Assembly (NCBI GenBank): GCA_020137815.1
Contig: CM035357.1
Location: 310,001 to 374,000, forward strand
Length of the DNA stretch: 64,000 nucleotides
Reading direction: 5' to 3'
Source: Hormiphora californensis
Lineage: Eukaryota; Animalia; Ctenophora
In this document: in pieces, positions 1 to 64,000 of the stretch
Position numbering within the stretch: the first letter of the stretch is position 1
Layout of the letters: each line of letters starts with the position of its first letter
Translations under genes and position numbers: made by a program
Notes under the pieces: model-generated
Seen by the model: only the letters and a program-made list of their open reading frames with translations
Database searches by the model: none
Told to the model about the DNA's origin: nothing

Positions 1-165
1 ACTAACACCTCTAACACCACCACCACACACTGTTATTTAGTCTCTAACATCTCTAACACCACCTCTTCTGCCATATAGCATCCTATCTATCCAACCCTAC
101 TAACACAACTCTAACACATAATATCTAACACCACCTCTTCTGTCTAGCATCCTATCTATCTAAAC

Positions 166-679
166 ATGCCACCAGCTGGACGAGGAGGAGAGGGTGGAGG
201 CCGAGGAGGAGGCGGCGGTGGAGGTGAGTTAGCTGACAAAACCGATCTTTTATCAGAACCCACCAAAGATTCAGAGTTGCCTTCTACCAAACCACCACCA
301 GCATCATCACCCATGCCACTTATGTCAGGGGAAAATGATCCTCGACCCCAGCACCCCTCATGTCACCCTCCTGACCAGTCTCACAAGCTTTTTACAAGAC
401 ATAATGCAGGTAGCTGTTTATTATAGACAGCTACCCCCTGTTTGCACCCGACCCTGTTCCACACTCAGTCACCCCTGCCTATAGTTTGTACCCGATTCCC
501 TTGTGGGTTCAAACTAGACAACACTGTTACCCCTGCACTCCTCTAAGACACTCATCATTAGAAGTTCGTTGTCATAAAACCACGCGATCTCACTTTTGTA
601 GTAAACCCTTCCGCTAAATCATGAATTTCTTTCAGGTCACGGCCACGAAGAGGAGAAGGGATGCTGTATCATCTTGTAG
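166..679 (+). CDS. 33-aa Gly-rich micropeptide ending GCCIIL (CaaX), two exons 166-223 and 636-679
   Basis: Phase-1 intron GTGAGT...TTTCAG joins in frame to give MPPAGRGGEGGGRGGGGGGGHGHEEEKGCCIIL*. It shares intron phase and tail with the neighbouring unit. An AG at 146-147 means it could instead be a downstream exon pair of a gene starting before the window. Confidence 0.7.
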
Positions 680-1199
680 ATCCAATCAAGTGATTCAATC
701 GAATCCTCTGGTGATCATTCAATCGGATCGAGAATCTGTGTGGCTTACACCGCTCTGTGAGGATTCGGAACACGTCCGATGTGAACACAAAGATTGAATT
801 CGGAGTGAAACAAGGCAATTTTAGAAGTACTGTAGAGTGACATGGACACTTCATTGCTCTGGTGTGATGTTTTGATGTTTTGATATTTTTGTTTTTCGTA
901 AGATTATATTTTGTTTCAATCATCCTTTGAAATTCCCCGAAACTCCCCAATAAACCATCTGAATGTCCACTGAGTGTTGAGCCTTCTTTCTCTCGTCCAG
1001 ATCCAGCTCCCAATTTTCACTGCCAAGCCTTCTGTCCCCACCTCAATCCTGAGCTATTCAGAAGCTTGTTATAACCCAATCAATCCCAAAGCAATGTATA
1101 ACTCAACTTCTCTTTTCCAAGTCTTCCAGCTCCCATAACCGACCCAATCTTAAGCTATTGTATAGCTAATTTAACCATCACTCTCTCATGTTTAGCATA

Positions 1200-1490
1200 A
1201 TGCCAGGCGCCAGTAAAGAAGGGAGTAAGGCGGGTGATAAGGGTGGGGAACCCAAACCTGCTGGCGGATCACCCAAACCTGAACCAGGTAACATGATTCG
1301 ATTTTGTTAATTTCCCTCAGCCAGAAGCTGGGTAAGAAAGCATGTTTTTGGTAGTAATTACATTGAATTTAATCAATGCTTTCATTTCCTCTTTGAATTA
1401 GAATTGTTAGATGCTAGCCCTCTTTTCGTTGCAGGTGCCCCGGGAGGACAAGAGGAACCCGCTGAACAAGGATGTTGTATCCTCCTCTAG
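1200..1490 (+). CDS. 47-aa Pro/Gly-rich micropeptide ending GCCILL (CaaX), exons 1200-1287 and 1435-1490
   Basis: Phase-1 intron GTAAC...TTGCAG gives MPGASKEGSKAGDKGGEPKPAGGSPKPEPGAPGGQEEPAEQGCCILL*. Confidence 0.75.
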
Positions 1491-1923
1491 ATATCTTCTA
1501 GATTGTTCTATAATCTTCTAGATCCGTCTAGAATCATCTAGATCTCCTCTAGATCCTTCCGTCTTTTATATTTCCCATCCTGAGTCCTGTTTTCTTGGAA
1601 CTGGGGTGGGTGGTACAGCCCCGGTACAGCCACCGTGGTTGTACATCACATGTAGAAAATATCTTCCTCTGATCCCAAAAGAGATAAAACACAACTATCC
1701 ATTGAGATTACTACTCGCATGAAACAGCTGGACTGATGTCAGAACTGTAGATATTTTGTTTCTTTGTTTGTTGTCAGTGTTTTCAGAGTACAGCAGAGTT
1801 TATTATGATGAAGCATGAATATATTAGGGCTTAGGCTCTGTTTTCAATTTTTTGACCACAGCAGAATTCGAGTTATTTTTTTTACGAAAAACATCCTTTC
1901 TTTCTTTGAAACACATTTTCAAA

Positions 1924-2043
1924 ATGCCTTTCACAGGTCCAGCGAAAGCACCGTCTCCGAAGGCCGAGGAAGCCCCTCCTCCTCCACCTCCCCCTCCTGA
2001 GGAAGCTGAGGAAGGTTGCTGTAGCTCTTGTACTGTACTGTGA
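1924..2043 (+). CDS. Pro-rich segment ending EGCCSSCTVL (CaaX); own 39-aa ORF or alternative last exon (1937-2043) of the 1200 gene
   Basis: Reads MPFTGPAKAPSPKAEEAPPPPPPPPEEAEEGCCSSCTVL*. TTTCACAG|GT at 1936/1937 is a phase-1 acceptor matching the other two terminal exons. Confidence 0.65.
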   Translation: MPFTGPAKAPSPKAEEAPPPPPPPPEEAEEGCCSSCTVL

Positions 2044-2541
2044 TGTGTAGCTGAAACTCCTATGGAGTAAGCCATTCTGTCTTCTGGTGAATAAATCTGA
2101 GTTATAGCTGATCTTGGTTTCTGGAATCTGAGTTATTATAACTCCTGGCTTCTGAATCCTGGCTCCTGGATTCCAGGACCTGGAATCTATCTGAGTTCTG
2201 CATCCAAGTTGGCAACTGTTTGGATGTAGAATATTGTTTAGTGACAGCAGGCTGTCACATTATTATATCTCTTCGATCTGTTTTGGGATTGTTATAACTT
2301 CTAAAAAGGCTGGTCTGCATAAGTAATGATGAAATATTTGTAAGTTTTTAACACATTCCAATCCGCTGCAAAGTTATTTTCTATCACTGACACACACAAA
2401 TACACAAACACACTGTACACATTTACACATAAAGGTGCCGCCCTGTATCCTGGGATCCAGTGTCATTTAAATATTAAACGTCTCACATGTCATCACGTGT
2501 CTCACATGTCACGTGTCTCACGTGTCAATGTGTCACGTGTC

Positions 2542-5500
2542 TCAAGTGTCATGAACAGGAATCTCTCCCATTTCCATTTCAGGAACGTGCCCCGACATCT
2601 TCTGTCCCCCAAGTGCCATTCCATCCTTCCCTCCATCCCCAGCACCGCTAGCCTCGTGCTCTCCCTCTTCTTTGGGAGGGGGTCCTATAGCCGGGGCAGT
2701 GGACACATCATATGTGGGAGGTCGGAGTATACCCGGCTGGAGGAGCTGATCCATTTGTTTCTGTTTGATTCTCTTATTGAGCATGCCACCACCCTTCTTA
2801 GGCTGGTTTGAGTGGTTGGAGTGGAAGATGTCCAGTCCTTTCTCAAGGTTGGAACTACCCACCAGCCAGTACGTGTCTACTATTGTATCATCCTGCAAAA
2901 TGTATAGAATATTAATTACTAATCACTGATTTTCGGATATTTTAGGTCTTGCTTACTTAAGTGCAATTTTTCCCCGGCTGTCTTTGGCGTACGAATTTTA
3001 CCAGGAGAAGGGGCGAACAGGAGCAAAAAAATCACAAATTACAGTGGACGAAATAACTAAATAAATAACGTACGATCTTGAACTGTCCTCGGAATAGTGT
3101 TTCAAATATTCCCGTGTCAGCCAAGAAGTTCCTCGTGTACTTGGTTATTAGAATTCTCATCGCTGGAAAGGGAGATCTATTACGATGTTATAGGAGTTAT
3201 TATTTCTATGCTACATATTAAAGATCAATCAATCAATCAAGTAGGTGGAGTCTCGGGTAATCGTATTTTCGTTACCGTTTGACCCGGTAATTATCCAGCA
3301 TGGTAATTATACTAATTACACCACTAATTACACCTACCCTGTGATCGTTCCTCCATGGCGGTTGCCATGTTGACAGTCTCCCCAAACACACAGTACTTGG
3401 GAATCTTCATCCCGATCATACCAACAGACACAGGCCCAGTGGCAAGACCGATCCTTAGTTTCACCTGAAATGAGACGATATTATTTGACCAGATTTTGAG
3501 AGATTGATATCAAAATCTGGTCAACTAATGGTGTTTTATTACAGCTGCAAATTTAGGACAAACGTTTAACTACATTAGGTAAAACTAACTAATGTTACTG
3601 GCCTAAAGGGTAGATCTATAATAACTCACCTCACACATGCTCTCATTTTCATGATCCAGGTTGTTCAGCTGACCCAACATCTCCAAAGCTAAATGTGCGA
3701 TATTGGTTACACTCTCGCTGGTAGCCTTCGTACCACAGGTGGGCAGTCCTGTCACTGCAACGTAGGCATCCCCAACAGTATCCGCCTAGAGGAATGGTGA
3801 ATGGATTAAAATTGGAAATCAAAATATATCAAACAATTAACTTGACATACGCTGCTGCAGTCCCCTGTGGCCGTCTAAAACGTGTGCAAATTAGGGGACT
3901 GCAGCACATGCAAAACAGTAAACCTGAAAACACACACATTTCAACTACACTCACTTTGAAGGCCTCATACTTGTCAGTTAGTTTATCGATCAGACAGAAT
4001 AGGTAGTTCAGCAGGTTAACGACCTCAGTCGCAGAGTGGTAGGAAGAGATCAGAGTAAAATTAACTATGTCCGCATACAGAACTGAAATGGAAAACATGG
4101 GTCATAACTTATTATAAGCTTCTTATACATTGTTATATCTCTATAATTGAATGGCATAGTCAAGGGATATGTGATCTAACTGAATTTTAAATAACTAATA
4201 ATTATAAACGCTACCATGTACTGAGGATATAATTCAACATGAAGAATGAAGATGATTGTTACTCACCGGAGACAGAATCAAATATCTCGGGAGTGACGGG
4301 AATATGGTTCTTCAGTTTTTTAGCAATGTCCGCCGGGACAAGCTTGTAAATCAAATCATCTGATCTCTTTTTCTCTCGACATAGCACCTCTGTCAACTTC
4401 TTTAGTTGGATCGTGTTTTTAGTTTGTACCTTAACCAGTGAGTACGTCTTGTCTGAAAGGGGTGGTTCAGAGTAAGTGCAGTAACCATGACTACAACTGT
4501 AACCATGACAACCATATCAACTCTCATGTAACCATGTAATGGGTTGGAGGGGTATTGGTTCTGGTTTCGTACCAGTGATGCTATGTGTCTAATGGGTGCT
4601 AGTACTAACGAATCTACAGTTACCATGACAACAACATGGTAACCATGACAACTCTCTAACTTACTGATGTTAGCCCAGAACAGGAAAGGTTCAACAAGTG
4701 CGATGAAGATCAGAGCTGACATGGTTATTCCAATGAGAATGTTAGCATTCCTCCTGAAGTCGACAATATTGTTTAACATGGCCCTTGCCAGAATGTTCTG
4801 AACCGTCTTCAACTGCTCGTTATACAGGTTGATCACTAATTGGGGGATAATTAATTATTCAATTAATTAATCAATGGAAACTTAGTTTACATTCTTCTTT
4901 CTATCATCATTCGACTTCACTTTCAAAACTGGACCCCTAGTTCATTACAAAACATCAAAATCCCAGGGGTTGGCCGTCAAAACCACTGTGGGACTGTGTG
5001 CGCATGCCAAATCCAGCTGGGTTTAATGATTGTGATTGGAAGTAAAACAACATGACTTCATATGACGTCACACGAGATATGACGTTATAAATGACTGGTG
5101 AACGAGCCAATCGGAGGCCTGGATTTCGAAATAAAGGCTCACGCACACCGTCGTGACGTCATAATTACCTGCAATCCAGTTGATCCCCATAGATTTTGAA
5201 GCCTCCAAACTCTGATTATTCAAGATCCGATACCGGTGATTTCTAAGTAACTCAATGGCGTCAGACAACCGGTCTGTGTCAGTTTTCAAATCAGGAATAT
5301 ACATGAGAATCTTGGAGAAGCAGTAATCCTCAACCGCCTGGTTCGCTACCATCAGCTGTACTTTTTCAGCATCGGCATAACCTGCAAGAACCGCGATAAT
5401 TAGCACCAACATGTTCCTGCATAATACACACCCCGCTGTGCGATGATTGGAATGAAATAATGAAGGGAAGAAAGAAAAGTTGTAAAAGATAGTCGACTAT

Positions 5501-8188
5501 CAATAGTCCTGAGCCGCCCCAGAAATCCCGTGTTTCTGGTCGGGGTACCTCAAGGCTGGGGAACGTAACCACTGTGCTACATCCCTTCATCTCAGCCCCT
5601 CACGGGGCTGAGACAGCCTCTACGAAGAAGAAGAAGAAAGTCCTGAGCCGACTCATTTTATATCGTTTGTAAAAAGCCCAACTGATCCTGATCACTCCGT
5701 CCCCATGGTTACTAGTAACTACATATAGTAACTACACTGACCTTCTGTGTAGAAAAACATGCCAATAGCATCGATCTTGGCAGCACGACTCTGAATTTCT
5801 AGCAGACACTTGAACGCAACCAACATCTTCCATTTTCTAGTTCCAAACAGTGCGGGCTCTGAAATGGTATAGATTTAATAGTGCGGCGGTGTGTAATTCT
5901 AAAACTCCACATTTTTTGTTAACTTTGAGTCGCCTGACACACTGTTCACGCAACACAACTCTATGAAATCTGAGGTGTTTGGGTCGAAAGAATGCCAGAA
6001 AATAACAACTTCACAGCGGTAAAAACTAAAAGTTTGATGGGCTTGAAATGAGAATGAATAAAAGTTTCACCTACCCTCGCTGAAAGTGTACACTACACTC
6101 TGCACGAGGATCTCCATGACCTTGGTGTAGAAGGAGTTGACGTAAAGGGTGGAATCGATTATCGGGGGAACTCGTATCTCCTTGAACTTGTTTAACACAT
6201 CCTGAGAACAGAGGGAAGGAGAGGGAGAGATTCAGCAGTCCATACCCTTCCTTTTTTATAGTTATAGACGCAGAGAATAAAGTGATTCAATCCAGAAATG
6301 AATATATATTACAGAGTACGAGGGGTCTGATGGGTCCGAAGGGTTAAAAAGTGAATTTTTAGAACCCTTATCTACCCCCGGCCCCTCTGGCATTAAGTAC
6401 TTACCTCTTTCCGCTGCAGTAAGTCGAGACTTGTGTTGCTAATTTGTAAGTTGTCAGACTCCATGTACCCCTTCTCCATGGCTGTGTAGAGAATGTACTC
6501 TTGGGGGTTCGTGGTAGTCAGGTATTTGGGGAAACCCGTCCGATACAGCTCATCAATCCTTTTATCTGTCTCAATCTGAAAGTTTAATTAATTTTCCAGC
6601 GACCTCAAATTGTACACAAAGATCTGCAAGGATCTGTAGTAGATCTACAACCACGCAGCAAATGGATCTGGCCCTGTATAACAGCAGTGACAATAATGCT
6701 ATGGGTACTACCCAGTGGGTAGCTCACAACGCACAGTAGATCAGATTCTCACTTGTGTAGTAGCTCACACTGCACTATTCGGTAGAGTTCTCACCTGTGC
6801 ATGTTCAAGTTTCTGCAGGTTCGGTTGACTGTGGTCCATCACATACATGTAGGTAAAGGACTGTTCTCTGAGTATTTCTGTCATAAGACTACCAATCTTC
6901 ATGCCTTGTAGGATCCTGACTTCGTACTTCTTTACCTCTGGAGACTGAGACAGGGCCTGGTACACATCGAACCCTGAAAAACACGTGAACTTACTACTTC
7001 ATATACAGCATGACAAGACATTTACTACTACTGCCCAAACCAACTTATTGCGCCAAGGAACAGTATCCAAGGAACAGCCACGAAATAATAGAACGACCAC
7101 TTACCTGACGATTGCTTACTTAATTTGCATGAAACTTGAGTAGAGATTAAATCGGAGTAGTTCTGCATTTTTGAACTACCACTTACCAGCAAAAAGAAGG
7201 AGTGTCAGAAGGGGGACAGATAGGAAGACTGATGTCCTGTAAAACACCTTCTTTGCATCTGTATCAGTGAAGGTGCGTGGTGCGTTAGCCAGCTCATGGT
7301 CTATATCCAACAGGTTCGTATCCATATGGGCCATGTCAAGCCCTCCACCTGGACTCCTGTGGAATTAATTAGTTAAATAATTAGTTAATTAATTAACAAA
7401 CTCCTAGAGGGATAGAGAACGATCAACGAGGTGTCAGGTGGGAAGAGATCTTCTGAGAGGAACAAATTGACAAATTGGGGCAATTATATTCAGCGCTAAT
7501 AGAGGGCAGGTATCGCCGTGTGGGCCCTTTTTTGTGTGATACACTCAGAGCGGAATGAACGGTCAGGCTTCACGTTGATAGCGTAATATAGGCAATACGC
7601 TAATAAGCGACAAAAAAGAAAACCTGAAAATCCATCTGTAGTAGTACAACTACAAAAAGAAGCGTCGGATAAAGAAGAACACATATTATGTGTAACATAA
7701 TATGAGGAAGTCAAATACGACCCCCGATTTACCAGGATGCTCGGGGGGGGGGGGGGGGGGGGGGGGGGGGGAGGGAAGGGGTTCGCCCGGTAAATCTGGG
7801 TGCCTGGTAAATCATTAGAATCCAGCGAACTAAATAATCGTCAAACTAACACAAAAGTCAAACACGAAACTTACTATTTAAACAGGGGGTATTATCGCCC
7901 ACAAAGGGTTAACGAAACTGACTTCAAACAACTAAACTAGATTATAAAACTTACTAACCCCCCCACATTGGCACATTGCCAAAACTTACTTAATCCCCCC
8001 ACGGCCGCCCCCAAAACTTACTTGACGTCCTCGTTCCAGCCGCCGTCAAAGAACTGCACGAACTTGTTGAGCCGCGACCCACCACCGGTATTACTACTAT
8101 CGGCTACTTTGGAAGACTTAGTACCAGCGGGGTTGTTGGTTGTGGATCTAGTGGTTGAGGGGGCAGCTACAATAGGATCAGCGCTCAT
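2542..8188 (-). CDS. NIT-domain membrane guanylyl cyclase (NIT-GC-like), about 14 exons
   Basis: Approximate exons 8022-8188, 7187-7356, 6795-6973, 6405-6575, 6076-6201, 5742-5858, 5169-5382, 4665-4836, 4267-4453, 3956-4083, 3630-3785, 3338-3464, 3074-3162, 2542-2892. TM1 (VFLSVPLLTLLLFAG), NIT-like helices (ILREQSFTYMY, WKMLVAFKCLL, GINWIAVINLYNEQLKTVQ), TM2, coiled coil (EKKRSDDLIYKLVPADIA), cyclase motifs YADIVNFT, TVGDAY, LRIGLATGPV, PKYCVFGETVN, TYWL. Cyclase call is firm; NIT call is from motif recall. Confidence 0.85.
7716..7812. mobile_element. Fragment of the CCCCGATTTA (Tc1/mariner-type) MITE family with a poly-G run, in cyclase intron 1
   Basis: ACCCCCGATTTAC and GGTAAATC motifs resemble the ends of the 27648 and 28570 elements. 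Confidence 0.5.
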
Positions 8189-8280
8189 TCCCGTTACTAT
8201 TGGAACTATTGGTACTATTGGACGACTGGATGAGAGAGGGGAGGCCCCCGGGCCGTAATATTGCCTTGTCAGACCACCAC

Positions 8281-8282
<2 letters not shown>

Positions 8283-8338
<56 letters not shown>

Positions 8339-8517
8339 AAGAAATGAAGAGAGATGGATGACAGACCAACTGAGTAGAGAGAAGGGTGGTGGTGCTAATA
8401 TTGATACAGTGACAGCTCCTTTATGAAACGAAATTCTCAGCACGTTACGTCTGTCGTTATATTGCTTTTATATAACCTGGAATGAGAAAGTGAGAGAGAG
8501 AGAGAGAGAGAGAGGGG

Positions 8518-8551
<34 letters not shown>

Positions 8552-8960
8552 GTGAGACAGAGAGATGAGAGGAGGAGAGCGGAGAGAGATGAGATGAGTA
8601 TAAAAGAAGAGGAGAGCGCAAGGAGCGAGAGGCTCTCGTTCGTATCTTGCTCTTTCGATCTATCTCTTCGTTCTCTTCTCTCGTCTCCTCCTTCTCTGTC
8701 TCTCTCTCTCTTTCTCTTCTCTCCTTCGTTTCTTTCGTGCCTCTCTTCTCTCCCCTTCTCTCCTCTCTTCTCTCTCTTTTTCTCCTCTCTCTCCCTCCCT
8801 CTCTCGCTCTCTCTCTCCTTTTCTTCTTCGTCTCCTCTCATCTCTTCTCTCATTCTCTCTATTATCTGTGTCTCGTACGTTTTTTTGATTTTTTTCTTCT
8901 CTTTCGATCCTTTCCATCTCTCCTCCTCTGGCCTTAACTCTCTGTATTCTTCCAACTCTT
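8283..8960. repeat. (GA)n and (CT)n microsatellite and low-complexity tract
   Basis: Direct inspection; it produces spurious SLSLSL and ERERER ORFs. Confidence 0.9.
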
Positions 8961-9113
8961 TCCTCTTTTGCATACTTTCAATCCCCATCTGTCATTCCCA
9001 AACCATTTTTCCCCGCTTGTCCCCTTCTTACAGGGAGTTTTTTCCGTTGCCTTTCTTTCTTCCCCGAGTTTCTTTTCTCACTCTCTATCTCTTTTACCCT
9101 GTCCTTTTGATGT

Positions 9114-10023
9114 TACTCATTCGAGGAATCCGAAGTTTCAGCCCTCTGGATAAAAGTTCATTTTTTTCGACCGAATGAACATTGAATGAACACCAATATG
9201 GGACCATATTCCGGTACCAAAGATTCACAAATTTGTTTGGCTATCGATTTCCTTTCGAATGGGACCAGTTTGAGCTTAATTGGATCACCACAAGAATCAC
9301 AGTGATCCGTTTTCTAAGCCTAGGGTAAGTCATGTGATCCCCATCAAATTATGACGTGTTAGCAAGAGAGCTTACATTTTAACGGATGCTGTATCGGTAC
9401 ATCATCCTCATTAGCAGACGTGATACGTGATACTCGACCGTTACACCTGCTTATTGGCACTTAGTAATGACGCTATCGTCTCATTAGGTGTCAGATGACC
9501 AAACTTAGGGTTAGATAACTAGACACTGTGTCTCTTGTGGTGGTCCAATTGAGCTCAAATTAGTCGCGTTTGAAAGGAAATCGATACCCGAAGGCGACTG
9601 AGAAATTCCGGTTCCAAAAAGCATTCCTGTTTTCAAGTTCATTCAGGATTCATTCCAGTCGGAAAAATGAATTTTAAGATAGAGTGCTTAAATTCCGGCT
9701 AACATCAAATTGATCAAGTGTAGTGGCCGTACAGATTTTTAGCGCCTGAATTTACCGATTTCTGGTCAAAACAGGTCAAAATCGATGTTTGGTAAAAAAT
9801 ATCATCTTTAAATAACTTATTTCACCCACTAAACTTGATTCAATTTTAATAAAAATTCAGATTGCCATTTGTTGATACTTGCTCTATTGTATGGCGGTTT
9901 TTTAAATAATAAAATCAAATTTAATCAAGAGAAAACCTCAAAAAACCCGAAAAACGAAAAATTGAGTTCATTAATGAACTTTCAACTTTTATGATTTGAA
10001 ACTTCGGATTCCTCGAATGAGTA
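9114..10023. mobile_element. About 0.9-kb non-autonomous TIR element (possible TA TSD) with an internal imperfect palindrome
   Basis: TACTCATTCGAGGAATCCGAAGTTTCA at 9114 and its exact reverse complement ending 10023; inverted arms at about 9140-9305 and 9525-9685. Confidence 0.75.
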
Positions 10024-10345
10024 CCCATGCAGACATTGTGTCAAAATATCAGAGTGATTGAAATTAAACTTCTGGGTGAAAAGAAGGCCAACGTACCCTC
10101 CCTTTAATTTGGGCCACGCGGTATAATTTAATATAACCTCACCACATACACATTCTATATTGGTTCAACCCCGTTTTATTTTTCATCATGTTGAGACAGG
10201 GTCGAACTTGTTATGTTCTAACCCTCCTTTACGGGTATTCTAGCTAGGCAAGGTCGAACAAGGCATTTACGCGTGTACCCTCATTATTTGAAGATTTGTT
10301 TGCATCTCACTTCTCCCACACAAACACACACATCTACCACAGGAG

Positions 10346-13212
10346 ATGGGTGAGTTTGGTTTGGGTGTTTGGTTTGAGTTTGTGCAAGCAGCCAGCAGGG
10401 TCCAAGATCTCAACTTTCCAACTTTCCAACTTTCCAGCAACATTGCTATATTTTGCTAAGTATAATACTTGATTTTATACACATCTTCATGATTATGGAG
10501 CTTATAAATCGTTATTACAACTAAAAGTCGATAAATTGGGTTTTGCTCAGAAGATTGAGGCACATATCTCATGATAGTGTGGTTGGGCTGATAAATCGAG
10601 AAGTGCGGTTTTCCATTTTGTTGTTTGAACGGTGTTTGTACACATTCCTATTTGAGTTGACTCTGGATATATTGTCTTGTTGAAAAGACACATGCATTCT
10701 TACAGGGGGCCCAGAGTAATATCTGACTCACGTGATATCAAACGATATCATACTCCTAATAACAGCCCGGAGCTAACAACTTGTTATACTTGTTCAGACT
10801 GTCGCGTAGGCCTCTGAGAGAGACTTTGAATAAAATTAACTACAAATCAACTGTAAATACAACTAACATGAAATGATTCACTGTACAGATCTCAGGATGG
10901 GTAGTACTTGGGATGCTGTCAAGGCGACGGTAACGCCAGGATTCATAAAGGTTATGGGTATCTTCTTTATCCAGCACACTCTCTCCTTCGGGTATGTAGG
11001 GCTAAGAGATAGAGATACATAGCTCCCTAGGAGGATTCTGTACTTTGGGTATGTAGGGATAGAGATTCTGTACACAGTTTCCTAGGAGGATCCTATGAGT
11101 TAGAGAGGTTCTGTACATTGTAAATTGCCTAGGAGGATACAGTGAACATGGTTTTATAGACTAATCCCTTAAATCCGTATCGTACATGTGTAATTCTGAA
11201 CTTGATATATATTTTACAGCATCTTGTAAACCCCCTTGATAAGTTCCACCACATTGTTTCAGAGGTCTACACAATGTGTAGTACACATCCCCTTGATTTA
11301 AGTTCCATTGTTTCAGAGGTTTGTTCAGTGGCTATGTGACCATGATGAACATCTACAACTTACTAGATGACCCTGCAGTATATTTCCAATACTCCGCCTT
11401 TGCTATTGTCCTAATGAACCTCCCTGTGTCATTATTCATTGAGAAGGCGTTCACAGTTAAACCTAAAGTTCTCTTCCCCACCCTGTACGTGATCAAGGCC
11501 CTGTTGACGTTCTCTTACGGGATTGTCATGTACCAGGACCAGCTGTCTGCAGTTACCAGGGTCGCCATGGCCTTTGTACTGCTGTTGATCATGAACATTG
11601 TAACCAGCTTTGATGGAGGGTAAGTGGTTGGGGGGATAAAGCGGGGGAGGGGGTAGACGCAGGCCACAGGGGTCATCCGGTTATTTGAAGTTGATACTTT
11701 CAAATTTGGAAAGAAGCATCTCGTTGGAGATCACACTTTTCTGTGATGTCCTAGAATAATCAAACAAACGCTCGCCCAGTTTCCACTGTTTGTGACTCCC
11801 TAGGAGAGCATACTTCACCCCAGGTTCCACACACCATCTCTCTTGTCGTTCAACCCTTTACAACAATATATCACCCGGGTCGCTCATTTCCAATTATTTG
11901 TGACTCACTATAATATATCACCCGGGGCTACTAGGTACGTAGGGAGGCACATCATGCCAGAGATGAGCAAGAAGTATGGTGTCACTCTGGGAGTAATGAA
12001 CTCTGCAGGAATCTTTCTGCAGCTAACCGTGGACGCCATCAAGATGATAGCCGTGGGTAGGTTGTTGAGCCAAATCATAGTATCATTATGCCTCCCAACA
12101 TCTGAGTAGCACCATTTTAACTCCAATTCTTAGAGCTAAATCAATCCATGGACCCATGTAGCTGGGACATCTTTAGACCTGTGGTGGTAGTTTTTGAACA
12201 ACTTTCCTATCCTCCAGGCCAGATGTATACCCGGTTGTCCATTGAGGACGCCTCCCTCTACCTCTGTTCCATCTTCCTGGTCCTAGGGTTCGGTTTAGCT
12301 GTCTTCTTCTACGTTGCATTTGGTAACATAGATGCGGCACCACCCCGACCCAGACCTAAGGGTATCACTGTTATTATGAACATTCAGGAACAATTCAAAA
12401 CACTTCAGGTATTTGACTTGACTTTTACTGGCATGTCTATAACCTCTCCTTTTTTATGACACGTGCTCTTGTCGGGCTCTATTTTTTATATTTTACGAAT
12501 CGCTATTGCGGCATCCACGCCGGCAATGCTGAGTTAATATCTAGCATTGCGGCATCCGCATGATATATGAGCTAATATCTAACATATTCGCCCCCCCAGA
12601 ATTGTGAGATAAAGGAAGTCATTTACAGTACCCTGTTGAGTGGCATGACTATCAGTACTGGATATGTAACCCTCTACCTATTATGTGAGTAATTTATTAT
12701 GAGAGCCAGTTGCTCAGAATCTAGAACAATAACAGTACATTCTAACCGTTACTTAGAATCAATGGGAACCACTGAATAGTGAATAGGGCCAGCAGCCAGC
12801 AGTGTCAACAACTACAAACTATATTGATCAACTGATTAACACATTTAACTAATTTCAGTTTCTGGTATGACAGAACTAACGGTATCCTACACGAATGCCA
12901 TCTCCAAGGCTCTCTTGATATTCTCTGCTATTGTGAACCTAATGAAGTACCGGTGGAACTGGGAGAAACTGTGTCTCAATATGATGGTGCTGGCATGTCT
13001 AGTCAGCACTGTCACCTCCCTCTACCTTAGCAGTGAGTCTTGCACTAGTGTCTCAATATGATGGTGCTGGCATGTCTAGTCAGCACCGTCACATCCCTCT
13101 ACCTTAGCAGTGAGTCTGGCACTTAGTGTCTACTTTTATTGTATTTCCCTGACCTGTATTTCTATTCATTAATCTGCTGAGATTGCCACTCCGTGTGCCC
13201 CTATAGGGTCGT

Positions 13213-13251
<39 letters not shown>

Positions 13252-13804
13252 ATCTAACCAATGTCTCCCATTCCCAGGTTCGTGGGTGATAACAATAGGT
13301 CTGCCCTGGATGAGGGGGGAGCCAGGGAAGGAGGATACTGACATCATGCCCACCTGGATGATACTGTACTGGGTCTGGTTCTGCACCACAGCATGGATTC
13401 ACCACATTGGAGAACTCATGAAACAAGAATACATGCAGGTAACACTTCTTTTACAGTGCTGCTTGTAGTTCCACATCTGATCCTAACATTCCTTCTCCCT
13501 AATCTTCTCCATGTCTCTATAAATGCCTACTTCTCCCTAATCACAGGTGAAAATAAAGCCGGATGAGAGGGGAGCAGTGACAGGGATATCAATGTTCATG
13601 AGTTCAATGATCCACTTGGTAGTGGCCGCCATCAACTTCTGCATGCCCTCAACAGAATTCATCTACATAACCAACTTTGCAATGAGTATTGGTGTTCACA
13701 TCGCTCTGGTTGTGATTATGTGGAGGTTTAGGACGAAGCAGTTGGTGAAGATGAGCGGGGCAGTGGAGTATAGTAAACTGATCACTGATGAGGAGAAAAT
13801 GTGA
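10346..13804 (+). CDS. MFS-fold transporter with a ferroportin (SLC40)-like C-terminal half
   Basis: Approximate exons 10346-10349 (ATG G; alternative start ATG 10897), 10889-10992, 11317-11619, 11935-12055, 12219-12407, 12600-12684, 12858-13032, 13278-13438, 13547-13804. Many hydrophobic helices. MQVKIKPDERGAVTG resembles the MFS/ferroportin Q-x-x-V-x-x-x-ERG-x-x-x-G loop. Substrate not established. Confidence 0.75.
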
Positions 13805-14460
13805 AGAGGTGTGAGGTGTGAGGTGTGAGGTGTGAGGTGTGAGGTGTTAGTGGGGCAGTACTGGAGTACAGTAAACTGATCACTGATGAGGACAAAATGT
13901 GAAGAGTTGTGAGGTGTGAGGTGTGAGGTGTGAGGTGGGAGGTGTGAGGTGTGAGGTGTGAGGTGTGAGGTGTGGGGTGTGAGGTGTGAGGTGTGAGGTG
14001 TGAGGTGTTAGTGGGGCAGTGGAGTATAGTAAACTGATCACAGATGAGGATAAAATGTGAAGAGGTGTGAGGTGTGAGGTGTGAGGTGTGAGGTGTGAGG
14101 TGTGAGGTGATAGTGGGGCAGTGGAGTATAGTAAACTGATCACAGATGAGGATAAAATGTGAAGAGGTGTGAGGTGTGAGGTGTGAGGTGTGAGGTGTGA
14201 GGTGATAGTGGGGCAGTGGAGTATAGTAAACTGATCACAGATGAGGATAAAATGTGAAGAGATGTGAGGTGTGAGGTGTGAGGTGTGAGGTATGAGGTGT
14301 GAGGTATGAGGTGTGAGGTGTGAGGTGTGAGGGTTGAGGTGTGAGGTGTGAGGTGTGAGGTGTGAGGTGTGAGGTGTGAGGTGTGAGGTGTGAGATGTGA
14401 GGTGTGAGATGTGAGGTGTGAGGTGTGAGGTGTGAGGTGTGAGGTGTGAGGATAAAATGT
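13805..14460 (+). repeat. (GAGGTGT)n array interleaved with four copies of the transporter's last ~16 codons plus stop
   Basis: GGGGCAGTGGAGTATAGTAAACTGATCAC..GATGAGGA.AAAATGTGA recurs near 13850, 14010, 14112 and 14207. Confidence 0.95.
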
Positions 14461-15941
14461 CGTCTTCTTCTCCGTCTTCTCCATCCAATGTGAGGGTGTG
14501 GGGAGAAGATGTGAAGACACATAGAGGTGTGAGGTGTGTGAAGACACAGAGAGGTGTGAGGAGAAGAGGGGGCCTGATGGACTTTCTATATTGTTATCAA
14601 ATCTGAATATGACCAGTTTATTATTTATACTCTTTGGTGAGACCAAGAACCTTGCATTGTGAAGTGCAATATGTTTTGATTGTTTTATAATTTGCTGAAA
14701 ACCAGAGCGTTTCTTTTTGACTGAATTGCAAACAATCATCTTTAAATCTTGGACAGCCCCTCATACGACATCAAAAGAAATCATTCGGCAAGAGGATAGA
14801 GGTAGTTGAGTCGCCTGACACAGTGTCTGTGTTTCACACATGTGAACAATTCAAAGAGGTAGGGATAACCAGGCATTGCCATTATACGCAGTCCATTCGT
14901 CGAGTTAAGTGCCTCGGCTTCGCATAAGCTCACACCGGGCCAAAGAGCCGACAGACTGGGAAAATGTCAAACATACACATCTAATCGCGCCCTCACAGCT
15001 GCAACTGCCAAGGCCGGAGCAGCTTGCCACAAATATGGAATACAGATCAGAGCAAATCAAGATTAGACTCTAATCTCTCTAATTTAGAGGTCAGATGATG
15101 CTGTGAATGGCGCTTGGGATAAACTGGAGCGACAACTTGATAATTTCATGTTCCCATGTGGTACATAAGTGTGCGGTATAATTGCGTGACTGATGCAATA
15201 GTTTTATGGTAGGGCAGGCTAGCAAAGGCACGAAGACCTTATAATAACACCACACCAAATGAGTTCTGAAAACCAAATTGCAGGTGCTTCAGGGGCAGCC
15301 GACAGGACTAAGAAAACTTTGGTAAATCAGCTTAGGGAATATATACTCAATACTGGCCTCTCCAACGAAGTTGAAAAAGAGAAGGTATTGGAAATAAAGT
15401 ACCTTTGTGGGCCTAACTGACTACAAGCTCGAACAGGAAAGTCTTTTAGGGTCCCATAGGCCTTATAACAGGGTCCCTTGGGTCCCTGAGACCAAGGTCT
15501 AGGGTCGAGCTTGGTAAAATCTCTTGTATTTGTAATTTGTCGGAATGTTGAGATTTCCCAATAAACTTCCAGCCGACTATGAATATAACTCTATTGATCA
15601 TTGGCCTGACCCTCTTCTCGGAGCGGGTGGGAACAGCGGCATCGGCCTGAAAGATCTATTGAGTATTGGACCATCTACATTGACCGTGCTTTGACGGACC
15701 GAACTGACTGCTCGGACAGTGAAGCCGCGTCAACTTAATAAGTCAAGATAGTATTGGCTAATCTATACTGAGGTCGGAATAACTATACTGATATAGCGTA
15801 GGAGTGTTTGCACACTGTTGTACACTGTGTGGACCGCACTTTACGTAATGTGATGCTTTTGCCGCTGTGAATCACGCTTACAATTAAATTGTTGCCCATT
15901 ATTAGGTTCCATTAATAATACTGTTTAGGAATCGCAGAGTC

Positions 15942-18900
15942 ATGTTCAACAATATCGGGAACAACTACTTTTTCTCTTCCAACAGGTGAGTCAGGCGATT
16001 AGACTTGTTTCTCGTTGATCTATACATAAAATAAGATATATGCGGCACCAATATGTAGGTAAAACTAACCCCTATACTGCCCCTTTTTTTTAGAATGAAG
16101 TATTTGCAATTTTGGCGATTTTGAGTTATTTATACCATCTTGATCAGGAGAAAAAGATCTACAAGATGGGCTAAGTCTCGTGTCTCAATCTTCAAAAAAT
16201 AGAGTGAAGTGTTTTTTGTGAAGTACTTTTATTTTTGAAAAACTGCAGAAAAGTGAAGCAAATGGCAATTGCTTCGCTAATATAATTCGGAAATAAATAC
16301 TGCTTCGTTAAACTTTTCTACCATAGAAGTAATAACCGCAGAAAAATTTGCTTCAGTTGTTTGCTTCATTTAAAAAATTCTATTGAAATACTTCAATCAG
16401 CTGCAGATTTTGTTTGAAGTATTGTCCACTCAGAAGATACTTCACTTCATTTACTTCAATTTGAAAATGCTTCATAAATCAGTTGCAGATTTTGTTTGAA
16501 GTATTTTCAAATCAGAAGATACTTCACTTCATTTACTTCAATTTGAAAATGCTTCATAAATCTGTGGAATTCAAATGCTTCTTGTCGCATCCAGAAAAAA
16601 TACTTCATAACTTAAGAATACTTCATTTTTTATTATAATATGTGCCATTTATAACACAAGTCCGGCCAAATGAAGTAATTTCCAAGATTTGTTCTTTGCT
16701 GCAGCATCATCATGATGAAGGTCGAACGGAGGCGATCCCTATAATAATTATTCTATTCTGAGTAATTATAATTATCGTTCACATCTCGAATTACTCATCC
16801 TCACCGTCACAACTACGTCACTCCAATCTCATTCTTCGAACTTAGAACCCCACATTCAAAGGTAGCATTATGTTCCAGTACCGTACTGTCGTAACGACAC
16901 AACACAACCAGTTGTTAGGTAACTCAACAAGTGGAGAAGAGATGTCTGGGAGCCGGGGTGATCATGATTCTGGGATTATCTCTATGTAAGAGTGTCACTC
17001 TGAGACAAAGAGAGAGAGACACCACAAACAGTGTTGTCAAACACTGACCTCATAAGGTTTTATAAGTTATTGCCCTAGCGTTTGGTTTCAAATTTACATC
17101 ATTCCGAAAGGCTAGGGGGCCAGCTGCAGCTGGTTTGAAAACTCAACCTGTCTGGAGTTCAAATAGTAGCTAACGGACATCCGTGTGTATCGTATCATGC
17201 TGCAGCGGTACAATGTTTCTGTCACTCTCAGACATTTGTTGTAAAATAGTAAAAAATATAGGGTAAGCCATTTCTCCCACCACACGCAGCTGCTGCTTAG
17301 TTAGCCACCATGTACATTGAATGTATACCCGTTTCGTTTTGTCTCTCCTATTGCAATTACAATAAACCGTTTTTATTATGATAATAATTATTGTTATCAG
17401 GACGTGATTTAAAAGCACGTTACCCTGTTTTTGATGAAACTTCGGAGCCACGAGGGTTAATTGACTATGACTATGACTATGACTATGACTATGACTATGA
17501 CTATGGTCTGTCATGGTCTGTCATGGTCTGTCATGGTCTGTCATGGTCTGTCATGCTATAGAGATATCGATAAAGAAAGAGTAAAAAGTAAGAGAAAGAG
17601 TGAGACAAATTTGATAAAAAGATAGAGAAAAAATAGAGTTAAAAGTGACAGAGTCAAAAATACTTTTACAAATACCGGGGACTCGAACCCGGAACCTCGA
17701 GGCTTATACGACAATGCCCTAACCACTACACCATAACCTAGGGAAGGGGGTGAGTTAGGAGGCAGGATGACCTGGGGAAGGGGGGTGAGTTAGGAGGCAG
17801 GATAACCTAGGGAAGGGAGGTGAGTTAGGAGGCAGGATGACCTAGGGAAGGGGGTGAGTTAGGGGTCAGGATAACCTAGGGAAGGGGGTGAGTTAGGAGG
17901 CAGGATGACCTGGGGAAGGGGGTGAGTTAGGGGTCAGGATAACCTAAGGAAGTGGGGTGAGTTAGGAGGCAGGATGACCTGGGGAAGGGGGGTGAGTTAG
18001 GGGTCAGGATAACCTGGGGAAGGGGGGTGAGTTACGAGGCAGGATGACCTGGGGAAGGGGGTGAGTTAGGAGGCAGGATGACCTGGGGAAGGGGGTGAGT
18101 TAGGAGGCAGGATGACCTGGGGAAGGGGGGTGAGTTAGGGGTCAGGATAACCTGGGGAAGGGGGGTGAGTTACGAGGCAGGATGACCTGGGGAAGGGGGT
18201 GAGTTAGGAGGCAGGATGACCTGGGGAAGGGGGTGAGTTAGGAGGCAGGATGACCTGGGGAAGGGGGGTGAGTTAGGGGTCAGGATAACCTGGGGAAGGG
18301 GGTGAGTTAGGAGGCAGGATGACCTGGGGAAGGGGGTGAGTTAGGGGTCAGGATGACCTAGGGAAGGGGGGTGAGTTAGGGGTCAGGATGACCTAGGGAA
18401 GGGGGGTGAGTTAGGAGGCAGGATGACCTGGGGAAGGGGGGTGAGTTAGGAGGCAGGATGACCTGGGGAAGGGGGTGAGTTAGGAGGCAGGATGACCTGG
18501 GGAAGGGGGGTGAGTGAGGGCCTGTCACCTTATATCCCTTTGTCACCCCTGTCACCTTATCTCCAATTGTAACCCCTGTCACTTTGCCTCCCATTGTAAC
18601 CCCTGTCACTTTGCCTCCCACTGTCTCCCATGTCACTGAACTATCACACTCACGGGAATTTGAAATGTTTGTAAAAAATTAAAGAATACGGATACAAATC
18701 ATCCAAATATTAACAAAATATATTGTCATCTAACTGTTCTGTCCTTACATTCCCACACTCCTAGACAAATACTCCTCTTCGTGAATAACCCGAATGGAGA
18801 CAATCTCACTCCCGTTCCCTCTCATCGATATTATCTCTCTGTCAGACCCTTTCTCTATCTCTCAGCAACCGACCGGACCAAATAAACAACCAATCCGAGC

Positions 18901-21900
18901 TCATTATTCAGGTCACGTGACTGGTTATCAGCCAATCGATTGTTAAAACATGTAATGAACTGGCCTGTGTGTCTGTCTGTGTGTCTGTCTGTGATCTGTT
19001 TGTATGTCTGTGATCTGTTTGTATGTCTGTCATATTTTATGAACACGGACCTGTGTAGAGGTCGGAAGAAAATTCTTGAATCTCCAATCTCCATGTTTCA
19101 CTCTGATATTACAAGCCGAACTCAACCAATTTCAAAGTATGACTCGTACCGGAACAGATTAATCTTCCAGATTTTATCTGCAGGTTCGTCTTAGTTTGAG
19201 GGTTGCCATAGCGTTTTTCTGTTTTCGCTCAATTTATCAGCACCATGATTTTAACATTCCGCCCGAAGGGCGGGCGGCCCATCTCTTTATGCTGCTGCAG
19301 GCTGCTGCAGGCTGCTGCAGTTGTAATTTGTGCGTCTGTTTGTCTGTGCGTCTGTTTGTCTGCAGCTGCTGCTCTGGAGTTACTTTCAAGACTAGCAAGA
19401 ATTCTAACACATTTTATACTTCACTGCGTGTTAAATGAAAATTAACTTCGTTTGTGATTTTATCCAAAATATTGAAGTAAGATTGCGATTTTGAAGCACA
19501 TGTACACTTTTGTTCGATTAAGTTACTTTTAGGCATTTTGAATACAGTTCTGAAGAAGTATTTTTAGGAATGAAGTAATTACTGAAGTATATGCAAGTGA
19601 AGTACTTTTTAGGTGCTTTTGTTGCTATTATGATGAAGTATTTTTTTGAGTGAAGTAATTACTGAAGTATCTACCACGAAAAATTATGCTTCAGTCGATA
19701 TCAGTCTAGCAACGGAAGTATTTTCAAAACTGTAATATAAGTGAAGTAACCAACAGAGTAAGGCATCAATTTTGATGCCTGACATCAATTTGAGACAAAT
19801 TTGATGATAGCTGATAATTGGAAGTCCTGCAGAATTCCTTCAGGATTCTTGTGGTATAAGTCATAAATCGTTTGACGTACTATTTGGGCTTCTATGACAA
19901 TTTTAGTTCCGAAAAACCCTCTAAAAAACTTTAAAGTCGATTTTCTCGAAACTTAAAAAATGCAAATACTTCATTCTAAAAAAAAGGGGCAGTATAGGGC
20001 CCGGCACGAAGTCCTATATATAGTTATACTCGGTCAACTTGTATTTGTCTTTTGTCCATCGACGGGTCGCTTGTCAAGCGAATTAAATTGAGTCAATACT
20101 AATACTATAAGGGTCCCCTTGGAGCTCTTAACTTTCTCTTAGCTATTTTAAGCTTATCAATATCGTGATGGATGATAGGTATTATATACATCGAATGTCT
20201 AATGTCAATCCATGAAACACATTTCAGGAACACATAACTTGCTGTGTCCCTAGTTCCTTAAATATTTAATTTGTTGACTAAGTATGATAAGTGTGATTAG
20301 TGACTCTCTATCCCTCCCAGTAACTTGGTGTGATTAGTGATTAGTGTTATCGTACGCTACCATATTATTGACTAATAGTGTGATTCTCTCTCCTCCAGTG
20401 CTGGTTACAAGAAAGTGGAAGGAGGTCTGGCAACGGGGGCTAGTGCAAAGGCAAAACAGCAGCTACTCAACCGGCAACAGATCAGGTAACTGTACTATCA
20501 TGTAGTGAACACTATGTAGTGAACACTGCAGTAGCACTTTACACACGAACTGTATCATGTGCTGTGTACTATCGTTTGTGTTTGCCGATAATCCTCGAGG
20601 ATCCTAAATCCTTGTTTGATTTGCGTTGTTTCCCCTTGTCCCCAAACTTTGGATCATCATCTTCTTCTTCTTTTTCTTCTACGAGTGTCAGGGCTTGCCA
20701 ACAACACCTTGGATCAGAGCTAGACAAAAAGTGCGACAATACACAGCAATTGTATTTTGTACAACACATATTATGCCTACTGAGTATACATAATCGTTGT
20801 CCCTTTACTCCACAAGTATGTTTGGAGTAGGGCCCCAGGGCCCTACTCTGAACACAGTGGGGGTGTGACGTGTCGAAGTGCGATGTGCATGTGTACTATC
20901 AAAAATGGCCAAATTGCGCCTCCTTATTTGGCATTCAGAGAGTGCACTCAGAGAAGTGGGGGCCGGGGTACCGATCCTTTGTTGTTCTATCAATCCATTT
21001 TATTCAATATTGAATCCTTGCCTTGCTCGACCCTGTCTCACCGCAACACCCCGCAAAAAACAAATTTAATCCTTTGACTCGCTTATCATCTCTCTACTTT
21101 GCCTACTAATTTTACAGTTAGCAACATTTTTCTAACATACTTGTACTTGAAGGGGTCTCCTCAGTCGTTAGAGTGGCCCGCGTCGAAATACTTCACTCTT
21201 CTTGAAAATCGCCGCCACTCTTCACGATCTTGTGCTTTCCCCATTAAGTCATCATTGGTATCATTGACTCCTCGGTCACTTAGTTTGAAAGCTATAGCCC
21301 TCTTGGAAATAAGCACAAGCATGGCGGCTTTGCCTCTGATCAATTCTGCTAACCCCCTGGGACTAAACTGCCGTGGTTTGAAACTTTATTTCTTTGTCAC
21401 AAACCATACTCTCCTCCTGAACTTAACATTATAATGCTTTTGATACTACACTGGGTGTAGCTTTATTTTGCTGAACTGGGGGGGGGGGGGGGGGTCATGA
21501 CCTATCTGGTTTATATGTTGCTGAACCTTGGTTTAAATATTAAAAGTCCCAAATTTCAATGAAACCTTGTTGAGTAACCTTTACATAACAAGTAGTGTAT
21601 GTTGTGTAGTATAAAATTTCAGTCGCAATTCTGTCTGGCGACTATAATAATTATAGTCGTCACATAATATATAATGACGAATAGAATTACTGTAGATTTG
21701 AACGCAGCAAAGTTCAGCGAACCTAGTACGATCCTTTTCTATAGCCTTGCCTATTATATGACTATATAAGCCTTGCAGGCCTATATGACTAAGCCTTGCA
21801 TCTCTTTCCCCGTCACCAAATGATATTTTTCTTAGAATTGATTTAAACTGATGCTAAAACTGATGCTAAAACCGTCTCATACCTGCAAGTCAGCAATTTC

Positions 21901-24900
21901 CGTTCAAAGATCGTGCAAGATTGTTGATTTAACAAAATTTCGACCAAATGAACTGGCGATTTTATCACTTTTAAGTGCAAGATGTGGTGTAATATACCAC
22001 TGGTATGTGTTGCAGATGGTATGTGTGTTAATATGAAAGTTTTATTGAAATAACACCGCCATTTCCCTGATCTTCTCGGAATTTACCCGACAGTTATAAT
22101 TATAGCATCTAGTTATAACATCATGATGGGTACATGCAGTATATATTGGTGAGACCAGCTTGAGAAAGTGGTGCAACGATCGCAATTCCTAGCCATCTTA
22201 CCACCTCAAATTCTTGCCTATACTGTACTGCTTTACCTGCTGAAACCTACTTACTAGATCTCAAGCGTGTGACGTTTAAACTGTTATACCACCAAATTAA
22301 CAAACCTCCATAATTTGTTAATAATTTTTTAGTAAGCTTCCCTTAAATTATCCCCTATTCTGTTTAGGAAGTTACTTGATGAAGATTGGTCGGACCTGAG
22401 TGAGGATGAATCAATGTAAGTACATTTGTGATAATTTCTCTATAACTTGCAGTATATTGAGATTCGCACATAACAATTCCTTTATGACTGCATATACAGA
22501 GCTATATCAATTTGAATTAGAGCACACATCAGCAAAGTTTTCTAAAGTTTTGAAATCTCTACTCAAGATCCAGTAGCTACTATTACCAGTAAGATCCAGT
22601 AGTCTGTAAAACACATTATCGAGTTTTCGTGCTGGAAACTTTCGGAAGTTGTCTCTCTTTGTTCAGATTTCACACCTTTTTTCAGTTGCATTGCAGGTTT
22701 TGTCTAAAGCCCACAAAATCTAAACTACAGTCATATCATAGCACCATGCAGCTACATTGCATCTTGGATTCCGTGCAAATCTGATCATACTCTTTGTCTT
22801 GAAAACAAAAAGTGTTATCGGGTGTTTCCAGCAGAAACCCGCTAAATCTCTGCAAACTCTATTGACCACAGCTTTTTACCACCCCTCTCTCACACCTCTA
22901 GATGATGTTATAAAAGCCGGCGCAATACTTTATTTCTCCTCATTTTGCACGAACCTCTGAAGCACAGACTGAAGCCCACTTTCTCTCCCCAGCAGACAAC
23001 AGAGGTGAGTACCTGTATCTGTGTCTAGTATATATGAAAACTGTTATTTGAATGGTGATTGGTGATCCTCGAAATATAGCCGTTTGAATTTTATAAACTT
23101 CTCTGCACCTGATGTCGCGTATAAACTATACACCACCTATTATAGCTATAGACCTGATTCAATCTATGGGATATTTACACATGTTCAGTTTCCAGCTGCG
23201 TTAACCAGTCTTACGTTACACTACCTCTGTTTAGATCACCTCAGCTCTTTAGAAACATTTCATTGAATTGTTGAATAATACTACCTCCAGTACCATACCA
23301 TACCTATACCACCATCTCAAGTTGTGACCCAGCTGGGCAATGTATCAAATTCACTAGTTCCCACATGTGTTCAACATTATTCACGTGTGCTCATGTCTTG
23401 TTTCACAGAATTGTCAGTCAGTGTAGAAATGAAACATTTGAGAACTCTATGCTTTTCATGCAGTTTTGCAGCGTTTTTCTTTGCACCCAGCGGTCAAATT
23501 GGATGTGTTTACTGTTTCTCGTCGGAGAAGTTGTTTAGATTATCTCGTGTGAGCTCCTTCCAGTTACCATGGCAACCATGTTAACTCCCTCCCCTACAGG
23601 GATCATACCATGGTAACCATGTTAACTCCCTCCCCTCAGGGATCATACCATGTCCTCTGAGGAGCGAGCACGGTTAACTGCTCCCCCAGTTACCATGGTA
23701 ACCGTGTTAACTCCCTCCCCTGCAGGGATCATACCATGTCCTCTGAGGAGCGAGCACGGTTAACTGCTCCCCCAGTTACCATGGTAACCGTGTTAACTCC
23801 CCCGCAGGGATCATACCATGTCCTCTGAGGAGCGAGCACGGTTAACTGCTCCCCCAAACTCCCCCAGTTACCATGGTAACCATGTTAACCCCCAAACTCC
23901 CCCAGTTACCATGGTAACCATGTTAACTCCCTCCCCCCAGGGATCATACCATGTCCTCCGAGGAGCGAGCACGGTTAACTGCTCCCCAGTTACCATGGTA
24001 ACCGTGTTAACTCCCTCCCCTGCAGGGATCATACCATTGTAACCATGCTAACTCCCCCCCCCCCCAGGGATCATACCATGTCCTCTGAGGAGCGAGCACG
24101 GTTAACTGCTCCCCCAGTTACCATGGTAACCATGTTAACTCCCTCCCCCCCCCCCAGGGATCATACCATGTCCTCTGAGGAGCGAGCAAGGTTAACTGCT
24201 CCCCCAACTAAGGCCGATGAAACTACAATCCCCAAAGCGTTCTTCAACTTCACTGTGTGTATTGTTGCGTCAGCCCTTCTCAGTATACCATATGGATTCG
24301 ACAAGACAGGTAAATCAATCGGCTGATAAATCTTCTGTCTCAAATCGTCACTGAATCTCGACCTAATTGACATTAAATATATTTCTACCACAGGTTGGTT
24401 AGGAGGATTGATATTGTTGCTGATGGTGGGAGCCCTGGTGGATTATACCCTAATCTGCTTGGGTGAGACCTGTATGAAACTCAACATCTTCGACTACCAA
24501 CAGATCGCTGAGGTAAGTTAGTTGGTCTTAGCTTTAGGAACCTGAAATACTGAGTCGTCTTGGTCTTTCTGGGGGTGGTTTGGATCTCACTGTCTGGCGG
24601 TACCGATCCAATCTGAGGCCTGAGCGCACTGTCACACGCTCAGATTAGGGCCTGGCATCGCCAGACAGGTTTAGATGAGAGATCGGATTTTTTTTTAAAG
24701 GGCCTAAAAACCCAAATTTTATTTATTTATTTTGAACACTACATCGTAACAAGCATGCTATTGGAGTCCCAAAAAACATAGGTACACGCCCCACGGACCC
24801 AAAGTGAGCCCAGGGGGAGCCCCTCAAGTTGGGGCCCAGTTGGGGTCCCCTTGTAAACGCGCTTGTACTCCTTGAAATGCTAACAATATGATCCTCTCTC

Positions 24901-27900
24901 AAATTTGAAGTTTTGGGTAAATTTATCCTTGTGTTACAGGTGAGTACATAATCTTTCTTGTCTCAGTATTCTGGTCTTTTTTCTCCTAGTTTTGATAGGC
25001 TTAAATAATAATTGATGAGAAAGATTATGAAATCTACTAAAACACAAGGATCATTTCTATCCTAAATTTTATATTTGAGAGAGGATCATATTGTTAGCAT
25101 TTCAAGGAGTACAAGCGCGTTTACAAGGGGACCCCAAATGGGCCCCAACTTGAGGGGCTCCCCCTGGGCTCACCTGGGGTCCATGTGGCGTGTGCCTATG
25201 CTTTTTGGGGCTCCAATAGCATGCTTATTACGATAGAGTGTTCAAAATAATTAATTAAAATTTGGGTTTTTAGGCCCTTTAACTTCGCCAACCCTTGCAG
25301 ATGTCGTTTGGTAAAAAGGGGAGGTATATCCAGGCTGCAGTGCAACTGTTTCTCAGTCTCAGTCTGATGGTTTCCTATCAAATCATCGCTGCTGGGTAAG
25401 TGTGCAAAGACAACTTTTATCTATCTGCTACCATTCGTTGGGTAAAGACAGGTCTACCATTTTGGTAGAGTCGAGCTGAGAGAGTGCTTAGTGCTAAATC
25501 TTCATTCTTCTAAATCCCATGCATATTTTTCAGTAACGTGAAGGGTTTGATGAGTCAGACGTGGGTTGGTGAGGTGGAGGAAGATGGTATCCCTCTAACC
25601 CTGATACTGGTCATCTGTCTAACCATCTGTATCATCATCCCTCTAGCTACCCTCGCTACACTCAAGGTTCGTACTTTAAATCATGTTTTAGCCCTCTTAT
25701 GTTCTAACCCTCTCCGAGGCCCGGAGGGTCGAACAAGGCAAGTTCTCCATCCAGAATATGAACTTGTGGGTTGTATGTATCTCAATTCCCAGTCAAGTAT
25801 AGTCAAATAGCATAACCCAAGAACCAATTAGATCTTCATTTTCATTTCCTCACTCTCTTTCTTTTCTTTCTCTCTGTTCCCGTACACTCAACAGAAATAA
25901 TCCCATTAGCCAGATGGTACGCTTTTCCAGAGGGTCTTTACCGCTTTCCTGCAATCTGCATTGCGGAACATGAACTTTAGTAAATAAAAATCTAACTAAA
26001 TTCTCTCAGATGCTGGGATACTCGTCTATGGTCTCTGTAGCATCCATTATGATCCTGACAATTGCCCTACTCTACTTTGATATCAAGAGGGATCCAGCCA
26101 ACGAGATACAACCTGTTTCTTCACAACTCTTTACTGGTCTCAGTGTGTTTGCCACTGGGTTTGTGTGTCATCAGATAGTCACACCCACCCTTGACAGCCT
26201 CCAGGTAAATCGTGCTCCCCTCATTCACCTGGTATTGTGTATGAACAATTCAGAGTGCTGCCACGATCATTTCAAAAGATGCATTATAGCTTGGTCTTTG
26301 CGGAAATTTAACTCCCTCTAGCATAGGAAATTAAGATTGAACGATCATTTTAAACCACATTTCCAGGACGATAATAAATCGAAAAAGCAAAAGTTCCACA
26401 TCGTAGTGCACCTAGCCATTGGGACGTCCTTCCTGTTCTTCGTGTCAGTGGGTGTCATGGGGTACTACCTGTGTCATGACCCCGAGGGGAAGAACGAGTG
26501 TCCGGGGAATATCCTGGAAGCAACCTGGGGACCTAAAGAGGACCCCACCAAGGATGGGATCCAATCTGACGCTTTTGGAAAGGTAATTTGGAACTAAGAA
26601 ACTATTCTCTTAATCATTAGTTTTGATCAAATTATTCACAACTGAACAGTGGAACAGTAAATCCCCTCCTCTTCAGATTGCGATTCTGATGTTTCTGATC
26701 ACGGCACTGTTTGCATACCCCCTGGAGCACTTCTCATGCTACAACACAATTTGTAAACTCCTCTACGGAGAATATGGACAACCTCAGAAAGTATTCGCGT
26801 AAGTCTTGAGAGTAGTGTTGAGAGGCTAGTGTTACAGTCGAGTTGAGACTTGAGACTCATGCTTGATGGCTAATGTGAACTCATGCAACTTATCTGTACT
26901 GATGACTTCTATATTAGGCTAATGATTCATTATGACTGATGACTGATGATGTGGATATTTCTCTACTTTCATAAGCAGAGTCATTGTCCCTCATGAGAGT
27001 TTAGCACTTTTCGCTTTATTCACTTACAAATAACTAACGAGCTGAGACATATGATATGGGCTAAATATGTGCGAGAGAGAGAAAGAGAGAGAAAGAAACA
27101 TTATATATTGAATCTTTGAATCTATAATAGTCATAGAGAGAGAGAGAGACCAGAGAGCTTGAGCATAATGAATTCAGACCATTATGCTCCAGCTCTATCA
27201 AGATCGGTTTCTATTCAAAGAGGAACAATGAAAAAGGAACGACTGCTTCATTTTAATAATGCAGCTATGTTAGAGTCCATTTCAAAATTCAAATAGGTCC
27301 CTCGAGACAACTGAAGAACCAAGCTACAATTATAAAATTCAATCCTTCTCTAGGGACCCCGATCTGCATTTTACGTAATAGACTGGGGTAGCAGTGTATT
27401 TCTCTTGGTGACAGTTGACACCCTTACAACTCCCGTGTGTAACAAAATAAAGCCAACGAAGCCACCAATTACTTATTTCCCCCAATAACTAACTTTTTCC
27501 TTTTGGACATGTTAGTTCCTTGTTTTATTCCCTTACCTTTTAACAGGCTGATAATCAAGTTGGGTTTGGTGCTCTTCACGACAATCCCAGCTCTCTTTAT
27601 TCGAGACGTTGGACCTCTCCTCTCCTGGGCAGGTAAAGATCAATATACAGTCGGACCCCGATTTAGGGACACCCTCGGGGGAAAGGGTCTTGTCCACTAA
27701 ATCGGGGTGTCCACTAAATCGGGGTGAGCCATATTTGGCCCATAAAAACCTATGTTATGCCCAAAATGCTATATTATTAAGACACCTCTAACTGTTGTAT
27801 ACAATATTCATGTATTGATGACATCATCATTTCTGATTAGAAATATAAAAACATAAAATAGTTTTTTTTTTCAAAAAAATGTGAAAAATTTTCTAAGTTA

Positions 27901-29046
27901 TACCAGCCCGTCCGATTTGTGTTTCGAATCGGTGCAGCTTACTGGATGTCCTGTCTAATTAGCGGATTCGAAACGAACCGATACGTGATACCATGCACCG
28001 AATCGGGGCGCCCTAAGCGGGTGAGGAAGTATCAAAATTTCAAAATAACTTTTTCTCTCAAAATTTATGGGGAGCACCGATCAAAGCATTGACTATCGTA
28101 CTGTAAAATTTTGCAAAAAAAGTTTTAAAATTTTTTAAAGGTATACCAGCCACGTCCGAATCGTATTTCGAATCGGTGCATCTTATCGCATGTCCTGCTG
28201 CTTATTAGACGGTTCGGAACGAATCGAAACGTGATCCCCATCGAATCGAATTTTTGACGCTTGGTGAACTTGTGATTCAATGGCCCCATGGGGATCACGT
28301 ATCGGTTCGTTCCGAACCGTCTAATTAGCAGCAGGACATGCGATAAGATTCACTGATTCGAAACACGATTCGGACGTGGCTGGTATCTTTTTGAAAAATT
28401 TTCAAAAAAATTTCAAAAAAGTTTCACAAAAAAATTCAAAAAATTTTTGGGGGAAAAAATCCTGTCCATAAATCGGGGTGCCACTAAATCGGGGGCCCCT
28501 AAATCGGGGTCCGACTGTAGAACGTTATAACTTATGTTAGTTTTTAGTACTTTATCTTGTTTGGTAATACAGTCGGACCCCGATTTAGGGACACCCTCGG
28601 GGGAAAGGCTCTTGTCCACTAAATCGGGGTGTCCACTAAATCGGGGTCAAATAAGGTTAATTTCCTATATCGGGGGGAAAAAATCCTGTCCCTAAATCGA
28701 GGTGCCACTAAATCGGGGGCCCCTATATCGGGGTCCGACTGTAATGCAATTATTAGCTGGCTCATTTTACAACCGACATCTAATTCCAGGCAATCTGGCT
28801 GCGTTTCCTCTTGGATTCCTTCTCCCACTGTCCATGGCGATCAAGAACCGAAACCAGGGAACTCCAACACGAGGCTGGGAGGTTATTGTCCGGTGTATCC
28901 TTCTTGGTATTACAGCATCCCTCATGGCATTTCAGATATTCCAAGGCCTGGCAGAGATGTATTGTAATCTGAAGGACGGGGGAAATAGTACAATCATTGA
29001 TGAGGATGTGGAGTATGAAACTAGAAGTCTGGTCAACTTTTTTTAG
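15942..29046 (+). CDS. Amino-acid transporter of the SLC38/Aa_trans family (SLC38A11-like) with a multi-exon N-terminal tail
   Basis: Core exons approximately 24158-24309, 24394-24512, 25301-25396, 25534-25666, 26010-26204, 26367-26582, 26678-26798, 27547-27632, 28790-29046. Motifs AFFNF..IPYGF..GWLGG, DYQQIA, LGYSS, FVCHQ, GNIL, LFAYPLE. Upstream exons 15942-15985, 20399-20485, 22368-22415 and 22993-23004 all join in phase 2 without stops (less certain; the start may lie further 5'). Confidence 0.85.
17672..17734 (-). pseudogene. tRNA-derived fragment (SINE head or tRNA pseudogene)
   Basis: Minus strand TGGTGTAGTGGTTAG (A box) and CCGGGTTCGAGTCCCCGG (B box/T-arm); no convincing anticodon or acceptor stem. 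Confidence 0.6.
17734..18516. repeat. G-rich 34-35-bp minisatellite, roughly 22 copies
   Basis: Unit GACCTGGGGAAGGGGGTGAGTTAGGAGGCAGGAT. Confidence 0.95.
18866..18940. mobile_element. Degenerate partial copy of the CAGGAACCGACCG hAT-like MITE
   Basis: AACAACCAATC...GGTCACGTGACTGGTTATCAGCCAATC matches the reverse complement of the 51707 and 57936 copies. Confidence 0.75.
21161..21420 (-). mobile_element. Decayed 3' fragment of an RTE-like LINE ORF
   Basis: DLMGKAQDREEWRR resembles the AQDRxxWR C-terminal motif of RTE-clade proteins. Confidence 0.5.
23563..24205 (+). repeat. Tandem array of the SLC38 acceptor plus exon start (five extra copies)
   Basis: AG|GGATCATACCATGTCCTCTGAGGAGCGAGCACGGTTAACTGCTCCCC repeated with GTTACCATGGTAAC spacers. 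Confidence 0.95.
24699..25278. mobile_element. Palindromic 580-bp MITE with TTAA TSD (Kolobok-like)
   Basis: TTAA|AGGGCCTAAAAACCCAAATTTT ... AAAATTTGGGTTTTTAGGCCCT|TTAA; inverted over nearly its whole length; ends about 20 nt before an SLC38 acceptor. Confidence 0.85.
27648..28517. mobile_element. Tc1/mariner-type MITE, TA TSD
   Basis: TA|CAGTCGGACCCCGATTTAG ... CTAAATCGGGGTCCGACTG|TA. Confidence 0.9.
28570..28741. mobile_element. 172-bp short version of the same MITE, TA TSD
   Basis: TA|CAGTCGGACCCCGAT ... ATCGGGGTCCGACTG|TA. Confidence 0.9.
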
Positions 29047-29713
29047 TGAGAAAATGAGCAAAAAGCGGTCTTTTAGGTTTTGTTAGGCACGATTCACGGG
29101 GTTTTGTGAGTCGGGTTTTTGTTAGTAATTAGGCAAGTAATTTAGGGTATGATGTATCTAAGCAGTAAGCAGTAAACCCAATTCAGTCCCTGAGTAACAC
29201 GACACATTTAACTGAGCTTATATTGGACCCAGTTTTGGTATGTTTTTTCTTCAGTTGGGAGGTTTTGTTAGCTAGTTACCTATGTTCAGCTGTTGAGAGA
29301 TGCTGAGAGCTGTGTTTTACTTTCATTTATCATGCTATTTTTAAATTATTGATTTAGTTGTGTATTTGAAATATAATTAGCTGTGTTCAGGGTTTAATTA
29401 ATTACAGCTATATTTTTCGTTAGAGTTTTAATGAACCTTATTATGATGCGTGGACACTGGACAATCGTCATCAAACTAATGAAAACTGTTTTCAATTATA
29501 CGGGAAAGAGTTAACTTTTTGGCATTAAATTTAGTGTAAAATGATAATTTAATTTTGTATAACTGTAGAGAGAATTGTACAAGAATTTCACGTTAATGAT
29601 AATTCCGCCAAGATAATTGTAAGGAAGACTGTTGAAATTAATTGGCTTTTTACAATTATCCAAAAAGAAAAAGATGTATTTTCCTTCGTATGTTGTTAGC
29701 TAGGCAATCCGTA

Positions 29714-29761
29714 TGGACAGGGCAGGGCCGGGAGGGAGGCATTGGACAGGGAAGGGACAGA

Positions 29762-29795
<34 letters not shown>

Positions 29796-29885
29796 CTGGA
29801 CAGGGACAGGGACACTGGACAGGGACTGGGACTGGGACTGGGACACTGGACAGGGACACTGGACAGGGACACTGGACAGGGACCT

Positions 29886-29928
<43 letters not shown>

Positions 29929-30017
29929 TGACAGGGACAGGGACAGGCCACAGGGACAGGCCACAGGGACAGGGACAGGGACAGGGACAGACCGGACAGG
30001 GACAGGGAGAGGGACAG
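29714..30017. repeat. (GGGACA)n microsatellite
   Basis: Direct inspection. Confidence 0.95.
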
Positions 30018-30674
30018 TACTATACCCCAACGGCAAACACCGATTGGCAAAAAATAAAGCGGAAATGAAAAAATAAAGTTTATACGCGGAAATTTAAATT
30101 GGGATTATTATTATTATTATTATTAAATCTTGTATACAAAATACATAACGCTTCTTTCTTGTAAGCTATACGGAATTAACTACTGAAAAGATTCACTGCT
30201 GATTAGATTCTATGCTCTTGATTTCTCTAAACTTAGTGATAAGTATATATATATATATATATGTATTATATTATATTAGTGCTGTAGTAATATAATAGTT
30301 GTAACAGATAATGATTAATACAGTTAATAAATTAAGTAATGTAATAAGTTAATTAATTAATGTAATAAGTTAATAAGATAACAATAGTAATAATGGTTAA
30401 TTAAGCTATGTAATGTAGTAGAGAAAAGCTACATTACTAGGCTATAGTAAAAATAGTGAAAAAGATTATTTTCACGGAATCACACGTAATTTAAATTTTA
30501 AGACGAATATTTAAGATAAGTAGAAAACTTAAGACTAATTTAGGACTAATTTAAGACTTAATTAAGACTAATTCAAGACTAATTTAAGAATATTTAGAGA
30601 CTAATTTATGACAATGAAGCTTGGATAACTAATTTACCTACTAAATAAAGTATAAACTTACAATAGCTGCTACG

Positions 30675-33600
30675 TTACGTCAATAGATTATCATCAAATG
30701 TAGAATTCTCTAATATATGTGCTACTAGCATTCTGAACTTGCGTTTCACGTTTTTGTCTTGACAAAATATTAAGGGGATACGGTAGTTTAATTCGTAGAT
30801 GGCTAAAGAACTGAGCTCCTGTCTTAGAGCAGACACTGCCCCTGCAGATACACATTCAAATAGTTTGTGGTAAGATGAGTCGGGCAACAACCCACACTCT
30901 AGGCATGTCGGAACGGACACCGTGCTGTCATGCTGCAGATACCGGAACGCAAAGTTCTGAAAACGTAGATTATGACCGTGAGTGAAGTCGATAATCGCCA
31001 TAGATTCTCCTCTACTGAGAGCTCGATGGAGAAGAGGGGTGAGAACAACTTCCCTTGTGTTGACCAGTCTTCTCAAGTCCTCCACCGTGTGACTAGGTTC
31101 CAGCGTATATTCATCGGTTTTGAAAAGGTGTTCCATTTGTTGTTTGACGGTATCATCCCACAGTTTGTATCCGTAGTCGTCTATTTCTCCTTTGGTGTAC
31201 AATAGCTGATCTCGCTCATAGTTTATCAAGTCACATCTTCTGAGAAAGCTCCTTCTTCTCGTAGCTGCCGGAACATTAGCATCTGTACTCTCCTGATCCT
31301 GGTCCTCCACCCATCGGAGATAGCATTTGGTCATGGTTAGATGATGTGCGAACTTATGGTACGGTTCCGAGTCAATTTGTAGAAGTTTGGCACTGATGCT
31401 ATCCTCAGCTAGCAACCCTTTCAGCACAAATTTGATCGTCAGAATCCTCAAGGTGACTGCAAGAGGTGGTACTGTTGTGAGAAGGTCTCCTATCATGTTT
31501 GGGACATGAAACTGACTTCCCAGGATTTTCAGCTTGGCTCGAGCCATGAGGTCTTTAAAGCTTGATATCCGGTCTTCCAGCCAGAGAGGGGCCGCGTATA
31601 GTAGCTTCGTAAGCACCACTGTTTTGAAAAGTAAAGCCAACGAAGTACTATTCAGTCCATCCGTTCTAGTTGTGGATGTCGAGAGTCTACTCCATGCAAA
31701 CCAGCATTTCTTTAAGGTAAAGGACGCATGTTGTTGAAAGTTCAGGTCTTTGTCTAGGTAAACGCCCAAAACCTTGCTGGAATCTGCATATAAAATTTCT
31801 TCATTGCCGAGGTAGAATTTTGGAAGTACTGTCGGTGGTTCTGATCTTTTAGGACGTACAACAAGGATTTCAGTCTTGTCTTTTCCACAGTTCACCACCA
31901 GCCGCCAAGTCCTACACCATTCGTGGATGTATTGTAGTACTCTTTGCATAGATGATTCACATTCTTTGTCTGTACCAGTGATAACTACAGTTCCATCGTC
32001 TGCAAATTTGAATGTTTCAGTGTGGTGACGAATATCAGTTGGTAAGTTTCTCGTAGTCAGAAGATCTCCGATGTAAAGGATAAATAGGAGAGGCGAAAGT
32101 ACTGCTCCTTGTGGTAATCCTGTGGTTCCACAGATTCTGGCTCGTCCCACCTTTCCGTTTATCTTCAAACTGACCAATCGGTTGCTAAGCATAGAATGGA
32201 GTAACTTCAGGATTCTGCCATGTACTCCTAAGCGATGGATTTTGTAGATGAGGAGAGGAATCGGCACACTGTCAAAGGCCTTCTCGAAATCTATCAGCAA
32301 AAGATAGGCGGTTGCCTTTCTCCTACGGTTTTCATGTAGAGTTGCCAGCATTCGGTATAGATATCGAGTACAGCTCCGGTTTGGTAGAAATCCTTCCTGT
32401 TCATCTTCGAGCAACGTTTCGCTATAGCAATGGTCCCTCATTCTTCGGTCTAACACCCTCTCAAAAAGTTTACCGATGTACATACTGATGGTGATAGGGC
32501 GGAAAGACCCCGGTTTGAGATATGAGCTCTTTCCTGCTTTCTTGATGAAGGAAACCGTTGATGCTCTCCAGGGCCATACTGAACACTTCAAACACAAATC
32601 GAATAACTCGGCTAGAAAGTTTACTGCCCGACCTCCCATATGTTTCAGAGTTCTCGGGTGAACCCCATCTCCATCCGCTGCCTTTCCACTCCAATCCTGT
32701 GCTGAGATCGCCTGTTCCACTTCTCTTCGTTCCACTTTGCTATTCAGTAGGTTCTCCTCTCCAGGTTCCTCGTCCGTTAAATCCACTGACATGATGTCCT
32801 CCACTTGCCTGCATATCCGCCTGTACTCCTCTTCATCGAAGTCCCTGTTCTTGAGGTGTTCCCCTTCAAAGTACGTCCTAAACAGTATATCTTCTTTTTC
32901 TGATTGACTGTGTTTCAGGGTGCCTTCAAAATCCAAACACCCTATGAAATTTTCCTCTTGGGCCAAGAACAATCCTCTGTAGCGCTTCCAGAAAAGATTA
33001 CTGTCGTGCACATTTAACCCTTGAAGTCGTTCATGTATCCACTTGTTCTTACTCTTAATCAGCGTCTCCTTGAAGATGGCTTTCGCTGCTTCCACGAGTT
33101 CTTTATTCCGAGTTGTTCGCCTGAATTGATAGTGTCGTAGAGCTCCTTGGAGATTTTTTGATAGTCCCGACAGTTCATGTGTCCAGAATGGTTTGCTATA
33201 TCGACAGATAGTCTTCTTCGAGATGAATAGTTCACATGCTTCTCTATGTATCCTCAGAAACTCCTTGTACAAGTCCTCTGGATCTTCAGTTCCACGTATT
33301 TCCGGAAGATGACGCTCCAAAAATTCCTTCCACTCGTCCCACTCTGCTTCCTCGTAGTTGAATACCCTCTTCCGCTGTATGTGTTTATTGACCTGACCAA
33401 TTGTTATGTGTACTGGTTTGTGTCCTCGATCCGGCGCTCCAGTGAACAGACAAAGCCCTTCGTCCTGATCGACCCAAAGTCCCCTAAGTGGTCCAGAGTT
33501 GCCAAATATCAATGTTAGATCTATGACACTACCTCCTCCAGCGCATAGAAACGTATTCCTCATCGGTGATAAGATCCGGGCCCCCTGCTGGTTACAAAAT

Positions 33601-34070
33601 GTCTCTAGTAGATGACCATTGCTGTTGTAAAGTCTATCGCCCCAAGCTTGTCCTCTCGCGTTAAAGTCCCCCATGACTTGGAGAGTAGCAACCCCGTTTG
33701 CATAACAGTATCTCCAAGCCTCTTGAATGGTGCTCAGTAGTCTGCTGAGGTCCGACGACGGGCTACTGTATACCGAAGCATACATCACAGGTCGCTTTGA
33801 AGGTGTTGCAATCACGAAAACAGCTGCAACACCCTTTACTTCTAAACTGGGAATTCTCTGAGGATAGAACGACTTATCAACCGAGATGGTGACACCTTGA
33901 TCGTCTGCAACTCCAAAAGTTCGTAGGTTTTTGAAAACGTCCTCGTTTGGTACCGTACCGGTTTCCTGCAGTGCCAGTACCGTGATGTTTCTATCGGAAC
34001 AATAGTGGTCAATCGCTGTACTGGAATGAGAAGAGAGGCCCGAAATATTTAGTTGACAGATACTAACCAT
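30675..34070 (-). CDS. LINE ORF2: APE endonuclease, reverse transcriptase, C-terminal CCHC
   Basis: QLNI.G, LQET, GDFNA, IDL, DRGH (APE); FRPI, IDFEKAFD, GLPQGAVLSP, FADD, LGV (RT); CLECG...HKLFEC. First ATG at 34070. Confidence 0.95.
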   Translation of the reverse strand: MVSICQLNISGLSSHSSTAIDHYCSDRNITVLALQETGTVPNEDVFKNLRTFGVADDQGVTISVDKSFYPQRIPSLEVKGVAAVFVIATPSKRPVMYASVYSSPSSDLSRLLSTIQEAWRYCYANGVATLQVMGDFNARGQAWGDRLYNSNGHLLETFCNQQGARILSPMRNTFLCAGGGSVIDLTLIFGNSGPLRGLWVDQDEGLCLFTGAPDRGHKPVHITIGQVNKHIQRKRVFNYEEAEWDEWKEFLERHLPEIRGTEDPEDLYKEFLRIHREACELFISKKTICRYSKPFWTHELSGLSKNLQGALRHYQFRRTTRNKELVEAAKAIFKETLIKSKNKWIHERLQGLNVHDSNLFWKRYRGLFLAQEENFIGCLDFEGTLKHSQSEKEDILFRTYFEGEHLKNRDFDEEEYRRICRQVEDIMSVDLTDEEPGEENLLNSKVERREVEQAISAQDWSGKAADGDGVHPRTLKHMGGRAVNFLAELFDLCLKCSVWPWRASTVSFIKKAGKSSYLKPGSFRPITISMYIGKLFERVLDRRMRDHCYSETLLEDEQEGFLPNRSCTRYLYRMLATLHENRRRKATAYLLLIDFEKAFDSVPIPLLIYKIHRLGVHGRILKLLHSMLSNRLVSLKINGKVGRARICGTTGLPQGAVLSPLLFILYIGDLLTTRNLPTDIRHHTETFKFADDGTVVITGTDKECESSMQRVLQYIHEWCRTWRLVVNCGKDKTEILVVRPKRSEPPTVLPKFYLGNEEILYADSSKVLGVYLDKDLNFQQHASFTLKKCWFAWSRLSTSTTRTDGLNSTSLALLFKTVVLTKLLYAAPLWLEDRISSFKDLMARAKLKILGSQFHVPNMIGDLLTTVPPLAVTLRILTIKFVLKGLLAEDSISAKLLQIDSEPYHKFAHHLTMTKCYLRWVEDQDQESTDANVPAATRRRSFLRRCDLINYERDQLLYTKGEIDDYGYKLWDDTVKQQMEHLFKTDEYTLEPSHTVEDLRRLVNTREVVLTPLLHRALSRGESMAIIDFTHGHNLRFQNFAFRYLQHDSTVSVPTCLECGLLPDSSYHKLFECVSAGAVSALRQELSSLAIYELNYRIPLIFCQDKNVKRKFRMLVAHILENSTFDDNLLT

Positions 34071-35571
34071 GATGAAGATCGTTTTGATGGGCAGTATATA
34101 CTGGACAGGTTGTACTGTTGGAGTTGTGATTTCCACTGCAGTGGATACACTTGGCCTCGGCTTGACAGGGATCCGCTGTATGCGTGCTTACCCTCTCACC
34201 ACATTGAACGCAGGCCTCGTTGTTATTGCACCATGCGGTCCAGTGCCCGTATTTCCAACACTTTCGACATTGGAGCGGTTTGATCACCCGTCTGTCGATA
34301 TACTCACGTATACGGAAGTGCCTTGTGTCTATGTTTAGTCCCATAGTTATAGCCTTATTCCTCAGATCTTCCGATTCAAAGATTAGCCGTACAGAGTATC
34401 TTGGGTTTCCATTGTTATCAGTGAATCTGTAAACTTTTGGCGTTGTTCCCAGTTCTTCCGAGCAGGCTTCCATAATCTCAGTATCAGAGACTTCTAGAGG
34501 AACATGATCCATAACTGCCTTTTGACTCGGACCTGTGTTAGCGAGGATGACGGCTGAGGTTTTAGTCCCTTCACCCCCAAAGAATTTAGGTTGCCACCCG
34601 TCAACTACCTTATGTGCATCTGCAGGGGATGTCAATTCTATAAGCAATGAACCCCTAGTGGTAGGTTTAAATTGGTCTACTGGCATGTTAGGATAGTTTA
34701 AATTAAATTCAGTCAAGATTAAATGTCCCTGTGCTAAATATCTACTATAATTAACCACCCCTCTCACTTGTACAGTCCGTTTTGGATCACATCTCGACTT
34801 CCCTACTTCTCTCGTTCCCTCAGGCATCTTAGGCCTCACCGTTCCACCGATTGACTGTCCCATGGTGTTCACTCTTCCGGCATCTTGCCATGTTGAATCA
34901 TTGGCTGGTTCACTGATCGGGACGTCCCTGCGACGGGCTGGGCTGAATGTTACATTGTTTGAGCTCACAGCAGATGTTGTACTAGCAGTGTTCAAAGGAG
35001 GAGTCAAGTAACTCTTGTTCAATGATTTACCGACTTCCTCTACAATATTGGTGTTTATATCGGTAAGAAACGCGGTAACTTTGCCTATCATGGCCTGCTC
35101 AAAGTTTTCTAAACGATCGTCCAATATCTTCTGGGTAAGTACAGACGGTTCGTTGCTCATACTCTTAATAGTACAGTTCAGTTCATCGTCCCTACAGCTG
35201 GGACAAAACCATGCTAAACCCTCGTATTCGTTTATCAGCAAACAGGTTTTATCATCATCTAGAACGGCAGAACAGTCACTATTTCGGCATGTTACAGTAT
35301 ACTCGCCATTGATGGTTGACGGGGCATTAGATGCCTGCTCATGTAGATCGTCCAAAAGTTCAAGCGTGAGACAGTACGCACTCCTCAATAACTGTAGTAT
35401 ATCAGTACGGCTGGGCTTGGAAGACGGGGGATTTGGTGATCCCTTGGTGACAAAATTCATTAACCCTTTCTGTTCAACTGCGGCTTTCAACGCAAGAAAT
35501 CCATCGTGGGTGTCTCGAACAGTTTTCATATCGGGGTTATCCTCCCCGTTCTTCTTTTTCGTTTTAGTCAT
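34063..35571 (-). CDS. LINE ORF1: gag-like with triple CCHC knuckles and partial PHD-like N-terminal Cys cluster
   Basis: QCRKCWKYGHWTAWC..CVQCG..H..C..CIHCSGNH..CP; CRNSDC...WFCPSC. Confidence 0.9.
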   Translation of the reverse strand: MTKTKKKNGEDNPDMKTVRDTHDGFLALKAAVEQKGLMNFVTKGSPNPPSSKPSRTDILQLLRSAYCLTLELLDDLHEQASNAPSTINGEYTVTCRNSDCSAVLDDDKTCLLINEYEGLAWFCPSCRDDELNCTIKSMSNEPSVLTQKILDDRLENFEQAMIGKVTAFLTDINTNIVEEVGKSLNKSYLTPPLNTASTTSAVSSNNVTFSPARRRDVPISEPANDSTWQDAGRVNTMGQSIGGTVRPKMPEGTREVGKSRCDPKRTVQVRGVVNYSRYLAQGHLILTEFNLNYPNMPVDQFKPTTRGSLLIELTSPADAHKVVDGWQPKFFGGEGTKTSAVILANTGPSQKAVMDHVPLEVSDTEIMEACSEELGTTPKVYRFTDNNGNPRYSVRLIFESEDLRNKAITMGLNIDTRHFRIREYIDRRVIKPLQCRKCWKYGHWTAWCNNNEACVQCGERVSTHTADPCQAEAKCIHCSGNHNSNSTTCPVYTAHQNDLHHG

Positions 35572-36261
35572 GGTTTCTGCCCTTAGGGGCGGCTAGTGGG
35601 TCGCCATCCTAAAACTCAAATTAAATTGGGAAAGCCGGGTTGACCGGTTCAACTTTATATAAGAAATAAATCAGGTTACACAATCACTATATACACATTA
35701 AATTGGTCATTAGGACTATAAAAGTAATAAGTTAGATTATAAGGTTAAAATCATTGTCAAAAGAATTAAATCGGGTAAAACAGTTTCCTCTGTACCCCCT
35801 TATTGATATCAGCGGAAATTTTGTCATATCGGTTAAGCGCCGCGCAATAAAGTACGCTGCATATTGACGCAGCGCAGCTTATTCTTGCGCGCGCGTCGAA
35901 ATTTAGCAGCTCCACACACACACGTCGCGTCGCGTTCTTTTTGCTCAAACTTTTTTAAACATCGTCTGGAGTCGTGTCACTGGTAAATTGTACAACCATT
36001 CTTGCTGTGTCTCTCTCCCTTATCTCCGTGTCCAAACACTTGTGGTACACTCGCACACATGTTACTTTCTCGAATATTTTTTTGTTACATTTTTGCATTT
36101 TGCACTGCTTGAAATTTGAATCGCTACCCCCTTTCTCTCTTTGACAGCTTCTCCTCGGCTGTTGCAACTTAATGGTGTTGGGGTGCTTTCTATTTGAATT
36201 GCAACTACTTTCTAAAAGTTACTTTTACCTACAGAAAAGGTGATAATGTAAGTTGCTTTCA

Positions 36262-37440
36262 ATGAACATTCTGCTTCGAAGGAGCCCTACCCTTGGGTCT
36301 ATTCCCGTGAGGTTTTGTCAACACCGCCAGTTACACAGATCTGTTGTTACCGGGGAAGAAGTCCAGGCTGGCTGTGAGAAACTTCCCGAGTTAACAGCAT
36401 TCTGGCCCTTTCACCTGTGGCCCTCAGACGTTACAGCAACGTTAGTTGACACCTTTCAACAGAGTTCAGGGTTGCCGTGGTGGGCGGCTATCTGTGTAGC
36501 GGGGGCAGCAGTTAAACTTCCCATGTTTGGGTTTAATATCTACAACTACCGGTCTGTTCAGCAGTTTGTTACCACACAGCCCAGGGTTATGGGACATTTT
36601 GTTATGACGTACCTGAACAACCTAGTGACAAAGGGGGAACACCACGCACTGAAGATGGCTAATAATGAACGGAGATTTACTATACTAAGGGAGGGGATGA
36701 ACGCTGAAGTATCAATGAAAGCCACGCTCCGAACACATATATACTATCTTCCTATTTATTATCTAGTGGGAGCCCACCTTGCCATGGTTACTGGATTAAT
36801 GTGGCTAAACAAGATACAGTATGTACCACTAACACTCGCCTCAACTCCCTGGTCCTCTGCAGTTGATCTGACTATTAGTGATCCTTCTCTAATCCTCCCT
36901 TCAATATGTCTAATAGCAGTTGCAGTTCACCTCTACTTCCACCCTCTAACTCACTTCCTACCTGTACCCTCAACCAGGACCCTTCTCTCCCCATCCTACC
37001 TCCCCCTCCTCGCCCCTCCCCTTATAGTTGCCTTTACTACCCTCTGCAACGTCCCTTCTGACATCCTTATCTACATAATCAGCACCACGTTAACTTCCAC
37101 GGTCATGGGCCTCTCTCTCCGACACGATGCTGTATCACGTGCTGTGGGCCTTTTATCAGGGGGTGAGGTGATGAACAGACTCCTTCCCCCTGCTGCTACT
37201 ATCAAAGAGTTTAGTGTGACACTCAAGAGACAGGATCTTTTGTTGGAACAAAGGGATCAGCAGCTGTTGGAAGCAAAGGAGAGGTTGTTATTGAAGGAGC
37301 AGGGAGAGAAGGTTGAAGAGTTGGTGTCAGGTCTAGAGGATGATGAACTAAAGAAGTTAGAAGATGAGAGGGATGTTCGATTTGTTAAAAAGACAACGCT
37401 TTCCCCCGCTTTGAACGTGCATAAAAAGTTCGATGTTTAG
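36262..37440 (+). CDS. Oxa1/YidC-family mitochondrial inner-membrane insertase (OXA1L or COX18-like), intronless
   Basis: Basic presequence-like N-terminus, GLPWWAAI, DLTISDPSLILP, further TMs, charged helical C-tail (favours OXA1L). Confidence 0.85.
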   Translation: MNILLRRSPTLGSIPVRFCQHRQLHRSVVTGEEVQAGCEKLPELTAFWPFHLWPSDVTATLVDTFQQSSGLPWWAAICVAGAAVKLPMFGFNIYNYRSVQQFVTTQPRVMGHFVMTYLNNLVTKGEHHALKMANNERRFTILREGMNAEVSMKATLRTHIYYLPIYYLVGAHLAMVTGLMWLNKIQYVPLTLASTPWSSAVDLTISDPSLILPSICLIAVAVHLYFHPLTHFLPVPSTRTLLSPSYLPLLAPPLIVAFTTLCNVPSDILIYIISTTLTSTVMGLSLRHDAVSRAVGLLSGGEVMNRLLPPAATIKEFSVTLKRQDLLLEQRDQQLLEAKERLLLKEQGEKVEELVSGLEDDELKKLEDERDVRFVKKTTLSPALNVHKKFDV

Positions 37441-37628
37441 ATATCTTATGACATGATTGTGTTAACTTATTTTTGTTTTTTATCTGCTTTTTTTCTATTG
37501 AACTCTGTTTGTTATACTATCTCACTGCACACAAATGAACGGTTCAACTTTTCTATCGTTCTCAGTTTTGGTCACACTAAAAGCACTTATCCCATATTTT
37601 AACACGCTCCCCCTTTTTCTCTCTAGTT

Positions 37629-39428
37629 ATGTCATACACAGGTGGAGGTGGTGGCTACTATACACAGCAACAACACAATGGTAACCATAGTTACAACAGT
37701 GGTAACCAAGGTTACAATGGTTACCAACAACAATACTCCCAATACCAAAACACGGCAGCAGCTCCATCAGCCCAATACAGCTATCAGCAAGGGGTTGGTA
37801 CAGTAGCCGGTACCCAACAGTACAACAATACAGTAACCGCGGCACAACAGTATAACAACACTGCCGCAACACAGTATAACAACGTGTCAGGGGCTTACCA
37901 AACACAATACAATATGGCTGGTGGAAGTTATGATTCGTATGGTCAGCAATACAAAGCAACCTACGATCTACCGCCCTCAATCCACACGGACCCTTCCTTC
38001 CACAACACTCAATACGCAGTGCCTCGAATGACCAACAAGCGGAAGAAAACCAATTACACCGGAGCTGCATCTCGGACATTTCCAGTTTCATCCGGCACCC
38101 ACCACAAACGGTCAAGTGAAGGATTCGTCCCAAAGAGAAGTAACACGATTCCCCCTGCTGTGGTATCTCGACTTGCTCTCGCTAAATCCAAACTAGAGAT
38201 AGACCCAAACAGTCACCACGCACAGAACGAACTGGCGGAGGCTATGAGTGAGTACCACGCGTTCCAGGAGCAAAAGGAGAGCGATTTGTTGGCATCCGCC
38301 CAGCACCAGATGGAGGCAACAGGTTACACCGGACCGGGGTTGTTTACTGGAGAGGCTCTTGTAGCACCGATGGACAAACAAGAGTTAGATTCGAATGATG
38401 AGCGGACTTTTGCACGTCCTGACATGTTCCAAAACTTGAAGCCTCTTCGTGAGAACTTCGGGAAGGTTCTGATGCGCAAATACGGGTGGAGGGAGGGGAA
38501 ACCTCTTGGGATGAGTGGGGTTGGGTCCCTGGCTCCCATTGAACTGACGGTGAAGGTGGACAGGAAGGGGTTGATGGACTCCATGGAGTATGTAAGGAAG
38601 AAACCGGAGGGGGTCAACAAGAACGAGGGACCAGCCTGGATCTGTAAAGTCGTGAATCAGAAGAATGCAGTCTCTGGGTTAGGTGAGCTACACCAGTCTC
38701 TAGGGATACCTACACCAGTATACAAGCTAGTGAAGGACACGGTGGGATGCTTTAAATGGAGTGTCAGTACTAACTGGGGGGCGTTCACAACACCCGGGAC
38801 AGGGATGAGGAGTAAGAAGCTTGCAAAGACACAATGTGCTTATAACGCCCTGAGGGAGATACTGAATATGGAGAGTGAAAGGCTGGGAGTTGAACCACCC
38901 ACCCTGGCTACCGAGTCTGATCCTTCCATGGCTGTGTTTGTACCGTCTAACAGGTCGATCGGGGGCAAGAGACTCCTGTATAAACACTTTTACAAGGCTG
39001 GTAACTTGGTGAATCTGTTGAAGAGGGCGGAACATGTCAAGTATGGGGAGGGGTGTGATTATGATAGCAATCTAGCACCACCACCCTCGCCCCCTACACC
39101 ACCACAACCAGTAGTAGACCCCTCCCCTGCTGCTCCTTCATCAACTGCAACAGAAACTAAATCTACCAAAGCAGCTAAAACTACAACCCCTCTCACAACT
39201 GGTAATTGGATGGCAGATGCTGTTAATGGTAGGAACGCCTGTAACGCACTACTAGCACTGTGTACCAAAATGTTTAAAGGAGCTCCGGAAGAAGTACACT
39301 CAATACATGAAAGGAGAACACTATATAACAGTTACAACCCCCGTGGGGGTCCTACACACCACCTGCCTGTAAAACCAAACCTGCAGTGCGGCTCAGAGCG
39401 TCTTACATGGCTGTCCAGGATATATTGA
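37629..39428 (+). CDS. SON: SON-like G-patch plus dsRBM protein with Y/Q/N-rich N-terminus, intronless
   Basis: PGLFTG...GKVLMRKYGWREGKPLG...G...PI....KVDRKGL...KNAVSGLGEL...KKLAKTQCA follows the SON C-terminal arrangement. Confidence 0.75.
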   Translation: MSYTGGGGGYYTQQQHNGNHSYNSGNQGYNGYQQQYSQYQNTAAAPSAQYSYQQGVGTVAGTQQYNNTVTAAQQYNNTAATQYNNVSGAYQTQYNMAGGSYDSYGQQYKATYDLPPSIHTDPSFHNTQYAVPRMTNKRKKTNYTGAASRTFPVSSGTHHKRSSEGFVPKRSNTIPPAVVSRLALAKSKLEIDPNSHHAQNELAEAMSEYHAFQEQKESDLLASAQHQMEATGYTGPGLFTGEALVAPMDKQELDSNDERTFARPDMFQNLKPLRENFGKVLMRKYGWREGKPLGMSGVGSLAPIELTVKVDRKGLMDSMEYVRKKPEGVNKNEGPAWICKVVNQKNAVSGLGELHQSLGIPTPVYKLVKDTVGCFKWSVSTNWGAFTTPGTGMRSKKLAKTQCAYNALREILNMESERLGVEPPTLATESDPSMAVFVPSNRSIGGKRLLYKHFYKAGNLVNLLKRAEHVKYGEGCDYDSNLAPPPSPPTPPQPVVDPSPAAPSSTATETKSTKAAKTTTPLTTGNWMADAVNGRNACNALLALCTKMFKGAPEEVHSIHERRTLYNSYNPRGGPTHHLPVKPNLQCGSERLTWLSRIY

Positions 39429-39923
39429 GACAGGAGGCGATTAGGACAGGTAAACCTATACCTAGGGAGGAGAGGAATAGCACTGAGGAGGTTATGAACT
39501 TCAAGTTTTACTGAGAGAGCTGAGGAGGTGATAAACTTCAAGTTTTACTGAGAGCTGAGTGTTCTGACTTCTGGTCAAGTTTTACTGAGAGCTGAGTGTT
39601 CTGGTGTTCATGAACTTCAAGTTTTACTGAGAGATGTGTGTGGGAGTGTGTTCATTGTGTGTTCTGGTGTTCATTGTTTGGACTGTTTAAACTCTTGATT
39701 TGAGTAGTTACTGTTGTGTGTTATTGTTGTGGAAAGTGAGAGACATTATTGTGTTGATCTGGATCACGAGATTGAGAGAGAGGAGGAGAGAGAAAGAATT
39801 ATATACTTCAGCAGTGCTATTTTGTTATTTTTATGTACTGTTGATCAATTTTTAACACACGTTCACTTTTCCTCTGACCTCATATAATAGTTACTCAATA
39901 CCGAATAACAAATTGAAATGATT

Positions 39924-41690
39924 GGGGGGGGGTTCAACCCTAAAAATGTCCATTGATACCCACTTTTTTGGCAAATGGAAATTTTATATTGGAAATTTTT
40001 AGAAATTTTTAGAAATTTTTAGAAATTTTTGGAAATTTTTGGAAATTTTTAGAATTTTTTGGAAATTTTTAGAAATGTTTAGAAATTTATGGACGATGGA
40101 AATTTTTGGAAGTTTTTAGTAAATGGAAATTTTTAGAAATTTTTAGAAATTTTTAGAAATTTTTAGAAGTTTTTAGAAGTTTTTAGAAGTTTTTAGAAGT
40201 TTTTCGGTAACCCAATTGTAAGCTAATGACAGGTAATCTTTGCATGTTTTCGACAGTAAGTTAGTTATACGGGGGGGGGGGGGGGGGGGCCGGCTGAAGT
40301 TTTTGAAGTTTGAAGTTTTCCACCCTACTTTTTGAGTTTTTGAAGTTTTTGAAGTTGACTTCAAAAACTTCAAAAACTTCAAAAACTCTAAACTACTTTT
40401 ATATGCTATCAGTGACTATTATTACACTTGTTTAGGTTAGTTTCATGCTTAATACATATTGTGGCAAAGTTATCCGCCCTTGTCTGCCCTTTTTCTACCA
40501 CAATTTAGGATATTTGCAATGATTCCTAGCCATGAAATCCATGGCACAATTTGGTGTAAAAAATTTAATTTTTTTGTAAAATCAGATTTTATTTTCATTC
40601 TATAACTCAACAAATTGCCCAGAAAATGCTAAGAAAGTGTTCAAAAATTATGTAGTAAATTTTCAAATTTTTTTTGGGGCCACACCCTTTTTGCCAGTTT
40701 CACAAAATGCAAATTTTTTTATGAAGGGAGTAGTGAAAAATATGGACACCAAAATCATCAGCGGTCTCGAGTTAGTGGGGGTACGTGCCAAAATGAAGTC
40801 TCCACCTCATCTAATTCGAGGGATAATGGGATATTTTCATAATTTTGTGTGTGCGCATGACTTTATTTTGTGCTAGACCAGTTTTAATGGTTTTTGAGTG
40901 ACTATAGGCTTTTTAAAGGGGTGCATCTTGTTCGGAATATGCAAGTTTATATAAGAGTTATGAAGCAACATAGGGCCTATCTCCAACGGTTTGGGAGATA
41001 TGAGCTTTTGAAGTTTTTGAGGTTTTTGAAGTTTTCCACCCTAAGTTTCTCTTTGAAGTTTTTGAAGTTGACTTCAAAAACTTCAAAAACTTCAGCCGGC
41101 CCCCCCCCCCCAGTTATACAAGCTACATCCATGATCTACAGTGATCTAGCTTAAAAAAGAGTTTAAAGTTTCTATTTTGTATGCTAAGAAACCCGATCTA
41201 CTACGGTATTAGGCATTCCGTCCGAAGGAATGTAAGGTATCTTGTGCTATTTGGTAACTTACTTTTCAATAAGTTTTCGAGACGCCCTTAGTTGGCCTTA
41301 GTTGGCCAATTAATCTATGATTTCTGAAGAAATTGTACGGATTGCCAAAAAATATATGATCTCGATGTTTTTGACCTATTATTAAATGATTTATTGATGC
41401 TCAGTGCTCACTAGAGGTAAGGAAAAGTAACCAGTTCTGCGACAACTGTGTTTGTATATTTTCATGTTTTTGTTAGTTTTTCTTTTCTTGGTCAATGGAA
41501 ATTTTTGGAAATTTTTGGAAATTTTTAGAAATTTTTGGAAATTAATGGAAATTTTTGGAAATTTTTAGAAATTTTTGGAAATTTTTAGTACTAAAAACTT
41601 CTAAAAATTTCTAAAAAATTCTAAAAATTTCCATCGATACCCGGATTTTGGCAAATGGAAATGGAAATTTTTAGGTTGAACCCCCCCCCC
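39924..41690. mobile_element. TIR element with poly-G/poly-C termini and (GAAATTTTTA)n subterminal arrays
   Basis: ATGATT|G-run-TTCAACCCTAAAAAT ... ATTTTTAGGTTGAA-C-run|ATGATT. Confidence 0.85.
40271..41111. mobile_element. Nested TIR element with poly-G/poly-C termini, 8-bp TSD
   Basis: AGTTATAC|G-run-CCGGCTGAAGTTTTTGAAG ... CTTCAAAAACTTCAGCCGG-C-run|AGTTATAC. Confidence 0.9.
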
Positions 41691-41931
41691 ATGATTCGTG
41701 TTTATATCAAACAAATGTTTCTCTAGCTACCAAACAACAGGGTCAATAATACACAGCTGATTACTGATTTCGGTTTATTGACCGCTGCTGTCACTTCTGT
41801 TTCGTAGTAAAACATTAATTGTTTGATATAAACTCTAATCGTTTCAATGTGATAGACTTACTATCCCATTTCTAATATTTAGAGACTTACAATTCCCCAG
41901 ACCCCATTTCTAATGTACCTTTTCATTACAA

Positions 41932-42098
41932 CCCTATTAACCTCACAGCTAGATAGCTATAATTCTCCCTATTAACCTCACAGCTAGATATCTATAATTC
42001 TCCCTATTAACCTCACAGCTAGATAGCTATAATTCCCCCTATTAACCTCACAGCTAGATAGCTATAATTCTCCCTATCTATTCCTCACAGCTAGATAG
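41932..42098 (+). repeat. Tandem ~35-bp repeats of the acceptor-like site just upstream of the DCP1 ATG
   Basis: CCCTATTAACCTCACAG|CTAGATAGCTATAATTCT, about five copies. Confidence 0.9.
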
Positions 42099-42105
42099 CA
42101 ATATA

Positions 42106-45100
42106 ATGGATAAAGCCTTTCAAAAGGACGAAAGGAGGATAGATCTGGGATGTATCAGGAATGTCGACTCCTCCATCTCACACATCCTAGATAAGAGTGA
42201 CAACGTGGCTTTTTACCGCTTTGAAAATAACTCATGGGTAGGGAATACTAATATTAGCATGAAACTGTAGACAATGTTTCACAATATCTTCAATATTAAG
42301 AACTTTGTTAAATGAAGCTGTCAGCTGTGACAATGAGATTGTTAAATTATTCTGCTCACCACACACTACTTCCTCAGCACAAGCAAGACATAGAGGGGTC
42401 CCTGTTTGTATTTGCCCGTTCAGTTAGCCCCTTCTACGGGGTCATCATTTTAAATCGACGCAGTCTTTCTGACAATGTCATTGAGGTAAGATACCTGGAC
42501 TTCCCTGGTTATACCCTTTTTTTAATTCTGAATTCTACCCCTGATATCTCCTGCTATCTCCTTACATTTTCCGGCTCTGGTCTCTATCAGCGAGTCCCGT
42601 TTATCAGTATACTAATCTCTTCCCCCTAACCCTCCCCCTCCTAACCCTCTCTCCTCTACCCCTAGTTGCTAACCCTCTCTCCTCCCCCTCCCAACCCTCT
42701 CTCCCCCACCTAGTTGCTAACCCCTCCCTAGATCCCTCCTAACCCTCTCTCCTCCTAACCCTCTCCCCTCCCCCCTAGTTGCTAACCCTCCCTAGGTCCC
42801 TCCTAACCCTCTCCCCTCCCCCCTAGTTGCTAGCCCCTTCCTAGGTCCCTCCTAACCCTCTCCCCTCCCACTCCTAACCCTATCTTCTCCCCTCCTAACT
42901 CTCTCTTCTCCCCTCCTAACCCTCTCTCCTCCCCCTAGGTCCCTCCTAACCCTCTCCCCTCCCCCTCCTAACCCTCTCTTCTCTCCCCCTAGTTGCTAGC
43001 CCCTTCCTAGGTCCCTCCTAACCCTCTCTTCTCCCCTCCTAACCATCTCTCCTCCCCCTAGTTGCTAACGGATGGGTTGGAGTTTCAGCGAAGTGGTCTC
43101 TACCTGCTATACAAGGCACGGCAACAGACATCTCATGATGCAGGCATTAGAAGTATTTGGTTTGAAAATGAGGGGGCTTGTGTACGGATCTCAAATCTAC
43201 TTAACAGGTTATTACCAATTTTTGGCAAGATCTGAATGATGGAATACATTCAGAGCTTGGCAGTTAACTGTGACAGAGAAGATAATTGACTGGCCTTGTT
43301 TAACAGTGTACACTGCACTATTGTTTGATAAACAGTGTACTACACAATGTGTAAATGTCTACAAATTTACTACGCACGTGAAATACTAGATCCCTCCATT
43401 ATCCCTCAGTATCTCTCTGAGATTGTAATTAATTTGTACGTCACGCACATCCCCCCTCACACACACCCCTCTCTCCGTAGGTTAATGAGAATGAAGAAAG
43501 GAGATGAGGATAACACCACCCCAACTGGAACACCCAATAAAACACCCTCCCAGAGAGTCTCCAACAATAAATCCCCAACCCCAGCAGCTAAACAACCCAA
43601 ACAGCCTGCTAGATCACCGAATAACAAGAAGTGTGACAGAGCAGAGGAAGGTGGGTTGAGAGTTGGTGGCGCGCGGTGATCCCCACGCAACTTCGTTTAG
43701 GAATTGTCAGCAGTGCAATGCGGCGCGCACTTACACACACAACATCCCCGGATTTTACATCTGGAAGGATTTCAAGTTTTTACGGCTATTTTCGTCAATA
43801 TATTGATGAGGAATATGACATGTAACAAGTTGTATCTTTTCAGCTGTGAAGCCTGCACCAATGGTGAAGAAAGGAGGGAGTTTTCTCGATATGTTTTCAA
43901 CAGCGCACCAAAGATATTCCGACTGTACTACCACTCCTGTGAGTGTTTTTTCAGTGTAACTATTCATAAAATCCAATATTTTTATTGGATATCGATGGTC
44001 TAACTTGCTCTATTCTACTCAGGTATCAAATGTTCAGCAACCACAACACTCCAAACCTATCAAGATAATGAAGAGGAATGAAGAGATGGAGGAAGCTAGT
44101 ATCATCCCAGAACCACGACCCAAATCTGATGATTTATCATGTGGTAGCAGCCGGGGTGTTCCTATTACATTCCAAGATTTAGTTAACAGTGTCCAGCCTA
44201 ACTCTGAAGAGTAAGCTATTATTTGATAACTCAATTTCTATCCCCATTAAAACTATATTTCCTTTTCCATTTCTTTTGATATTTCCTGTCTTTGAGAGAG
44301 AGAGAGAGAGATAAACTAATAAGGTCCTTATTACTAGTTAGTACATTATTATCCTTATTAAGGATAATAATGTACTAACTAGTAGAGATAAGGTAGAGAT
44401 AAACTAATCATATTACTCCTAGGAAAGTAAGACCGGCCAGTTGTTGTAGTTTAGAAGGGACGTCCGTATCATCAGCCAGTGTTGAGGAAATACCTGTAAG
44501 TTGCTCAGATGTCCCCCTCCTCCTTTTATTTCGTGTTTCTGAATTCTGTCATTCTTCGGTGGTAATGATGCTATTACTGCTTGTCAGAGGCCCTATTTTT
44601 AATCCATCTCTAAATCCACCTCTTTAACCCCCCCCCCCTTCTCAGATCTCAATAAACGGTGAAAGTAACTCCCCCGGTAGCAGTATTCCCTCTAATCACC
44701 GTGTTAATGGTATCACCACAATACAACCTACCTCTATACATCAACCTCCAGTAGTACCTACCTCCCTGTTCCCCAACAAGCGACCCAGCTCCCTTTCTGA
44801 GACGAAACTACTCCTGTCCCCCATGGACTTCCTCAAGACAAGAAATCAGGATGTTAATAAGGTTGGGGATGGAGCTGCAAAGCGGCAGTTGTTCACAAAC
44901 GGTAATTTGTTAAATCCTGACACCCTTCTCTCCTTCCCGACACAAATCTTTACTTCTACCGACTCTTCTACCAATTGATATGTTCCCTAGGACCTAGCTC
45001 CCTTCCGTCTTTTCAGGAACTTATAATATTCTTCTCTTTAACCCACTTCCATATCCCCAGCACCCTCTAACCCCTTTCCTTCCATATCCCCAGCACCCTC

Positions 45101-45308
45101 TAACCCCTTTCCTTCCATTTCCCCAAGCACCCTCTCTAACCTCTCCCTAACCTCCATTCCCACCTCAGGTACTCCAGCACCGTCGTCCCAGGACCTCTTC
45201 CACTTCAAGGAGGTACTGATTGCAGCTCTCGAGGAGGACGATCAGCTGGTAAGGAGGCTCTACGGACTATACCAAAAACGAACAACAACAGGCACACCCG
45301 CTAGATAA
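42106..45308 (+). CDS. DCP1: mRNA-decapping activator DCP1
   Basis: EVH1 domain across exons ~42106-42237, 42378-42485, 43062-43207 (VAFYRF..W, DIEGSLFVFAR...P.YG.IILNR, YLLYK, IWF); low-complexity middle exons; LLLSPMDF motif; C-terminal trimerisation helix FKEVLIAALEEDDQLVRRLYGLY. One middle exon boundary is unresolved. Confidence 0.9.
42622..43068 (+). repeat. Tandem repeats of branch point, pyrimidine tract and TAG|TTGCTA in DCP1 intron 2
   Basis: CTAACCCTCTC...CCCCTAGTTGCTA recurs about six times. Confidence 0.85.
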
Positions 45309-47144
45309 TGACGCAGTTTTAACACGTTCTCATTTTAGAGGAACACTAAATTGCACAAGGACATTGAACCGGGGATCATATACATTGTGATACGTCATAA
45401 TGATGATGATGTTACATCTCATAACAAACAGTGTCACAATATATTTGCAACATGTCGTATACCCAATGTATCGGGTGGTGATTTTGAGATCCATGATGTT
45501 TTAAACAATATTATATTGGGTGGTAAGTGTGTTGTTATAACTAGCTGCTACATGTGTTCTCTGTTTACTACGTGGCTAATGTTCCAACATGATGTGCCTT
45601 GTTGAGTAAGGAATGAGACAAAGTGGATTATAATTGAATATGTTTTGGATTGAGCCAAGAGGTTTGCTATGTTCGAATCCTCCGAGGAGAGAGGGTCGAA
45701 CAAGGCTATATGTCCCGTTCAAAAAGTGTCCATATATACCAGGTGGTGCCATGATACGTGATACACCACCTGATATGGATGCTTTTTTAAATTTTTACGG
45801 GAGAGAGAAAGAGAGAGAGAGAGTGTGTGAGTGAGAGAAAGAGAGAGAGAGGGAGAGAGAGAGAGAGTGAGTGAGAGAAAGAGAGGGAGTGAGAGAGAGA
45901 AAGAGAGACGGAGAGAGATAGAGAGAGAGTTTTTGTGTTAGTTCGTCCTAAATGTGTGTTGCTCTCGTTTTTAGCTTCTCTGGTTTTTCTGCTCTTTCAT
46001 GAAACTATTAATTGAAAGAAAAGAAAAGCCTTTGATTCTCTTATTTTTTGCTAATTTTCGGGACCTCCCAATCTATATGATTCTCACAGCATCTAAAAAC
46101 ATAGTATAATCTATGTTTCACCTAGTTAGTTTTTGGTGTTTTTTGAGTTCCTATTACATCTTCTATCGAGGTTATCATTCTTTCACAACGTATCACTCTA
46201 AAAATGTTTTATCTAAAAAGTAGCTAAATCTTCATTGAAAACCAGATCTTGCATGAGCGGTAATTTTTGTTGGGAAAGTATTTTTGTTTTGAGTTTTCGA
46301 TCACAAGAATATATAATTTGCTGAACAGTTTTCAGAGGGGTGTATGCTGTTACTTTTTACTGTGAATAGAATTGTGAGGAGAGGAGAGGAGAAAGAGAGA
46401 TCGAGAGAGGGATCTAAAATACGAGTTCTGATTGAAAAAAGAGAGAAAATGATTTGAGAAATTAGACGTTTCAAAAGTTACTGAAATGTATTGTCAGGTA
46501 CTACTACTACTCTCTGAAAGAGGGAAGTAGTGCCTGACAAATTAGGAACTCTAATCCATTATCAGGTCCTCATTATTGTAGACCCTGGTTCATGATCATT
46601 TTATATCTGACTAATCGTCTATTATACGTCATGTTCGTCAGGTTCTTCAATATTGGGGACTTATACAGGGTGTCCCACTGTCTTTGTACCCCCTGTCTGA
46701 CGATGCAGACCCCGTCTTGATCATCATGACCAAAGCGAAACTATCGCGACATGTGCTCAGATCAGGTTGGTGCCGTCAGACAGGTTCAAAGACAGCAGTG
46801 GGTCACCCCAATAACTAACCTACTGCACTACATGAACCACCAGTGCAGTTCATATGATATTGTCAACATTGCGGCGGTGACACGTAAAAATGATGGCATA
46901 GCCATGAACGATTGGTATTATAATCAGAGATTTGGTTCCTTGGTACCTTGTACTTATAGTTCTAGTTACTAATAAGGTACCAATCGATTATTAACATTTG
47001 TGACTGAGTATGTTACCATGGTAACCTCTTAGTTACCATGGTAACTTGTTACCAGAGTAACTAGTTGCCAAAGAGCTGTTACATAAGAACCAAGGTAACA
47101 GCTGACAGTCCTAACATTTCTCTCTCGCACAACAACTAGCAACT

Positions 47145-47840
47145 TCATGAAATAATGATTGCTTCATTCACTGCCTGTTGGTCCAGCTTTAACTAGCTCC
47201 TTTAGAAGAATGGGTCCAGTTGAATCCAGGTAGATGGTAACCATGGTAACCAGGCAGATGGTTGCCATGGTGACCGTGATGACGTCATGTGGTGAGAGAG
47301 AGATGAGATAGGATCCACATTAATTAAATGTGTTTGAATTTCTTTATCGTGTGTGATCTGTATACAACTTTCTAACATCATTCAATTGTTATACCCACAC
47401 ACCAACATAGCGTGTTTTACTTTTTTGAAATTCCCACCTGTGCCATGGTAACCCCCTCCACTGTATGGTGTCATGGTGACCTAGCTCACACCCCCCGCCT
47501 CCCCAAGGGTTTTTTTGACTAATAATGAAGGTCCTTCATGAAATAATGCTTCATGTTTCATCCACTGCCGGTTATTGGCATGGTCTAGCTTGAACTAGCT
47601 CCTTCAGAAGAATGGGCATGGTGAAAGCTGAATCCAGGCAGCCATGGTAACCATGGTAACCACGTGTGGTAACCATGATGACGTCATGTGGTGAGAGAGA
47701 GATGAAATAGGATCCACATTAATTAAATGTGTTTGAAATTCTTTATCGTGTGTGATCTGTATGCAACTTTCTAACATCTTTCAATTGTTATACCCACACA
47801 CCAAGATAACGTGTTTTACTTTTGTGAAATTCCCTCCTGT
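47145..47840. repeat. Diverged tandem duplication, period about 400 bp
   Basis: GATGACGTCATGTGGTGAGAGAGAGATG...TTATACCCACACACCAA near 47278 and 47677. Confidence 0.85.
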
Positions 47841-48602
47841 GGCTAGTCCATCCCTCGGCCCCCTCAACCGCGGGGTTGCCATGGCGACCTCAACCACCCC
47901 ACCCAACCCAAATGTCCCCAAGGAGTTTTTGACTAATATATCTGAGCTGGCCCCTTAACCTCCTAAAGGCTCGAAATATATTTAGCACATCCTCCCCACC
48001 TGTTGATTTCCCCACCCCTAAATTTATATTCTAATTTACCGGCAATTCCAATGATTCCCTCTAGTGACCATGTGCATGATTTCAAGATTTGTCGAGGCAT
48101 GAGTTTGTAATTGCAACAGCTGCTGGCTGCAGCCGCCCGCCAACTAAATTGTGAAAGGTATGAACCCGGTATGATAGATCTCTCACCCCATTGCCACTAT
48201 CTCACTCCCTAGGACATCACCTCTGCTAATCGCCATCTAAATTCTAAAAGTTCTCCAACCAACGAATAATTATCTTCGCTTCAGCCATCTACATTCTACA
48301 TGTGTATTTACTCTTTACTGCATATTTGCATATATAGGTAGCACACTTATCCATGCGGTGAACACACCAGTGTGTACTAGTAGTAGTACTACTACACACC
48401 GTGTACTGTGTAGACTGTAGACTGTTAAAGTATTAGTAGTGGTGCATCACATGTAGACAGCAATGTATATAGTAGTAGAGTCGATAACTACATCGACCCC
48501 TCCCAATTGTTCCAGTTTTTATATATATAGTAGTTGTGAAGGTTCGTCTACGTCTTCTCGGTTCCTATCTCCACTGTCCAATACCCTCTGTCTAGTAGTA
48601 GC

Positions 48603-48663
48603 CTGTCTGGCGCCGCGACCCATCTGAGCGCACTGTCAAATGGGGTATGGAGCCGCCATACAG
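48603..48663. mobile_element. 61-bp micro-MITE (CTGTCTGGCG...CGCCATACAG), 8-bp TSD
   Basis: TSD GTAGTAGC on both sides; other copies at 55662-55726 and 58042-58098. Confidence 0.9.
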
Positions 48664-50380
48664 GTAGTAGCATACCTAAATGTTGCTTGGCGCATAAAAT
48701 ATGTGTTTTTATCAGGTCATGTGCAGCTGTGTCGTGAAACCTGAGTGTCCCTTATCTGACACTGTCTTATCTGACACACCCTTGCTGGGTGTGTTTGTTA
48801 ACAACTCAACAGGGTTGTGTGGTGTGTCGTAAGCTATAATCGCCGGCTACCCGCTGGTGCTTGTTGGTCAGAAATAGGATTTGTTTTCAGAATATGTGCA
48901 TCCGAGAGATTGCTGTGTCAATGCCACCCGTCCTATCATCTGAATCTCGTGCTCACCAACTCTCAGATTGATTGTTACTACAGACTGTATATAATACATT
49001 GTGTCCATTGTTATTTTGTACATGGTGTGTGTGTGTGTGTGTGTGTACACTAAAGAAAAGTACAAAAGCCAGCATAGCATGTAGTAGTACTGTGTAGTAG
49101 TAGGCTTCTATTGAATGCTAACTGAAACTAATTTTGCGAATTGCCTTGCTTTCGCTATGTGGTAGAGTAGCACAGCAACCCGTTCTCTGGTATTTTCAAA
49201 TATACCAGCCCCCCACCACCTGATCATCATTATCTCCCTAGTCTCTACTACTAGGTAGGTAGTAGGTAGTCTCTACGTTATAGTCTCTATATAGAGACTC
49301 TCTACTATAGTAAAATCTGATCCTGGCATCTTTCCAAACACATGTTGCCACTTGCTAGGCAGTAGAATAGTGTGCTGCCCCCTCCATCTTGTGTTTCATG
49401 TTTCAAGGGAGGGGCTCTTCAACGAAACTTGGTTATAAGTTAGAAACGTCATAATTCAGGATGTCAGATTTGTATCGTATGCACTATGCTGTTTAATAAA
49501 CGGTTTGTATAAATTTTATCGAATTAAAAGCTCTAGCAGGGTATAAAACTTGTTAAGCTGAAACTAAATACGTAACTTTTAAAACTCTAAAGTTATGTAA
49601 TCCCTTCCCCTTTTAACCTCGTAATTATAGTATAGAAGTTCTATATTACGATGATTCTATAATAGAAACCTTCAATCTTGTTACAATCGATTCCATACAA
49701 ATTATGTGCTGTCACATCTGACGTCTTGACAAGAGTAAAATTAGAATCCTAAATAATGCACATGAGGGTATTATTACCTCACCCCCTGATCCTGATAATG
49801 ATGTAATGGTGAAAATCTATAGGGAGAATAGTACCCCAAAACTGAATCTTAATTATGATCAATGATGTAATGCAGTGAATTGTTATAGAATTCTCTCTCG
49901 CTCTATCTGTATCCGTACTAATCTAATATACCTCTTTCAAACTCTATGACTATATCTCGTTTTCATTTAACCAACAAGTCATCCCCCCGCCCATTTGACA
50001 GGACAAAATTGAAAATGGCAGATAAACACTCGAGATATGTTCGACAGCCTTCCTCTTGTTCAACCCCCTCTCCTTCTTCAAATCAGGTCAGTCTACACAA
50101 TCATTTGGAAATACTCACAAGGAAATCTAGTAGCAGGCTCCTATTTACCCCCCCCCCCCTGGCCCCCTAACATAGCTCGTAGACTTAAGTCCATGTATTC
50201 ACGTCACATACACTGTTTGGATCAGAGAGTGATCGTGACCGTGTTTCACTTTATATCCTCCCACGGTGCACCAGTTAGTTCAACACTATATATCTTCCTC
50301 ACTTAGCAGTAGTAGTTTTTGCACTTTTAACCATTTAGTTGTAAGTTACAACTTGTACCTCTGCAAAACTAGCAGACAAC

Positions 50381-50403
50381 CTGTCAGGCTAGTGCTCTGA
50401 CAG
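50381..50403. mobile_element. 23-bp hairpin element CTGTCAG-N9-CTGACAG with 8-bp TSD
   Basis: CAGACAAC on both sides. Confidence 0.7.
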
Positions 50404-50879
50404 CAGACAACTGCACTTAACTAGTCACGACATTCTCCTAGTAGAGCACGGATCGCGACGTGAAGCAGTCGTCTCCTTATACAGAACGCAACCTAGAGAA
50501 TGTTGAATGTCGTGACCTGCCTTCTACTGGAGCACCTCCAGAATTGGCATTCCTGACATTCTTTCTCAACCTCAGACAACCATCTAACTATTCTGGGGGG
50601 AAGGGTTGTAACTCCTGGCATCTTTCTCAGAATATCAGCCCCATTTAGCTGCAGTAGAAGATGTTAAATTATTCTGGCATTACTAGAGGTCGGCTACCAG
50701 AATAGTTAGAGAGGTGTGTCGCGACCCTCCTTCCCGGGAGGTCCTCCTCTCATTATAAGTGAGGGACGAGGGATTGCCCATTGGTCAGAGCATTGGCCTG
50801 ACAGCGTCTCCTAGATAATGTCTCCTAGAGATCAATGTCGTGACTTGTCAATTCTTCTGGAGAACCTCCTGACATTCCT

Positions 50880-51415
50880 GCCTGGTTAATATAATACAAC
50901 CATCTAACTGGGGGGACTGGGGGGGGGGGACTGGGGCCCATGGGGGGACTGGGGACCTCAGCTGACATTCTGTCTGGTTAATAATACAACCATCTAACTG
51001 GGGGGACTGGGGGGGGGGGGACTGGGGCCCATGGGGGGACTGGGGCCCATGGGGGGACTGGGGACCTCAGCTGACATTCTGTCTGGTTAATAATACAACC
51101 ATCTAACTGGGGGGACTGGGGGGGGGGGACTGGGGCCCATGGGGGGGACTGGGGACCTCAGCTGACATTCTGTCTGGTTAATAATACAACCATCTAACTG
51201 GGGGGACTGGGGGGGGGGGACTGGGGCCCATGGGGGGACTGGGGCCCATGGGGGGACTGGGGACCTCAGCTGACATTCTGTCTGGTTAATAATACAACCA
51301 TCTAACTGGGGGGACTGGGGGGGGGGGGGACTGGGGCCCATGGGGGGGACTGGGGACCTCAGCTGACATTCTGTCTGGTTAATAATACAACCATCTAACT
51401 GGGGGACTGGGGGTT
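50880..51415. repeat. G-run-rich minisatellite, unit about 90-110 bp, 5-6 copies
   Basis: CAGCTGACATTCTGTCTGGTTAATAATACAACCATCTAACTGGGGGGACTGGGG...CCCATGGGGGGACTGGGGACCT. Confidence 0.95.
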
Positions 51416-51706
51416 TCTTCTGGCATCTTTCTCAGAATCTCCAGTTTCCTCAGTTCATCTCCAGTTTCCTTCCTGGGAGGTCCTCTTCCTCTCAAATTCA
51501 TTAGCTTGGCATGGTGATTAGTGGTGGAGCATTCAATGCCCACTAGCTACTATATAGATCGTGTAGTTCCATTCAACCATACAACTGAAAGAGACATCCT
51601 TACACAATCTGAGATCTCTCTTGGACCCGTAATTAATAGGTTGATGATATAATTAATAAACCAATGAAATACCTTTACTCATTAGACCTTAGAAGTGTGA
51701 CTGGAA

Positions 51707-51822
51707 CAGGAACCGACCGAATCAGGAAATACTGGTCCCTGGACCCTGATTGGCTAATAACTAGTCACGTGACCTAAACAACAAGCTCTGATTGGTTGTT
51801 TACTTGTTTCGGTCGGTTCCTG
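51707..51822. mobile_element. hAT-like MITE CAGGAACCGACCGAA...TTCGGTCGGTTCCTG
   Basis: 15-bp TIR; flanks GACTGGAA and GACTGAAA (8-bp TSD, one mismatch). Confidence 0.9.
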
Positions 51823-52328
51823 GACTGAAACTAGGAGATCGTGACTACAATGTCAAACCACCATCACTTCCCTACACTTGGATTGTCTGTCAGAGCATTG
51901 GCCCCCCATTGGCCTGAATGAACTTTCAACTATTTAGCTTGACATTTCAATCATTTAGTTTAAACTTTCAACCATTTAGTTTGAAAAACTGGAGGCTGAT
52001 GTGTCTGTCAGACCAATGTCCTGACAGACTAAGATATGAACTTTCAACCATATTTAGTTTGAAAAATTGGGATAAACACTGCACTGTCAGATCAATGTCC
52101 TGACAGACTGAGATATGAACTTTTAACCATTTAGTTTGAAAAACTTGGGGCAGATCTGTATCTGTCAGAGCATTGGGCAGATATCATGGTAACGTGCTGT
52201 CAGGCCAATGCTCTGACAGTAGTCACGCCACTTTCTAGTTTAATAGTTTAACAGTGATTAACTTTCAGATTGAGGATACGTAATTTGACAATTTGTATTA
52301 AATTGTCTCCATCATTCTCTCTATTTCC

Positions 52329-52360
<32 letters not shown>

Positions 52361-53176
52361 TTATCTCTCTTGCTGACTAAAGCACGATACATAATTCTTT
52401 GGATTACTACTTAGGTACTAGATTTAGTAACTAGTTAGTTGCTGTCAGTGGAACACGTCACGAAATTAATTAAATTCTCTCTGCATCTCTATACTAGTGC
52501 AGTTTAATACAAATTCTCTCTGCATCCTCTCTGCATCTCTAGCTAGTGCAGCTCCTGTCTGGTAGCGTCCCTATCTAGTAGCGTCCCTCTCTCTAGTCTC
52601 TCTGACTCTCTCTGACTCTAGTCTCTCCCTCTCTCCCTCTCCCTCTCTCTGTCTCTCTAGTTAAAATTTTTGACATTCCGCCACTCCCAGCTGGGGTTAA
52701 AGGGTTCTTGCTGCAGCACAGCTGCCATAACAGCCCGATCATAAATCTGTCAGAACAGAGCGGTATAGGGAGAGAGAGAGATAGGAAGTCGCGGAATATA
52801 TCTCTCTATCTTGTCCAGACTGAACTGATAAAGAGCACCAACCAAAGTGACAGATAAACTGTTAAGGCTGCATACATAAAGGAAGTTGAGCCCCAAGTTT
52901 AATTTCAACCTTGACCCAGCTCTAATTCTTTACCCAAACAGCTCAATTTACGAACAAGTCAACCCCTGCTGCACTTGTCCAACCCCCCCCCCAATTAAAT
53001 TCAAAGGGTATAGAGATTGCCCATCGGGCTTCTTAAGGCAGCGGATTACGGGGGCCCGAATAGATCGCCCGTGCTTTCTGTGTGGTGAAACGTAATGCGG
53101 AGATGAATGTTTCGGGCGATCTATTGATCGAGCCCCCTAATCCCCCGTCTTCTAATTCCTCCCCAACCTCACCACC

Positions 53177-56100
53177 ATGCAGGTAGAGGTGGATGGTGCA
53201 TATCCTGATATTACAGCTGACAGCTCAGTGATAAAACTCTACACCCAACAATTTCCAATTCCTGACCCTACTGCTGTTGTGTATATTCTCCACGGATTTG
53301 GGGAGCACAGTGACCGTTATGAGGGATTCAGTAGGATTCTTAACGGACAGGGGTTCAGTGTAGCAACACATGATCATATAGGTAGGTGATCAGTGGGGGG
53401 ATCAGTATTATAGGTGGGTAGCTGTACAGAGAATAACATATCTCTTGAGGGAAGCTGTCAGGCCAATGCTCTGACCACAGTTTTCGCGCTTTATCAAATC
53501 AAATCAAATATCTTTTGAGGGAAGAGATTCTCGACCTTATTATAGGTATAAAACGAATGTTTTATAAGTAGCTAACATTATATTTCTTTTATAAATTGAA
53601 ATAGAAATGTAGCCATTATAATATGTCTTCCCTCTAATTCTATATTTAAATACCCCTTTAAAATTTAAATACCCAGTACTCTACTACTTATCATGCCACT
53701 TTGTTTTTGGGGAGCGGTGGATTGAGGAAGGGGAATATGTCACCCAATAGTCAAGTACTGTCTCGGGGGTGGTCGAGTACTGTCTCCTCTAATGTTGAGT
53801 GGTGAGTTCACCCCCTCAATAAGTACTGTCTCCCCGCGCCAATACGGTTGTTGAGTGTTACTCAACAACAATACGTTCGATGAACTCCGTAAAATTTGAC
53901 AACTACCCTGTAGACTGTAGAGTGTAGAGTTCTTTCTAGGTAGTAATGCTGTTAAACTATATTAACAACATTACCAGGCCCCGCCACCGTCTCGTCAAGT
54001 TGTCATTATTCCCTCAATTACCGAGGGAGAGAGTAGTCGAGCCTCTACTCCCTAGTCTCTACTAGAGACAGGTTACTACCAAACCAGAGAGACAGAGAGT
54101 AGACAGAGAGTGTACTACCAAACCAGAGAGATGCAGGACTGATATTCTGAGAATACTTCGATGTCATTTACCTTTGAGAGACAACTATTTAACACTGCGG
54201 TCAGTACTGCGTTCATTGGTAATTGCCCAGACAGTTCGCTACCTATATTCCCAGGCGATGGAGAGAGGGGGGACAACTGGGGGGGGGGGGGCTTGTTAGT
54301 TGTTAATACCTCACCACCTTGGTGACATTGACACCTAGTGCGTGCGAGATCGAGCTCGCATGTGTGTGAGCTCAATCTCATGGTCGCGCACGGTGTCTAT
54401 GTCACCAACTCACCACCTACATAAGTGATAGTTTCTAGTTCCTGCAGGACACGACATGGGTGATGGACTGATGGAGAGAGGGTGTTTCTAATTCTAATTC
54501 TATTCCCCCAGGTCATGGTATGAGTGATGGAGAGAGGGTATTCATTGACAACTTTGAAACCTACATAACAGACAGCCTGGAGTTAATGAGGGAACAGCGG
54601 CAGTCTGATAAACCTTTCATTATCTTTGGACACAGCATGGGTGGATTAATTGCACTTCATTGCATGTTACGCGATCCAGAACTCTTCTCTGCAGGGATAC
54701 TGAGCTCCCCCTGTTTGAAGGTACATAGGGGGGCGGTTTAATTGCACTTCATTGTATGTTGCGGGACCCAGAACTGTTTTCAGCGGGGATACTTAGCTCC
54801 CCCTGTTTGAAGGTACATAGGGGGGGGGGGGTCTAATTGCACTTCATTGCATGTTACGTGATCCAGAACTCTTCTCCGCAGGGATACTCAGCTCCCCCTG
54901 TTTGAAGGTATTTAACCCGCTCCTTTACATTGGGGGGGGAGGGGGAGGGTCGAACAAGGCAAGGTACTTATTAGTTGTTCTAATCCTGATCCTTTCCTTT
55001 CGGGGGGGGGGGGGGGGGTGGAACTAGGTTAAATGATATAAAATCATACAAGGATAATGCACTTTCGATCGAAAGTGCATAGCTATAGCCATTATATTTT
55101 GTTAGGGCAAATTAGTGTCAATCATGTCTTATAGCTCATAGCGAGTACTCTTCCTCCCCTTGTTGAGTCTCACCCCTCTCACTCAACTCCCCTTGTTGAG
55201 TCTCACCCCTCTCACTCAACTCCCCTTAAAATCTAGAACAGTTCTTCCTAGATCAACCGCGGAAGTGGTAGGATGTCAATGCATCAGCCGGGCAATATAT
55301 TTCCCCTGCAATTTAAACGATTTATATATTTGACACTAAACAAATTAAATATCCTCGCTCTATACGATTTATATATTTGACACTAAACAAATTAAACATT
55401 CCCGTTCTATAATAGAGGTGTGGTATATACCAACTACCACTGCCACCCACCTACCCACTAGCATTTAGATATAGAGTCCGCCTACCATGGCAACTACCAC
55501 TGCCACATACCCACTATAGCATCCTTTCTCCGTGGGAGTCGTGGGGGTTCAAGATAAATGGTTCGGACGTAGATATAAACCATTTATCCTGAACACCCCC
55601 GCGAGGGATTCCCTCCGTGGGATTCACGTGGAGGATGGATCTATAGAAGATAATTGTTTAGCTGTCTGGCGCCGCGACCCATCTGATCGCACTGAGAATC
55701 AAATGGGCTATGGCGCCGCCATACAGTTGTTTAGCAAGGCGGGTGAGAGTGAAGAGTCACGTGATATGAGTGATATGAGTCAGAACGGGGAAAAGTGGCG
55801 CTATTCAATCAAACCTTTTCCACCCCTCACTCAACAACTCTTTAAGAAGAAGCTTCTAGAAATAGCTTCTCCACCCCTCACTCAACAACACAATAAGAAG
55901 AATATGTTTGGTGTTCCTCGGACCTATCTCGATATATTTCCTGTCATTGTTTGGACAGCTGCATTTAAAGCACCTCGCATATGGGAATGAACATATACGA
56001 CCGGCTCTTTATTTTTGATAGGCTGAAAACTTGATAGGTTGATAGGAGGTATATTATAGAGCTCTCATAAACAGATAGGAGCTGTGCGAAGTGCGTCACA

Positions 56101-58770
56101 CAATTGTGGGCTAGGGAGGGGACCAGGATAAATGGTGCAGACCCCCCCCATGTGTTTAGTGGGCTAGGGAGGGGACCATGGTAAATGGTGCGGACCCCCC
56201 CCCCCCCTGCAGTACCATTGCTACCCCCTCCCCCCGATATAACTAATAACATGTGTTTACTGTTTAGTTTGTAACAATTTAATGATCCAACTCCCCTCCC
56301 AGATCCATGGAAAGTATGATAACTCGTCAATGAGAACGCTTGCCAAGGTGATCAACACAGTGGCTCCCAGATTCTATATCCCCTCCAAATCGCTGGCACT
56401 GGACCCTGCTGATGTCGTGGGGAATGCCTCGGACAGGTGCGATATATTAATTATTAATTAGTAATAATTAATTTTAATTAATTCATTTCGCGGAAGTTAT
56501 CAGTTCATATTCAATATATTCAGTGTTGACAACTAGAAAGATAATATCCTGCATCTCTAGATCTCAGACAGTCTAATCAAGTAAAACCACAACTTTGGGT
56601 GTGATAATATCACCGATATATTGACATATTTCCGAGCAAGATTGATATATACATCGCGATATATCGATCGATATATAGACCCCGCCGGCTCAAATAGACG
56701 CACGGCGCGCTCAAACAATTTGCACTGGTCTATTGGGCCGTGCACTGCCGTGAGTTTGTGTCTCGATAGACGCACGCCCTCTGACAGATTTGTGTAAAGA
56801 TCACAAAGAATCACTGGAAACACGATAAAATGACACAAGAGGGAGTGTGTGTTCAACCTACAACGCTCTCTGTCTAGATTTGGCGCCCGCCAGTCTGTTG
56901 CAACTGTTGCTCATGACCCACAATTAACTGTAATCTCTCTCTGCATTCCACGCTTTGAAACTGTTACAACGATTGTTACGAGTGTGTAGGAATGTAGAGA
57001 GGCACTCTGTAGCTTCATTTCTAACTGTTTGACCCGTTTTGTGTGAGCTCTCTCTGTGTCAACCACCTAATTTGTGCTTGTTTTGCTTCTAGGTGCCCGC
57101 CAGCGGGGTCTATAGAACACAACTCCCTCCCTTACGTGCAGATATACCTGTAAACCCCTCGCTGACGCTCGGGATTTACAGGGCTGTAACGCACGGGTCC
57201 CTTCGGGACCCGTGCATTACAGCTCAATAGACGCACTGCTCTGCAGTGCGTCTATTGAATAGATGCCCGCGCGGGAGGGAGTTATGTACTATATAACATT
57301 CCACTCAGCCTGTTACGAACTGGCTCGGATTTCTTAGTTAAGGCTATAAGCATACTGATCGTGATGATCATAATCAGGTCAGTGTGCGGACGTTTTGATG
57401 GTCACCATCAAAGGAGCGCACACACTGATGGTTATCATCATGATGGAGGCTTGATGCATCATGATGTTCTCAAACCATAGTCTGTTCACGTTTGATCATC
57501 ATAAACCATAGTGTGCGCACGTTTGATCATCATTAACCATGCTCAACTTGCTGTAACTTGCCTGTTGATCATGATCATCATGACCAGTGTGCTCAGCATG
57601 ATGATGCTATCTCCCCCTTGCCTAGTCGCGCGCTCTGAGAGGCTGTTGCATATCATGTGACCTGTACAACAGCCTCTCAGTGCGCGCGAATTCGTACCAC
57701 GTGGTACATATCACATGACTACAGTGCAGCCCTCCATAAGAATAAGATCAGAACGTGCGCACACTAGGTGTTGATGATCATCATCCAACTTAAGAGACGG
57801 CTCCAGGGCCAGCTCTTACGTGATGATCATAATGTTCCGCACACTGCAGTTTTTTGCAGATGATGATGATCAAAACCATGAGCACACTTCATCTTTTTAA
57901 CTGATTATGATCATCACGATCAGTATGCTTATAGCCAGGAACCGACCGAATCAGGAAATACTGGCCCCTGATTGGCTGATAACCAGTCACGTGACCTAAA
58001 TAACGAGTTCTGATTGGTTGTTTACTTGTTTCGGTCGGTTCCTGTCTGGCGCCGCGACCCATCTGAGAATCAAATGGGGTATGGCGCCGCTCATACAGGT
58101 CGGTTCCTGCTTATAGCCTAAGGAGTAATTTTCAAAAATTTTCAAAAATATAGATCGAGATATATTGAGCTCCCAATCTCACATACGCTGTTGAATTGAG
58201 TAATTGGGGATTGAGCTCATAACAACACAAGACGCGTTTAATGAAACATGGGTACAAACTAATCCCCCTCCACTGATTTGAGTCCCCCTCCACACCCAGG
58301 AATTCGTATGTGAGTGATCCGTTGGTGTGGCACTATGGTACTCGGGCAGGCAGTGCTGTTGCAATGTTGGCAGCAATGAAGGAGGCAGAGGTGAAACTCC
58401 AGGATCTTTCTGTTAGGTGTTTTGTTCAACACGGCACTCACGATCTGGTAAGAGACATGTTTGGGGAGATTATATGTTTGGGGAGATGTGAAGTCCCACT
58501 TTCACTTTGAAAACCCTGGGGGCCAGCTGAACACCTCTAATTTTGTCCAGTTGAGTCATCATTCCCTGACCTTCTGATCTCCAAGTTTATAACATCCCCT
58601 CCTTTCACTAGGTGTGTGATCCTGCAGGAGTGTACCCATTTAGAGATATCCCAGAGACAGCCACCCTGAAACTTTATGAAGGAGCAAAACATGCCCTACT
58701 GATGGACGAGGCACCCATTAAAGAACTAGTTATAACAGACTGTATCGAGTTTTTGAAAAGTGTGAAATGA
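53177..58770 (+). CDS. MGLL: Monoacylglycerol lipase (Hydrolase_4 alpha/beta hydrolase)
   Basis: Exons 53177-53381, 54512-54720, 56303-56436, 58300-58447, 58612-58770 with matching phases; HGFGEH..RY, DHIGHGMSDG, GHSMGG, HGTHDLVC, YEGAKH give a complete Ser-Asp-His triad. Confidence 0.92.
54318..54409. mobile_element. Short palindromic repeat TTGGTGACA...TGTCACCAA; inverted copy at about 62835-62952, fragment near 62070-62112
   Basis: Direct sequence comparison. Confidence 0.75.
54732..54907 (+). repeat. Two intronic copies of the last 27 codons plus donor of MGLL exon 2
   Basis: 54732-54812 and 54827-54907 versus exon 54640-54720. Confidence 0.95.
55662..55726. mobile_element. 65-bp micro-MITE, 8-bp TSD TTGTTTAG
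   Basis: TIR CTGTCTGGCG/CGCCATACAG; exact TSD. Confidence 0.9.
56673..57113. mobile_element. Probable MITE with TATAGACCCCGC termini, abutting a second small inverted-repeat element (~57110-57293)
   Basis: TATAGACCCCGCCGGC ... GCCAGCGGGGTCTATA; AACTCCCTCCC ... GGGAGGGAGTT. Confidence 0.6.
57342..58118. mobile_element. PIF/Harbinger-like MITE (TAA TSD) carrying nested insertions at 57936-58109 and 58042-58098
   Basis: TAA|GGCTATAAGCATACTGATCGTGATGATCATAATCAG ... CTGATTATGATCATCACGATCAGTATGCTTATAGC[inserts]C|TAA. Confidence 0.88.
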
Positions 58771-59778
58771 GATATGGAAAGATTCCTTCTTTTTTTAATA
58801 GAAATATTTAAAGGCATGCATGTGAGAGCTAAGAAATGTAGGATATCAAAGATGGATATTTTCATTTAGTTCATTTTTTAGCTTTGTGAGACAGGGTTTT
58901 TTTAAAGCGATTTATGTTTTAGTTTAAACACCTGTGCGACCAAGAACGAAATAATTACTTTATATAAGAGCGAGAATGAAATACTGAGCCGAGGTTAGCC
59001 GTTTATGAAATTGAAAGTGAGAAAGAACACTGTTTCTAAGAATTCTAAAATTTTCGGCCCCTGTTCTCTTTCACTGTAAAGATGCATTGTTTTTGTGTTT
59101 TGAATCTTAGTTATATGATTAGTTATAAGATTTTATTAAGGTGTATTATTAGCTAAATGTTTGTTCTGGAGAGAGATTATAGATGTATATGTTTATTCAG
59201 TTCACCACCCGTAATTTGCGTGTTTCAATTTGATGCTTTCTGAGCAATGCAACTGTCTATGGCGGAAAATAGACGTACTGAACTACGCTGTCTGTCCTTC
59301 GCTCACACGGGGCCAATTCAGCTTTGCCCTGGACCGGTGTGACTGTGAGAGCGAACAGACTGGGATCTGGGCCCAGCTGGGTTTCCATGGGAATTCGTCA
59401 TCGTGCGCGCAACGCCGCAACATGTGTACAATGTACAATGTATTGGCGCGCGATGAACTGTATAGACAATTAGTTCCGCGCGTTCCAAACAAGTCGTGTG
59501 TGTGTAGCACAATTTGTGTGACAATATGTATTGCATTTTCTGTTCCCCATATGAAGATGGGAACATCCAAAGCACATAGATCGATTGAGTTACACTTTTT
59601 TGTATCCCTATTCGAGTATTCGACCTTCTACGAAGAGATTGTTTGTTTGTTTGTTTGTCACTAAACCATGGGATACGCTCCGGCTCAGCAAACCTCCATA
59701 TTGGGCACGTCGCGCCCTCTTTTTTCGCGCGCGATTTTTCGCGAAACCCTCACACCCTGCGGAGGGGCTGCTTCGCAG

Positions 59779-60476
59779 GGTAAGCGGTAAATGTTAACCA
59801 GATCTGAGAGAAAACGTACGTGCAAAGCCACGTTTTTGTCCATTTCTTGACCAATTTGCAAAATCTTGGGCGCGTTGGAAAGAGGACAGTGAGCTCTTTC
59901 AAATGAGCCCAATAAAACTAAAATCGGCGCAAAATGCACGGCGTCATGGCGCAAAATACGCGTTTTCGCCACCACGCCCCCCATAAAAAAGTCGCTTGGC
60001 AAATTCCCTCGTCGCTCGGCAATTGGTTCGGCAACAACAGGTGGTTTGCCGAGCCAGTCGCTCGGCTAATCAAGGAAGTCTCCGTGATTTCACCGCGTTC
60101 TTACAGAAAAAGCACATTTTTTCAGCACTTTGTATTTTTCAGCAGGAGATTTTGAAAAAAAGTGCTGAAAAAATGTACTTTTTCTGTAAGAACGCGGTGA
60201 AAACACGGCGACTTCCTTGATTAGCCGAGCGACTGGCTCGGCAAACCACCTGTTGTTGCCGAACCAATTGCCGAGCGACGAGGGAATTTGCCAAGCGACT
60301 TTTTTATGGGGGGCCGCGCAATTTGCGCCAATTTTCATTTTCTTGAGCTCATTTGAGAGATCTCAATGTCCTCTTTCCAATGAGCCAAAGATTTTGCAAA
60401 TTGGTCAAGAAATGGCTGAGTTATGGACAAAAACGTGCGAAATTCTCACAGATCTGGTTAACATTTACCGCTTACC
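59779..60476. mobile_element. 698-bp near-perfect palindromic MITE, 9-bp TSD (Mutator- or Merlin-like)
   Basis: GCTTCGCAG|GGTAAGCGGTAAATGTTAACCAGATCTG ... CAGATCTGGTTAACATTTACCGCTTACC|GCTTCGCAG. Confidence 0.92.
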
Positions 60477-63420
60477 GCTTCGCAGCCAAACCTCCATACC
60501 AACCCGGGTATGTGGTAACTATGGCGCTGAGTCCTTTTCTCTCCCCAGCTGGGAGAGAAAGAGACGCATGGTTTAAATTTCTGGAACATTTGAGAGGATC
60601 TTGGTCCGTTAGGTAACGTTTTGCCTTTGAGATTGTCTTGACTCTTGGTCGGGTAGGTAACATTTTGCCTTTGGAAGGGTCTTGGTCTTGAAAATAGGTC
60701 TACGAAGAGATAGAATAGAAGAAACACAGCAGGTACCTAGTATTAAGACGAACAAGTTATTGACAAGGTGTTCATCTTGTACTCAGTTTTACTTTTACGG
60801 TTTGATTTGTCACTCGAGACTTCGAGAGAAACGGGCTCGAAAGAAAATGGTACTCCTGAGATTGAGAAAAGGGGCAAGGTTTCCGAGAAACACAGCGTCG
60901 TGGGATCCGATCCATGACAAATTGTAGGCAAATTTCAAGTGCTGTTCCCTAAACTTATTTGGTCTACTATATAAGACTCTATAGTCCTCAATTCTCAAAG
61001 GGTTAAAGTCGGCCGATAAATGCCGAGCATATTTGTTGAGTATAATACTCAACAAGAGCATATATAAATTCAAAATGAGCCTCAATAGACAATCCATTTC
61101 AATTCTATCAATTCATTTCAGTTCTCTCAATTCATTGATGGTTCATTTTCTTTAGAAACACCTTATAAATTGTACGACATTCTCATTATAAAACTCAATC
61201 ACATTTTAGTTACCTAGGTAGTTTCATGGTCCGTTTTAGCGTGCCCTGATCCGCCCTATGCTTAGCCTGCCCTATAATTCGTAGAGTAGTAAAATCATTT
61301 ACTTCCCGTAGCACTATAACATATTAAACCATTTATCGAATATGATATGGGGCTGACAGTTAGAGAGTCTCCTGAGACTTATTATACTTAAAGAATGTTC
61401 TAAATGAAGTTGGGTGACTTCCCCGTGCGTATAACTCGTTGATTGGATATATCTGATAGTACACGTGGATCAATAGAATGATTAATTCAATGAAGATATT
61501 AGTGATAACCTCGCTGTCTTGTCATGGAGGACATTTCTAATGAACAGGGGTAAACTGGTATTATCTGGAATTGCATTAAATATTAATTGTACAGGGGTAA
61601 TATAGCTACTCCTGGACGTACCCCACTTAATTTTAAATGTCCTCTAGTATAGGGTCGTCCTCTATAATAATAGGGCCGGGGCCGTGTTTAAGTGGTACGT
61701 CTCTCTATCTGAATATATCCTCTAAATTATATGAGCTGTGTATAATGGATAACACGGATCCAACTGTACTCGATTATCTAAAAGTTATATGGAGGGCGAT
61801 CTATATCATCCTATATTTAGTTATATTGCTTTAGCGATTGGTATATCAATAAACCAATAACTTCAAGTGCTCAACAGTCAACTCATTCGAAGAAGCATCC
61901 ACTTAGTGGATATGCTTCTTCGAATGATTTGACTGTTGAGTATAACAGTTGTAAAACTGGTTACGATAGTAACCATTTACGATCGCTTGGAGGGGTAATT
62001 TTATTACCAAACTATCCAATAGTTGATCAGTTATTGAGTTTAAATGGATCTTTTGGTGACATCTGGCTCGACCCCCGCTCAATCTCGGTCGCGCCAGGTG
62101 TCTATGTCACCAACACCACCTTCATATATCGATGAATAAGGCCAAATTGGATTGTTCATACAAAGTGTCATCAGCTGCGACCGATCATAATGGCCAAATA
62201 GTTGGTCCATAAAAGTAATAATTAGTACAAAGAACTCAGTACATTTATTTGGCAGCAATCTATTAATACCCGCTGAGAGATTTATCAGTATTGTCTATCA
62301 TGTGTCCCACAATCTATATCATTTGATAATGTCTTATCTATATATCACTCCTCCGTGCTGCACTGCTTGTGTTCATGGGGCATCCACCAATAGGAGAGCT
62401 TCTACCCATATCTATAGTATTTACTGAGAGCTTCATCTGACCCATATTCTACTAGATATAATGGGATGGGATACAGCTAGATATTATCTAGTATATCTAT
62501 TAAACTGCTCTGTGCTGCTCCGTCACATCACACATATTATATCTAGTATATCTATAATATTGAACTGCTCTGTGCTGCTCCAGTGCTCCAATCTCCGTCA
62601 CATCACACTGCATGATGATCCTGTTGTCTTGGTGTCTTCACATGCCAGACAGGGCCAACACACCACTGGCTCATCGTCCCCTCCTGCTGTTGCCTGGGGG
62701 ATGATTGTTTTTTGTTAAACATAATGGGATAAGTATATGGTAGCTGGATGGAAATATCATATGCTACTAAATTCTAATTAAGTCTCTTCAGAATCAGCCT
62801 CATTTTAGACTAAAATTCAGGTGATGCAGACCACTTGGTGACATAGACACCGTGCGCGACCAAGATTGAGCTCACACACATATGATCGAGCTCGATCTCG
62901 GTCGCTGCGTGACCTCGATCTCGCACGCACTTATAGGTGTCAATGTCACCAAGCAGACCACTAGGAAGGTTTTTAAGAAAACTCTGAGAAAAGTACCTCT
63001 GAAGTATAACTCTCGTTTTTCCAAATGTAAATCACACAATTCAGAGAGACCCCAACAAAACAAGAAACCCCTAATTTGTTTAATTTCTCAATAACGAGAA
63101 AGCTTCTTATTTTGTGGATTGCTTAGGTTGTGGTTTCTTAGAAAAACGCTTCTCATTTAAAAGGTTCTTGAGGTATGGGAGCTTCATTCTTGACTATATT
63201 AATTAATGATAGTGGTTAAGTACAGCCTAGCCCTAGACACTACTCGGAAATAACCCGTACTTTTTTGTAAGTTACTCAACCATCTACAGTGAATTCACTG
63301 TATTGACGAACTTTTCTGAAATTCTCAGTAGATAAAATGAAGAGAGAAATTTGTTTTCTACTGACGAATATTTTTTCTACTGACAAACTTTTCTGCACTT
63401 TAATATAGTCTGGTCTAGAC

Positions 63421-63443
63421 CTGTCAGGCCGATGCTCTGACAG
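63421..63443. mobile_element. 23-bp hairpin element with 8-bp TSD GTCTAGAC
   Basis: GTCTAGAC|CTGTCAGGCCGATGCTCTGACAG|GTCTAGAC. Confidence 0.7.
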
Positions 63444-64000
63444 GTCTAGACCTTTTTAGGGAAAGCCAAGGCATAACCAGTTCAAATATGTACAGCTATA
63501 GACCAACCCTTCAAGAAAAATTGCAATATTTTTCAATATAGGAAGTCAGATAGACACGTAGCTAGCTGCTTTAGAATTTCATATTGTCAGATAGATATTT
63601 AGGTAGACAGTAAAGTAAATAATCAGAGTGCTAGACAGACAGATGGTGCAATTTTCTATCAAGAACCGCTCTTCCTCATTTAAAGAGAAACAACGATTTT
63701 GCAGTACTAATATTCAATTAAGAACAGGAGCTTTCGACTGATCTATGTCAGACGTCTTCAGCTATAACAACAATGAAAATGAAAGTGTTTATGTAGTGGA
63801 GAAGAGGATATGGGATCCGGGGAGGGGAGGAGAGAGGAAGGGATGAGATCCGAGAAGGAAGATGCGATCCGAGAGGAGGGGATGGGGGAGGTGATCCACG
63901 GGAAGGGAGAAGAGGTGATCCGAGCTGAAGAGAATTAGGAAACAGGTTTGGGAGATCTAGGTTTGATGGAGATGCCAGCAGGACGGGGTTTGAAGGAGTT

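Follow-up and report, generated by a model that had tools for sequence, protein, structure and literature searches.

A tandem cluster of three putative short coding units with Cys-Cys/CaaX tails in the ctenophore Hormiphora californensis

Introduction

Do three short reading frames that end in Cys-Cys/CaaX tails within 2 kb of ctenophore DNA encode stand-alone lipid-anchored peptides, or are they the tails of a larger gene? The question is raised by the left end of a 64,000-nt stretch of Hormiphora californensis DNA (assembly GCA_020137815.1, contig CM035357.1, forward-strand positions 310,001 to 374,000), hereafter referred to as the window and numbered from its first letter. Genes that are so short, spliced and low in complexity escape annotation and homology search. 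If these are real, several paralogous proteins in one animal consist of nothing but a spacer and a dual lipid anchor of the Ras type; what a hypervariable region does on its own could then be tested directly, and a simple motif rule would be available for searching other ctenophores. If they are instead the tails of one gene, they would form a three-way lipid-tail switch, which is of an already-known kind. The explanation that we favour, at about an even chance, is that two or three small paralogous genes encode unfolded peptides of 33–47 residues, predicted to be prenylated and palmitoylated and to reside at the cytosolic side of the plasma membrane.

Three Cys-Cys/CaaX tails are clustered beyond chance

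The cluster comprises three coding units on the + strand (positions 166–2043), each of which has a Cys-Cys/CaaX tail followed by a stop codon. The three tails that the first-pass annotation had reported within 2 kb, GCCIIL, GCCILL and GCCSSCTVL, were all present here and exceed chance. Two strict tail patterns, which were devised after the tails had been seen, occurred three times each in the 64-kb window, always within 679–2043, and not once in any of 60 simulated windows (order-3 Markov). A looser CC-stop pattern stayed at chance level (37 observed, simulated mean of 40). In a six-frame scan, 19 CaaX-like stops were listed, and the three Cys-Cys ones on the + strand all lay within 679–2043. 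The cluster is a real, non-random and unannotated-looking feature, and the splicing and translation of its units are predicted.

Exon structure and composition of the three units

Splice sites were scored by a crude model derived from 22 introns of three neighbouring genes, only 15 of which were frame-validated; seven of the training introns came from an MFS-like exon chain that gave no open frame. In unit 1, the first coding exon (166..223, +) has a Met-Pro start and a Gly-rich linker and ends at a phase-1 donor GTGAGT (score of 10.4), and its composition (GC 0.71, purine 0.76) departs from that of the upstream sequence (0.41 and 0.36, respectively). The last exon (636..679, +; acceptor score of 9.8) encodes an acidic patch and GCCIIL before the stop. 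The intron between them (412 nt, GTGAGT...TTTCAG, GT-AG, phase 1) would give a predicted product of 33 aa. An in-frame open extension (224..409, +), otherwise part of the intron 224–635, runs to an alternative phase-1 donor at 409/410 (score of 7.0), whose use would yield a possible isoform predicted at 95 aa. A likely poly(A) signal, AATAAA (949..954, +), lies 270 nt past the unit 1 stop and ahead of unit 2.

The first coding exon of unit 2 (1200..1287, +) likewise has a Met-Pro start, followed by a Gly/Pro/Lys/Glu linker with two PKP repeats and one SPK site, and ends at a phase-1 donor GTAACA (score of 5.8). Its last exon (1435..1490, +; acceptor score of 3.2) encodes an acidic patch, GCCILL and a stop, and the 147-nt intron (GTAACA...TTGCAG, GT-AG, phase 1) leads to a predicted product of 47 aa. 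No canonical AATAAA was found after unit 2. Both introns of the cluster fall inside the 77–1157 nt range of the 22 training introns. Unit 3 is an unspliced ORF of 39 aa (1924..2043, +), which has a Met-Pro start, an SPK site and an eight-proline tract flanked by acidic patches, and ends in GCCSSCTVL-stop; a likely poly(A) signal, AATAAA (2090..2095, +), lies 47 nt past its stop. The phase-1 junction that had been proposed before the last exon of every unit was therefore recovered as a GT-AG intron in units 1 and 2 and not in unit 3, where the G|GT at 1936/1937 sits inside the Met-started ORF and may be an exonic look-alike or an acceptor for another donor.

All three peptides are Met-Pro-started and Gly/Pro-rich, in agreement with the first-pass annotation (Gly+Pro content of 36–52%), and their net charge is −1 to −4. 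Outside the last six residues they contain 0, 0 and 1 bulky hydrophobic residues (units 1, 2 and 3), and therefore no folded domain is expected. Sequence shared between the copies is confined to a Glu-x-Gly-Cys-Cys core, and the linkers are unalignable. In the last nine codons, units 1 and 2 differ by 5 synonymous and 2 replacement changes, counted by eye, and an ATC/ATAT-like sequence directly follows the stops of both; the silent-change bias together with this shared sequence suggests tandem duplication. The exons are G- and purine-rich relative to their flanks, a shift whose onset in unit 1 coincides with the ATG (166) rather than with the acceptor (147).

Could the units be decaying remnants of a duplicated gene end, either untranslated or translated without function? 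The homologue searches without a result, the unalignable linkers and the lack of a canonical AATAAA after unit 2 would fit such decay, but we judge it unlikely: none of the three units has lost its reading frame, start context, splice phase or tail, and the changes are mainly silent. Moreover, AATAAA was also absent within 450 nt past the stop in all four neighbouring genes checked, and for this reason its lack after unit 2 does not decide the number of genes either.

Gene starts, splice acceptors and a possible host gene

Acceptor-like sites are located 18, 4 and 59 nt ahead of the ATGs of units 1, 2 and 3, respectively. The site before unit 1 (125..147, +; score of 4.1) is composed of a branch-point-like CTAAC, a pyrimidine tract and TAG, and is likely a trans-splice or 5'UTR acceptor as judged from its sequence. 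Before unit 2 (1110..1195, +) there are sites at 1129 (score of 9.4), which is unusable as a coding entry because an in-frame stop comes after it, and at 1195 (score of 1.9). All three units carry A at −3 and CC after the ATG, a dinucleotide that follows only 71 of the window's 2162 ATGs. Of its 1281 pyrimidine-rich YAG sites, 12 are preceded in frame by ATG-CCN at a distance of no more than 12 codons. Among five neighbouring genes, whose start codons are themselves predicted, four have a YAG 1–13 nt ahead of the ATG and the fifth has one 27 nt ahead, with an ATG in between. Acceptor-like sites just ahead of ATGs, in the cluster as well as in four of these five neighbours, are as expected under ctenophore spliced-leader trans-splicing; in Hormiphora, at least 56% of long reads carry a spliced leader according to passages of PMC8527503. 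The 5' ends of the units would then be made by trans-splicing at the acceptors ahead of each ATG. A 46-nt degenerate duplication (60–174, +) spans the acceptor before unit 1 and gives rise to two acceptor copies, at 78 and 147.

The same region can be read in another way, in which a larger gene starting left of the window, encoding for instance a GTPase of the Ras/Rap kind or some other CaaX protein, uses at least one of the units as an alternative exon for its C-terminal hypervariable region; those units that have their own ATG could be nested in the last intron of such a host. We hold this to be rather doubtful, though several features point to it. Positions 1–147 resemble the 3' end of an intron, phase-1 AGs are common to all three units (175, 1206 and 1936), and the phase-1 acceptor at 1936, inside the unit 3 ORF, is among the best in the region (score of 9.6, on a par with true acceptors; top 1.2% of + strand AGs). 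In addition, the EGCCSSC of unit 3 is identical at 6 of 7 positions to residues 174–180 of Rap2b, EGCCSAC, as given in a passage of PMC11401852, parallel nested genes are described as common in Hormiphora (excerpts of PMC8527503), and Cdc42 alternates CCIF and CVLL tails by splicing (text in PMC9868626).

On the other hand, if the units were host-gene tails, an in-frame Met-Pro start with A at −3 would have to have arisen by chance three times. The first-AG coding entries of units 1, 2 and 3 have phases 0, 2 and 1 and are therefore not compatible with one shared upstream donor, which argues against a single upstream host gene. The strongest acceptor ahead of unit 2, that at 1129, is moreover no possible coding entry. 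The phase-1 acceptor at 1206 scores 0.5, lower than 21 of the 22 acceptors used for training, and a competing AG precedes it by 11 nt, although the model scores of the rival entries are nearly equal (4.1 at 147 and 3.8 at 175; 1.9 at 1195 and 0.5 at 1206). No G domain was found in positions 1–2043, and the Rap2 hypervariable region is 14 residues long in the part of PMC4159233 that describes it, as against 35 here. Longer proteins carrying the unit 3 tail gave four candidates, none at E<=10, a weak result since the collection lacks this species.

We thus return to small genes of their own as the preferred reading, and stand-alone short products seem probable to us. The lengths of 33–47 aa put forward for a family of stand-alone peptides hold, and separate genes are favoured over host-gene tails as a prediction, whereas the earlier count of three spliced units was overstated, since there are perhaps two genes, one with alternative last exons. 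In this simplest middle model, the donor of unit 2 may choose between 1435 and 1937, giving 47 or 64 aa. Unit 3 would be a separate gene or would serve unit 2 as an alternative last exon, in the latter case with two palmitoyl sites replacing one. No first exon with an ATG plus a donor was found between 1490 and 1924. A candidate microexon at 1321–1331 was rejected, as it would be 11 nt long with a 33-nt intron, compared with a minimum of 77 nt among the training introns.

A predicted dual lipid anchor on a short spacer

All three units end in Cys-a-a-Leu-stop (CIIL, CILL and CTVL). Prenylation of a CaaX box is followed by trimming and then by methylation. The chemistry invoked in the first-pass annotation, geranylgeranylation directed by CaaL and palmitoylation of an adjacent Cys, is well grounded in passages of three sources (PMC11152559, PMC9927470, PMC11401852). 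GGTase-I acts on CaaX boxes that end in Leu, Ile or Met; in a reporter, CIIL and CTIL remained prenylated when farnesyltransferase was missing, and the passages concerned show no test of CILL or CTVL (PMC11152559). In Ras2, the first Cys of CCIIS is palmitoylated and required for plasma-membrane rather than internal-membrane location (a passage of PMC9927470). In Rap2b, the two adjacent Cys of EGCCSAC carry palmitate, and palmitoylation of C176/C177 is needed for its plasma-membrane location, according to the relevant text of PMC11401852; the protein is also stated to be geranylgeranylated (PMC4159233, in part).

The sequence layout of a palmitoyl-Cys plus CaaX anchor, as looked for in alternative tails of the Ras/Rap kind, is present in the units. 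The CC-aaX of units 1 and 2 has the layout of Ras2 CCIIS as quoted in PMC9927470, and the tail of unit 3 has the CC-x-x-CaaX layout given for Rap2b in PMC11401852, whereas, in contrast to both proteins, the units have no GTPase domain within the window and their tails follow predicted Met-Pro starts of their own. Units 1 and 2 would bear one prenyl and one palmitoyl group, and unit 3 one prenyl and two palmitoyl groups. The palmitoylated neighbouring Cys would trap the peptides at the plasma membrane, and since they are acidic and have no polybasic second signal, they would rely on reversible palmitoylation. The linkers would then extend into the cytosol and present short motifs from the membrane, in the manner of CYSTM/CYSPD proteins; this proposed display is the weakest step of the scheme. 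Candidates for display are the polyproline tract of unit 3, which may bind actin regulators of the profilin/EVH1/WW type, and the SPK sites (units 2 and 3), which we take to be proline-directed phosphosites. This role has no conservation behind it, because the linkers are unalignable.

Peptides that scarcely exceed the recognition site of an enzyme, one of them mimicking the Rap2b anchor (unit 3), might alternatively serve as decoys, keeping GGTase-I or DHHC palmitoyltransferases occupied at the expense of Ras/Rap/Rho proteins. This appears very unlikely to us: a decoy would need very high expression because prenylation is irreversible and catalytic, and distinct linkers would be superfluous. 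A synthetic EGCCSAC competitor did not reduce Rap2b palmitoylation in the passage at hand, a weak argument, as that peptide has no CaaX (PMC11401852).

Comparison with a-factor precursors and other small lipid-anchored proteins

The first-pass annotation had also offered a-factor-like signals as a role. In this explanation, the units would be precursors of exported lipopeptides, which are prenylated, cut at the N-terminal side and released by an ABC transporter. Their length of 33–47 aa, tandem copies and CaaX ends agree with a fungal search rule for ORFs of <100 aa ending in CaaX, as worded in part of 10.1101/2021.09.28.462209, and two Sordariomycete a-factor precursors shown in PMC10569646 likewise start with Met-Pro. 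Fungal a-factor precursors are also very short CaaX-ended ORFs missed by annotation, as sections of PMC10569646 relate. Nevertheless, three tests failed. The Asn expected 5–20 residues before the CaaX Cys under the same rule (10.1101/2021.09.28.462209, in part) is absent from all three short forms, while the possible 95-aa isoform of unit 1 does have one; X is Leu, of the geranylgeranyl type, in all three instead of a small farnesyl-type residue; and the copies have acidic, non-identical residues ahead of the Cys, where a near-identical mature peptide would be expected. Moreover, an adjacent palmitoylated Cys keeps proteins at the plasma membrane (a passage of PMC9927470). We therefore consider the export of such precursors quite unlikely.

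A 45–64-aa 'putative Leotiomycete a-factor' family is similar to the units in its extra Cys, and it ends in CTVM/CTIL and is not mating-type specific (PMC10569646). Compared with this family and with fungal a-factor as portrayed in the relevant sections of PMC10569646, the units have no Asn cleavage site, GY motif or Ser/Thr-rich N-terminus, carry Leu at X, have acidic rather than hydrophobic residues before the Cys, and belong to an animal host. Fungal short CaaX proteins with an extra Cys and no clear mating role have been published already, as passages of that source indicate (PMC10569646). A hidden ctenophore family of 33–47-residue lipid-anchor-on-spacer genes, some of them released as a-factor-like lipopeptide signals, strikes us as improbable. 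Such peptides would be among the smallest dually lipidated animal proteins, and if some were released, fungal-style lipopeptide signalling would exist in the earliest-branching animal lineage. Among the roles that had been proposed, the membrane tether fits best; the signal did not withstand the three tests above and the decoy found no support.

G-protein gamma subunits have a helical GGL domain of about 55 residues ahead of the CaaX; no Pfam match of this kind was obtained for the units, and they hold only 0–1 bulky hydrophobic residues. Leishmania is, like ctenophores, a trans-splicing organism. Its HASPs, encoded in a single gene cluster, are hydrophilic plasma-membrane proteins that are rich in repeats and doubly acylated (excerpts of PMC3491706), but they differ in being longer and N-terminally myristoylated and palmitoylated, and the likeness is one of architecture with no sequence relation claimed. 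Closer in working are the CYSTM/CYSPD proteins (yeast Cpp1–3), which according to passages of PMC10840359 are small, rich in Pro, Gly and Glu towards the N-terminus, and held at the plasma membrane by a lipid anchor on C-terminal Cys without a transmembrane helix. In the same source, CYSTM proteins are 60–150 aa long with 5–6 conserved Cys and a palmitoylation anchor, whereas the units are 33–47 aa long with 2–3 Cys and a CaaL box (PMC10840359). The units share the character of a small Pro/Gly/Glu-rich protein (G+P of 0.36–0.52, acidic), though below 60–150 aa. None has 5–6 Cys, and six translated pieces gave no match at E<=10 to the Pfam CYSTM entry, which we take to be PF12734. The best reading is that the cluster peptides resemble CYSTM/CYSPD proteins in working and are not members of that family.

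Homologue searches

The protein collection searched lacks this species (none of seven exact look-ups succeeded), and the queries were short and of low complexity, so that blanks carry little weight. For unit 3, a word search near its own length gave no candidates, phmmer against 1.84 billion representatives gave none at E<=0.001, and the ESM Atlas gave no usable match; the PDB returned a single polyproline match (E 0.46) and Pfam only matches at E 0.56–9.1. Units 1 and 2, queried as unspliced pieces in Pfam and by exact look-up, gave no homologue, and Rfam had no matches on positions 1–3000. Literature listings showed no report of ctenophore short CaaX peptides, and the supplements of ctenophore genome papers may list such genes.

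In metagenome contigs, an exon of a neighbouring gene gave 375 pattern matches, none of which was confirmed, while a degenerate tail motif was found at 21 loci, with EQGCCILL in 11 of them. Six of these loci were read base by base. As a family the 21 loci were rejected, because five belong to a bacterial intergenic repeat, four have TGG instead of a stop and others lie off-frame in long ORFs. The repeat (L004, L008, L011, L013 and L016) shares 20 nt that read EQGCCILL-stop in one frame, which makes it a trap for CaaX scans. Only one locus looks like a eukaryotic last exon: at L012:931-998 (+), a eukaryote-like acceptor (score of 7.0) precedes a short Pro/Gly/Ser exon that ends in EQGCCIIL-stop in phase 0, and we treat it as a lead only. 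Low ORF cover was also seen at L001, L005 and L010.

Neighbouring genes and elements in the window

Outside the cluster, its convergent neighbour is a membrane guanylate cyclase-like gene (2542..5412, −; 8 exons, 483 aa), whose stop is about 450 nt from the AATAAA of unit 3. Its extracellular part is very short, and the stretch from the transmembrane segment to the HNOBA/cyclase domains showed no kinase-homology domain.

A SLC38-like transporter gene (454 aa, family assigned by eye) has its acceptor-plus-ATG region tandemly repeated several times (23565–24206, +), which would provide multiple alternative starts. On the opposite strand, a LINE-like element (30675–35622, −) contains a 502-aa gag-like ORF and a 1131-aa endonuclease/reverse-transcriptase-like ORF, with domains named by eye, and the ctenophore spliced-leader 3' motif AATTTGAG is located 44 nt ahead of its first ATG. 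The element may have arisen by retroposition of a trans-spliced RNA or may be one that targets leaders; the 8-mer AATTTGAG occurs 7 times in the window, so its presence ahead of the LINE-like ORF may be due to chance.

Finally, an OXA1-type gene and a G-patch/dsRBD (SON-like) gene lie 189 nt apart (36262–39428, +). The latter is intronless, with an acceptor 2 nt ahead of its ATG, and among its 106 matches there are 8 close relatives at 36–50% identity, of which the only one with a name comes from Mnemiopsis leidyi, which makes a ctenophore origin of the window likely. The two genes are fused in one Mnemiopsis gene model, and they form a candidate conserved operon-like pair.
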